A stretch of DNA of 64,000 nt from Laetmonice hystrix (Eukaryota). A program made the position numbers and the translations under genes. The notes below the pieces were generated by a model. The model worked only from the letters and a program-made list of their open reading frames with translations. It made no database searches and was not told the DNA's origin. Below, piece after piece: positions 1-64,000 of the stretch (its first letter is position 1; each line of letters begins with the position of its first letter). The stretch is from the NCBI GenBank assembly GCA_965235115.1, contig OZ249451.1, positions 10,044,001 through 10,108,000 on the forward strand, in the 5' to 3' direction.

Positions 1-968
1 TTAATGTAAAACATGTCAAACGCTTAATATGTCCACAAAAGGAGAAATTGGGGAGGTTCTATTGATTATCTGTATGGGAATCCTTCAAACTTTCCATACA
101 AGTGAAACATCCTACACATCATGGTACTGGCTCTATATCCTGGAGGTAAATCTGCAGGTGATAAATTCACTAGAGTCCAAGTACATTAAGCTGAAGTGTT
201 TTTGATCATGAGGGCTGGGGGGGGGGGGGTCCTTCCATTAATGTAATGATCTAATTTCATTCTTTTAGATTTTATTTTAATCAGGTACTTAACACAGCGG
301 GTATAAACTCAAAATTCACATAGGTCTACGTTTTGTTTCAGTCGCTGCAAGTAGTATTCTCTAGTGGATGTGAAAGTTAACCAGATAAGATTAAATGACT
401 TGTGTCTATAATGTCTATTACTGTGGAAGTGAATGTTAACAAGGATGGTCCTGGTGCCGGCGACCTTTCGACGCTAGTTCATCATTTCAAAGATGAGTTG
501 TTTTTCGGCGTTGCTACTCAACCACAATAGAACGCATTCAAGATTATCGTGATGTTTTTGTTGTTTGCACCGTCTAAAACTTCAACTCGCTGGTAATGTT
601 TGCTAAGAATAACTCAAGATCTATGTTACGGTCGAAGTGATGCGCAGTATGGGATCACACGGCCATACTCCGCTGGAGGGGAAAGATCTGCAGTCAATCA
701 ATAAGGCCCCTGCCTCTGGGTAAGTGTTGTGCTTTTCAAACGCTTCAAGGGGTGTGAAGGGAGGTAAGGGGCGGTCAGTCATTTGAAAATGTCTCCCGAC
801 GATAATAGAACCATCTTTGATGACTAGTTTCATTTTCAAGATGGTGAACTCAAATAATCCAAAGTGGCTCGATCCCTCCGTTCTAAACATGAGAAATGAT
901 CATACCTTTTTCGCCAGTTGCGATTTTTGTTCAATCGATGACCTCCAACGAATACCATTGGTGGATAG

Positions 969-1213
969 GTGCAATGACAAAAGGAAGCAAGTCCAACTTT
1001 CATCAAAGTCGACTTAAGTGTAAATTTGGATTCAGAGAAGTAAGTCCTATCTATCAGTGGGTGTATTTCTGCTAAACATCCTTCTATGAAGCTATCAGTC
1101 ACATGACAGAAGGAAGCCTGTCCATCCAACTGCACTGTAGAGACAACTTGTTTAGGCCTATGTCCATTTCTCGAAACTTGAACTTTTGGACTTGCTTCCT
1201 TTTGTCATTTCAC
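969..1213. other. 24-bp perfect inverted repeat pair (973-996 / 1186-1209) around a 189-bp spacer
   Basis: aatgacaaaaggaagcaagtccaa at 973-996; its exact reverse complement ttggacttgcttccttttgtcatt at 1186-1209; extends a few more bp with one mismatch; no clear TSD. Confidence 0.8.
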
Positions 1214-1283
1214 GGCAGAGGTGTGGCCTATAGCTCTGTGTTACTGAAGGTAACTGGGTCTAAATACTTTCATTTCCACTCAG

Positions 1284-1545
1284 GCGTTTTGAAAAATTCT
1301 CGAAAGTTTTGGAAATTAAGCCGGACATTTCCAGTAGGGAACGGCTCATCTTTGAGCTCGTGCTTATCAGCTCGAAGAGGCCAAAACAGGGGGTTGGCAC
1401 AGGAGCGACACCTAGTGCTAAACGAGCACACTGCAATCGTACGTTCTCCCATGCGGCCATGCGGCCTGGCGGCCATGTGGTGAAACGCGCGAAGGACCTG
1501 AGGCAATCCAAGTCCGGCATGGACATGAAAGATTATTTGTCCTAG
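1284..1545 (+). CDS. Candidate terminal coding exon or decayed ORF end, product unknown
   Basis: Acceptor-like tttcatttccactcag ending at 1283, then an open frame (RFEKFSKVLEIKPDISSRERLIFELVLISSKRPKQ...KRAKDLRQSKSGMDMKDYLS*) ending in TAG at 1545. The opposite strand is also open here. No family recognised. Confidence 0.3.
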
Positions 1546-1625
1546 AGTAAATCTATAATATATAATAACAAATCAGTCGGAATCCTAATGGTAAAAAGGG
1601 TCTGAAGTATACAACGGGGAATGGC

Positions 1626-1680
1626 CACTGTTGCGGATCTAGGGGGTACGTGCCCCCCAGGACCCCTGGATACGCGCCTG
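1626..1680. mobile_element. Minimal palindromic MITE of the CA..GGCGGATCC-TIR family
   Basis: cactgttgcggatctaggggg...cccctggatacgcgcctg; degenerate terminal inverted repeats match the copies at 13623, 14648 and 54321. Confidence 0.55.
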
Positions 1681-2800
1681 ATCCGAGTACCTTACACTAC
1701 AATTGCTTCTGAAATTTTGGTCATTTGACACCTAGAACATCTCTAATTTATGTATGCATACAATATTTTTTAAGAAAAGGTCCATGCATTTTCAAGCGGA
1801 CCATGCCAAGTGAGTCAGGGTCAGTCAGTCTGGGGGGTCATTCGGGGTGTATGTGGGGGCAGTCGGGGTGTGGGGGTGAATCAGGGGGTTGAGTTGGGAG
1901 GGTGGGGTGAGTCGGGGAGCTCAGTTGGGGTTCCCTCGACAGACCCTCACAATTCGCCCCAGGACTCGGTCCCTCCTGTCCTCCCCGAATTCTACATTAT
2001 AGTATAATCCCTGCCTGTTATAATCCACAAGGCCTGCTCACATGCACACAACTCTGACTGACATACCGTTTCCCTGGCACAGGATCGGTTTGGGTGATTC
2101 CGCTGGATGGCATCGGGAACGCAAAAATACCACCCGACATTGTCTGAGCGATACGGGCAGAACTAGGATTATATTCACAATACAATGTACATAAAAACAA
2201 AAATTGCTCAAAAAACCAACTTTGTAATAATTACAAAAGCAAGGAAGAAATTCAATAAAAATTCACTTCTACCTGACTGACTCCCCCTCACCCTGACTGA
2301 CTCCTCCCCTACTGTCTGACGGGGGTACCAGTCCGATTGACTCTACTAACCAGTGTAGCTCAAGTGCTACATTTTCTGTAGCAAGGTCAAGTAGGTCAAA
2401 TTCGAAACCAAATCGTTGTAGTGATTAATTGTACCCAAAGCAACATTTTTACAAATGGAAATAATTTTCACTGTAATGTAAAAAGGGTGTGTGCTTAATA
2501 GAGGGTTATCATCGCTACACCCCCCGCCTTATTTTTTTTAATTGACACACTGGACAAACGAAAGCACAGGTAGTTTTTTTTAATCTCCCATCCTGAACAC
2601 CTGCTTCCCCCCACACAAACATTTGACCAGTCCTGAGTGAGGAGGCCAGGGTCATGGATCCAGCTGCTGGTATCGATTAACCAGTCTCGAGAGAGTTATT
2701 AATTCAGGTCCAGACAACTATTTAGGTTGCAGCAAACGCCGTTCTTTTGGCTATGGACAGGTAGCTGAGATATCGTGTCTGATTACTGCATTGTTCCTAT

Positions 2801-3377
2801 AGGCCGTGGGCGCCACAGTCCCTGACAAACTAATGCCAGGCCGTGGGCGCCACAGTCCCTGATAAACTAATGCCAGGCCGTGGTCGCCACAGTCCCTGAC
2901 AAACTAATGCCAGGCCGTGGTCGCCACAGTCCCTGACAAACTAATGCCAGGCCGTGGGCGCCACAGTCCCTGACAAACTAATGCCAGGCCGTGAGCGCCA
3001 CAGTCCCTGACAAACTAATGCCAGGCCGTGGTCACCACAGTCCCTGACAAACTAATGCCAGGCCGTGGTCGCCACAGTCCCTGACAAACTAATGCCAGGC
3101 CGTGGGCGCCACAGTCCCTGACAAACTAATGCCAGGCCGTGGTCGCCACAGTCGCTGACAAACTAATGCCAGGCCGTGAGCGCCACAGTCCCTGACAAAC
3201 TAATGCCAGGCCGTGGGCGCCACAGTCCCTGACAAACTAATGCCAGGCCGTGGTCGCCACAGTCCCTGACAAACTAATGCCAGGCCGTGGTCGCCACAGT
3301 CCCTGACAAACTAATGCCAGGCCGTGGTCGCCACAGTCCCTGACAAACTTATGCCAGGCCGTGGGCGCCACAGTCCC
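2801..3377. repeat. 37-bp minisatellite, ~15.5 copies
   Basis: Unit aggccgtgg(g/t)cgccacagtccctgacaaactaatgcc, near-identical copies. Confidence 0.97.
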
Positions 3378-3706
3378 CGACAGTGACACAACTTATGCAA
3401 CTTATAACTTCGGACTCTAAATCATGCCAGACTCTGATAGCTTCGAACCATTGCAGTCCATAGAAACCTAATGGTAGGCTCTGATAATTATACTAATCTA
3501 ATGCCAGATTGTGATCATTGCACAACCCCACAAAGTCTGGCTCGAAACACTACAAACCCTCCAAATCTAGCTGTCCTCTATAACGTACACGTAGCTGCCC
3601 GCCCCACACACACACCATATGGTAATGACATTTCCCACGTAAATCTATTTGGTAAAGTTCAGGGAGGTTTTTCTTCTTTTATCTTCCGGAAAGAAGAACA
3701 GCGTAA

Positions 3707-3841
3707 NNNNNNNNNNNNNNNNNNNNNNNNNNNNNNNNNNNNNNNNNNNNNNNNNNNNNNNNNNNNNNNNNNNNNNNNNNNNNNNNNNNNNNNNNNNNNN
3801 NNNNNNNNNNNNNNNNNNNNNNNNNNNNNNNNNNNNNNNNN
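3707..3841. other. Assembly gap (135 N)
   Basis: Run of n. Confidence 1.
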
Positions 3842-3842
3842 T

Positions 3843-4900
3843 AACAAGAACCAGCTAGGAGTTGGCAACAACGCTAACCAAGTCAAGTGAGTCACGGTAT
3901 GCTGACACAGAGAGTAGCTTGTCCACCAGACCACTGGAGGGGCATGTTGAGTGGTAGGAAGTCTGGGGAGGGGGAGGAGGAGGAGAATGAGGAGGGGAGG
4001 GGGTACAGTAAGCGTTACCATGACAACCCATCATTGACCGGCCTTTAGCAAACCCTACCACGGTCCGTACTGTCCTCCAGGGTAGAATGGTGGAACAGAA
4101 GGTGACATAGAGGCCGGGAGGCTTACCGAGCTCCGCCCGGATAGACCTAAGAAAAATATCATCACATCGGATTACAACTGGAGGCCAAGTATTCATGATG
4201 CATTGTACGTAAACACGACGGCGGCGGATTACGGGCCGTAGAAACTATATCTGTCACTGAACGACTGTAGTCGGCCTTGGATGCCGGGTAATACCGGGTC
4301 GAACCCTGCCCGGCCCGGCCCCCTCTCTCTGCCCGTCTCCCCCGGAGGTCGCCGGGTCACAGCCCGTCGCCGAGCACGAGTCGGCTTGCCGTGCTGGGAT
4401 TACGTAGGAGGGCATGTATACAGCAATATGCAATAAAAACAACAGCAGCGGAAAGTTTGTAGTTCATCCCGTACGCTGTTCTTGGCAAGCCTGGAGCCGG
4501 CCTGGGGATTTCGTTAGTGCCTCCGGGAGCAGCCAAGGAGGCCGCAGTATCAGTGCCGTGGATTACCATCGCTGATCACTGCTGCTGCTGGTGCTAGTGG
4601 TGGCAAGGTGGAGCAGAGCGAGACAGATGCAGGCCTGGTGAGGGTACTTGGGGAGGCTGAAGCCATGTTTGGCCGGCCTAAAAACATGGAGACCGGCTCG
4701 CTGAAGCGTGACAGGATGCCTCCAAAGATGTGGAGTTCCGATCTCATATGGCAGGTGTATCTTCAGCATCCACATCGCCATAGCAACACCATCCATGCCT
4801 CGCAGTGGAGGCGGAGCAGAGACAGCGGGAGTTTCCAGGTGGCAAGCACAGGTATTTGGCATTTTTATCTCCTGTTCGGTTGGCATATGTACTAAATATG
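3843..4900 (+). mobile_element. Decayed non-LTR retrotransposon fragment (APE-type endonuclease-like region plus linker)
   Basis: Frame from 4047 reads ...GPYCPPG*...KKNIITSDYNWRP...LSLNDCSRP..., resembling in order the LINE endonuclease motifs YxPP, IIxGDFN and LNDGSPT; interrupted by stops. Motif resemblance by eye only. Confidence 0.35.
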
Positions 4901-5001
4901 TTCGCCTGACATGAACATTGATTGAACATCCGGATGAACGAAACTTACGGTTGAATGAACAGCAACCTTTTATCATGCACCCACTTACCGATCTTTTATG
5001 T

Positions 5002-5356
5002 CAGGGTGTGAATTGGTACATTGGTTTGAATTTTCCAGGAGTATATCTGAGGTTGTGAGAAGTATATCTCAGGGTATGAAATTGTACATTGGTTTGAATT
5101 TTCCCGAAGTATCAGAAGTATATCTCAGGGTGTGAAATGGTACATTGGTTTGAATTTTCCACAAGTATGTCTCAGGGTGTGAAATGGTACATTGGTTTGA
5201 ATTTTCCAGAAGTATGTCTCAGGGTGTGAAATGGTACATTGGTTTGAATTTTCCAGAAGTATATCTCAGGGTGTGAGTTGGTATATTGGTTTGAATTTTC
5301 CAGAAGTATATCTCAGGGTGTGAAATGGTACATTGGTTTGAATTTTCCAGAAGTAT
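5002..5356. repeat. 47-bp minisatellite, ~7 copies
   Basis: Unit cagggtgtgaaatggtacattggtttgaattttccagaagtatatct with small partial duplications. Confidence 0.93.
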
Positions 5357-5677
5357 GGCCAGCTTAGATTGCCTTTTGGTATCACTGTATGGTTATCTCA
5401 AAGGTGAGAAAATTTTGCGAAGACGTTACCTACTGGCCAGTGTTATAGAACATGTTGCCGTACCCAGGGAAGTTTTAGAATTATTGGTCTCCGTTTTTAT
5501 GAATTCTTGTGAGGGTTTATATTACAAGAACCAAGAAGGACGCTATAGAAAGATATCTTCAGTCTCCTCGCTAGAATCTGATTCTGGCTGGTCATTGGTT
5601 GTTTGCGTGAGTAAATTGGAGGGGGATGGTGTCCATACCCGGTAATCAATATGGTCGGGGATAGGATCAGTCAGAAT

Positions 5678-5860
5678 GGGATATGGGAATGGAACCATAG
5701 AATATTGGATTTGTTTTTAGGCAGTCAGGTGTCGTATCTATGGGATATGGGAATGGAACCATAGAATATTGGCTTTGTTTTCAGGAAGTCAGGTGTCGTA
5801 TCTATGGGATATGGGAACCATAGAATATAGGATTTGTTTTCAGGCAGTCAGGTGTCGTAT
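5678..5860. repeat. ~64-bp tandem repeat, 3 copies
   Basis: Unit gggatatgggaatggaaccatagaatattggatttgtttttaggcagtcaggtgtcgtatctat; third copy lacks 5 bp. Confidence 0.9.
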
Positions 5861-6232
5861 TCATGTTGTGACTTGACCACAGACTCGGCGACGAAGCTGA
5901 CCACATTGACCAGGTTATCGTACTACAGGTCTACATGTACTACTACGTACTACATGTCAAAACTATAGTTAGACCCTGCCACACTATAGGCACATCCCGT
6001 GCGTTCCTCCACGTAGCCTATGCCTGCTTGTCAACCCTCTGCCCCTTTCCCTTCCCCAGCCCACCATTTAAAACATTTACCCCCTGTTAAAAACCTTCAG
6101 TTCGCCACCCCAGCCAGCGGATGCTGGTGTCATGTAGGCCGACCGTGGCCACTCAACCGAGTCGGCCACCTTCTCCATGTGGTGTTGTCATGTTTCCTCC
6201 ATGTAGTTCGAGATGTCCCAGACACTAGATAC

Positions 6233-7672
6233 CCCCTGCCTTCCTCCTGTCACCCTGCCTTCCTCCTGTCACCCTGCCTTCCTCCTGTCACCCTGCCTTC
6301 CTCCTGTCACCCTGCCTTCCTCCTGTCACCCTGCCTTCCTCCTGTCACCCTGCCTTCCTCCTGTCACCCTGCCTTCCTCCTGTCACCCTGCCTTCCTCCT
6401 GTCACCCTGCCTTCCTCCTGTCACCCTGCCTTCCTCCAGCCACCCTGCCTTCCTCCAGTCACCCTTCCTTCCTCCAGTCACCCTGCCTTCCTCCTGTCAC
6501 CCTCCATTCCTCCTGTCACCCTGCCTTCCTCCAGCCACCCTGACTTCCTCCTGTCACCCTGCCTTCCTCCTGTCACCTTGCCTTCCTCCAGTCACCCTGC
6601 CTTCCTCCTGTCACCCTGCCTTCCTCCTGTCACCCTGCCTTCCTCGTGTCACCTTGCCTTCCTCCAGCCACCCTGACTTCCTCCAGCCACCCTCGCTTCC
6701 TCCAGTCACCCTGCCTTCCTCCTGTCACCCTGCATTCCTCCTGTCACCCTGCCTTCCTCCTGTCACCCTGCCTTCCTCCTGTCACCCTGCCTTTCTCCTG
6801 TCACCCTGCCTTCCTCCTGTCACCCTGCCTTCCTCCTGTCACCCTGCCTTCCTCCTGTCACCCTGCCTTCTTCCTGCTACCCTGCCTTCCTCCTGTCACC
6901 CTGCCTTCCTCCTGTCACCCTGCCTTCCTCCTGTCACCCTGCCTTCCTCCTGTCACCCTGCCTTCCTCCTGTCACCCTGCCTTCCTCCTGTCACTCTGCC
7001 TTCTTCCTGCTACCCTGCCTTCCTCCTGTCACCCTGCCTTCCTCCTGTCACCCTGCCTTCCTCCAGTCACCCTCTCTTCCTCCAGTCACCCTGCCTTCCT
7101 CCTGTCGACCTCCATTCCTCCAGCCACCCTGCCTTCCTCCTGTCACCCTGCCTTCCTCCTGTCACCCTGCCTTCCTCCTGTTACCCTCCATTCCTCCTGT
7201 CACCCTCCATTCCTCCTGTCACCCTCCATTCCTCCAGCCACCCTGCCTTCCTCCTGTCACCCTCCCTTCCTCCCGCCACCCTCCATTCCTCCTGTCACCC
7301 TGCCTTCATCCTGTCACCCTCCCTTCCTCCTGTAACCCTCCCTTCCTCCTGTCACCCTCCATTCCCCCAGTCACCCTCCATTCCTCCTGTCACCCTCCCT
7401 TCCTCCTGTCACCCTCCCTTCCTCCAGCCACCCTCCATTCCTCCAGTCACCCTCCCTTCATTCTATCACCCTCCATTCCTCCAGTCACCCTCCATTCCTC
7501 CTGTCACCCGCCCTTCCTCCTGTCACATGCCTTCCTCCATCCACCCTCCATTCCTCCAGTCACCCTCCCTTCCTTCTATCACCCTCCATTCCTCCAGTCA
7601 CCCGCCCTTCCTCCTGTCACCCTCCCTTCCTCCAGCCACCCTCCATTCCTCCAGTCACCCTCCCTTCCTCCC
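6233..7672. repeat. 19-bp pyrimidine-rich minisatellite, ~75 copies
   Basis: Unit accctgccttcctcctgtc. The 19-aa period PCLPPVTLPSSCHPAFLLS in the ORF track equals three units. Confidence 0.97.
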
Positions 7673-9024
7673 GCCTTGGCCTTGACATGTTAATGACCAC
7701 GTGTTGAGCACACTCACACTCGGTAATCTACGAGCACGTCAGGCATGCCGGACCCCTGGCCGTACCGTAAGGAGATACGGCAGAGTTTTACCGGGAGGTG
7801 TTGGGGGAGATAGAAGGGGGAGGATATGACGGGCGGGGGGGGGGGGGTGTGCTGGGGGATGGGCAGAGTATCATTAGGTGATACGGTGGGAGTTGAGGCG
7901 TGAGACGATAAGGTAGGAAATGATAGAGAGGGAGTTAATCAATATGATCAGTTACACATCAGGAATGGTTCCCTACCGAGAGATCTAGCACCCAGCAGGC
8001 GATCTTCATTAACAGAGTGAACAGGTTGGCACAAACGAGGGCGTTGCTATGACATAATGACGCTGATTAACAGGGGGGTTTAAATCAATAATTAAAAAAA
8101 AAAACTTTTAAATAGTTCACGATACAAGAGTGCCCCGTCAGGCTTGTCACTTACCAAACGTATAACTAGGACTCTCCGAAAGTGCCTGTTTAGGACCCTT
8201 TTGTATTTACAAAATGTCTGAATATGTGCAAATCTATAGTTTTGAGAGTATGCCTAACTGGGGCTGTCATTTAATTAGATCCAGGATTATGTTGTTATTG
8301 AGGCCCTTTTTACTATGATGCAATATCTTGGGGATGACACTATTGATATTAATATATTGGTATATCTTGTTTTTCTGTATAGGCATAATTTGTTATTGTC
8401 AATTTGTGATGATGACAACGCAGAGATGAGAAATTATTGGAGTCCCTTCCGTATTATCCAATAGAGGGCGCTGTACAAAACCACTCCCAGTATAACACCA
8501 AATACCTAGTGAGCACATAATAAGGTCTGGCATATAATGTTCAACGCTTACCTACTCAGTCCGTGAACAGCATGATGATGTATTTAAGTTATATTATCAA
8601 GGATCATCCTAGGCTGGCATGAAAACAATTTTTTTTATATAATTTTCGCACAAGTTTCTCAGATACCTTTTTTTGCCTTTCTTTTTTTCGGAGAAATTAT
8701 TATTGTTGTTCAGCTGACTTTAGGTTGTGAATAATTGGTATTTACCGAAGGGTATCCCGGGCCTACTTATCTCGGAACCATGGACCACATTGGTTTACAT
8801 ACAAATAACGGTAAATGTCACTGAGTTTGGACGCCACAAACTGCAGCGCCTGGGAGCACAGGAGGGATGAGAGCAGTCAACACGGACAAAAACGGACAAA
8901 TGAGCATTCATATTATGTGGCAGACATGGGGTACATTCACTTATACACCCACTCACCTACAGTTTTACACAGACAACGTGGAAATAAGCGGCAAAATTAA
9001 TGATGACGTTACATACCCTCTATC

Positions 9025-9112
9025 ACAAGGTTCCACGCCCTTTCTTATGAGGGTTCGCGCCCTCTGTTATGAGGTTCTACCCCCTTTCGTATGAGGGTTC
9101 GCGCCCTCTTTA
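9025..9112. repeat. Diverged ~22-bp tandem repeat, ~4 units, with small hairpins
   Basis: tatgagggttcgcgccctct occurs twice, alternating with tatgaggttctaccccct-type variants. Confidence 0.6.
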
Positions 9113-11198
9113 TAAGTTTAATAGTTTCATGAAGTTTCTATTGAACCTCGTTAAGAAAGTTAAGCGCATTAATGGTCTGTTGATTATGGGCACCATGCAT
9201 AATAGGCTACATATTCAAAGTCACGTGAGTCAAAGTCATTGTAGGCCTATACCTACATAGTATTTCTCGTGCATGACCCCGCCCAAAGCCAAGCCAATTT
9301 TAGACCTAATCAACTTTAGACCAACCATAATAGAATTTCCTTGTTGAAATTGATTTCAAGCTAAGTTTGTCTGGTGTGTCTGGACCCAGACGTGATGCCT
9401 CGCCAGCTAGCGGTGTCTGGTAGGCTCTGACAGTGTTTACACGATCGAGGTACACCCTCTTGGGGAGACTGAAGGTCGTAGAAAGATTAACCACAGGATA
9501 TGTAAGACAGGAACAGGGCGTATACTTCAGCAAACCACGTCAGGATTCTGATGGCCACGTGATACTGTCCCTGTGAACAGCTCCTCGGATAGTCCATGGA
9601 AACGATACAGTGACAGCTTAAATTCAAATTGAAAATAGGTCGGGACTTTTGGAAAATGGACTGGAGAATGACGTTGGAAAGGAGAGTTCCCACTGATGAT
9701 GTTATGGGAGCGGGATGACATATTCGACCCAGGCCTGACCTCCCGGCAGCTGTCGTCCATGGCTACCGTTGCCCTGGGAGACCTCGGGTTTAGTCTCGTT
9801 GGTCTGACCAACACGTGGTTCTGTCAGATGTCAACAGCTGCACAGGCTCACATTTCCCGTTCCCTAGCGGTCGAAAAGAAATGTTCTGAAAGCAACATCA
9901 CCTAGTTCTGTACAGTAGCAAGAGTATGCTACATCTCAGATCTCAGAGTGTCCCTCCATTGATACCCCAGAAAGAGTTTTAATGGCTGTCTGTGGACAGT
10001 TCGGGTAAATTGATTGTTTTCTGGTGTGACTGAGTGCCATTTGATTTAGATATAAATGACTAGTTTTGTTAGAGATTTTCCAACCACGTTAGTTTCATTG
10101 AGCTGTTTACAATTTTAAGACGTATATGGCTGCAGGTACTGATGATTCTATCACGTGCCAAAGCACGCTTAGGAGTTGTAGATTCTGGGTTATTGACTAC
10201 GAATAATAGGGGAGAACTTTTCTGGACAAACCAATGGTGGGCTTTTCAATCTAGAGTCTCAATGAATCGGTATGGACCGATTTAACTTTCTTGGGATATT
10301 CCCTAAACATCTCGTTCAGTGCGCATGGCTTTTTACTTTGAGGGATAGTGTATCGACTTTAGGGATTCAGTGAACGGTAGAGACGTTATTCTCGTTTTTC
10401 TAAGAGCCCTTTATCTAAAATGATAAAGGCAGTAGATCTAGACTCATGGCATTTTTAAACATCAGCCATTTGTAAACATTATAGATGAAGAAATCTGTCG
10501 GTCGCACACACATCCACTCATGTCAGGCAACAAGCATGGCTCGATTTGCCAGGCAGGGACCTGGTACATGTCTACCCTTGTCACGTACAAGGCCTGACAT
10601 CTCAGAGCATCCTGGAAGTTTAAAATATCGTGTTGCATTGTGGGAGCTGACCTCCTAAAGACCCGGATGTGGCTGTCGGCTGCTGGTACTCTTTACCGTA
10701 TTGTCACCTTCTACTCAACAAACCTTGTCTGACAAGTTAGAGAGTTTATAATAAATAAAATTCGTAGAATATATCGAAAGATACAAGGTGTTTATATATA
10801 ACTTTCTAGATCAGAAAATCCAAATAGGCCTAAATTTAATTCATTCTAAACAATTGATATACATCTTGACATGTTGTGAAGTGAGGGGTGTTAAGATGAA
10901 TGAATACTGTATTTTCCATTCAGAGTCTATCCTAAATATGATAATCTATAGACGCCAAACGTGTAGATGACTTCCCAGATTTATCTCATCATGTCTTGGT
11001 TGATGGAACACAAATCCTGGCTAGGTAGGTGTCGGTCAAACTGTACTTCCGGTGATTACCTGGAGTATATTTCATTGGTTGTGTGCAGGTATAAACAACG
11101 TTTGTAAGGTATCCCAACAAAAAGCGATGTCATATTTACTCGGTTGTAGATTCTATCGTCAGGAATCATATCGGTGTGTCGGATTACAAGGGATATAT

Positions 11199-11702
11199 CA
11201 GAAGGTGTACTGTTTGGGTGACCACGTTTACAAAGCTCAGAAGGTGTAGGCCTACTGTTTGGGTGACCACGTTTACAAAGCTCAGAAGGTGTAGGCCTAC
11301 TGTTTGGGTGACCACGTTTACAAAGCTCAGAAGGTGTACTGTTTGGGTGACCACGTTTACAAAGCTCAGAAGGTGTACTGTTTGGGTGACCACGTTTACA
11401 AAGCTCAGAAGGTGTAGGCCTACTGTTTGGGTGACCACGTTTACAAAGCTCAGAAGGTGTACTGTTTGGGTGACCACGTTTACAAAGCTCAGAAGGTGTA
11501 GGCCTACTGTTTGGGTGACCACGTTTACAAAGCTCAGAAGGTGTAGGCCTACTGTTTGGGTGACCACGTTTACAAAGCTCAGAAGGTGTACTGTTTGGGT
11601 GACCACGTTTACAAAGCTCAGAAGGTGTAGGCCTACTGTTTGGGTGACCACGTTTACAAAGCTCAGAAGGTATACTGTTTGGGTGACCACGTTTACAAAG
11701 CT
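11199..11702. repeat. 39/45-bp two-allele minisatellite, 12 units
   Basis: Unit cagaaggtgta[ggccta]ctgtttgggtgaccacgtttacaaagct; order S L L S S L S L L S L S (6x39 + 6x45 = 504 bp). Confidence 0.97.
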
Positions 11703-13622
11703 TTCTCTCTTTTCCTTTCGGTGTCATATAAAACACGATATTATATTTTTTATGGGGCCTGTTATCCATGTACACAATTTTAGAATAATTTCACGTCCCA
11801 TTTAATACTTCCAAAGCAATGTTATGCCTTTAATAGCGTGGAGTAGCCCAGGCCTATATAAAACTTGCCATATTCGAATAATCTTCTACGTGTTAGCCGT
11901 GTCATCATCCTCCCATGGTTGACGGTTTTGAAGGAGCGGGGAGCCACTTTGACTATAGTTTACTTTTTAAAGCTTTTTAGCGTCAGTGAGGGCTTGAAGC
12001 TGGTAATTAGGCGTAGTTTGTCTTTCTGTGGAATGAAACAAACGTCCTCGTTTGTCAAATCGTGGTTTGCTTTACGCCCCGGCCCTCCGCCTAGACGACG
12101 TAATTATTCTGTTATGGTCTCTAAATGGCCTTGAGCCTCGCTTTGGTGTAGACGCCACACAGCCGTAATGGCAATGAGTTGGTTGATTGGCCGGTGGAAA
12201 ACTAGTAATTAACAAAGTACACGTAGAGGTGAGGATTCCCAGGAGAGGGTGGGAATGGTAGAAACGGGGCCCGCCATGAGGGTGGGGGTGGGGGGTGAAT
12301 TAGTGCCTGATGAGACAGGCAATCTCTGTGTGGGTGGTATTTATGATTGCCTAGTTTCTATACCATATGTACTATATACATACTGTACCATATGGGTGTA
12401 GCCAGCTTTTTCCAAGGGGGAGGGGTCGACCTGGATGCAAAACATCATTTTGAAGTGCTAAGCGCCCCATTCCGCGACTTGAGGCCGGCTTAATAGGCCT
12501 ACATGTAAAACCCCGAGACAACTATAGAGTCTACTCACAGGCTTGAACTCCTTGCTTAAGAGCAGATTAAACAGTTGGTTGGACGTGGTTAATATAGGCC
12601 TACACCGTAGGACGGTCTCAATTCTGGGTAGATCTATAGGCCTAGTAGGCCTATGCAGCATGGGCTATAGAAATCTTCCGTCCAGGTCTAGTGAGGTCAT
12701 GCGGACTATTGTGGGAAGTGTCTGACCCACCTAATAATTCGCTTCACGAATTTTGGAATCTGGTCTGGGAATGACGTAGTTAATGACGTAGTTAAGTTAA
12801 TGACGTAGAAAACATTATGCCAGGATACGATGGCTTGAAGCATCCTCGTCCAGAAAGAGAGCTCGGTATACGCCGACATCATGCATTATTCCATATTTTT
12901 CTCTGTCAGTTTTCCACCAGACAAGCCTCCATCCTTATGAATCATTGTTAGCAGCGTTCAATTCTGATATTCATGAATATATTACAGCACTTAATGAACC
13001 ATTGGCGTACATATATTTCCACATCCAGATACATTTGCTTCCCCAATTATTGCCTGGTCGCTGAGTTGAAAGTCTGCTTGATTGAATTACATAATATGAT
13101 TTAGTATTCTGTAGATAGGGAAACAGATTCATTTTTCTGTCAAATATTACGGCTGAATTAACAAAATCGATCGTGGGGGGACTAATCTGTGGCAGGCCAG
13201 ACAAAAGAGAAGTGTTTCTGGAGTGAAAAAATCAGGGTCATTATGACAGGACTGGTCCACTTTAATGCTGTGAGCTTAAGAGCTGAATAATCCGTGAACT
13301 GATTATTCACTATCTGCAATTTGAAACTCTGAGTTGTATTGCGAATCGCAGACAAGTCATCAGTTTTTTCTTTTCTTTACTTTTTCTTTATTTGTTTAGT
13401 GTTTCAGTGAAGTGATAAGAATGATGATAAGTGATAATTAATGTTATTATCCCATGTGATTTCTTTCCAGATAATTTGCATATCTCCAAACGTATTTCCT
13501 CATAATTCTTAACAAAGTCATGTCAAAATAGATGAGGAGTTGACAGGTTTAATATTCATAAACACTAGGTCCAGCTATGACTGCAAGAAGAAACTTTTGG
13601 GATTAGGCCTAACTGTCACATG

Positions 13623-13885
13623 CAAAGGCGGATCCAGAGGGGGGCACAGAGGGCACTTCCCCCCCTTTAGCTTCACTAATTATAGGCCTACACGGCTATA
13701 GCCTACTCATTTTTAATTAATTTAACACTGGCGGTGTGTCTCAGGGAAACCCCGAGCTAATATGTAGGCATATACCTCTAAAACTCTTTTTCAAGAGCAT
13801 GAGCTTTAATTAGTAATGCAAACAATCATAATTGCTTTTCTGTGCCCCCCCCCCCCCCCTTAGTGAAATCCTGGATCCGCCAGTG
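13623..13885. mobile_element. MITE, CA..GGCGGATCCAG TIR family (263 bp)
   Basis: caaaggcggatccag ... ctggatccgccagtg; G-rich left and C-rich right subterminal tracts; acatg directly repeated on both flanks (13618-22, 13886-90). Confidence 0.8.
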
Positions 13886-14647
13886 ACATGTGGCTCCTTC
13901 CACCCGTAGACTAAAGGGCCCAGTCCTTCAAAAATTCTCAACTTAAGTAAAAGGCTTCTGATTAGGTGACCTAAAGAGACCAACTAATAAGAAGCTGGCC
14001 GAGATCACCGTCAACTGACAGCTATAGGCTCTAGGTTAGTCGTGTGTCTGTCATTGATCTAGAACCTAGGGCACCTTTCTAATTCTACTGAAAACCGGTA
14101 GAAGTTTAATGTTAGTGAGATGAAAATTGTATTCTCGATGCGAACGGGCGACTTGTTTCAGAAACGATTAGCGAGCTTCACAGCTGTCTGTACAATACAC
14201 TGATTCGCCCTGCAACCAGCCTTTAGTGAGACGGGCACCTGGTGGCCAAAACGTGAACTATAAACTTCAGCACTGCCATCTGGTGTACAACACATGTAAC
14301 TGCCCTGATTGTGACACACCGAGTTGCACCGCGCGCATTGGCCCAACCACGTGTGTGCTTCGTCTCTCGGCCCAAGCACGTGTGCTCGTTCGCTGAAAGC
14401 GAGAATCATGCTTCAAAAGGTTAGGCTACAGGTGAGGAAAGAGTTGAAACCAGGTAGGCCTTGGCCTGATTAATGTAACCCTAAAACAGAGAACGTTCAC
14501 GGTGGCGGCGCCCAATCCGACTGTTATTAGCCTATAATTAGCCTGCAGGTAAATTTAATGTTAGCCTAGGCCTCGTGTCTGTCAACGGCTCGTCCGAAGT
14601 CGGAGCAAAGAGTGTAGGATCATCCTACACGCTTCGGTCGGAGGTCT

Positions 14648-14871
14648 CACTGGCGGATCCTGGGGGGGGGGGGGGGGGGGGGTTAGGGGGTTTAACCCCC
14701 CCCCCTCCCGTCAGAGCCACCACTTATAGGCCTAAGGCTAAGCGCCTACTGGACCTCACCCGTTAGGGCTCCCTCGCTTCGCGAGCTCGGCACTGTTCGC
14801 TTCGCGAGCTCGGCACTGTTGAGTCTCTGTAAACCCCTTCCCCCTTGAAAAAAATCCTAGATTCGCGCCTG
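14648..14871. mobile_element. MITE, CA..GGCGGATCC TIR family (224 bp)
   Basis: cactggcggatcctggggg ... aaatcctagattcgcgcctg; poly-G then poly-C; internal tandem duplication of tcgcttcgcgagctcggcactgt. Confidence 0.7.
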
Positions 14872-15441
14872 GGTAGACCTATCTGTAAGCCTACAGCTAA
14901 CTAAGCCCCAAAGGTTCTGCCCTACAACTAGAGTAGGCCTCAGTCCAGGTCCCTATAAGTAGGCCTACTAGGCCTACTACTGCTAGTAGGTAGATCTATA
15001 CTGTGTCTATACTAGGCTCGTACGAAGAACTTTTCGGCTAGCGTGGGGGTTCCGGTCTTATCTCCGAAAATGCGGACCTTGTCCGCCGAGTAGAAGTCAC
15101 CAAACAAAAAAAGGCCCTTTTAAAGGGGAGAAGGCGTGGTTTTGAGGGGTTTTTTTTACTGGAAAGCTTCCTTAAAAAGGTTTCGATTTACGTGCCTACA
15201 GTAGCCTGACTAGGTAGGCCTACTTAGCTAAGCTCCTATCATCTAGTTAAGTAGTTCCTGCTGAACCAATAAAATCAACTTTTAGAGAGAAAAACCAGAT
15301 TGTTGGATCCTGACTTTTTTCCTTTCATTTTTTAATCAAGAAAAGAGGCGAAATGGCATAGACCTAGGCCTATACTTCTAACCCCATTAGATTAGTTTCT
15401 TCAAGTTTGCATAATGTTGTGTTGAGGTACATGTATATTAA

Positions 15442-15961
15442 AGGGGCATATTATGAGGAAACGTTAAAAATCGGTATTTCATAGAACTTTTGCTGTTTTC
15501 ATAAAGAGATCCTTCATTAAAATTGCTTAGTAAACAAAGACAGACTTTCATTTTGCGTGAGAAATCGAAGTTTATTAAGCTCCCTTGCCCGCTTCCCTGC
15601 CGATTTCGTAAAATATTTTTGGGTGGCATTCTGATGCCGGGCGATCGAGTGCCACTGCTGAATTGTTTACAACTAAGCAAAGCACGTGACTAAGCACATG
15701 CAGAGAGTGCACACACAGGATGTGACACAGTATGCAATTACACGGGTTAATGGGGGGTTGTCCGCCAAATTATGGCGGGAGATGTGCTATCGGGAGAAAT
15801 CTATAGGTTTGGTCGTATAGAACCTACTTGTGCTGCATACACAGCGAAAACACGTCGGAGGACAAAATGCTGTGGTAGGATTATTTACTTGGATCCCTAG
15901 TACACGGTCATGTTGGATAATTGCCGGAAATCCTCAAAAACGTGTTTCATAGCATGCCCCT
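15442..15961. mobile_element. Kolobok-type non-autonomous DNA transposon (520 bp)
   Basis: TTAA at 15438-41 and 15962-65; TIRs aggggcatattatga / tcatagcatgcccct (13/15 match). TTAA TSD with 5'-RR termini is the established Kolobok signature. Confidence 0.8.
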
Positions 15962-18166
15962 TTAATACTATAAGCCTACAAACTCTGACATTTTCTCTGG
16001 AGGGCGTTCAAACCATTCATCTGATTCCTAAAGGGGTCCATGACCCCAAACAGGTTAAGAACCCTTGAACTAGTCACACAAGTAGTAGACGTCACCTATA
16101 TGTTACTTAGGCCTACTATATTACACTGTTTGATTTGTGATATGTACTTTATTTATTTGTGAATTGAATTGTTGACCTGTAAGACCTTGCTGTTGAAGTG
16201 ACTTTAAACGAGTGCGCTTTATGGAGTCAGCAGAAAGGTTTATTGGCCAAATTCCTCGAATTGGCCGTAAATACCTTCAGCTGGGGGGGATACACTATAA
16301 GTGGAGGGGTTTTAAGGGTTATTGTTTAACTGCGTTATGTATACTCTACTGACGTGGTGCTGGTCCTGTGCCATTTATTTCTTAAGCCAACAGAGCTTAA
16401 AGGTCCAAAGAAAACAAAAATGAGGCGGAATGGGTAAGGGCCTATTGAAAGTTCCCCTCTCAAAATGTTTCAAAAGAGGCTATACATTCATCCATACGGG
16501 AACCAGGCCTGAGGTCATAGGTCTTAGAAGGTCTTAGAGGTCAGCTTTATAGTCCTTGGTTCTTAGAGGAGCGGCTCAGTGCACAGGACGCCAGTAGCAT
16601 ACATATATATGTAAACATTGCCTGCGGTAAGATAGGTGCCCCGTCGTGTACGGGGAAGTGCTGGGAGAGTTCTAAAGTTACCCCACCCCGCACCCCCACC
16701 CCTCCCAACATACCCTCAGACATAGGCCTACACTGATAGGTCGACATTGTAGTGGCAGTCCGTAGTCCGAGCACTCTACACGCTAACCGCCGAGGTCTGT
16801 ACTACCACAGTCATGATGTGAGCCTGTTCCTAAAGAGAAACCCATCAGCTGACTGCCCACCCGAGTATAGAGGAGAGATAGATCCCGCCAAATGTGATCC
16901 CTCCCCCCGACACTACAGTTGTAGCCGTCTGGGATCGGCTACCACAGACAGATCACAGACAAATTGGACAACGCTGAGGGACGGACTTGTCTGGAGTTAG
17001 ACAATCAATATTAAACCGAGTCTGGATTGGACTCCAGGGCGGAGCCAGGAGGCTGGCGGGAGGAGGAGGATTTTCTTAGCTTCCCCAGTCGATTGTTACC
17101 AGACAAGGGAGCACCAGGCCCCGCAGGATATGGGGTAGGAGAGGGGGTTCGTCAAGCGTGCCACCCCATGAATACAACAAGCCAGCATGGTCGTACAGAT
17201 CTGTAACAACCGTAGTCTAGGAGCACAGGGTTGACACGTGATAGTGGACATTTTCCCACGGTAAATGACAAGGACAGACCGGCAGGGAGCTGACTGATGG
17301 ACGGTGTGGTGACTGGGACAGGAAGGCAGGTGGGCATGGAATACCAATGTTCTTGGATCTACTCCACTTATTTAACAGGCTGCCCACGCTGGAGGTGAGT
17401 GGGACACTCACTTAGTGCATAGAGTTGGGACATACAGAGATCGTGTCTCACAGTAGTTAGAGTGTCCGGAAGGAGGACGCTCAGTTATAGAGTGACCTGC
17501 TCACACTGGAGGTGGATATGACAGGTATGGCTGTGTGAACCGGACTCGATGAACCTCCCAGATACTTGTGATCTCTCCCTAACCCGGTACGCAGCCAGGA
17601 TCAGAGATACAGGTAAATAGAGCGTCTGGTTACCTACGTGAGAAACTACTCGACAGATAACACCTGGAGCAGGTACATCAGACACAGAACACCTGGAGGA
17701 GTTATAAGTGATGTACCAAACCGCCTGGGCAGATTGTCACAGCTGGAAGATCTATGAGTAGTGTTTTAACAACTTGCAAGGAAATGTACGACGCTCCTTA
17801 TCAATTTCTATACTCGAAATGAAGGAAGCCCCGGTGTGGTACTAATGCTAAAATTAGCCTCACTGTGAAAATTCAGAGGAAAACATGTTAAAATGAGGGG
17901 TGAGATTAACACTAATTACCTGCAGGGCGGGGGAGGGGAGACTCCTACCTGCCTTAGTGCAGGCGTACTGTGGCAGGAGTTCTAGGCCCCGGGTAAGCGG
18001 CTTTCCACAGGGGAACGACAAGAGCCACTGACTGGAGGAGTAATTACCGTGTAGCAGCAGCTGTCCTGGGGTTAAGTCGTTCTCACTGGACGAGGTGTAG
18101 GGTGGAGGATTGGACCTGGAGAAGTGGTGCTGTTCCCACTCACATACCGACGTGTTGTGGTGGAGA

Positions 18167-18257
18167 AGTCTGTACGTACTGGAGTTAAGTCAGTCTGTAC
18201 GTACTGGAGTTAAGTCAGCCTGTACGTTAAGTCAGTCTGTACGTACTGGAGTTAAGT
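18167..18257. repeat. 25-bp tandem repeat, 3 full units and 1 short unit
   Basis: agtctgtacgtactggagttaagtc. Confidence 0.85.
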
Positions 18258-18469
18258 ATCAAGTGATGACCATGGAGTATCAAACGTACGGAGGATTGAA
18301 GGCAACGTCCATGACAACCATAAATAGAGGTGAGTTTGGGAGGGGGTGAGAGGAGTTGGGGGTGGTGGAGCGGGGTTGACAGGTGTCCTTGTTGTGTTTG
18401 GGGAACATTTTATTATCCCATCCCCCAAGTGGGGGATGGGATTTTGAAATTGTGTGGTTTCGTCTTCCC

Positions 18470-18512
<43 letters not shown>

Positions 18513-19153
18513 CCTGTTGTAGTTGTAGTAGTAGTAGTAGTTAACAATCGGTCGATTTCTCAGTCGTTTCTTAAGGTATCGTAATGAAACTTGGTGGGAC
18601 TCTTGCTCATGGGCATAGCAACTTATTTTTATATGCATGACGTCATATGACGTACCGTCATAGAGTTATGACGTAATCAAAAGTTGGGGAAAATAGCTTA
18701 TTTCTAGAGTCCCTGGAGGAGCAGAACAAAATTTATTCATATCGGGGACCTTATCACTTAAGTGCCCATAACTCTGTTACTACATTTGACCCCTGACCTT
18801 TAACCTTCTTGAGATGTAAGTCATATGTCAAAAAGTGACAAAATTGTTTCACGCCCCACATTTCTGGTCAAATCGACCCCAAATTGATTTCAGGAAATCT
18901 CCATGGGGACCTTCAATGGGGTCCGTGTGGATAAAGCGCTGTGACCTATTTTAGGGGTACCACGTGGCATTGAAGTTGGGGTCATGGCCATTTTCAGAAA
19001 CAATTGGCTGTAACTTCTAAACGGTGAAAGATGGAGCCTTGGTTACTATTGAACATAAATAGGAAATCATATATGCTCTTTATTATATAATTTTTTTAGG
19101 TCACGTGACTATTTTTAAAAATTAGGGGGGAAAAATAAAAAAAGTGAAAAACA

Positions 19154-19219
19154 TGCCGAGTACCGGGATTGATCTCCGGACCTCTCCGATGCGAGTCGAA
19201 CACTCTTGACCATCGCCAC
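19154..19219 (-). pseudogene. tRNA-like (Ala-CGC-like) Pol III cassette inside the HINE, copy 1
   Basis: Minus strand gtggcgatggtcaagagtgttcgactcgcatcggagaggtccggagatcaatcccggtactcggca followed by tttttcactttttt; A-box-like, CTCGCAT loop-like and B-box-like (GGATCAATCCC) segments. The cloverleaf is imperfect. Confidence 0.5.
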
Positions 19220-20160
19220 TAAATTCTGACATGTGATTACAGGATTGAACTGGTACTGATTACTAAAGGATATTTTGTAATTGCATTCAAATAGACCAAT
19301 CCAAGATTTTTTAATAGATCAACTGTCTGTGACACCAAGATGGCTTCTCTAAAATCAATAGTTTTCATGCTATGGAATCTGAGAAGTGGCTTGGCACGAC
19401 AGTTTCCCAGTGTGCACTGCATCAGGGTTCACAACGTGTTGACAAGTGATGATAACCAGGGGGATGGGATCCCTGTATTGCTTCAGCAATCAGTGTTTCT
19501 AGTTATTATACCTGTTGTAGTTGTAGTAGTAGTAGTAGTAGTAGTAGTTAACAATCGGTCGATTTCTCAGTCGTTTCTTAAGGTATCGTAATGAAACTTG
19601 GTGGGACTCTTGCTCATGGGCATCGCAACTTATTTTTATATGCATGACGTCATATGACGTACCGTCATAGAGTTATGACGTAATCAAAAGTTGGGGAAAA
19701 TAGCTTATTTCTAGAGTCCCTGGAGGAGCAGAACCAAATTTATTCATATCGGGGACCTTATCACTTAAGTGCCCATAACTCTGTTACTACATTTGACCCC
19801 TGACCTTTAACCTCCTTGAGATGTAAGTCATATGTCAAAAAGTGACAAAATTGTTTCACGCCCCACATTTTTGGTCAAATCGACCCCAAATTGATTTCAG
19901 GAAATCTCCATGGGGACCTTCAATGGGGTCCGTGTGGATAAAGCGCTGTGACCTATTTTAGGGGTACCACGTGGCATTGAAGTTGGGGTCATGGCCATTT
20001 TCAGAAACAATTGGCTGTAACTTCTAAACGGTGAAAGATGGAGCCTTGGTTACTATTGGACATAAATAGGAAATCATATATGCTCTATATTATATAATTT
20101 TTTTAGGTCACGTGACTATTTTTAAAAATTAGGGGGGAAAAATAAAAAAAGTGAAAAACA

Positions 20161-20226
20161 TGCCGAGTACCTGGATTGATCCCCGGACCTCTCAGATGCG
20201 AGTCGAACACTCTTGACCATCGCCAC
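20161..20226 (-). pseudogene. tRNA-like cassette inside the HINE, copy 2
   Basis: Same sequence as 19154-19219 with a few substitutions. Confidence 0.5.
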
Positions 20227-20453
20227 GCAATTCTGACATGTGATTACAGGATTGAACTGGTACTGATTACCAAAGGATATTTTGTAATTGCATTCAAATA
20301 GACCAATCCAAGATTTTTTAATAGGTCAACTGTCTGTGACACCAAGATGGCTTCTCTAAAATCAATAGTTTTCATGGTATTGCCCCTATGGGGGTTAGGA
20401 TTAAAAAGTTGACCCAATTGACCCAATTTTAAAAATAAAAAAAGTGAAAAACA

Positions 20454-20519
20454 TGCCGAGTACTGGGATTGATCCCCGGACCTCTCCGATGCGAGTCGAA
20501 CACTCTTGACCATCACCAC
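20454..20519 (-). pseudogene. tRNA-like cassette inside the HINE, copy 3
   Basis: Same sequence, within an internal duplication of the second HINE body. Confidence 0.5.
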
Positions 20520-22165
20520 GCAATTCTGACATGTGATTACAGGATTGAACTGGTACTGATTACTAAAGGATATTTTGTAATTGCATTCAAATAGACCAAA
20601 CCAAGATTTTTTAATAGGTCAACTGTCTGTGACACCAAGATGGCTTCTCTAAAATCAATAGTTTTCATGCTATGGAATCTGAGAAGTGGCTTGGCACGAC
20701 AGTTTCCCAGTGTGCACTGCATCAGGGTTCACAACGTGTTGACAAGTGATGATAACCAGGGGGATGGGATCCCTGTATTGCTTCAGCAATCAGTGTTTCT
20801 AGTTGTAGATAAAACGTGATCACCTGACGGCAGTTTACCATTACGTGGGTGCCACATACACATGTAGTCGTTTGTAACCGGGCTTTGTATTCAGATAAAC
20901 TGGCATCAAGATCCGGAACTGATTCATATTTATGAATACAATGTTTTAGTGTATGTTTTTTGTGGTGGCATTAATTTTGAGAGAGAAAGAGAGAAAAAAA
21001 CATGGATAGGATCTGTAAACATTATTCATTTGGTTGGGGAGGGCTGAATGAATAGTGGCGATATAAAAACACTTTTTAAGACATTCTTTCTCGCCCCTGC
21101 GTTGTGTTGACACATGTTCGTGGCGAGGAACTCAGGGAATGCAACCACAATCTCCTACCGTGGACAGAGCATCGCTATTGTCATGATAAGGACTTGGCAA
21201 GTGTTCAGTTTACTTAGGAGTTATTATTTGTTTCACCTAGCATTATTCACTTACTGAGGTATATAACGGGTAAAGCAGACGCCTTGTGTAGTAGGCGGTC
21301 AATTATATACATGTACAATGTATATATGGAGACTGTCACCTGAGAATCAGCCCCACTGTGCCTACAAAGTATCCGATTACAAAGGTAATATTTGAATGCC
21401 GACCTTGAGCTGAAGGGTAAACGCAGGGAAATCTAAGTTAAAACATTCAGTTTCGTCTCGTACTCTCAACAGGTTTCCATTTTAGTGCCTCGTGTTGCCA
21501 GACATTGTACTCGCTTCCATTTTCGACATGAAAGTGGGTGGGGATAAGAAAAAGTGCTTAGACTTAGAGTGCTCACAGATACCACCCATACGGGTGCAAT
21601 AGGCGCACGGCACGAGCAGTATTATGTGAGGGGTGAAGCTGTGCTTCATGTATGTTGGACCAAGGTATTACCGAGTTAAAAATAACGCTGAAAGATGACT
21701 CCCACTACAGTGCCTCGTCATGAGCCAACATTAGACATTTCACGGAGTCTTACATCATTGAGATAACTCCCCGAAACCTATGGTGTTACGAGCATGTGAC
21801 CTTCGACCTCCTCAATCCAGCTCTCACCATTCCACTGTTTTTTTAAGGAGCGAATTTTTGAGGTTTATACATGTATTATGTTTTTGGTCATATAATTGAG
21901 TAGATGGCGCCAGATGGGGGGGGGGGGGGCTCTTCGGAAGCGCACCACAAGAGGAATGCACTTGGCAGACCCAGTAAAAACCGTGGATTGGCGGAGGATG
22001 TACTGCATTGGTCAAATATTTCCTTTGACTGAGAGAGGAGAAAAGGGTTCTTCCCTAAAAGAGAAAAGACTGGGGAGAAATTACTTCCCTGTACAGGTAC
22101 AGGAGACTGGACTGGGGGGGGGGCATAGTCTTCTAAAGATGACTTTCCACTGAGGACATTTAGCA

Positions 22166-22395
22166 TTCTCTAAAGATGACTGGACTGCGGGGGACAGCCT
22201 TCTCTAAAGATGACTGGACTGCGGGGGACAGCCTTCTCTAAATATGACTGGACTGCAGAAGACAACCTTCTCTAAAGATGACTTGACTGCGGGAGACAGC
22301 CTTCTCTAAAGATGACTGGACTGCAGAATACAACCTTCTCTAAAGATGACTGGACTGCGGGAGACGACTTAGGCTTCTCTAAATGAACTGGACTG
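22166..22395. repeat. 34-bp minisatellite, ~6.5 copies
   Basis: Unit ttctctaaagatgactggactgcgggggacagcc starting at 22166, 22200, 22234, 22268, 22302, 22336. Confidence 0.93.
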
Positions 22396-22915
22396 ACTGA
22401 ACCAGGGGGCTAAACTGAGGGGAATCCCCTCTGCAGGTGACTTCGACGAGAGTTTTCTCCACAGGTGACTGGACGGGAAGGTTGTTGGTGTTGAGTTTTT
22501 CCCCAGGTAATACAGGACTGAGAAGAGCATCATAACGAGAGAGGTAATGTTGTCTACCGTTCAGATGACGGGCGCGCATTTCTTACGTCAAGACAGGTGG
22601 GCCTGTCAAGCATTAGGAATGAGGAACCTGATGGGGCCGTTTTTCCTATTGGCCGTCCGCACGGGTGTGATAGGAGGGCAGGCCGGGCCCCGCTCGCATG
22701 TTCTTTACGGTATCTATATGACACACTCGTCACTTTCTCCAGGCGGGTCCCATCAAAATTCCAGGCAGAGCTGGAAGACGTCCGTCATTAGGAACGAGCA
22801 AGATGCCAGGTAGAATTCTACTGGTTTTACATTAGTGGGATTTCTTGGGCAGGAAAGGCTTCGATAGTCAGGCAGGGTTTCCTATGATCTTGGCGACTCA
22901 ATGGACAAGAGCGGT

Positions 22916-23393
22916 GGAGGGGGATTCCCTGGGTAATGAAGGCTTGACAGGACAGTGAGGGAGTCCCTGGTCTGGGAGGGGTTCCCTGGGCAATGAAGGC
23001 TTGACAGGACAGTGAGGATGTCCCTGGTCTGGGAGGGGTTCCCTGGGTAATGAAGACTTGACAGGACAGTGAGGGAGTCCTTGGTCTGGGAGGGGTTCCC
23101 TGGGCAGTGAAAGCTTGGCAGGACAGTGGGGGTGTCCCTGGTCTGGGAGGGGTTCCCTGGGCAATGAAGGCTTGACAGGACAGTGGGGTGTCCCTGGTCT
23201 GGGAGGGGTTCCCTGGGCAATGAAGGCTTGGCAGGACAGTGGGGGTGCCCCTGGTCTGGGAGGGGTTCCCTGGGCAATGAAGACTTGACAGGACAGTGAG
23301 GATGTCCCTGGTCTGGGAGGGGTTCCCTGGGCAATGAAGGCTTGACAAGACAGTGGGAGTCTTCCTGCATGGACTGGGAGGGGTTCCATGGGT
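22916..23393. repeat. 57-bp minisatellite, ~8 copies
   Basis: Unit ggacagtgagggagtccctggtctgggaggggttccctgggcaatgaaggcttgaca; 19-aa period in the ORF track. Confidence 0.95.
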
Positions 23394-26300
23394 AGGGAAG
23401 GCTTCCCTGGACAGTAAAGGTCGTCATCGTCCATTACATTGAGCACAGCCAGAATGTAGCACATGTGGTCATTGGCCCCTTACATGCAGTTACTTATGTC
23501 AGCATTGTAGGATGCTTCCTCCGTTGCCAGGTTTCTTGCCGAACCTAGGGTAGTCACAACAGGAATATATTAATGGCACCAACTCGTTTGCGGCAAGGAA
23601 ATTCCGTGAATTATTGGAAAAGTAGCCCCTGGATGGATGAAGGGGGCAGGGAGGAAATGTGAGCGTGTTTGGTGAGCCTCAAAAGAAGAAGTGGTCCCAG
23701 CGGGTGAGCCTGCCGCGCGGTGTCTTTCCTCCCGGACCCGCGCCCCATGCTATCTCACTTCATCGTACTCCGTCAGTGAAACAACCCGGCTCAAAGGTTG
23801 GGTCCCAGCCTCCGATCTCTTTGATGACCTTCACCTATGACCCCAGGACAGGCCGACTATTATAACTGTCCTTTGGTAAGGTCATGGCCTCACCCAGAAA
23901 TACTTCAGACTATATGCTGGCACTGACACTCCTAAAACCTCCCTGAAGTTTTCTGTTCAAGGCAGAACTCGATCGTTGACATCCAGAGCGGGTTGCCGCA
24001 GTGATGTCTGATGAGAAGACGTCACATATTTCTTTCTTCGGGGTCACCTTTTGGACAACCACAGAAACTCTAGCTTCAGACGGCCACAGGAGTTCGATGG
24101 GGGTGCCGTGGGGGGGGGGGATGCCTTCTACACCGTTTAACTTACCGTGCTTGCTTCTTGATTATGTCTTTATATTTTAACATCATTTTAATTTTCGTGA
24201 ATTTATGGGTAAAAAGAATATTTTGGTTTCCCTGCATTTCAGTATATATTGTAGTGTATGAGGTCAGTGTTGCAGTATATTATAACTGCCATGGGTGGAG
24301 GGAAGTTGTGGGGGGGGGGGGGCAGCCCCCCAGCCGGGATGGTGATTATAGACACGTGTTAATAGTTATGGGGAGGACGGACTCTACCATTAGGCTACAG
24401 ATCCCATGAACCAACCAACCCAGGGGTCAATGTCCAACACTTCCCAGACCATTACACTGCAAGTCAAGTATTTCTGTGATCACACCGAACACAGGAAAGT
24501 CCTATTAAAAATGGATTGAAAGGGTTTTTTTCAAATATGTAGCATTGTGCTTGAGTTCTTTGTAAACGATGACTGTACCCAGCCATGATAGGTGCTATAT
24601 AAACCAAGGGTAGTTCGTGCTAGTGTTATACGTAGGTCCCTCAACCTGAAGAATGTAAACTATAGTGGGCATTTATCTTGTTCAGTTTTTGAGGTCAGTA
24701 GTATGGTTAATTACAGCCTTGGTTGTTTCTGATTGTTCCATATGAAAGAGAGTTGTTGATCCCCTTCTGTGAAAATTACGAATCCTGAGGGGTAAAAATT
24801 AAGTACCCATTGGGACTTTGAGACAGAAATTAGGCATGGTGTCAGGACGCACTGAACTTTAACTTTTTATTTTTTAAACCATTTTTATTCATGCAGAACT
24901 CGCACTTAGGAAATCGGGTTGGAGATTTAAAAAAGGGACTACAAGCATGTCCGGGTATAAGCGTCACTGTGTACAATTGGCTCCCCTCCAGTTATTGGTT
25001 AAATTGAGCGAGGTTTATTTATGGCATGGATCCAACATATATGACGTGACATTCAAAAATGGGACTAACTTTAGTGGAGGCGATATTTTTTTATATTTTG
25101 AGAGATTGTTTGAGGTGGTGCGTACTGGGATACCAAGTCATTTTGCACTTTCTTTTTCACCCGTTATCAGTGGTTCCAGGTTTGATATACTTGGTTACAT
25201 CAATCGGGTGTTATATCATCTCGCAGGACCATTTCAAGATCCTATTTCAGTATAGGTTCGTAACATTTTGATTATTTAATTAAAAAAATTAATTGCTATG
25301 TTAAATCCTTAAGGTTAACCCAAGAGAGCTGTAGAGTTCGGGGCAAGTGGTTACTCTTGTAATCCCTGACCAGTGGAGATTCGGTCTCAGGTTTACAGGG
25401 GATCATGTCTGGGAGAGGAAGGGTTCATTTGTTACTGACCCTGAGAAAGAATAATCTAAACCCTCAATCTGATTACACGGCCTGTCTGTGGATCGAACAC
25501 TCAGTATGAGTGGGTTAGTCATTCAAAGCAATGTTCAGACCCGGTTTTGCCGACAAAAACGCAGAAATCATGAAATCAGTGATGCCTATCATATTTGGGA
25601 TAAGACTGTATTGCCATGGAGGTATCAGTAAAGAAATAAGGAGCCGCTCCTAAAAAAAGAATTGTTTAATCTGAAAAAAGTCGCTTTGAAAACAGGCCTT
25701 CTACCATAATTTAGATCGCAAACATAAAAGGTTGTCTCTCTATACATGGACTATACGGGGATCTCTAGCATTGATTGACATTGTGACAGTGGAGGGAGGA
25801 ACCTTTCAGATGAGCAAGCTGAGAATAATACCCTCAATCTCCTTGATCTTTTTTTAAGTTGTATTAGCCCAGTGTTTTCTTTTACAATTCTCTTTCTTTT
25901 CCTTATTTCCTCCCTCTCTGGCCGACTAGCAGTAGTGTGACGTTGCGGTGGGTGGGAGACGGGTCTGTGCTCCGCCGCCGGCAGCCGTCGGGGCAGGTGG
26001 CCGAGCCCTGGGCCAGACTCCCTGCCGGAGGCTCAGGGTCAGCCTGGCCGCACACAGTCAGGCAGTCAGGGGAGGTTTTGGTCCAGGGATGGGCCGCCCC
26101 ACATGCCCCATTGTTCATTTTTTATACCCATAGCCAGGCTGTATGGAAGTGTTGCACTTACTATATGTATATATGTGTGACTTTAGCCAAACGTTGCTAT
26201 CAGAAGTTGCTAAAAGAAATTCCTGACAGAACCAAGATTGAAATAGGTCACATGTGGTTCCCGGCTAATCTGAATGTCACTTTGAGAAACGAGCTTCTTT

Positions 26301-27428
26301 GACATTTCTTTTTCCGTTGTGAAATTGTAGCATCTTTTCTTATCTTTAGCACGATGAGGCTGGCAGTGTGGCCTGTTGTGTGCGGTTGTCAACCACTCGC
26401 CTGATTTATCAGTGTTTTGGATGCGCATTATCAGAAAACTACAACAAGCATTGGTCGAGTTCATTAAGGATTAGGTTTCTCTATGCTGTGTAGTAATTAG
26501 AGAGCAAATGTAGAGCTTCTTTCTTTCTTTTTTTCTTTCTTTTTTTTATAAGTACGTAGATGTAGATAGACAAAAAAGGAGTTTCAGTTCACTTAGAGTT
26601 ATAAAAGCATTTTATCTTAGTAAAATTCAGAAAAAAATCTTCTAAGTTACAACCGTAATAGCCGATTTAGAATTTGATACGGTGATAAGGATATATGATG
26701 GCTGTGATAAGGGGGTTAAGTCAGTTACCCCCACCCCGTTATATAAGGGGTGCGCACCTGACCCTCAGCTATCAGTTAGTGTTGACGCCCCACATAATCC
26801 TGACACGGCGTATTGGGAGTCGAGGGTCCACCGACACGCCCACCACATCACGTGACGTATACCTCGGGCGGTCCTTGTCCTAGTCCTCCTCGTCCTCCTC
26901 CTCTTCCTTTTCCTCCTTTTCTTTATCCTCCTGCTCCTCCTCCTCGTCTGTCACCTTGCCCACAAAGCCTTCACATCTACTAAATCTATCATTGTCTTAA
27001 AGCTGTCACACAACCCTACTATAAATCTGTCACATTTTTCCTAATGTTGTCACACTGTCATACTAAGACCTGTCACATCCTCCCTAAGTTTTCACAGTGT
27101 GTTCTGAATGCTGGTATCGATATCTAACTCCGGCTTCTAACTAAAGGCATGATAAACATTGTTTGCTATAGCTTACAGTTGTCAGCATGTTGTGACTGAA
27201 GTGATCTAATCGAGACAGGTATCTCGTCTTATCAATAACATCCCAGTGTGCTGTCATCGGTTGGTTATGTCCCGGAGAGATACAGAAACCGACACAAATA
27301 CATGGTTTGTAGTTAGCTCTCAACTTGTGCAGCCATTCAATGAAACATTATATATATGAAAATAACCGTAAAAACGCGAACGGTCTCAGCCAAGGTTGAA
27401 TCAACATGTGACTTCAAAAGGCCTTGAA

Positions 27429-28292
27429 GTACAAGTTAATTAGGCCTATACATATCTATACAGTATAAGAAAATCCTGACACTTCAGGAGCACTGTACAG
27501 GTTAATTAGGCCTATACACCGTATATGTCCTATTTGCCGCGCACCTCCTATTTGCCGCGCACCCCAGCATTTTTTAAAACCCAATGTGTTTGTCAGGGGT
27601 GGAAATTTGGGAAAACTCATATTGGGGACTCATATTGGGGACCTATTTGGAAAGAAAATGCCCCCTTAACGTTAAAATAATTCATTTGCCGCGCACCCCC
27701 CTTCTGCACACGCGCATGCGCGGCAAATAGGACATATACGGCATATCTATACAGTATAAGAAAATCCTGACACTTCAGGAGCACTGTACAGGTTAATTAG
27801 GCCTATGTACATATCTATACAGTATAAGGAAATTATGACACTTCAGGAGCACTGTACAAGTTAATTAGGCCTATACATATCTATACAGTATAAGGAAATC
27901 ATGACACTTCAGGAGCACTGTACAAGTTAATTAGGCCTATACATATCTATACAGTATAAGGAAATCATGACACTTCAGGAGCACTGTACAAGTTAATTAG
28001 GCCTATACATATCTATACAGTATAAGGAAATCATGACACTTCAGGAGCACTGTACAGGTTAATTAGGCCTATACATATCTATACATCATGACACTTCAGG
28101 AGCACTGTACAAGTTAATTAGGCCTATACATATCTATACATCATGACACTTCAGGAGCACTGTACAGGTTAATTAGGCCTATACATATCTATACAGTATA
28201 AGGAAATCATGACACTTCAGGAGCACTGTACAGGTTAATTAGGCCTATACATATCTATACAGTATAAGAAAATCATGACACTTCAGGAGCAA
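27429..28292. repeat. 66-bp minisatellite, ~10 units, interrupted by a MITE; two units carry an internal deletion
   Basis: Unit ttaattaggcctatacatatctatacagtataaggaaatcatgacacttcaggagcactgtacaag (period 27901 to 27967). Confidence 0.95.
27519..27741. mobile_element. MITE with 25-bp perfect TIRs (CCGTA...TACGG; Tc1/mariner-pogo-like by termini and 2-bp TSD)
   Basis: ccgtatatgtcctatttgccgcgca (27519-43) and exact reverse complement (27717-41); CA duplicated on both sides; internal extra copies of atttgccgcgcac. Confidence 0.9.
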
Positions 28293-29043
28293 TTGTAAAT
28301 CTTCTTGATGAGAAACTCCACGAGTTGTTTTGCCCCAAGCTATTTTCCGCAACCATTTCTTTATGTCACACTGCTTCACATGAATTGGTGTGATTCTCAT
28401 ACATTGTACCTGCACTGCAGTCTCAGTTTTTGTGTATATCCACAATACATTACATTCATATCCACCTTTCTTTCTCTTGGCAAAGTCGCACAGTTGACAC
28501 CCTCCTATTCTTATTTACGGATGACAAGTGTGGAAAAACGGGCTAGTGACTGACATTACCTGACCCTGTATCGTCAACGATCCACTGCAGTCTGGTGGGA
28601 ACTTTGTCACGTCAACTTGAAAGGGACGAGCTCAAATACGGACAAGATATCTCCACGGATGGTGGATTGGACAGTCTTTGTTCAACAGTTCGCTAACAAT
28701 GGTTTTCAAATCTATCGTGCCTGGAGATAAAGCCAGCGGTGAAAGGAAGTTCCCATGGTAGTCTTTGTCACAACATGATGTAAAGCCGCCACTTTTTCCT
28801 CTTTGAATATATATATGTCAAAAGAGGGGCAATTTGTCATATCCCCTATCTTGCCGGTAGCCTCAATCTCTAGAGAGGTTTAGAAATGACATCATATGGT
28901 CTGTTGAAGACTAATTGTATAGTAGAATCTGATTCTGCCTGGATGCAGCCCAGTGGTGGATTGGATCTTACAAAGTACAGTGGCAGAGTGGTATAAAGTG
29001 AGAATATACCCATAGCACTGCTAGCCTATACTTAACCTTCCAG

Positions 29044-29119
29044 CCATATACTTTACTTGTGGATGTGAAGACATCTAAGGAAGACACTACTGTCAAATCA
29101 GCATTCAATTTTGGGAGAG
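29044..29119 (+). CDS. Candidate upstream exon of the rols/TANC-like gene
   Basis: ttaaccttccag acceptor, 76 nt open (PYTLLVDVKTSKEDTTVKSAFNFGR) and gag|gtgagt donor ending in phase 1, compatible with the exon at 32579. No homology support; other candidate phase-1 donors exist (e.g. 18329). Confidence 0.25.
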
Positions 29120-32100
29120 GTGAGTATCAGTTACTAAATCTGTTTGTAGATAAACTCATAAAGAAATGCAGAAGCCGTTCACTGATTCAGTGGATATTTT
29201 CTTATCTCTACAGATATATGTTACCCTTGGGGGCAGCGCGTCTTGTGGAAAAGGCTTCAGAAACTAAGACACTTGAGTTGTTTGACTTGAGGGTAGTTGG
29301 TAATTGATTCACTAAGTAAGGTCTGAGATTTATGTGAGTAGACCCTGACAATCAGGGGCGGATATCCACGTACCGCGGTATATATGAGAGGGCGAGGGAA
29401 TGTAGGCCTACCCGTGACAGGTCATTTTGTTGTCTGTATAGATTTTGTAGGATTTCTTCTACTGCTTGGTCCAGGGTTAAATGCTAACTTCATTTCACTT
29501 ACCACATCGAGGATCACGGAGGGTCCACAGAGTTGGCGGGAAAATTAGGCCACGTGGATACTGACTTTGATCTTGAGTATAGAATATACATCTAAACTTG
29601 TTGCTTTGAGAGATATACCATAAAGACATTGTTTGGCTGACTCTTTTGGGGTGGGTGGTGTTTTGGTAGGTTTTTCTAGAAAATGTTGTTCTAAGATGCT
29701 TATGTCTGTTAAGTTAACATATAGCCACTTGAACCGACGCTTCCAAGTATGATCTGTACCCGTGGAATGAAAAGACATGAAAGGAGTTTGTTTAAACCCT
29801 GACATTAATCAAAATCTTTGAAAAATGACTTTAGAACTTGTATGGGCGTCAACCTAGCCATTCGGAAGAAAACTTTTCCGTTCTAACTTTTTCCCCTATT
29901 CACATTTCTGGTTTACCTTTTTATCATTATCTTAATTGACTGTAGTACTCTTTGATTATTCGTTTTAACGCATACCAAATTACTTTAATTTGTACAGTAT
30001 TGTTCAAACATGATCTAAAGGTAAGGCGAGTATTTATTCGCAAATTAACTTTAAACAGGAATTTTTCTTTGTACCATGGGTACGTTATTCAGTAAAAATG
30101 TAGAAATGTAATAAAAAAATAAATAAAAAAGGGCACGAATGGTAAAGTATACCTGTAACTGGCAGTCCCGGCGTGGTGGATGAGTATGATTTGTTCCCCA
30201 AGTGTTGTACTTTTTTTGCATTGTTTTGCTCCTCTTGAGTTGTTTGGCTGAGTGTTTATCTGTGTGTCTTGAAATCGGATATCCTGACCGGCCTCGCCAC
30301 AATACGTCGTATTGTGGCCCTTCATACAATACACAATGCCACAGTACCTCAATCTTCTCAAAGTAAAAACATCTTTTCAATCATTGTACTCAGCTTTTAC
30401 TCTATGATTGCAAATTGCGTGTAGTCAGAAATATAGTTTGGTTAAAAAAAGACGTATAAATTTTCCGATTTTCATTTCAGTAACCTTTAATATGATATAA
30501 ATGAGGAAAATCAACTTTATGTGACATTAAAATATTGAAATCATGATTGGGAAGTACGGGGGCAGTTTCCAGTTTCTTCTCGAGACAGATGGACCTATAG
30601 AGATGGGTGGAGATGACTTGTATATATATCCGGTCTATAGGTCACTAAGAAAGGATGAGTGACTTACAATGGCCTGCAGGCAAACACTTCAATCGACAGT
30701 CCTGCATACGGGGGTATTACACTGAATGGAGAAATATATGGCACACCTTTACCAGTCCATACACTCCAAATGGCTCACACAAAAAGAGCTGATGTAGTTT
30801 TAAGTATATAATGTTGGAGAAACCAGCCGAGATAGGGGTGGAGATAAAATACAGATTGTAACAAAAGATGAAAACGGAAGTCTGTATTGAAGTGAAAAAA
30901 GACGAATTGACCAAATTTAACATCATTTTGTTGGTTCTCTGTGACATCTGCTAATATTTGCTTGAATCCGATTCCGAGAGATGGGGTTTCTTATTGACGA
31001 TATTTGGGTAGAGAAAGACTCATTGTGTTCAGGGGCATCCTTGAAAATTCATCACTCGCTTTGTATAACAAGGACGTTCGTGCAGAGAATTTTTACTTAG
31101 CTTTTACAGATATGTGGAAATGCCCACTCAGCCTACAATGTTTATTCTTCTGTTATATCAATCGACGTCATTGTTGTCTATAGCGCCTGTTATTAGTGTA
31201 CCATTCATGGTACATTACACTGCGATAGGTGATATATTAGGCGACTTATTACCTAGCAATATGTTGGTGTTTCATGAGCCAACACATGGAAACTGTATAG
31301 GGAAGGTTGATTGTTTCTTAAATTGCTATTGACATAGGTCTGCACAATGGGGATATATACCAGTATCTTACTAATATTTGATATATATATCTCAGTTACT
31401 TTATCAATTCTATCTGTAGATTGCATGTCATTGGCAGGTTAACCTCCATGGCAGTACATGTCAATCATGTGGGTTCACTCTCCCACCTGACACCTGCACA
31501 GGTCTCTGGCCCAGTCAGCCACAGACGGCTGGGTCAAATTAAATGCCAATATTGACTTGAGCCATACTTGTCGAAGCCAACATGTTTGTATTACTTTTTG
31601 AAACCGGAACACTCGATGATGGGTTATATACCGAGGCTCATTTAGCAGTGTGAGACGACAGGGTGTTTCTAATTTTAGGAGTTTTCTTAGTAAACAGTCT
31701 TCTTTTGATCACTAACATACTCCTAAGAAAGGGATTGAAAATGATCCATCTCTCAAGATTAGGGAAACATGAGTGAATAGATGTTATTATTTAGGGGAAA
31801 AAGAGAGAAACGCTCGTATCAGTGGTTCTAATAATATATTAATGCGCCTTTTTTAATATAATAAATTCTCTCAGTGGTTGTGTATGCATAATATTTTTTG
31901 GAAAATAAATAAGACTAGTGTTTACATAACACTTCAGTTACAGCAGGCCATATAATGTCATAGTGGAGTCTAGGTAGGTGCTCTCCCCAGCACTCGAACT
32001 CTGACCTTCTGTGGTTATGGAGCGGAAAATTAACTAACATCATAAACATTCATGGTCACAGAAGTCACACGGTAGAAAATTGGACTTGAAAGTGGGGCCT

Positions 32101-32578
32101 ATGTGTGTACAGCGCCAGGGTTGAATGCCCTTGGAGGCTGGAAACTCCGCTTCAGATCAGAGACTAGACTTGATACAGTTATTATGGGGTCTGACAGAAA
32201 GCAAACTGGATCTGCAGCCAGTTAGGGCCTGTCAGTACTGGCAGGTGAAACACGTCAGTTCTGTGTAAACATGCATTGTATTCCCAAACATGAATACAAT
32301 CGATGTAATATTACACTGCAATACATAAACAGATTTATGTTTTATATGTTGATACTTGGATACAATCTGTATACTTTATATTTCCAGACGTCAGTCATTG
32401 CGTTGTCTTTGCAAACACCCAGATGTTCTGTTTATTCAGTCATCAATGTACAGTCTATCAATCTGTCTGCAATCTGTACCTTAACTCCAATACTCATGCC
32501 TTAAATTTCCAGACATCACAATACATTCTGTGCCTAATATTTCCAGACATGACTAGAGTTTGTGGTTTATATTTGCAG

Positions 32579-32761
32579 ACATCAATGCGGTGAAGCAGTT
32601 GGCGGCCATGGAGGCTGTAGCCACAGACGGCGTCTGTCCATCGTGCGCCTCACCTTACGATGGAGGCAAAAAACGGCGCCTCATCGACACGGCCTGCAAC
32701 CATGAGCGCTGCTTCTCCTGCATGTTCAATTCTAATGAGTGTCCTCTCTGTGAAACAGACA
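32579..32761 (+). CDS. rols: Coding exon with RING-type zinc-finger motif of a rolling pebbles/TANC-family scaffold protein
   Basis: atatttgcag| acceptor and |gtaagt donor; 183 nt, phase 1-1; encodes DINAVKQLAAMEAVATDGVCPSCASPYDGGKKRRLIDTACNHERCFSCMFNSNECPLCETD. The CPSC..P.D.GKKRRLIDT.C.HERC.SCMF....CP.C pattern matches my recollection of the Drosophila Rols7/invertebrate TANC N-terminal RING. Confidence 0.82.
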
Positions 32762-34080
32762 GTAAGTTTACATAGTCAGTGTCCTCTCTGTGAAACAGAC
32801 AGTAAGTTTACATAGTCAGTGTCCCCTCCGTGAAACAGACACTGAGTTCACCCAGTCGGTATCCCCTTTATGAAACATACAGTAAGTTTACATAGTCAGT
32901 GTCCCCTCGGTGAAGCAGACAGTAAGTTTACATAGTCAGTGTCCCCTCGGTGAAGCAGACAGTAAGTTTACATAGTCAGTGTCCCCTCTGTGAAGCAGAC
33001 AGTAAGTTTACATAGTCAGTGCTCCCTCGGTCAGCTCTATGTAAACTCCATAGTCAGTGTACCTTCGGTGAAGCAGACAGTAAGTTTACATAGTCAGTGT
33101 CCCCTCGGTGAAGCAGACAGTAAGTTTACATAGTCAGTGCTCCCTCGGTCAGGTCTATGTAAACTACATAGTCAGTGTACCTTCGGTGAAGCAGACAGTA
33201 AGTTTACATAGTCAGTGCTCCCTCGGTCAGGTCTATGTAAACTACATAGTCAGTGTACCTTCGGTGAAGCAGACAGTAAGTTTACATAGTCAGTGTACCT
33301 TCGGTGAAGCAGACAGTAAGTTTACATAGTCAGTGTCCCCTCGGTGAAGCAGACAGTAAGTTTACATAGTCAGTGTACCTTCGGTGAAGCAGACAGTAAG
33401 TTTACATAGTCAGTGTCCCCTCGGTGAAGCAGACAGTAAGTTTACATAGTCAGTGTCCCCTCGGTGAAGCAGACAGTACGTTTACATAGTCAGTGTACCT
33501 TCGGTGAAGCAGACAGTAAGTTTACATAGTCAGTGTACCTTCGGTGAAGCAGACAGTAAGTTTACATAGTCAGTGTCCCCTCGGTGAAGCAGACAGTAAG
33601 TTTACATAGTCAGTGTCCCCTCGGTGAAGCAGACAGTAAGTTTACATAGTCAGTGTCCCCTCGGTGAAGCAGACAGTAAGTTTACATAGTCAGTGTACCT
33701 TCGGTGAAGCAGACAGTAAGTTTACATAGTCAGTGTACCTTCGGTGAAGCAGACAGTAAGTTTACATAGTCAGTGTCCCCTCGGTGAAGCAGACAGTAAG
33801 TTTACATAGTCAGTGTCCCCTCGGTGAAGCAGACAGTACGTTTACATAGTCAGTGCTCCCTCGGTCAGGTCTATGTAAACTACATAGTCAGTGTCCCCTC
33901 GGTGAAGCAGACAGTAAGTTTACATAGTCAGTGTCCCCTCGGTGAAGCAGTCAGTAAGTTTACATAGTCAGTGCTCCCTCGGTCAGGTCTATGTAAACTA
34001 CATAGTCAGTGTACCTTCGGTGAAGCAGACAGTAAGTTTACATAGTCAGTGTCCCCTCGGTGAAGCAAACAGTATAAGTT
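32739..34080 (+). repeat. 40-bp minisatellite (~34 units) made of exon end plus 5' splice donor
   Basis: Unit gtgtcccctcggtgaagcagaca|gtaagtttacatagtca; the first unit overlaps the last 23 nt of the coding exon; five variant units contain ctatgtaaactacatag. Confidence 0.96.
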
Positions 34081-35305
34081 CACCCAGTCAACCGTCTGCC
34101 TACCCATTATCCCACGACTTAATTTAATTTTCTCACGCCACGTTTTGCTTATTGTGGGCACGAACTACCCCATGCCCAGAAAAAGCTTTGATTGTAGAGC
34201 GCTTACATAATTCGCGTTCAATTCTGAATTATTAACACGATACTGAACACGATGAAAGAATAGCCATAAATGCGTTATGATATTGCCATCAACATAAAAT
34301 GATTGGCCGTAAGTCTTGTGAGCATTCTGATTCTAGCGCAGAGCAGTGTTGACAAATCTCGATGTATTGGAGACCACTCATGAAGTTTACGCAACATTAC
34401 TTGGATTTATGTGTACAACGTCAAGTAGTATTTTATTTATGATGTCAGGGTGATATTCCCACAACGAGGGCATATGGTTTCTATGGTGTTTCTGTCATTA
34501 TCTCTTTCCTTACTTTTCCAAACCTTACCGAGACGTATTTCACTGTACATTATAAAGCTTCTGTTTGTTGAGGAAATGAGTAGAACATCTGTCGATAAAA
34601 CTGCACCAAGCCAGACTAAACCTTACGCTGAGAACATAGTAGTTCACATTGCTTCGTTTTCTAATCAATACTCATTTTATCTGTAGTAAGCCTGAGCAAG
34701 CCAGGAACAAATTATTCTGAGACGCTAAATGAGGTTCTATTACTAGCCGGGAGTTAGCTTACACTTGATTGAAATACGCATAAATGTACTGAAAAAAGTC
34801 TGTGCTTGACTCCATCCAACTTTCCGAGAGAAATGGTTAATGAGGTATACTACTGCATAGTGTAGTGTTTGGGAATTCTTTGAAAGCGACTGATTAAATA
34901 AGCGGCCAATAACGATGAGGTTAAAAGACCTTCCCTATTTAAAATCTTAAAATATCCTGTTTAATTTTTAGAGGTGAGGCTGAGAAAAATCGCATTCAGA
35001 AGTCATTAAGTGGCGATAGTACGCCCGTAGTAGAGTAGAAGACTGCCATATCATAAAAATGTTCTATAGTCAGAGCAAGAAAATTATGAAAAGTGTATGA
35101 AAACCCCCATTTATATAAAGTATAAGAAGTTTGGATCTTAATAGAATTTACATTTTCCCCCTAAAAAAGGGGCAATTCTCATGGAAAAATGTGCAACGAT
35201 ATGTTTGATGCAATCTGAAGGATCTACATGTATAGTGCAGCCTTTTTCCTGCTGTAATCGTTGTCGCGATGATTAACATGGTTGCGATGTATGAACTATT
35301 TCCAG

Positions 35306-35524
35306 TGTATTCGGGAGGCGCGAACAGAGCCAACCATTTCCGACAGCAAAGTGACACGGCCATACTCTCACACCACCGACCTAAGATGAAAACAAACGGC
35401 CATTTCACCACCTACATGCAAAACCGTCTGGAGGGAACCTTCCCACTACTGGAGGAAGACGTCAACATGGACAACACGGTCCCGCAGTCTAAAGTCAACA
35501 CACTGGCGTCACCTAGTCGCAGAG
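35306..35524 (+). CDS. rols: Next coding exon of the rols/TANC-like gene
   Basis: ctatttccag| acceptor and agag|gtagga donor; 219 nt, phase 1-1, in frame with the RING exon; encodes MYSGGANRANHFRQQSDTAILSHHRPKMKTNGHFTTYMQNRLEGTFPLLEEDVNMDNTVPQSKVNTLASPSRR. The KTNGHF..YMQ motif is recalled from rols-like proteins. Confidence 0.72.
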
Positions 35525-36614
35525 GTAGGAACTATACTCCTTAATTCTAATGTCACTTGGGTGCAGTGGTTATCATGAGAGTTATCACTTCATTCTCTCG
35601 GTCCTGGAGCTGCAGGGATAAAATCTTACGTAAAGTGCGGCCGTCAGTGACTTCTGCTTGATGGATGAAGACACCTCAGGTAGTATTTAGTGCCAGAGAC
35701 GTTTTAGTGTATTGTCTTTGGTGTCACGTAATATTTCCTACTCAATCTCAGTTTTTCTGTGATACAGTCCTTTATTGGAAGCGATATTTTGGTTATTCAT
35801 ATACAACATTCTTTTTAGACGACCCGCATATGTAGATGTTCCTGTAGATATAAGTAAACAGCATGAAAGTTGTTAACGAAGGAATTCATTTACATCTTAG
35901 AGACTAGAAAAAGCTACGAATGATACAGGTAACGGCGAATGATTTATTAGGGAAGTAAATACACCATACCACGGAGGAAGCTGAACACATTTTGTTCTCC
36001 GAATATCAATAGTTTTTATCGTCAGATTCTCTCCATATTTGTGGATCTCATTACCGACATGTATGTATATATACAGTTTTTTTCGTTGAGCATCTCAGTG
36101 TACATGGAAATATGGTCCAATTTGAAAACAGGAAGTAATTAACAGCCATAGATTTACAGTTATATTAAAGAAAACTGAGCTGGCCAAGCCTTGAATCATT
36201 TATAGAATTTGAGGAATTGCTGATAGGTAAAAATGAAACAAACTATATTATTGGATATATAAATGAGCAGTAATGACAAGTGACGAATGACGCACAAGGT
36301 TGACCTACTACGTTGGTCTTGCCGCCACTTCCTTGAGTACATGATGCTAGAATAATTTTCCACCTTTCCGAGCCAACACGACCCGTGTGCAGATACTCTG
36401 CTAAACTTTATGTTAAACTTGGCCTCAACACCCGTCGGCAACTTCCAAGTGGTGCACAAGTAACGCCAACATGTGGAAAAACATTCACGCAACGCCATTA
36501 GCCTTTCCCCTGCCAACCATCAGGCGTCGCCTAGCGCTCGTAGTTACCATACCGACCACCAGACGGCTCTAGTGGTGGTGGCGCTGGGGGCGGAAGAGCG
36601 GCGGGCAGATGTTG

Positions 36615-36628
36615 GTTGCCATGGCAGC
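36615..36628. promoter_or_regulatory. RFX X-box-like motif
   Basis: gttgccatggcagc (one mismatch to GTTGCCATGGCAAC) in a GC/CpG-rich patch (36500-36720). Motif match only. Confidence 0.35.
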
Positions 36629-37393
36629 GTGTGGAAGTTGTCTGAAGATGTGGAAAAACAACTGACCGGAGATTTGGCGGTCAGCGTGGTGCGTTTGATC
36701 TATTGACCGCCAGGTGGTGGTCAGTTAGTAAGAAGACTCTGAGGATCTCATGTGAGCGGGTCAAATAAGTACACAAACAAGGGAAGAGGAACTAATTTTA
36801 TACGCCGAGATGTTTTGCACACGTGTGTGTCTCAGAGGGGTCGTATATTTGATATAAATATGTATGTATTGGGTTAAGGTTGGCTGCAGGGAATTCTGTG
36901 AATATTTTTACCCGGTCATTAAACTGTAAATTATTGCACTGGTGTTTTTACACTTCAACTCCAGCTACTGCATCTTATGGTACAGATTATAATTCTACTG
37001 CGTACATTACTGTAATTCTCATAGGATCTTGTCATATGGTAGATGAAGAAGGATGTACCTGAATTGCGCGAATATCTATTTGAAGTTTTACCACTCTGTC
37101 GTGTGGAGTATATTGATGTCAGAACGTGGTATTTCTCTATGTCCTCACCAGGATACAACATCATAGCAATGTTTGCTGATGTTGGGACTGGACTGACCTG
37201 TCTGACCCCTGTGGCATTTACACTCAGGGCAATTATGAATTCAACTCTGTGATACGACAGGGCATCATTAGACTGTTGCGTGCACAATTAATTCAGCCGT
37301 CTCACTGCAATCAATTTTAGTATGACCTTTACTTGACCTTCGATATGGTGGTGTCAATCATTAACCTTAGATGAAAACAAGACAAGTGGACTT

Positions 37394-37616
37394 CTGGGGC
37401 GGGTTGCACTAACGGTCTTACGGGTTAGGACTGAATTTAAGACCAGACCTACTGAGTGTCATGCCCCCCAGGCACTTCATATCTACCTGAGTTTCAATAA
37501 CCCTTGAGATATAAAAGTTGACGAATTACATTTAAATTATGGATATTAGCACCTGTTGAATGTAGGACTGGTCCTTCAGTCCTAACCCGTAGGACCGTTA
37601 CTGTAACCCGCCCCTG
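37394..37616. mobile_element. MITE/foldback element with ~55-bp imperfect TIRs (223 bp)
   Basis: ctggggcgggttgcactaacggtcttacgggttaggactgaa...gaccagacctac vs gtaggactggtc-cttcagtcctaacccgtaggaccgttactgtaacccgcccctg; few mismatches over ~40 bp, then extension past an indel; no TSD found. Confidence 0.8.
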
Positions 37617-37635
37617 GATAAAACACGAGGGCACG

Positions 37636-37649
37636 GTTACCATAGTAAC
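37636..37649. promoter_or_regulatory. RFX X-box-like motif
   Basis: gttaccatagtaac fits GTTRCCATRGYAAC. Motif match only. Confidence 0.35.
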
Positions 37650-38355
37650 ACACTCCGCGCCCGGGTTTAGTCGGTAATATCCGAGCGGGACAGGCAGAAC
37701 TGTGGTAGGGGATGGAACTTGCTTGGAGGATGCAATCCCACGTAACAGTGTCACTGTAACGGTATTGCTTTATGGTCAGGACAAATCCTACATCCCGGAT
37801 TTCTTTTCATATATCTTTCCGACAGAGGGCGCCAGCGAAGAGCTCAGTTTGTGAGTCTGACAGTCGGTGGGTCGGCGCGGTAGCACGGAATGTGTATCTA
37901 GACCCCGTTCTGACTGTAGGTCGGGGCTGGACTATGGACAGCTCCCATTACGCGATTTGAATGTAATTGTTGCACATGGGTGGAGAATGTGGGGAAGTGT
38001 CAATTCATCCGCTGGAGGGAAGGCAGGATCGCTGAGACGTTGACAGCAGGGATGGGACGTCTACACATGGCGGACACGAGGTGCGGGTTGGTGGGGGGAT
38101 AAGCTGTCTCCATCTGACAGGGCACAAATTGAATGGATAAGTTCTGTAAAACAATGGGATTGAGATGATTAATGGGTTCAGAACCAGCGGGGAGGGAGAG
38201 ATAGAGAGAGAGAAAAAACTGAAAACCAAACGAGAACTGGTGCACTTCTTGGGATAAAAAGGATTTTACATCTTTTAGAAACGAGGATTATGGTCCCTTT
38301 CAGGAATTAGGGCTGAAGGCTGGTGAATTTAGTGAGAAGGAATTCAATCTCTCCT

Positions 38356-38498
38356 NNNNNNNNNNNNNNNNNNNNNNNNNNNNNNNNNNNNNNNNNNNNN
38401 NNNNNNNNNNNNNNNNNNNNNNNNNNNNNNNNNNNNNNNNNNNNNNNNNNNNNNNNNNNNNNNNNNNNNNNNNNNNNNNNNNNNNNNNNNNNNNNNNN
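38356..38498. other. Assembly gap (143 N)
   Basis: Run of n, followed by short (ta)n/(tc)n. Confidence 1.
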
Positions 38499-39446
38499 TA
38501 TATATATATCTCTCTCTCGGTAATGTATGCAATTCTTCATCCTGTAGTATGATTTGTCACTGAATTCTCTGTTGAATAGTCCCCCTCTCTCTTTGCGGCA
38601 GATCCCCAGGTCTATAGAAGGATATCGTTTCATTCAGGTGGAATTGTTGGAAAAAAGGCACTCAACGATTTCTTTTTTCTTTTCCTCTTTTTTTCTAAAC
38701 TTTAGTAATGCCCAATAGATTCCATAAAAAACTAATTGTATCTCTAACTGAAAAGGAAGTGGCATAGTGTGTAGAAGAGTTCAATCTGATTTTTTTCCAA
38801 GTTACACGAATTTAATTTCGCTGAGGAATAAGGAAATCCAAGCCGGCAACCATCTGAGGAAGAAAAACCTGAAGGGATTTGATTATATGATTACAGTGGT
38901 CAGTTTACCGGCCGGGGTCCCATCTCACTTCTGCTCACGTCTGCCCGATTCTGCCGAGTCTGGGACCCACTCTGACCTTGGCGGGATCCAATGACCTTTC
39001 AATTGATTAGATTCCACCAATTAGCGGCCGCCGCAGCTGGTGCGCGTGCGCATGGCGCCGCCGGCCATGCTGATGGCGCGGGTCCCAGACGATGGAGGTC
39101 GTTTTGGAAACTGGGCCAGGGGAGGTTCGATTGGGGGACGGGCATTGAAAGCCTAGAGGCTGCTCGTTTTGACCACAGCACCTGATCCTCAGATTGACGG
39201 AGGGGTAAGGGGTTTACGCAGGGACCGGGGAACAAATACGGCTAGTGGCATTGGATCAGGGCTCGTGACATTGGATCAACAGGCTTGCAAAATGACGTGG
39301 AGGTGGCGACCTGTTAAGAAAACTTAATTAAAGCAGTTATCTTTTCAGTTTGTTTTCATTGATATAAGACGTAATTCACAAGATACAGTATCCCTAAAAG
39401 GCGTCGTGTAATAGCAATGAATTCTGCAACCAACTCGTTGAATACC

Positions 39447-39676
39447 GTACCAGTAATTAATTACCATTAAAAACCACTGTAGGTATCACACGACATATAA
39501 GTACCAGTAATTAATTAAACCAGTAAACCACTGTAGGTAACAAATGACATATAATTACCAGTAATTAATTAAACCAGTAAACCACTGTAGGTAACAAATG
39601 ACATATAATTACCAGTAATTAATTAAACCAGTAAACCACTGTAGGTATCACATGACATATAAGTACCAGTAATTAA
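39447..39676. repeat. 54-bp AT-rich minisatellite, ~4.3 copies
   Basis: taccagtaattaatt recurs at 39448, 39502, 39556, 39610, 39664. Confidence 0.92.
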
Positions 39677-41673
39677 TAACGCGATACATACCAGTACCAG
39701 TAATTAAAGGAAACAGTAAACCACTCTAGGTTACAAGTGACAGGAGGAGCTATGGAACCGCCTTGAAGGCCCACGTTGTCTGAACTCAGCGGCCGGTAGC
39801 ATGAGGTTGTTCGGTAGGTATTACTGGGAGTATTAAACACCCCCGCCAGCCTACCGCCGGCGGGACCAATGAACCATTTACAGGCGCAGGCACCCTCCCA
39901 CATACACGATACACAATTCAATTTACATCCGCCCCTTGCGGCTTTCACACATTAGAGGATGGCACATTAGAGGATGCCGTGCCCGTCCCATGATGCACCG
40001 CTCGGAGGCTTTCATTTGGCTGTGTTGGTACTAGCCGTTATTGGAACTTTGCCGGCCAGAGAACGTTAGAATTTCTGCTACGGTTTGGTTCACGTTCATA
40101 GCAGGCTCGTTAGAATCAAACATTATTGCATTCGAGATTCCATAGGCTGTAGACGAAATACAAAAGAATACCCAAATGAGTATCAAATGGATCGATTTAT
40201 TAATTACATATGGCACTGAAATCAAACTTCTACCCTAATGAGTTATTGTTTCTTGCGCTCTGTTTGTCTTGATTATAGTTTATGTTTTGTTTTATTGACA
40301 CAACATCCTCCTTCGCTGACAGTATCCGGATTTAGTGTGTTAGTTAGTCCTTGATGACTATAAATAGATTGTATTCAATATTTAATATTGCTCCATAGAA
40401 GAACCGTAGCTACAGACTGTTGTCAGAGCTGAACTACAAATACCCATTGTCCTAACCACGGGACGAATGGCTCGGTCGTCGTGAGACATGCACCGACCGA
40501 GAGTAGCAATCGGCAGTCGTCCAAGTCCCCAGTCACAAGTCATCCCCGAGAGATTCCAGCGATTCTCAGCACCAAAAATACCTCGGAACAAAATATAAGC
40601 AATGAGGTCTGTGCACTCTTGGATCCCAACCCTTGACATTTTGTCAATTTTCTGTGTGATCCATTTTTCTATAGTAAAAGGGCATGCTGTGGGTGGGTTT
40701 GACGAGTTTTTGGATAGTTGCAGAGTTTATTTGGGGTGAGATGTTCCTTCTCCACTTTCTCCATTATGCTGGTTTGAATAGGGCCTTAACATAAGACTAC
40801 CTTTAAAATTTAATATCTCTTGGTTCGCAGAGATAAATATAAGGAAGGCCTAAGATAGGGATAATATGTGTTAGTCTGATTGTAGCATTGAGAGGTAGTG
40901 TTAGAAACTAGCGGTTAGTGCTAGCGGTGTTAGAAACAAATTTATTATAATGATTGTATCTAAATAAGTATGAAGTGCATGGTGATTCGTAAACAGAAAT
41001 CCTCTCCTGTTATAATATATGCGATATATTACACACATCAAGCAGAACTTTGGTTAACTTCTGTCTGCGGAAATCTTGCGGGGATAATATTACAAACTAA
41101 TTAAGTGAGTAGCATTTACACAGAAGTTTCACAAATATCTCAAATGAGAAGACTCAAAGACAATAGATTAATCGTACTCTCAGTGTGCTGATTCTAAATC
41201 TGTTATGGAAATCATGAAAGTTGAAGTAATCCTTTAATCTTACTACCTTGAGATGAAATGGCAGTGCCAAACAGAATTATTGATTCCGTCCGATAGTACT
41301 GATGGATGGCTGATCCCAGCAGAACCAGGGATATTATGTATACAGATATATAAATCTATGTATCTATGTATGGAATATTTCTTCTCTGGATCAGAACAGC
41401 ATATAAGAAGGAATATTCGGAGGGATTTAACAAAAGAATATATATAAGCTGCAGTTCAGAACTTTGAAAGAAAGTTATTTCTGTTGGTGGTATAGGTAGT
41501 GGTGCGTGGTGTTTTCCTTACGAAGGGTGCGTACTTTGTCATTTCCTTCCACTAATAAGGATTCTTTTACTCCCGAGTATCTCTCTTTTTCATGTTGTCA
41601 TTTTGGTAATGTATAGGCCAGTATATAATTGTATCCTCTCTGTCTCTCGCTATCAGCATCCCGCTAACTATCA

Positions 41674-42168
41674 AGCGTCTCTCAGTATGTGCCTGTGTCT
41701 CTATACTGTATACGGTTGGGGAGGTGCAATGGGACCTGCAGTTTGAGATATCCTTGTATATTATATTGTCATCCAAGTGGGTGATCGTGTCTGTATCAAT
41801 GTGAGCGTCTCGCAGTGTGTGCCTGTGTCTCTATACTGTATACGGTTGGGGAGGTGCAATGGGACCTGCAATTTGAGATATCCTTGTATAATATCAAGTG
41901 AGTGATCGTGTCTGTATAAATATGAGCGTCTCTCAGTGTGTGCCTGTGTCTCTATACTGTATACGGTTGGGGAGGTGCAATGAGACCTGCAATATGAGAT
42001 ATCCTTGTATATTATATGTCATCCAAGCGGGTGATCCTGTCTGTAACAATCTGAGCGTCTCTCAGTGTGTGCCTGTGTCTCTATACTGTATACGGTTGGG
42101 GAGGTGCAATGGGACCTGCAATTTGAGATATCCTTGTATATATCAAGTGAGTGATCGTGTCTGTAACA
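41674..42168. repeat. 121-130-bp tandem repeat, 4 copies (long/short alternation)
   Basis: agcgtct(c/c)tcagt..tgcctgtgtctctatactgtatacggttggggaggtgcaatg recurs at 41674, 41804, 41925, 42054. Confidence 0.93.
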
Positions 42169-42193
42169 CCTTAAGGAGCGGGCCCCACTGTGA

Positions 42194-42484
42194 GCCCCCC
42201 CCCCCCCACACACACACACACACCCGTCCGATAACAAACCCCGCTCGTATCGTAAGCTCTCGGCGCTGATTGACGAGCTACAAGACAAGTTTTACGACCA
42301 CACCAACACCTTGGTTCACCAACATAGATTCACTCAGCGGCGCTGGGACAATCCTCTCGCGTGCAACCACCGCCACAACCACCATTACAACCACCACCGC
42401 CGGGAGGATGCCAGCCTCCACCGCCGACTCCTCCGTTGTGCCATATCCTACAGGCGCCAGGCGGCGGCGATCAGGTCTTTGTAG
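42194..42484 (+). other. GC-rich stop-to-stop open frame without ATG, protein-like, origin unknown
   Basis: ...DNKPRSYRKLSALIDELQDKFYDHTNTLVHQHRFTQRRWDNPLACNHRHNHHYNHHRREDASLHRRLLRCAISYRRQAAAIRSL*; 5' part disrupted by poly-C/(CA)n. Confidence 0.3.
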
Positions 42485-42881
42485 TGTAGAAAGTGAGCGA
42501 AATCCAGCGTGACGTATTACTGTCGTAGATACGATAGGTGAGGATGCGCGTGTTTTCGGTGCAGCGGGCAGCTGGCGGCGAGCAGCGCGTGAGAGAATGG
42601 AGGGAGAGATGGCGAGCAGGGGACCGGTCGATCACTGCCACTTCCTGCCGGAGGTGTAGTCGGTACCACGCTCACATGTAGACGTACTCACCCACCCGTC
42701 AGCCCGCCCGTCCGTCCGTCCGCGTCCGGGCGAGTGGACTTGCTCGGTTTTAACTCTATTGATCTCCTGCTCCGTCACCGAGCACCAATCGTATACTGCG
42801 TACTACTGTTACTGAGGCCCCGGGGTCCGTGAGGGCTGTGAGCCCCCCACCCCCTCCCCCGGGGAGCAGGAATCTGTCGTC

Positions 42882-44042
42882 ATGGCACCCCGGGTACTGG
42901 AGGCACGGTTGTCATCACAGTAACAGATAACGGACACGAGGTCGTCACCATCAGCCGAACCACCTGCTACAGGCGGTCATCAGGACAGGTGGCGAGTGGT
43001 CACTGCTCCTACGTCCAGCCTGGCAGGGAGGGACGTAGGCCAGCTGAGAGCAGAGGTTGTGTCTGTGTGTGCCTACCTCACGACCAATCCGGATTATCTT
43101 CCGGGGATTAAAGGATTTAGGCGGTGGTTCAAGATGGTGGATTAACTCAGCTGAGTGCTGGCTAAGGGCATGATGTTGAAGAGGTTCGTTGGGTACTTCT
43201 GCCAGCAACCGACCTTATACAGGGACCAACGACAGAAGGCCTCCGACCAGGCCGGCCCCCCGGACCAGGCCGGGCCCCTGGACCAGGCCAGGCCCCTGGA
43301 ACAGGCCGGGCCCCCCGACCAGGCCCAGTCCCAGACTAACATCACAGACCAGGACCAACCCCCAGGAAAGGTCTCGGGCCCAGCCAAATGCCAAGGATGG
43401 GCCTTGGGCCTCGACCAGGCACATGGAAGGGTTTGGGGTCAGAGCAAGGGGCGGGGCAGAGTACCGGATACTTGGCAAAGGAGGCCATTGAACAGGGCTA
43501 ATAGTCAGGATACGATCATTTGGGAGGACAGGGAAGGAGGTCCAGCCAAGACACTGGAGCGGGACAGGGCACTAAGTGTAACCCTAGGTCGAAGGCAATA
43601 CCGCAGTCTGAATCGTCAGCCAGTTAAACACGTGGGCCAAGACCGTCGGCTTGATCAACACGTGGGCCAAGACCGTCGGTTTGATCAACACGTGGGCCAA
43701 GACCGAAGGTTTGATCAACACGTGGGCCAAGACCGCCGGTTTGATCAACACGTGGGCCAAGACCGCCGGTTTGACCAACACGTGGGCCAAGACCGCCGGT
43801 TTGACCAACACGTGGGCCAAGACCAGCGTCCTGATGAACACGTGGGCCGAGACCGTCGGTCTGACCAGCACGTGGGCCAAGAGCGCCGGTCTGATCCGGG
43901 CCCGGGTCAGGAGAATCAACCTAATCCACAGCTGGGACAAGGCCGTCGTACTGATCAGTGCATCGGACAGGATCCATGTAACCGTGGCCTCATGAAAGGA
44001 AGGCGAGGTGGGTTTTATCTGAATAATCTTGTTACGTTATAG
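42882..44042 (+). pseudogene. Decayed ~386-codon ORF with internal 6-aa and 10-aa repeats (possibly a mobile-element or viral gene)
   Basis: ATG at 42882 in frame with ORF 43155-44042; three in-frame stops (42921, 43143, 43152); segment QLRAEVVSVCAYLTTNPDYLPGIKGFRRWFKMVD*LS*VLAKGMMLKRFVGYFCQQP; DQAGPP-type and HVGQDRRFDQ repeats; no splice signals needed. Confidence 0.4.
43628..43897 (+). repeat. 30-bp tandem repeat, 9 copies (HVGQDRRFDQ)
   Basis: Unit acacgtgggccaagaccgtcggtttgatca. Confidence 0.95.
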
Positions 44043-47000
44043 TGGACCTGGGAGGTGCCATTGAGAGGTTTAAGGATTATGTGAAATCTTGGACGATTAT
44101 GGAAAAAATATCATCCTGTTTAAAAACCATGGAAAGGTTACTGAAAGTCCCCAAAAGAAGACAGTTTTAAAATGTAAAAACGGTTGAATTTTTGAAAGTA
44201 ATTAAATTAAGAAGACATTTAACATTTGACGCCCTTTTGTCCCTGACCATTGTGTCATTGCCCGGACGACCGCGTTATATGTGTACATCCTGGCCCCCAG
44301 TTAGGACGCTTGTATCTATACCGTGTGAGGGTCCCTCCGGTCGTCTGCCAAGGGCTGAACTAATCTAAATGCTATGATTGTCTTGAGACAAGCCCCCAAG
44401 GAGTTGTGAGCCACATTGTCAGTGTTGGTACGGATTTATACGGATGGTAAATTGGACGTCGGAGTTGGTTCTTTGTTTAGTATCAGGGTGTGGGGGTTTA
44501 TTGGCAGTGTGGATGCTATAGTAAGGCAGTCTGGCGGGAACAGCAGGGGGAGCCTGCCGCCAACACCGCCGCTCGATGAGGACTGTGCTCTGACATTTCC
44601 TCCTTACGACATTGTGATTACAGCCATACATCTCCACATGGCTGGATGAAGGTGGTGGTTGGCGGGGGGTGGGGGTGGGGACCTTCCGACAGAATGTACA
44701 GGGACGGCCCATCTCCATTTGTACGCCGGTCTGACAGCCACATGCTATTATGAGACTACTTGGGAGTCAGTGATGTGAAGCCAAGTCCCAGTGGGATCCA
44801 GGTTGGCGCTAGCTGATCCCCTTCCCAGGTTCCCACACCGTCTCCCCTCTTTATCACGTCCATACAAACCGACAACGAAAAAGGTCCTTTCCTCACCCGT
44901 CAATTGATAAACAAAGGGCATTCAGGCACACGTGATTTTGTTTAACGTCTTCATAAACATGTCATAGTAAGTCATTACGGTATGTTTACTATGTCATGGA
45001 CGTGGGATTCCAGATCTATAAATAGGTATGTTGGGGGGGATATTCCGCTTTTAGCCAATCAGTTGGCGTCTTTCGTGAGATGTTGGGCATGACCCTTTAA
45101 CAAACTATAATGTTGTTTCGTGTCGTAGCATCTTGATTCCGATTTACATGAGCACCTCCGACTTGTGACATTATGTCGATACGTTTCTGTATTCAATTCT
45201 TTTATAATTCATTTGTTCTAGGCCTGCACATTCGATCTTAATCATAAATACATTCGAGTGTTTTTAATCTTGCCAACAGGTATTTCATCGAAGCACTTGC
45301 GTCCATACTTAGTCTTAGCTTTCTTAGTCCTCAAACGTAAGGAGTCAGTTACTGGAGTGTAGATCGTATTTAACACATTTCGACATTCTAATCTTTATTA
45401 ATCCCAGAATTCATTTGCCGTTAATAAATAGCGCATATTATGTCGCTTTCGTTTAAACCAGGAAGTTATTTCCCTATTCAATGGAAATAACTGATATCGT
45501 GATTATAAGCTTTTCCATTTGGGGCGTAAAACAGTCTTCATTTAAGTCATTCAGATTTAACGGGGAACTGAATGTGTTTGTGAGAGTAAACCAAGCGTTT
45601 TTAATAACATTCTAAAAGGGTTGATCGTTGGAACAGAGCAGACTGTAATTTATCACCCAAATATTGGATAATTATGATGACCGTGTTGATCGATTCACAC
45701 CATGTTATCATGCGATCTTGGAGCATCACATTTTTTAAATCCGACTGATGACCCAGCAATCCAATATTCTACGTGTACTAAAGTACCATGTGTAACGTTT
45801 AAAGGTAGACTCGTGTTTTAACCAGGCTGGTGCCTTACGCCCGTTATAATTATGTTTATTTATTCATGGTATAGAGATTTAAGGTAACAGAAACATCAGT
45901 ATTTACATTTTTGTACCTGAGTTGACTGTGATTTACTGATTATGACAATGACAGATACTAGGTGCACTGTGTCTCGCACGTGTGCACTAATTCTAAACGT
46001 ACTTCGGAAGGAGAGAAAAACTTTTGTTATCAGACCTCGCACAGGTTTGTCGTGGAAGCTTTAATTGCAGAGCGATGCAGCGCACGGAAACAATTCGTGA
46101 AGTCATTTAATGTGAGATTGTTCCTTTGTTTTAATTTTTTATCTTTTGATTTTTGTCATGAGAGAGAAGTTTATTGAACAAAGATGAAACATTTTACCAA
46201 GTGTTATTAATGTGTTGCTGCGTATTGACTACTGTTAAATTCACCTGTCTGGCGCGATTTCTAATTATTTCACAGAAATTCAAGGTATTTAGGATTGAAT
46301 TATTTAAATGGCATTGATGGGAACAATTCTGAGACTAATTTGATATCAGAATTAAAGGGAATTAAGAAACTCGTTGAAGTGCAAAGAGCTTTAGTTGGGA
46401 GGGCAATGTTTTAATGTGTTTTAATACCACCAGTCCTCAACGGATATTTTTAATGTCGGCTTCGATTCGGGTTGAAGTGGAAACACTTCAGGGTCTATTT
46501 TTTCTTTATATCTGGAGCTTTACTGCCAGTGGTACCTGAACTAGTAATGAGTTTTAAGGATAAGATATTAACATCGTATGAATGCAAAATAGGAGCAAAA
46601 ATGTTTTGCTAGGGAATGAAATCAGTGGTAAGGTTCTCTTCATAGGTTTCTAATAGATTTTTTTTTCAACCTATAAAATTTTTTTAAACTAAATATACCC
46701 GGAATAGGTGAATCGATTGTTAGATCAGACAAATTATGAATTTAATTTCAAATTCATAACATCTCTGGCAAGAGAAAGTTTCTCTAATAACATAATGGTT
46801 CCTCTGACCCACTTTCAATAATTTAAATTAAAAGTAAATTGATTTTTATACTCCGTGCCACACTTCCAAGGAAAATAGGAACACACTCATTCAAATTTCA
46901 GTTCCCTACAGAAGAGGAAGGAGCGAATTTTATCCAATTCCCACTCTGTTGAGGAAAGTGGGTCAGGGTCGATACTTGAATCAATGGTGACGGTAGGGCT

Positions 47001-50000
47001 GCTGTGTCAGCGGTTTGTTGGTGGTGGCACCAAGGAAGGCTCGAGACGCTGGGAAGTTGATGGGAGATGATAGCAGAAAGTTGATAAATGTTGTGTGTGT
47101 GTGTGTGTGGGGGGGGGGGGGTTGTTCCAGTGTCATGCCCCAAACCCCCAGCGCTGCAGTGTCAGCTAACTTCTAGTATAAGTGGTTCCCCCAGTTGATA
47201 ATGTTGAGTGTGCGACTCGTCCTCCATGGATATATATATATAACAGTTAAGTTTCAAGTGTCTGTGATGAAAGATTTATTAAACCTGTTAAGTAAATCTT
47301 TGGAGTAATTAGATAAAGGGACCAAGTATTCATAGTATAAGAAGTGAACAAATGTTCATGTTTATATGTATGTTGTATATGTATGAAGGAGAGAATAACT
47401 AAATGTAAAAAGGTGTGTTTTATTTCGAATGAACTAAAACTATGAAAACGGCAGATTTGCTGTACATTGGTTCTGCAGTAGCATATAGAGATAGGTCAAG
47501 TAAAACGGGTCGATCACCATTTTGTAATGACTGAAACTGTGTGGAATCCACACTGAAGGAAGATTTGGAGAGATATTGTCAAGTTGGACATCAGCAGCTG
47601 TCAAACAAACAGCCAGTGCGGTAGATCCCTTCAGTATTGTGGTTTGTTGGACCGCTCCATCGGTACGGCAGACATCTCATACATGTATAGTGGCTTAATT
47701 ACAACCTGGGATATATTGGTCTTTACCGTAATACAGAACCGATCCCATAGACAGTGGTTTTACGTGAGTGGAACAGTAATATACACTGCACCGAGCCCAG
47801 CACCATGGCAGAGTGATAAAATCTACAGGGGCCTGAAGAAAAATCACATTTCCATATACTACTCATAGTTTTTGTAGTCGTACAGGTCCGTGAAGTCAGA
47901 AGTCTCCCAAGTAAATGTCCGAAGAGTATGCACTTTTGTATTTCATCCTAAATGAAGATCATTAAGGGTGTTTGGTATAGGGTGGTAGGGTTTAGGGTTA
48001 GGTCCAAGGTCGGGGTAGGGGTCAGTGTTGTGAGGAGATTTGAAGACAGAGGGTTAGGGGTAGGTTTGGGGAAAGGAGCCGTGGTCGATTGTTAGTTTTT
48101 ATCCCTGTAATTACGTAGGATTTTTACCATGGGAAGCACCTGTACCACGCCCATCTCCTCCCGTTGGAGCCGGTCTCTACAGATTGAGTAAACTCTGCTG
48201 CCTTATCGCCAGCTCGGCACGGTCATTCCCTATTGATGTTAGCGGAGAATCCACCCAGAACAACCTATTGGCTTCGTCAGGGGCAAAGAAAAACTGCCCC
48301 GGAATAGACAGCGATTTTTATAAGGGCGACAATCCCCAGAGCTCCCGTTCCCCTCCATCGTCTCAGCGGTTTTAGTTTTCCCCAGATTGGCATCCATTCA
48401 GAGGTTGACCATTCATTAGGTAGACTTGTACTGGGACACTGATAACGCTAGTCTCTCCGTCTTTATCTTGGCGGTCTCGATCCGTGTTGTTTAGGTGGTC
48501 TACTCGACCGGAAGTGATTATATGTACGCGTCCCCACCGCTCGCAGTGTACGCTGGGATAGATGACCAGTGGTGGCGCGTACATACAGCGACACTACTTC
48601 CACAGTGTCGGATCCAAACATCGGCTAGGGGATCCAATGGTCTCTGACCGCTCATTTCTCGTTCACACCCCGGCCACATGGATCTGACATCAAGGCATGA
48701 AGTAGGTCAGGCGACAAACACCGTTTTGTTGGAAGTTTACCAGTTTCAACCTATAATGTGACCGAATTGAGTGGGGACTATATTTATCACGTTCCGCGGT
48801 GTAAGGTTTTGTTGTCAGTGTTTCAAAACTGGATTAGTTTATATCAGACTTGACGTATGGATTTTTTTCTCATTATTCCGAAGCTGAAAATGATGTTACA
48901 GCCTATCGCCGTCGCTATAGGCACTTTTTCCGCTGAATTACTTTATATCATATATTCGCTTTATAGACCAAGAACTCCCACTACCTCACTAAATTCCATA
49001 TTCTGGCTTCTGTAATGTCACATTCGCTGTATGGATTCACATTTAATTATTTTCAAGCGGTGATTTGTTTTATATTACATTTTTAGCTTCCACTTTGAAT
49101 AGGCCTTTCCCTAAATGATGGGAAAGTGATGTCAGACAGAGAACCCCTCGGCCCCTCGACCGGCCTGTCGTAAAACACTGCTGAAGGCGTGGCTGGTCCT
49201 GGCTGGTAGCGGGCATTGAGACTGAAATAAGAGGGTGTAGGGGAGGTAGTTTCTCATACTGGTCTGGTATAATGTCTGTCTGTGGCACTCGGTCCACGGG
49301 TCAGGGCGTGAAGAACGATGTCTGCAAGGCTCTGACCGATTGGGGAGGGGCGCTGCAGGGATTATGGATGAATATTGGGGCTCTACTCTAGGAAGCTCAC
49401 TGCTGATCGGTGTCCATTATCCGGGTTTTTTTAATTCTATATTGCAAAGTTATACATTTAATAGGAAAGGACCAAGAACGCAATGTAGGCCTTTAGATCT
49501 TTCGGATTATGCAGTTTTGTCCACAAAGTACCATGTAATCTTGAAAAGATTAGAAAACAGAGATTGAGAAGAGAGTTTTTCAGATTTTGAATGTTTAGGT
49601 CTCAATATTTGCCCTTGATTCCTAATTAATATAGTTTTAATAAATGTTATATGCCTATCCGCATGGTCAAAAGGGTAACAGGAACGGGTTCGGGGTGAAT
49701 GGGAAATGTTGTACCCTTACCCATTGATCGTCATAGACAAATTGTCGGGTGTGAGTGAGGAATTTAAATGGCGACCGGGAGGAAGGCAGTGAGAATTCTG
49801 TAGGATATCGATGTGAAGGTACTGAACAGAGGCTGCAGTTTAATATGATATCATGAAATTGGGGGAACGCCTCAAATAATGTCCGTGAGGTTACGTAATA
49901 TTGGGTAATTACCCTCCAGAGCGGGGCTGCCTGAATTACACCCCATGTAAGTGATCCACCACCAGCCAACCTGAGATTATAAGACCGTTTCCATGTCAGA

Positions 50001-50010
50001 ATATAACCAC

Positions 50011-50680
50011 CAGCCCGGTTATATAGGAACCCACTCTCCCTGTCCCCATACACCACAAACCTCCCCACCTCTCCCACAACGTACCCATGTATTGTCAGGA
50101 TTTCTCCAGGCGGTGAGGGGTGGAGACATGCTGGAGCACAGCTTTCACATGTCCTTCATCTCCTCCAGTACGGATCTCCTCCAGCCCGGTTATATAGGAA
50201 CCCACTCTCCCTGTCCCACCACAAACCTCCCCACCTCTCCCACAACGTACCCATACATTGTCAGGATTTCTCCAGGCGGTGAGGGGTGGAGACATGCTGG
50301 AGCACAGCTTTCACATGTCCTTCATCTCCTCCAGTACGGATCCCTCCAGCCCGGTTATATAGGAACCCACTCTCCCTGTCCCCCTACACCACAAACCTTC
50401 CCACCTCTCCCACAACGTACCCATACACTGTCAGGATTTCTCCAGGCGGTGAGGGATGGAGACATGCTGGAGCACAGCTTTCACATGTCCTTCATCTCCT
50501 CCAGTACGGATCTCCTCCAGCCCGGTTATATAGGAACCCACTCTCCCTGTCCCACCACAAACCTCCCCACCTCTCCCACAACGTACCCATGCATTGTCAG
50601 GATTTCTCCAGGCGGTGAGGGGTGGAGACATGCTGGAGCACAGCTTTCACATGTCCTTCATCTCCTCCACTACGGATCCC
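50011..50680. repeat. 165-171-bp tandem repeat, 4 copies
   Basis: cagcccggttatataggaacccactctccctgtcc... recurs at 50011, 50182, 50347, 50518. Confidence 0.95.
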
Positions 50681-53600
50681 CAATTACCTGATTTCCTTAG
50701 CCGTCATTCAGCCTTCCTCCTGGCGCCCTCCAGAGACCCACAAAACCAATCCGGGCTATTTTGTGTCGGGGGCTCCCCCACTGCGGATTTGTTCAAGATC
50801 AGAGGACACTTTTAGATAATGGACGATCCCTGTGGGGGATTTGGAAGCAGGGAGGGGTATTTTCTGATACGGACCGATCCCTGGGTAGATTAGCCCATCA
50901 CACGCCGTGGTTTAGAAGACCGGGGGAGATTACAAGCTGGGATTGGGTTTCGTAAGGTATTAATATGGCAGTCCCTGTGGAGCCAATAGGAGGGTGATCA
51001 CTTGCACGTCTCTGAAGGGTAACGTGTGTAAATGTGAGCAGTAGGATGATGTCTGTCTCCTCCAGTGGAGTTATAAAATTCACGCTCCAGGCCATAAAAC
51101 AAGGTATAGGAGTTAGGGAATGATGTAGATATGGCATCTCTCCACATATTGGCCCCAACTTATATCAGCCATACATCTAGATGAAGGCGATGGCACGGTC
51201 TCGATATAAAGCCCATTTCATGTTGTTTGACCATGTTGATACTTGATCTCCGCCAACAGAATCAGGCACGTTCTAGCGACATCTGGCGAGAGAAGACCGA
51301 AGCACGTCCTGTCCTGAGTTTGTGTCCGGATTCGGAATGTGTTGTTTGACATACATCGATCAGTTTGCGCGGGTATATTGAAGACTTCAGGAACAGAGTG
51401 CGCGTATACTACACAGACTAGAATCATATACCAATCGGCCGTCTTATTATCCCGATATTGGCCTTGTCTGCTGCTTCTGTTTATTACAAGCTAGTACCCG
51501 CCTGGGAGGGGAGGCTGGCTTCCAAGACGACACACTCATTGCATTTTTCTTTATTTAAAGATAAATAGATGAGGTAGTGGGGCAGCGGGTGGGCTACATA
51601 AACCATTTGTCTGACCATAAGGTGAAGGTTGGGCGGAGAGTTAGGCTGTTCACTGATGGTGAGAATTGTTTATAGTGTTGGTTCTGGGAATTGCCTGGCC
51701 ATGTAGGCTGGACAGTCTCCTGGTGAAACAGTGAGAGAAACAGAGACGTCTCTGGAGAGAAGGGGGAGGGGGATTGGGGTTGAAACAGCCCCCCGATTGG
51801 TACACTTGAGTGGGAAAGCGCCCACTTAAATGATTGATCGTGATTACACAGCTTTTTATTGCACGGATGATTTTCAAAGGTTGATTGAGATGAGGAAAAA
51901 ACTCCACCCTTTTCTTCCATTGTATTATTGTTAATTATCTGTTTAATGTTAGTTATTAATTGAGTGATTAATTTGTTTGTTTCTTATTACGATTTCATGA
52001 ACGATTGGTCATAACATTTCAAATGTGTTCCTGAAATAACCGGCAGGACTTTCGCCGACAAAGTTTTGGTTTTGTAAAATTATTTCAGCTTTCTTTTTGA
52101 AAGCATTGCCGGTTTCTGATCCATTTTAAGAGCACAAGATACCACGACGAGTTAGTAATAAAAGCGTGAAGTAGCATCACAGTTGGAGCTAGCATAAAGA
52201 TGCCCCAACGGCCCGGAACACAGGCGTGAGTAGTACATGCAAAGAGGCTTTTGTTGCAGGAAATTAGGACACGTTTCTTGCAGCCCCGTACCTAAGTCTG
52301 TTCATATTCGCTCAGTCTAAAGTTAGGAAACACCCCCCCCCCCCACCCCGACCTGACGACATTATAATGAAGAATGAGAGGGAAGGAGGTTTTCTCCCTT
52401 GAAGTATAAATGTACGGGTTGAGGTGAGGTCAGGTTAACCTCTGACCCCTCCCGCCTATTGTTGCCGGAGGTCAGCCGACATACATTACGGGCCTATTGT
52501 CCCATGATGTCGTTGTACTCAGTGGCCGTTACAGAACCAGTTGATATGAGAGCGAGTGATTGCGTGCCACACATACATCATCTTTCCTCACTTGATTGTT
52601 GTGATTAGATATCAACATTGACGGCAATGGCCCACGCACATTTACAAACTCACATTGTCCATCGATCATGTTAGTTTGGGGCCGGACTTTCTGGAGCTGG
52701 TGGCCGCTGCTGATTAATTTTATTCAAGCCGAAAGGGTTTTAATACAGGTCCAGTGTCCATTCAAGACACATAGAATGGGGAATGGTGTGTTTTAACATA
52801 TAGGGCTGCTTTGTGATGAGTTGTAAAAAAATCTGATTTTGTGTCTAATATGTGGATAGGAAAAGTTACGGATTATATATGGGATTCTATACATATGGAG
52901 AATGTACCCCTGCGGTATGTGAATATTCTAGCAGATAATCCGGGATTATCGACGTTTGGATCAGTTAATTGGGACAACTAATCCACACCATGTTGGGCAC
53001 CAGGTCGGCATACAAGTATGGCATGAATATTCGTTAGGCATCATTTCGGGGTGGCAGGAAATTTCCTTTTACAACAGTTGACTGATTACACCGAAGATGA
53101 AGTAGACTTTGGCCACAGGCCAGCAAGGCCACAGTAATACCATGAAAGATGCTCGCGAGGAGAACGCTTCGAAATTGATTGGCAATAACTCACATGAAGA
53201 ATATTCCTTAGAACCAGATTTCATCCGACTTTAAGCTTGCCGTTAGCTTATAGCCGGCACGTAAGAATACGGTAGCAAGTTCGGTGACTGGTCAGACACA
53301 GACAAACCGCCTCCCCTACATGTGAAATCTGTTCCCAGAGCCGTGGGAGCCCATGTCATTTAAGCATCATAAGGAAAAAGGAACACATTTAAGCTTTATT
53401 TTGACCGTTAGCATTAACCATAGGGCAAAACGAATGAAATAAAAACTTGTCTAGATTAATCTTTCATTAAGGAGTACTACTTAGATTGACATGACCGTTT
53501 TTAACTATCTATCAAGGTTGCTCCATCTCTTTGCCACGGAATTAACTGATTCTTATAACCAGAACACCTGCAAGTTTCATCTTCATGGGGCCGCGGACTT

Positions 53601-54320
53601 GAGTGTTCCGATGTATTTAAATATGGATACTCTGTGATAGGTTGAAAGATGTACTTAGATATTCTGTTTGTCTAAAACAAGAGCTGATTTAACTGCTCCT
53701 TAAAGTTAAAGGGAACGAGTAGCTGGGGAAAGCTGGTACCATCTTCTCTATTGTGCTGCTATTTAAAGCTAACGGAGCTATAGGTAAAGCTAACTTACTG
53801 CAACATTGGGTCGTGCATATCTCATTTTATCATCTCTGCAAAGATTTCAACTTTACTGTATGGACAAGAGCCGTGTTGTATTATCTCACGATGTAGCGAC
53901 CCAATATATGTTGGCACGTATGAGTCGGATGGCGCACTGATATAAGTACACCTGCAGGGTGCATTAGGCTCTCCCATACGGCCGACAGAGTAAACAGGCT
54001 TTTTATCAGCGCACTGTTTAGTGCAATCCTCTGAAGTAGCGCCTCGTGAAATACAAGCCATCTTTTATTTATGGGACGACATGCAGTCGACAGGCTTGTA
54101 TTGTCTCGGTGGAGGGACATCAGAGAGCCTTGTCCGGCCGAGCCAGCTCGCTTCTGTATTTGTTGAAACGGGAACCGGTCCAGCTACTTGCGACGGGAGA
54201 CAAAAGGATTTGATTTAATGCATTTTACCCTGATCAAATATAACGGTATTTCTACACTCCACCGCGCTGAGGTCTATACTCTAACACCTTCCGTGATGTA
54301 TTACTGAGTACTGTCTGTGG

Positions 54321-54422
54321 CATAGGGGGATCCATGGGGCACAGGGGGCACGTACCCCATTTAGCTTCCCCAAATCCTAATTATATACTACTCCCTTCAG
54401 TGAAATCCTGGATCCGCCAGTA
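54321..54422. mobile_element. MITE, GGCGGATCC TIR family (102 bp)
   Basis: catagggggatcca ... agtgaaatcctggatccgccagta; right end identical to the 13623 copy; flanks gtctgtgg / atctgtgg (7/8 direct repeat). Confidence 0.7.
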
Positions 54423-56090
54423 ATCTGTGGGGTGGCAGCAACGGAAGTCTTGAAAATGTATTTAGGAAACGATAGCGGGTTATATAAACCACAGTTCAAT
54501 GTAAAAGTCTTTTCATCTGCTTTTAGAAATTCAGGAATACATGACATGCTTCATATAAAGTCGTGTGAAGTGTCTTCAAGAATCCATTATAGATAAGGAT
54601 ACATTGATGTTGATACATGGTTGATATATTTGTTGATACTATATCAAAGGAAGCGAAGATGATGGTTGAACGGAACTGATCAGCACAGATTGCTGTCACG
54701 ACTTGTTGTGGATGTTAAAGTCTTGCTATCATTAACCAGTCTTGTACTCAGACTCTGACCCACCCAGGATATGAAGACGTTGGCTCAAGCTGCCACAATC
54801 TATTACTGCCAATCTGATTCAGTAAAAGAGATCTATTACTGGAACTAATTCCGCGTCCTTGGATCCTCAGGCCCTCAACTAGAATTGTCATATCATGTTA
54901 CTGGCTGTATTATAGGCACCGGTGTATCCTAAGTAGTAGTTTCCTTTCGATGTTTCTACAATAAGTGAATTATTTGAGGGAGGAAGATTTCTGTAAAAAG
55001 AATCATTATCCCATTGTCATCTTGATAATAAAGCAGAACAAGAACGGAAAACAATACCATTGTGATTTAAGAGAAAAGTGTGTACAGCAGGCAAGAAAAG
55101 ATGAATGATATAATACAGTAGATCCATTTACTATCTGACAAATGTTACATGGCAATATGTAACTGTTCTTATCACCAGACAAGGGGGACTACAGTCGCTT
55201 ACTATCTTATCTAGTCATACAACTGTATAGAGTGGCATTATTTGTTGGATTTTCCTGATAGGAAGACAAGTTACAGTCGGAGGGATAAATCTGTTCACCA
55301 ACCAGCAGGGATATAGTGTTATATGATACGAGTTACATAGAGGAGTCTATGATATCAGTTTATACCGTCCTCCAACAGTTCTTTAGTTAGAAGGATAGGT
55401 ACCCTGGTACTTATTCCTCTCAAACTGTTTTGTTTAATAATATTCTTAGGTTCCCGATGAGTCTGGTTCGTCGTGATGAACAGTCAGTTCGGAATCGTAG
55501 AAATTTATTTGGCCAGAATTGTACAATCAATTACTCGGCAGTCCCACCATATGATATATTATAATGAAGGAGCCATCTCGATACCTGTCCATACATTGAA
55601 CCTGTCACCAGATGGTTTCCTGATACTCTTGAGGTCATCCTCTGATAATACAATGTTTATACACATCAGAGTACATGTATTGAGTCAACAGTTCACGGAG
55701 CCGTCGAGGCGGGTTGGGCTTTACTCGTCGTATCTTGGTCTTCAGTTATCAGGGACTACATGAGAAAAACGATTCAATGTTAGAACTCTTCAGAGAACTG
55801 CCATCATCGTGAGGAGTGCTAGCTTATCTAGACTAGATGAGCTGGCACCAACTGTTTGTTTATACCTCATGACTCTCTGTTACGATAAACAAAGACTGAA
55901 ATGATAAACACGGACGGACCCAGTGTGAGTCGGGGTGGAGGTGGGGGTGGATGGCTGATAGTTTGACTCCTCGAAGGCCAACTTTGGACCTTAATTTTTG
56001 ATAGTGGTATTTGGCTATTGCAAGGTCATGTGGTGCTTACCATGTATATTACCATCACCAACAGTTGATGGTATGGTAACCTATAGGGTC

Positions 56091-56535
56091 TCTGAGGTGT
56101 TGTGTTGAGTGGGGAGTCTGAGGTGTTGTGTTTAGTGGAGAGTCTGAGGTGTTGTCGTCAGTGGGGAGTCTGAGGTTTTGTTGTTTTCAGTGGAGAGTAT
56201 GAGGTGTTGTGTTTAGTGGAGAGTCTGAGGTGTTGTGTTTAGTGGAGAGTCTGAGGTGTTGTGTTTGGTGGAGAGTCTGAAGTGTTGTGTTTAGTTGGGA
56301 GTCTGAGGTGTTGTGTTTAGTGGAGAGTCTGAGGTGTTGTGTTTAGTGGAGAGTCTGAGGTGTTGTGTTTGGTGGAGAGTCTGAAGTGTTGTGTTTAGTG
56401 GGGAGTCTGAGGTGTTGTGTTTAGTGGAGAGTCTGAGGTGTTGTGTTTAGTGGAGAGTCTAAGGTGTTGTTTTCAGTGGAGAGCCTGAGGTGTGTTTAGT
56501 GGAGAGTCTGAGGTGTTGTTTTCAGTGGAGAGCCT
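56091..56535. repeat. 26-bp GT-rich minisatellite, ~17 copies
   Basis: Unit gtctgaggtgttgtgtttagtggaga. Confidence 0.95.
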
Positions 56536-59500
56536 GCATGTGTCGTCAGTGGAGAGGTGCGGTGTTTAAGTTTCCAGATAGACTTCTCCAACAGAGTCCA
56601 GACATATGCATGAATATGTTGGAGCGGTACCTAGCATGCTGAGCGTGTTTCTTTCATCTAAACTTCAAGTGCCTGAATTTACCATGTGTGTCCCGGCTCC
56701 GTGCCTGTCATATTGAAGAGTTCCCATCGAAGGCTGCGGACCTTCTATCGACGAGGGCTGTCAGCCTTCGGGGCCAAAAGCCACAAGGAAATCATGAGCT
56801 GAAAAGAAACCATCTACGAGGGCCATTCCGCCCTGACAGTCACCCTTTTACGGAGGCTTCCTCACTAATTAGGATTGACTCGGCACAAATGAGGCAACGT
56901 TTGGTCGGCCTTTGGGAGGATGAGGATGGCGGGGCGGGGCGGGTGGTGGCGGCCAGGCGGGGCGGGCCGGGAGGCCGGTCTGGCTTACATACTGATCGCC
57001 GGCCTGGGGGTGCAGTGAATGTCAACCTACCCGGCGGATCGAGCAGGTCGCTTCAGCTCTCAAAGTGACAGTTGGCCCGGCATGAGATGAAATATTCATA
57101 CTGAAAGCCTTGCTCAGAGATATATAATTGTATTTCAACGGCCTTTTTATAAATCTGACTTTTTTGTATTATATATACAGGAAACATAGGATGGACTTTT
57201 TTCTGGACGGGAAATGTCTGCTTTAGATAGCATTGAAAGATCTCATGCTTAGAAAATAAAGTTTCGGTTTTCTTTGCTCCTCGCTACTTGTGCTGTTGTT
57301 AGTGGAATAGTTTTCTGTCACGAGGGAAATGACATAATGGAGGGTATTATGTGGATGCCGCTAGCCACGGCAGAATTCTCTAACTCCTCCCGTCTCGTCT
57401 GGTCGATCCTGTCTCGTTTTTAGCACCTCACCGCGGTCCCATAACAGGCCAAGAGAAAGTTTTGATAAATCCGGTCATTCCATGTTCAATCGTCTTATTG
57501 ATTCGCAGACCATGAGTGGGAACCGCTGGCATGAAACGTTGTAATAAGTTTTTATTTCAGCATGACAGACGTAGTCGTGGTGAACGGTAGAAATGACAGA
57601 CGTAGCCGTGGTGAACGGGAGAAAAACTTTGTTTGTCTCTTGATTTCTGCTAATTCCGGCAGTCGTGCCTCGCGTGTCTTGGTTGAGTCGGCATGAAATG
57701 AATCACATGTATTCGTGACAGTAGCACATCTTATTCCGGCTGGATGCAGACAGGGGATGTGGGTCCGCATAAGTTGGGGGTGTGATTTGAAATATTGTGC
57801 TAGCTTGGCGTACAGGGCGGAGTGTTGACACGGGTGGGGTGAAGGAGTGACGTTTGACGGCAGAGCTCAATATTTCCATTAGCCAAGTGGCATCACTTGG
57901 CCACTCGACTGACGGGGTGGGTTCAGTGGGTTACCCCGGGGATGGGGTCGGGGGTGGATGGGGCATGGAGCGGCCAGGCGGGGGTGGTATCAAATGATGA
58001 GTACTTCATGGAGCCTCCCGTCACCTGTAGGCCGTGTTGGTGGAGGCGTCAGAAGGCGACATTTATTTAAAGGAACATTTCTCAATAAGAAGAACCTTAG
58101 CGACCGTGATGGTGTGACATACGCAGTACGAACTCATTGACCTGTAATTTTGTACGAGTGGCGCATCCTTATCTGATAAAAGTCCTCCAACACAGGGTTG
58201 CCGCAATCAGGATTTGTATATCAGCAAGAATTTATGTTGTTTGTGTCAAATAATGTTATGTATAAGAGTGTCAGGACATGAAGATATGTCTACGATATTT
58301 ATGTCCCGTGTTTATTTCCTCTGAGAAATGATACAGCCAGTAGGATGTGTTTGTGTGGGGTTTTAACGTTACACGTGGAGAGAGTTGTTTTTCACCACTG
58401 TAATCTGTACTCCAGCACGGGGATCGAATCGTATATCTCTTACGTAGAGTAGTCTAGACCCACAGCGACTTGCCAATTACACCGAGTGCTAATCCTTACC
58501 ACTTACAGCCAAGAGACTTGGCGCCATCTTATATCGGTTCACATACAGGATTAGACGCTTTGATGTTGTAGGGGATTAAAGTAAGTGTGACCGGGGATAA
58601 TGGATTAACAGTGGGTGCCGTATTACTCCAACCAATCCGATATGGGAGGTAGATTTGCATCTCCTTGATACGTGAGTAAGGTACGTGGCTAGGGGCCTCA
58701 ATGAAAGTATAGCAACCACATGTGGAAGCAATAGATCGGTTGATTATCACAGTGCCATGTAGCCTTTGAGTGCACACTTTCAAGGGTATACAAAATTTTG
58801 CTCATTTCAGGGAGAGTGCTCGGTTTCATTGAGAACATCGTACTGCCTTACCGTTGTCGGATGAGATTATAAGCATGCGATTGTAACATGATGATATTGA
58901 ATAGCGAGTTTCAAGTGTCGTTTTAATCGTGAGTGGTTATTACGGGGTGAGATGATATTTCCTGTTCAAAGACAGGATGGGGATGTTTGCCATTAAGTCG
59001 ACGTTCCACATTCTGCTTGGATTTTGACGGGTTGGACGTGTTCCGTGACGTCATAGACCGACTGGCGTTTGTCCCTCAGCAATCAGTGATGATAAAAGGT
59101 AGAATTTCCTAGAAAAACCTCCGCAGAAATGAGTTGTCTACCTGAGCCGATGGCAGGTTCCTGACAAATTGTTTTCTTCACGCGAAATTGCCTAGGATTG
59201 AATAAAGGCAAGAACCAGGCCTGAGACTTTCATTAAAGTTGGTTCGATAAACGACAGAATCTTGAAGACAATTGGCTTGGGTTTTTTTTCGCTGTAAAGG
59301 TGCACTTCAGACAACGGTACTGCAATTAATTGGAAAATGTAGGCCACAGGTAGGACTCTTCCCTGAAAATGTTTCTCATGCCATAGGGGTAATAAGACGA
59401 GGAGGTCAGCCCTGTGTACTCTATGGTCAGACATACTCCTGAGACGTGTGGTTAACCAGGACTGAGTCAGCCAGACAAAGTCCTGTCGAGTGACCTCATC

Positions 59501-59754
59501 TGACCCCTAGAGGAGAGTCTATCACCGAGTCAGATCAGTTATCAGCACTCTCATTCATGAAGATTGTTCGTTCACGTCCATACACGACCGGCGTAACGTT
59601 AGACGGCCATGCCAGGTACGTGGTTTGGGGGAAGTCTGGTCTAGTCTATCCTATAACTATAGAAATCCCTTTGGTTTATCACAATGTTGGCAGCAAGAAG
59701 ATATTATTTTTGTCTATACCACGCTGGGGTCAGCAGGGGGGGGGGGGTCAGTTT

Positions 59755-60980
59755 GACCACCAGACAACCATACCTACCACCATGCGTTGTCCACGGATGG
59801 TTCAGGTTGACCACCAGACAGCCATACCTACCACCCTGGGTTGTCCACAGCGAATTCAGTGTGACCACCAGACAGCCATACCTACCACCCTGGGTTGTCC
59901 ACAGAGGGTTCAGTGTGACCACCAGACAGCCATACCTACCACCCTGGGTTGTCCACGGACGGTTCAGGTTGACCACCAGACAACCATGCCTGCCACCTGG
60001 GTTGTCTACAGAGGGTTCAGTGTGACCACCAGACAACCATACCTACCACCCTGGGTTGTCCACAGAGGGTTCAGGCTGACCACCAGACAACCATGCCTAC
60101 CACCCTGTGTTGTCCACAGAGGGTTCAGGCTGACCACCAGACAACTATGCCTACCACCCTGCGTTGTCCACAGAGGGTTCAGGCTGACCACCAGACAACC
60201 ATACCTACCACCCTGCGTTGTCCACAGAGGGTTCAGGCTGACCACCAGACAACCATACCTACCACCCTGCGTTGTCCACAGAGGGTTCAGGTTGACCACC
60301 AGACAACCATACCTACCACCCTGGGTTGTCCACAGAGTTTAGTTTGACCACCAGACAGCCATGCCTACCACCCTGGGTTGTCCACAGAGGGTTCAGGCTG
60401 ACCACCAGACAGCTATACCTACCACCCTGGGTTGTCTACAGAGGGCTTAGATTTACCACCAGGCAACCATGCCTACCACCCTGGGTTGTCGACAGAGGGT
60501 TCAGGCTGACCACCAGACGGCCATACCTACCATCCTGCGTTGTCCACGGATGGTTCAGGTTGACCACCAGACAGCCATGCCTACCACCCTGGGTTGTCCA
60601 CAGAGAGTTCAGTGTGACCACCAGACAGCCATACCTACCACCCTGGGTTGTCGACAGAGAGTTTAGCGTGACCACCAGACAACCATGCCCACCACCCTGG
60701 GTTGTTCACAGAGAGTTTAGTGTGACCACCAGACAACCATACCTACCACCCTGGGTTGTCCACGGAAGGTTCAGTGTGACCACCAGACAGCCATACCTAC
60801 CACCCTGTGTTGTCCACAGAGGGTTCAGGCTGACCACCAGACAACTATGCCTACCACCCTGGGTTGTCCACAGAGGGTTCAGGCTGACCACCAGACAACT
60901 ATGCCTACCACCTTGCGTTGTCCACAGAGGGTTCAGGCTGACCACCAGAAAATCGTGTCCACCGCCCTGGGTTGCCCACA
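59755..60980. repeat. 54-bp minisatellite, ~22.5 copies
   Basis: Unit gaccaccagacaaccatacctaccaccctgggttgtccacagagggttcaggct; 18-aa period in the ORF track. Confidence 0.97.
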
Positions 60981-61639
60981 CCCTCTTTTCCGATCCTCCT
61001 GTTAAGGGGTCAATACTACTTACAGTACATGTTAAATAGATGTGCTAGAAATCGTCACCATATAATTATATAAACAGGTCACATTACATGGCACAGATTG
61101 AGGGCAATATCGATTGATTTCTTATTGGTAATCCAGCCAAAGACCAGTCGCCTCATCTTGGTGAAGTACCTGATAGTTCCACGGGTGATAGCCACAACAA
61201 CCCAAACAGAAATCTCAGTCCAACTGGTGTGCATGGTGCTGAGATTTTAACATGTGTACCAACAGCGATCAATAGAAGTCCATTGGTTTGATCCCAGTTT
61301 ATTTTTGTCATCTGCACCGAACAGATCCTACGTTCATGTAAGAGAACGTTCCAATTTATTTTTCTGGACAGACTTTGTGGAGCTCTGCTTAGCTGGCGCT
61401 GAGCCATTGCTCATTTACTTGTTGGCCAAATCGTCGACTTCCATGGTCGGAACGGACATGGCTACATATTGATTCGTGTCAGAGATATGCGGTAGGATTG
61501 CTGAGACTTCCCTTGGATCATGATGAATGGATGTAGTGGGGGCAACAGTGTCAGTGGCCGACGCCGCAGTCTGGGCCCTCTCCGGGGTCACCAGGTGCAG
61601 AGTTGATGGGCCCTTTACACAATAATGCCATTAGGGCAA

Positions 61640-62853
61640 CAAGTAGTATCAACCATCAGACAAGGGGCTCACAAGTAGTATCAACCATCGGACAAGGGGC
61701 TCACAAGTAGTATCAACCCTCAGACAAGGGGCTCACAAGTAGTATCAACCATCGGACAAGGGGCTCACAAGTAGTATCAACCATCAGACAAGGAGCTCAC
61801 AAATAGTATCAACCATCAGACAAGGGGCTCACAAGTAGTATCAACCCTCAGACAAGGGGCTCACAAGTAGTATCAACCCTCAGACAAGGGGCTCACAAGT
61901 AGTATCAACCATCGGACAAGGGGCTCACAAGTAGTATCAACCATCGGACAAGAGGCTCACAAGTAGTATCAACCATCGGACAAGGGGCTCACAAGTAGTA
62001 TCAACCATCGGACAAGGGGCTCACAAGTAGTATCAACCATCAGACAAGGGGCTCACAAGTAGTATCAACCATCAGACAAGGGGCTCACAAGTAGTATCAA
62101 CCATCAGACAAGGGGCTCACAAGTAGTATCAACCATCGGACAAGGGGCTCACAAGTAGTATCAACCATCGGACAAGGGGCTCACAAGTAGTATCAACCCT
62201 CAGACAAGGGGCTCACAAGTAGTATCAACCATCGGACAAGGGGCTCACAAGTAGTATCAACCATCAGACAAGGAGCTCACAAATAGTATCAACCATCAGA
62301 CAAGGGGCTCACAAGTAGTATCAACCCTCAGACAAGGGGCTCACAAGTAGTATCAACCCTCAGACAAGGGGCTCACAAGTAGTATCAACCATCGGACAAG
62401 GGGCTCACAAGTAGTATCAACCATCGGACAAGAGGCTCACAAGTAGTATCAACCATCGGACAAGGGGCTCACAAGTAGTATCAACCATCGGACAAGGGGC
62501 TCACAAGTAGTATCAACCATCAGACAAGGGGCTCACAAGTAGTATCAACCATCAGACAAGGGGCTCACAAGTAGTATCAACCATCGGACAAGGGGCTCAC
62601 AAGTAGTATCAACCATCGGACAAGGGGCTCACAAGTAGTATCAACCATCGGACAAGGGGCTCACAAGTAGTATCAACCATCAGACAAGGGGCTCACAAGT
62701 AGTATCAACCATCGGACAAGGGGCTCACAAGTAGTATCAACCATCGGACAAGGGGCTCACAAGTAGTATCAACCATCGGACAAGGGGCTCACAAGTAGTA
62801 TCAACCATCGGACAAGAGGCTCACAAGTAGTATCAACCATCAGACAAGGGGCT
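61640..62853. repeat. 32-bp minisatellite, ~38 copies, with 480-bp higher-order duplication
   Basis: Unit caagtagtatcaaccatc(a/g)gacaaggggctca; rare variants recur 480 bp apart. Confidence 0.97.
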
Positions 62854-64000
62854 GACAGTAGGGATAACAGAAGGATCTGATTTATGATAAAATAGCTGGG
62901 GGAAAATATCCTGTTGCTTGTGGCATGCCACAGTGATTGTGTTAATGACATTGGTTAATGAAATATCTGGAGGTACTAGATGACGCGGAAGAGTTTGTAT
63001 CTGTTGATATTGCTATCTGTGCCTGAAGGCGGAGCTATATTATGTAGAGTCTGAATTAGAGTTGCGCTGTTCGCGGGGCGGGGGGAAGTCCTCAGTGTGG
63101 AAACCTTATACCCTCACGGGTCAAGTTTTCATATTGATTCACATGGTTGAGCTATGGTTAACTGTCAAAACTGCCCTGGAGAATCTCAGCTAGCCTGAAA
63201 ACATTTGCCAGCCAGGAACGTCTTCCTGGAATCGGTTCATTCCTTGAAATAAATTGCCTTGTACCCCAAGGGTAGGCATCATGGTCAGGGAGAGAGTGGT
63301 TGTAGCCCGGTGAATGAGTTTATAAATGTGGGGATGTAGGGTATATGGATGCGGGAGGGGGTGAAACACTCATGATCATCTAAAATATTCGGGACCGCAC
63401 AAACTTCCTGGACTACAGGGATTGTTTTTTGTATTTTTATGTTGGATATTTTCCATTTTCATTGGATGGATATTAATTTAGTCATTAGTTGAGGAATTGA
63501 AATTTAAGGAAAAGGATGAAAAATTAATTACAATGGCAGTAGTAAGCGATAGGTAGACATACGTAGTAATTACTAGGGCAGATGATGTTTCATCACCGAC
63601 CGTTAATTAGGTCATGTGACATGAAACTTCCGGCAGGAAAGGGCATTTGAGAGGATGGGGATCAGACCTGTTAACTTATGTTGTCGTGTTTCCATGGAGA
63701 CAGAAAGAGAATACAGCGGACCTCATCACATTACACCAAACTCTTGTCAGGCCACCTGACGGTAGGGTTATTTATAACATGAACGCTGCGAGGTACAGCT
63801 AGGTTAGCAAATCAAAAATTTGACGGGTGTCGTCTTTTCTTAGGTTTCCTTATGTCAGGTAGAAGGCTGAAAAATCTTCTTTCAGCGGCAGCTATGTTTA
63901 TGGCTCAAGCTGGAAGTCCAATTGTTGTTTTTATTATTCAATTAAAAATGAAGAGTTGTCTGTAGTTTAATTGGAATAGCGAAAACTCTCATCAAGGAAA

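Follow-up and report, generated by a model that had tools for sequence, protein, structure and literature searches.

Known minisatellites spanning a splice junction

A first monomer lying across an exon-intron boundary characterizes minisatellites described in the human genes F7, 6-16, CBS, LMNB2, and PDGF (PMC1557585). The F7 repeat lies in intron 7 and consists of 5-9 units of 37 bp (Borensztajn et al. 2006, PMC1557585). According to the literature cited in that paper, 6-16 (IFI6) carries 25 pseudo-sites (Turri et al. 1995), intron 13 of CBS contains a 31-bp VNTR of 15-20 units, and LMNB2 and PDGF have 100-bp and 81-bp repeats, respectively. The authentic, most upstream donor is the only one used in F7 and, as cited there, in LMNB2 and PDGF, and two further donors besides the authentic one are cited as being used in 6-16 and CBS (PMC1557585).

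The rules of this choice were studied in 50 F7 constructs. The pseudo-sites proved to be functional, the most upstream usable site always won, the choice was shifted only by a pseudo-site with a perfect consensus, and exon skipping increased as the first usable donor was moved away (PMC1557585). An older study of duplicated sites by another group had the opposite polarity, as the F7 authors note (PMC1557585). For CBS, the reference list of the same paper includes reports of an association between the 31-bp VNTR and enzyme activity, and the title of one of the cited studies states that a substitution carried by the second repeat stops multiple alternative splicing (Yang 2000, via PMC1557585).

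The RING exon and its productive junction

The window, that is, the whole stretch of 64,000 nucleotides of the Laetmonice hystrix contig OZ249451.1 analyzed in this study, contains a similar arrangement at the end of a coding exon. The main features are listed in Table 1.

Table 1. Features of the RING exon, its flanking introns, and the junction-spanning minisatellite (positions in the window)
Feature	Position	Strand	Comment
Decayed copies of the exon's acceptor (3' splice site)	32363..32584	+	4-5 copies, pyrimidine tract plus CAG/ACATCA
RING-finger exon of a TANC2-like/rolling-pebbles-type gene	32579..32761	+	183 nt, phase 1 at both ends
Minisatellite monomer 1	32738..32777	+	spans the exon-intron boundary; working donor ACA/GTAAGT, GT at 32762-63
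TAG	32773..32775	+	first stop in the exon frame when the first donor is unused
Monomers 2-34	32778..34087	+	24 GTAAGT pseudo-donors and 2 GTACGT
38-nt units (positions listed)	33018, 33136, 33214, 33852, 33970	+	
Non-repetitive rest of the 2544-nt intron	34088..35305	+	
Next coding exon	35306..35527	+	found by tblastn of orthologues; conserved HRPK-x-KTNGHFT-x-YMQ motif

The exon at 32579-32761 codes for the N-terminal RING of a TANC2-like/rolling-pebbles protein. Its translation is a C3HC4-type RING with all eight zinc ligands present; the Pfam domain zf-RING_5 matches it with 24 bits, which is under the cut-off, and the solved structures nearest to it, at weak E-values, belong to unrelated RINGs. 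When 1.84 billion representatives were searched in full with HMMER, the exon obtained 73 matches at E<=1e-10. The full-length proteins among them (1400-1800 aa) contain a TANC1-like lid and winged-helix, an NPHP3-type NTPase, ankyrin repeats, and TPRs, and are named TANC2-like or, in insects, "rolling pebbles" in their sources. The closest annotated relatives of both exons are nemertean, chiton, and brachiopod proteins with 53-66% identity.

When 32761 is joined to 35306, the split codon A/TG encodes Met, and the spliced peptide ...CPLCETD-MYSGG... aligns without gaps across the junction with the proteins of Tubulanus, Lineus, Liolophura, Octopus, and Lingula, the invariant KTNGH included. The N-terminal RING is thus followed by the conserved linker motif of the TANC/rolling-pebbles proteins. 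Both boundaries of the RING exon match in position and phase in the genomic loci of Lingula (L002) and Tubulanus (L005), where the same A/GTAAGT junction is found in the same phase and the acceptor is at the equal position; these orthologous junctions were used to set the exon end. As the spliced peptide is collinear with the orthologues and both relatives have this junction in their DNA, the ancestral, productive donor is the first. No tandem repeat occurs at the orthologous junction of Lingula or Tubulanus, and the array is therefore a lineage-specific gain. In a third relative (L003), no tandem repeat was found within the 280 nt that could be examined. Metagenome scans with the exon peptide and with a 26-nt piece of the unit returned no matches, and the peptide resulting from read-through had no candidates in a collection of 5.8 billion proteins; the protein collections searched contained no entry corresponding to this locus.

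The upstream coding exon of approximately 19 codons was not detected by tblastn in the window, and the P-loop, lid, winged-helix, ankyrin, and TPR parts of TANC had no tblastn match there either, including the 28 kb downstream. The missing downstream exons are expected, because the next conserved large exon of Tubulanus lies about 27 kb further downstream, and the remaining TANC exons may be situated beyond the end of the window. Compared with seven orthologues, the RING itself (32635-32760) contains one inserted residue and departs from them at several positions that are otherwise invariant. For instance, IDT-CGHERCY is changed to IDTACNHERCF and CH-PFDKG to CASPYDGG, with the eight zinc ligands kept. 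Such changes may be due to relaxed constraint, or the locus may be a paralogue that has diverged.

Anatomy of the array

TRF identifies a single tandem array at 32738-34074 with a period of 40, 33.7 copies, and 86% matches, and splitting by hand at the AGTG anchor yields 34 units at 32738-34087, which make up 52% of the intron. Unit 1 is composed of the 23 final nucleotides of the exon (32739-32761), GTAAGT (32762-67), and 11 nucleotides of the intron; unit 2 is identical to it at 40 of 40 positions. By exact count, the array contains 25 GTAAGT hexamers, the working donor and 24 copies. The context is ACA/GTAAGT in 24 of these (the real donor and 23 copies) and TCA/GTAAGT in one, and GTACGT is found at 33476 and 33836. 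No donor is present in the last unit, in unit 3 (CTGAGT), or in any of six units of 38 nt. Outside the array, GTAAGT occurs eight times in the remaining 62.7 kb of the plus strand. A 20-mer of the unit has 27 occurrences against 0.01 expected, far above chance, and within the 64-kb window the unit is confined to the array. The locus hence has two features of the described class, a head-to-tail array of a unit of roughly 10-100 nt inside an intron (here, period 40 and 34 units) and a first monomer that holds the exon-intron boundary, with the authentic donor reiterated downstream.

A preliminary description of this DNA had interpreted the unit as 23 exonic nucleotides, gtaagt, and 11 intronic nucleotides amplified from the exon-intron junction, and the anatomy of unit 1 (32738-32777) and the exon end fixed by the orthologues agree with this interpretation. 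Its hand count of 24 downstream donors and two GTACGT was correct within one. The translation, the library matches, and the orthologous boundaries likewise confirm its view that the exon is real and encodes a RING, and the 32761-35306 join together with the Lingula and Tubulanus junctions upholds the statement that the first donor alone yields the conserved protein. Read-through past this donor does reach the TAG at 32773-75 in the exon frame, and each downstream donor sits behind it, as had been described. The acceptor AG occupies 32577-78, so the exon begins at 32579 and not at 32578.

Internal structure and history of the array

The bulk of the array is formed by two interspersed 40-nt variants with three and five differences from unit 1. 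In the six 38-nt units, an inverted copy of the bases that follow has taken the place of the donor-bearing segment, resulting in the palindrome CTATGTAAACTACATAG. This variant looks like a template-switch mutation that was later propagated through the array. Unit 3 (32818-32857) and unit 34 (34048-34087), close to the two ends of the array, share the 3' half GTTCACCCAGTC, where the bulk has TTTACATAGTC; the former is probably the older, ancestral start of the intron. Units 1 and 2 are chimeras with an exon-type 5' half and a bulk-type 3' half. Thus exchange within the array rewrote the intron at approximately +9 to +14 relative to the working donor and duplicated the new version, and the in-frame TAG belongs to the bulk variant. 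The overwriting of the intronic half of unit 1 by the bulk variant and the interspersion of variants represent the typical internal structure of a minisatellite. The donor hexamer is lost in about 9 of the 34 units and is retained no better than neighbouring positions. Hence the donors appear to show no sign of selection, although homogenisation limits what can be concluded from hexamer retention.

The 11-mer CGGTGAAGCAG, present in every bulk unit, has one occurrence outside the array, at the start of the exon (32588-32598, Val-Lys-Gln codons), and the match arises from two of the three substitutions by which bulk units differ from the exon end. A chimeric unit derived from the exon start was considered and rejected: the exon end already matches CGGTGAAGCAG at 9 of 11 positions, and the codons at the exon start are conserved coding sequence. 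The shared 11-mer could be an unexplained coincidence or a short templated change or conversion.

Reiterated acceptor and related duplications

At the other end of the exon, the 3' splice site is likewise repeated, in a decayed form. Copies of the acceptor are located at approximately 32363-91, 32424-48, 32488-516, and 32522-50, and the working copy is at 32554-82, the final three being spaced by 32-34 nt. The 14-mer ATTTCCAGACATCA occurs four times in 205 nt with at most one mismatch; when up to two mismatches are allowed, the number expected over both strands of the whole window is 0.76. The reiteration is backed by the repeat family D1/D2/D4 and by the alignment, and was not scored by TRF, the copies being too decayed. 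If used, the two nearest copies would add 32 nt, leading to a frameshift, and 66 nt, introducing an in-frame TAG.

Other duplications involve RINGs of this type. In a 1-kb metagenome contig from ENA (L001, positions 482-752, protein P0002), the end of the orthologous RING exon is triplicated in units of 93, 84, and 93 nt. The triplicated segment covers the last ~86 nt of that exon and the donor G/GTGAGAT, all three donors are in frame, and the second copy is devoid of the Cys-Pro of the last zinc-ligand pair. This triplication is independent and comes from another, unrelated and GC-richer organism. An 887-aa FYVE/C2H2 protein (P0001) has four whole-domain tandem copies of the same RING type, and a 399-aa protein (P0035) has a duplicated segment comprising the start and the RING.

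Minisatellite load of the window

Tandem arrays with a period of at least 10 cover 11,347 of the 64,000 bases of the window (17.7%), and 17 arrays are at least 150 bp long, approximately one per 3.8 kb. Among these are 76 copies of a 19-nt unit at 6234-7671, 23 copies of a 54-nt unit at 59754-60980, and 38 copies of a 32-nt unit at 61639-62861. If arrays were placed at random and tolerated, a given junction would have roughly a one-in-six chance of lying in one of them. At this minisatellite density, the overlap with the junction therefore needs no special cause.

At 19118-19588 and 20125-20816, the window also contains repeats several hundred bases long, in which both strands have similar open frames and which include a 293-nt tandem duplication at 20138-20673. 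They are possibly an interspersed element; no tRNA or Rfam match was found in these segments by ARAGORN and Rfam, and the Rfam and tRNA scans of the whole window were empty. Runs of N occupy 3707-3841 (135 bases) and 38356-38498 (143 bases).

A probably tolerated, mostly silent array

We suggest that the array is probably tolerated, neutral or slightly costly, with mostly silent pseudo-donors, and is not a regulatory device. A 40-nt piece across the 3' end of the RING exon would have been tandemly duplicated, giving rise to a lineage-specific intronic minisatellite that was then expanded and homogenised by the usual slippage and unequal exchange. The 183-nt exon would be defined from its acceptor, and the spliceosome would take the first suitable donor, 32761/32762. 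The 24 downstream copies are pseudo-donors and would be largely ignored, because the first suitable donor is taken once the exon is defined, as in F7 IVS7. It is plausible that the nearest copies are used at a minor level. Such a leak would above all involve the donor at 32802, since its 40-nt context is identical to that of the real site and its use would extend the exon to only 223 nt. The leaked transcripts would keep the TAG at 32773, and NMD would be expected to remove them. This view of donor usage applies mammalian precedents to a spiralian genome, and the leak could be larger than in F7, given the strong GTAAGT with six contiguous U1 pairs and the identity of unit 2 over 40 nt. As a possible reason for the silence of the copies, RNA accessibility was dropped, because the real donor and the copies are alike in predicted folding: the real donor has an unpaired probability of 0.002/0.011 in local folding with 240-nt windows, and the copies are similar. 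The F7 authors also report that accessibility does not separate the real site from its copies (PMC1557585).

The main alternative of the preliminary description was that the array length could tune gene output or that the array could act as a U1 sink, with a tolerated neutral amplification seeded at the junction as the fallback. It is this fallback that the evidence favours. In the tuning model, a sizeable share of transcripts would use the downstream donors and end as NMD targets or as a RING-only stub, and the length and composition of the array would set the output. The 24 pseudo-donors with the -3 to +6 sequence of the real site, the identity of unit 2 over 40 nt, and the in-frame stop ahead of all of them are in line with this model, as are the use of the first two pseudo-sites in 6-16 and CBS and the association of the CBS 31-bp VNTR with enzyme activity, both as cited in PMC1557585. 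A premature stop upstream of a later junction, as in switches that couple alternative splicing to NMD, is indeed present (the TAG at 32773-75, with at least one exon junction downstream); conservation of the alternative sites in relatives, the other mark of such switches, is not observed, as the Lingula and Tubulanus loci are without the array. Known usage is, however, limited to the first one or two copies, so output would not scale with array length, and none of the copies is used in F7, LMNB2, and PDGF. We consider tuning unlikely. A U1-dependent effect independent of site choice, in which the array would gather U1 snRNPs on the nascent intron and, for instance, block premature cleavage and polyadenylation or retain the transcript, is favoured only by the density of GTAAGT, 25 in 1.3 kb versus 8 in the other 62.7 kb of the strand. 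Yet the array is not conserved in the Lingula and Tubulanus orthologues, an abundant snRNP could not be titrated by a single locus, about a quarter of the units have lost the hexamer with no signal of selection, and all sites are predicted to be mostly base-paired. We regard such an effect as very improbable. Neither proposal finds support in the sequence; the array is absent from the two orthologous loci, the window is saturated with minisatellites, and the human precedents, in which none of the repeated donors or just the first two are used (PMC1557585), also argue against them.

The pseudo-sites on both flanks of the exon allow for a two-sided decoy, in which the reiterated acceptors and donors would compete and favour skipping of the exon, giving a RING-less TANC like the vertebrate proteins. 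The exon has 183 nt and phase 1 at both ends, so its skipping keeps the frame. In support of this model, moving the first usable donor away increased exon skipping in F7 constructs (PMC1557585), a Drosophila Rols7 construct without the RING region rescued like the full-length one (PMC2171639), and the RING is changed here at positions invariant in seven orthologues. Nevertheless, the true donor is intact and is met first, a layout that gives normal inclusion in F7, and the acceptor copies are old and decayed; the model is entirely speculative, and we regard it as very improbable. Only slightly greater credence, still low, can be given to the possibility that the repeated splice sites on both sides of the RING exon, together with the independent triplication in the metagenome contig, manifest a real propensity or function. 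In the case of a propensity, the splice-junction sequence of the exon could seed tandem duplication. Alternatively, the flanking decoys would determine the proportions of transcripts that contain the RING, lack it through in-frame skipping, or are destined for NMD, and array length would be a heritable dial on a scaffold protein. The reiterated acceptor and the independent triplication are not predicted by a purely random model, and they count against the silent reading. Finally, there is a very slight chance that the length and order of the array are an assembly artefact or that the gene is a decaying paralogue, which would make effects on splicing moot. Long near-identical arrays are hard to assemble and two N gaps exist elsewhere in the window, but the interspersion of distinct unit variants is orderly. 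The unusual RING substitutions, the one-residue insertion, and the lack of detected TANC exons in the remaining 28 kb could point to a dead gene; however, both exons are open, none of the eight zinc ligands is lost, splice sites as well as phases are conserved, and missing exons are expected from the position of the next conserved exon of Tubulanus, about 27 kb downstream.

Given transcripts, the locus would be a stringent natural test of the choice made by the spliceosome among many identical 5' splice sites, with 24 strong GTAAGT copies spaced by 40 nt, the second donor in an identical 40-nt context, in a non-mammalian animal. It could show whether the upstream-most rule of F7 extends outside mammals and to strong donors. 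As it stands, it is one invertebrate example of a class described since the 1990s, and regulation is not thereby demonstrated.

Comparison with known systems

Like the TANC1/TANC2 and Drosophila Rolling pebbles (Rols7/Antisocial) scaffolds, the gene has an N-terminal RING exon followed by the KTNGHFT exon of the invertebrate TANC2-like proteins. It differs from them in that only two exons are seen in the window and in the extra residue and several substitutions of its RING.

Among the closest parallels to the array is F7, in which the first monomer also lies over the boundary and the authentic donor is followed by identical intronic pseudo-donors, with a similar unit length (37 versus 40 nt). 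However, F7 has 5-9 units, 4 exonic nucleotides in the unit, and the weak donor UGG/gugggu, whereas this locus has 34 units, 23 exonic nucleotides, and the strong GTAAGT; the exclusive use of the upstream site in F7 is experimental, whereas here it is predicted. The 6-16 gene (IFI6 exon 2) is similar in having about 25 pseudo-donors after the authentic one, a copy number of the same order. Its unit is reportedly 12 nt long, so that alternative donors are in frame and add residues, and two of its pseudo-sites are said to be in constitutive use. In the array described here, the unit is 40 nt long and each alternative donor is behind a stop.

The VNTR of CBS exon 13/intron 13 (Yang 2000, Lievers 2001) spans the junction in the same way and is the precedent for an effect on output. 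The difference is in the second repeat, which carries a substitution in CBS, whereas here unit 2 does not differ from unit 1 and the GT is missing from unit 3. LMNB2 and PDGF likewise have 10-18 reiterations of the junction and make use of the authentic donor alone, although their units are much longer. The RING exon array thus adds an unusually large invertebrate example to a class already described in human genes.
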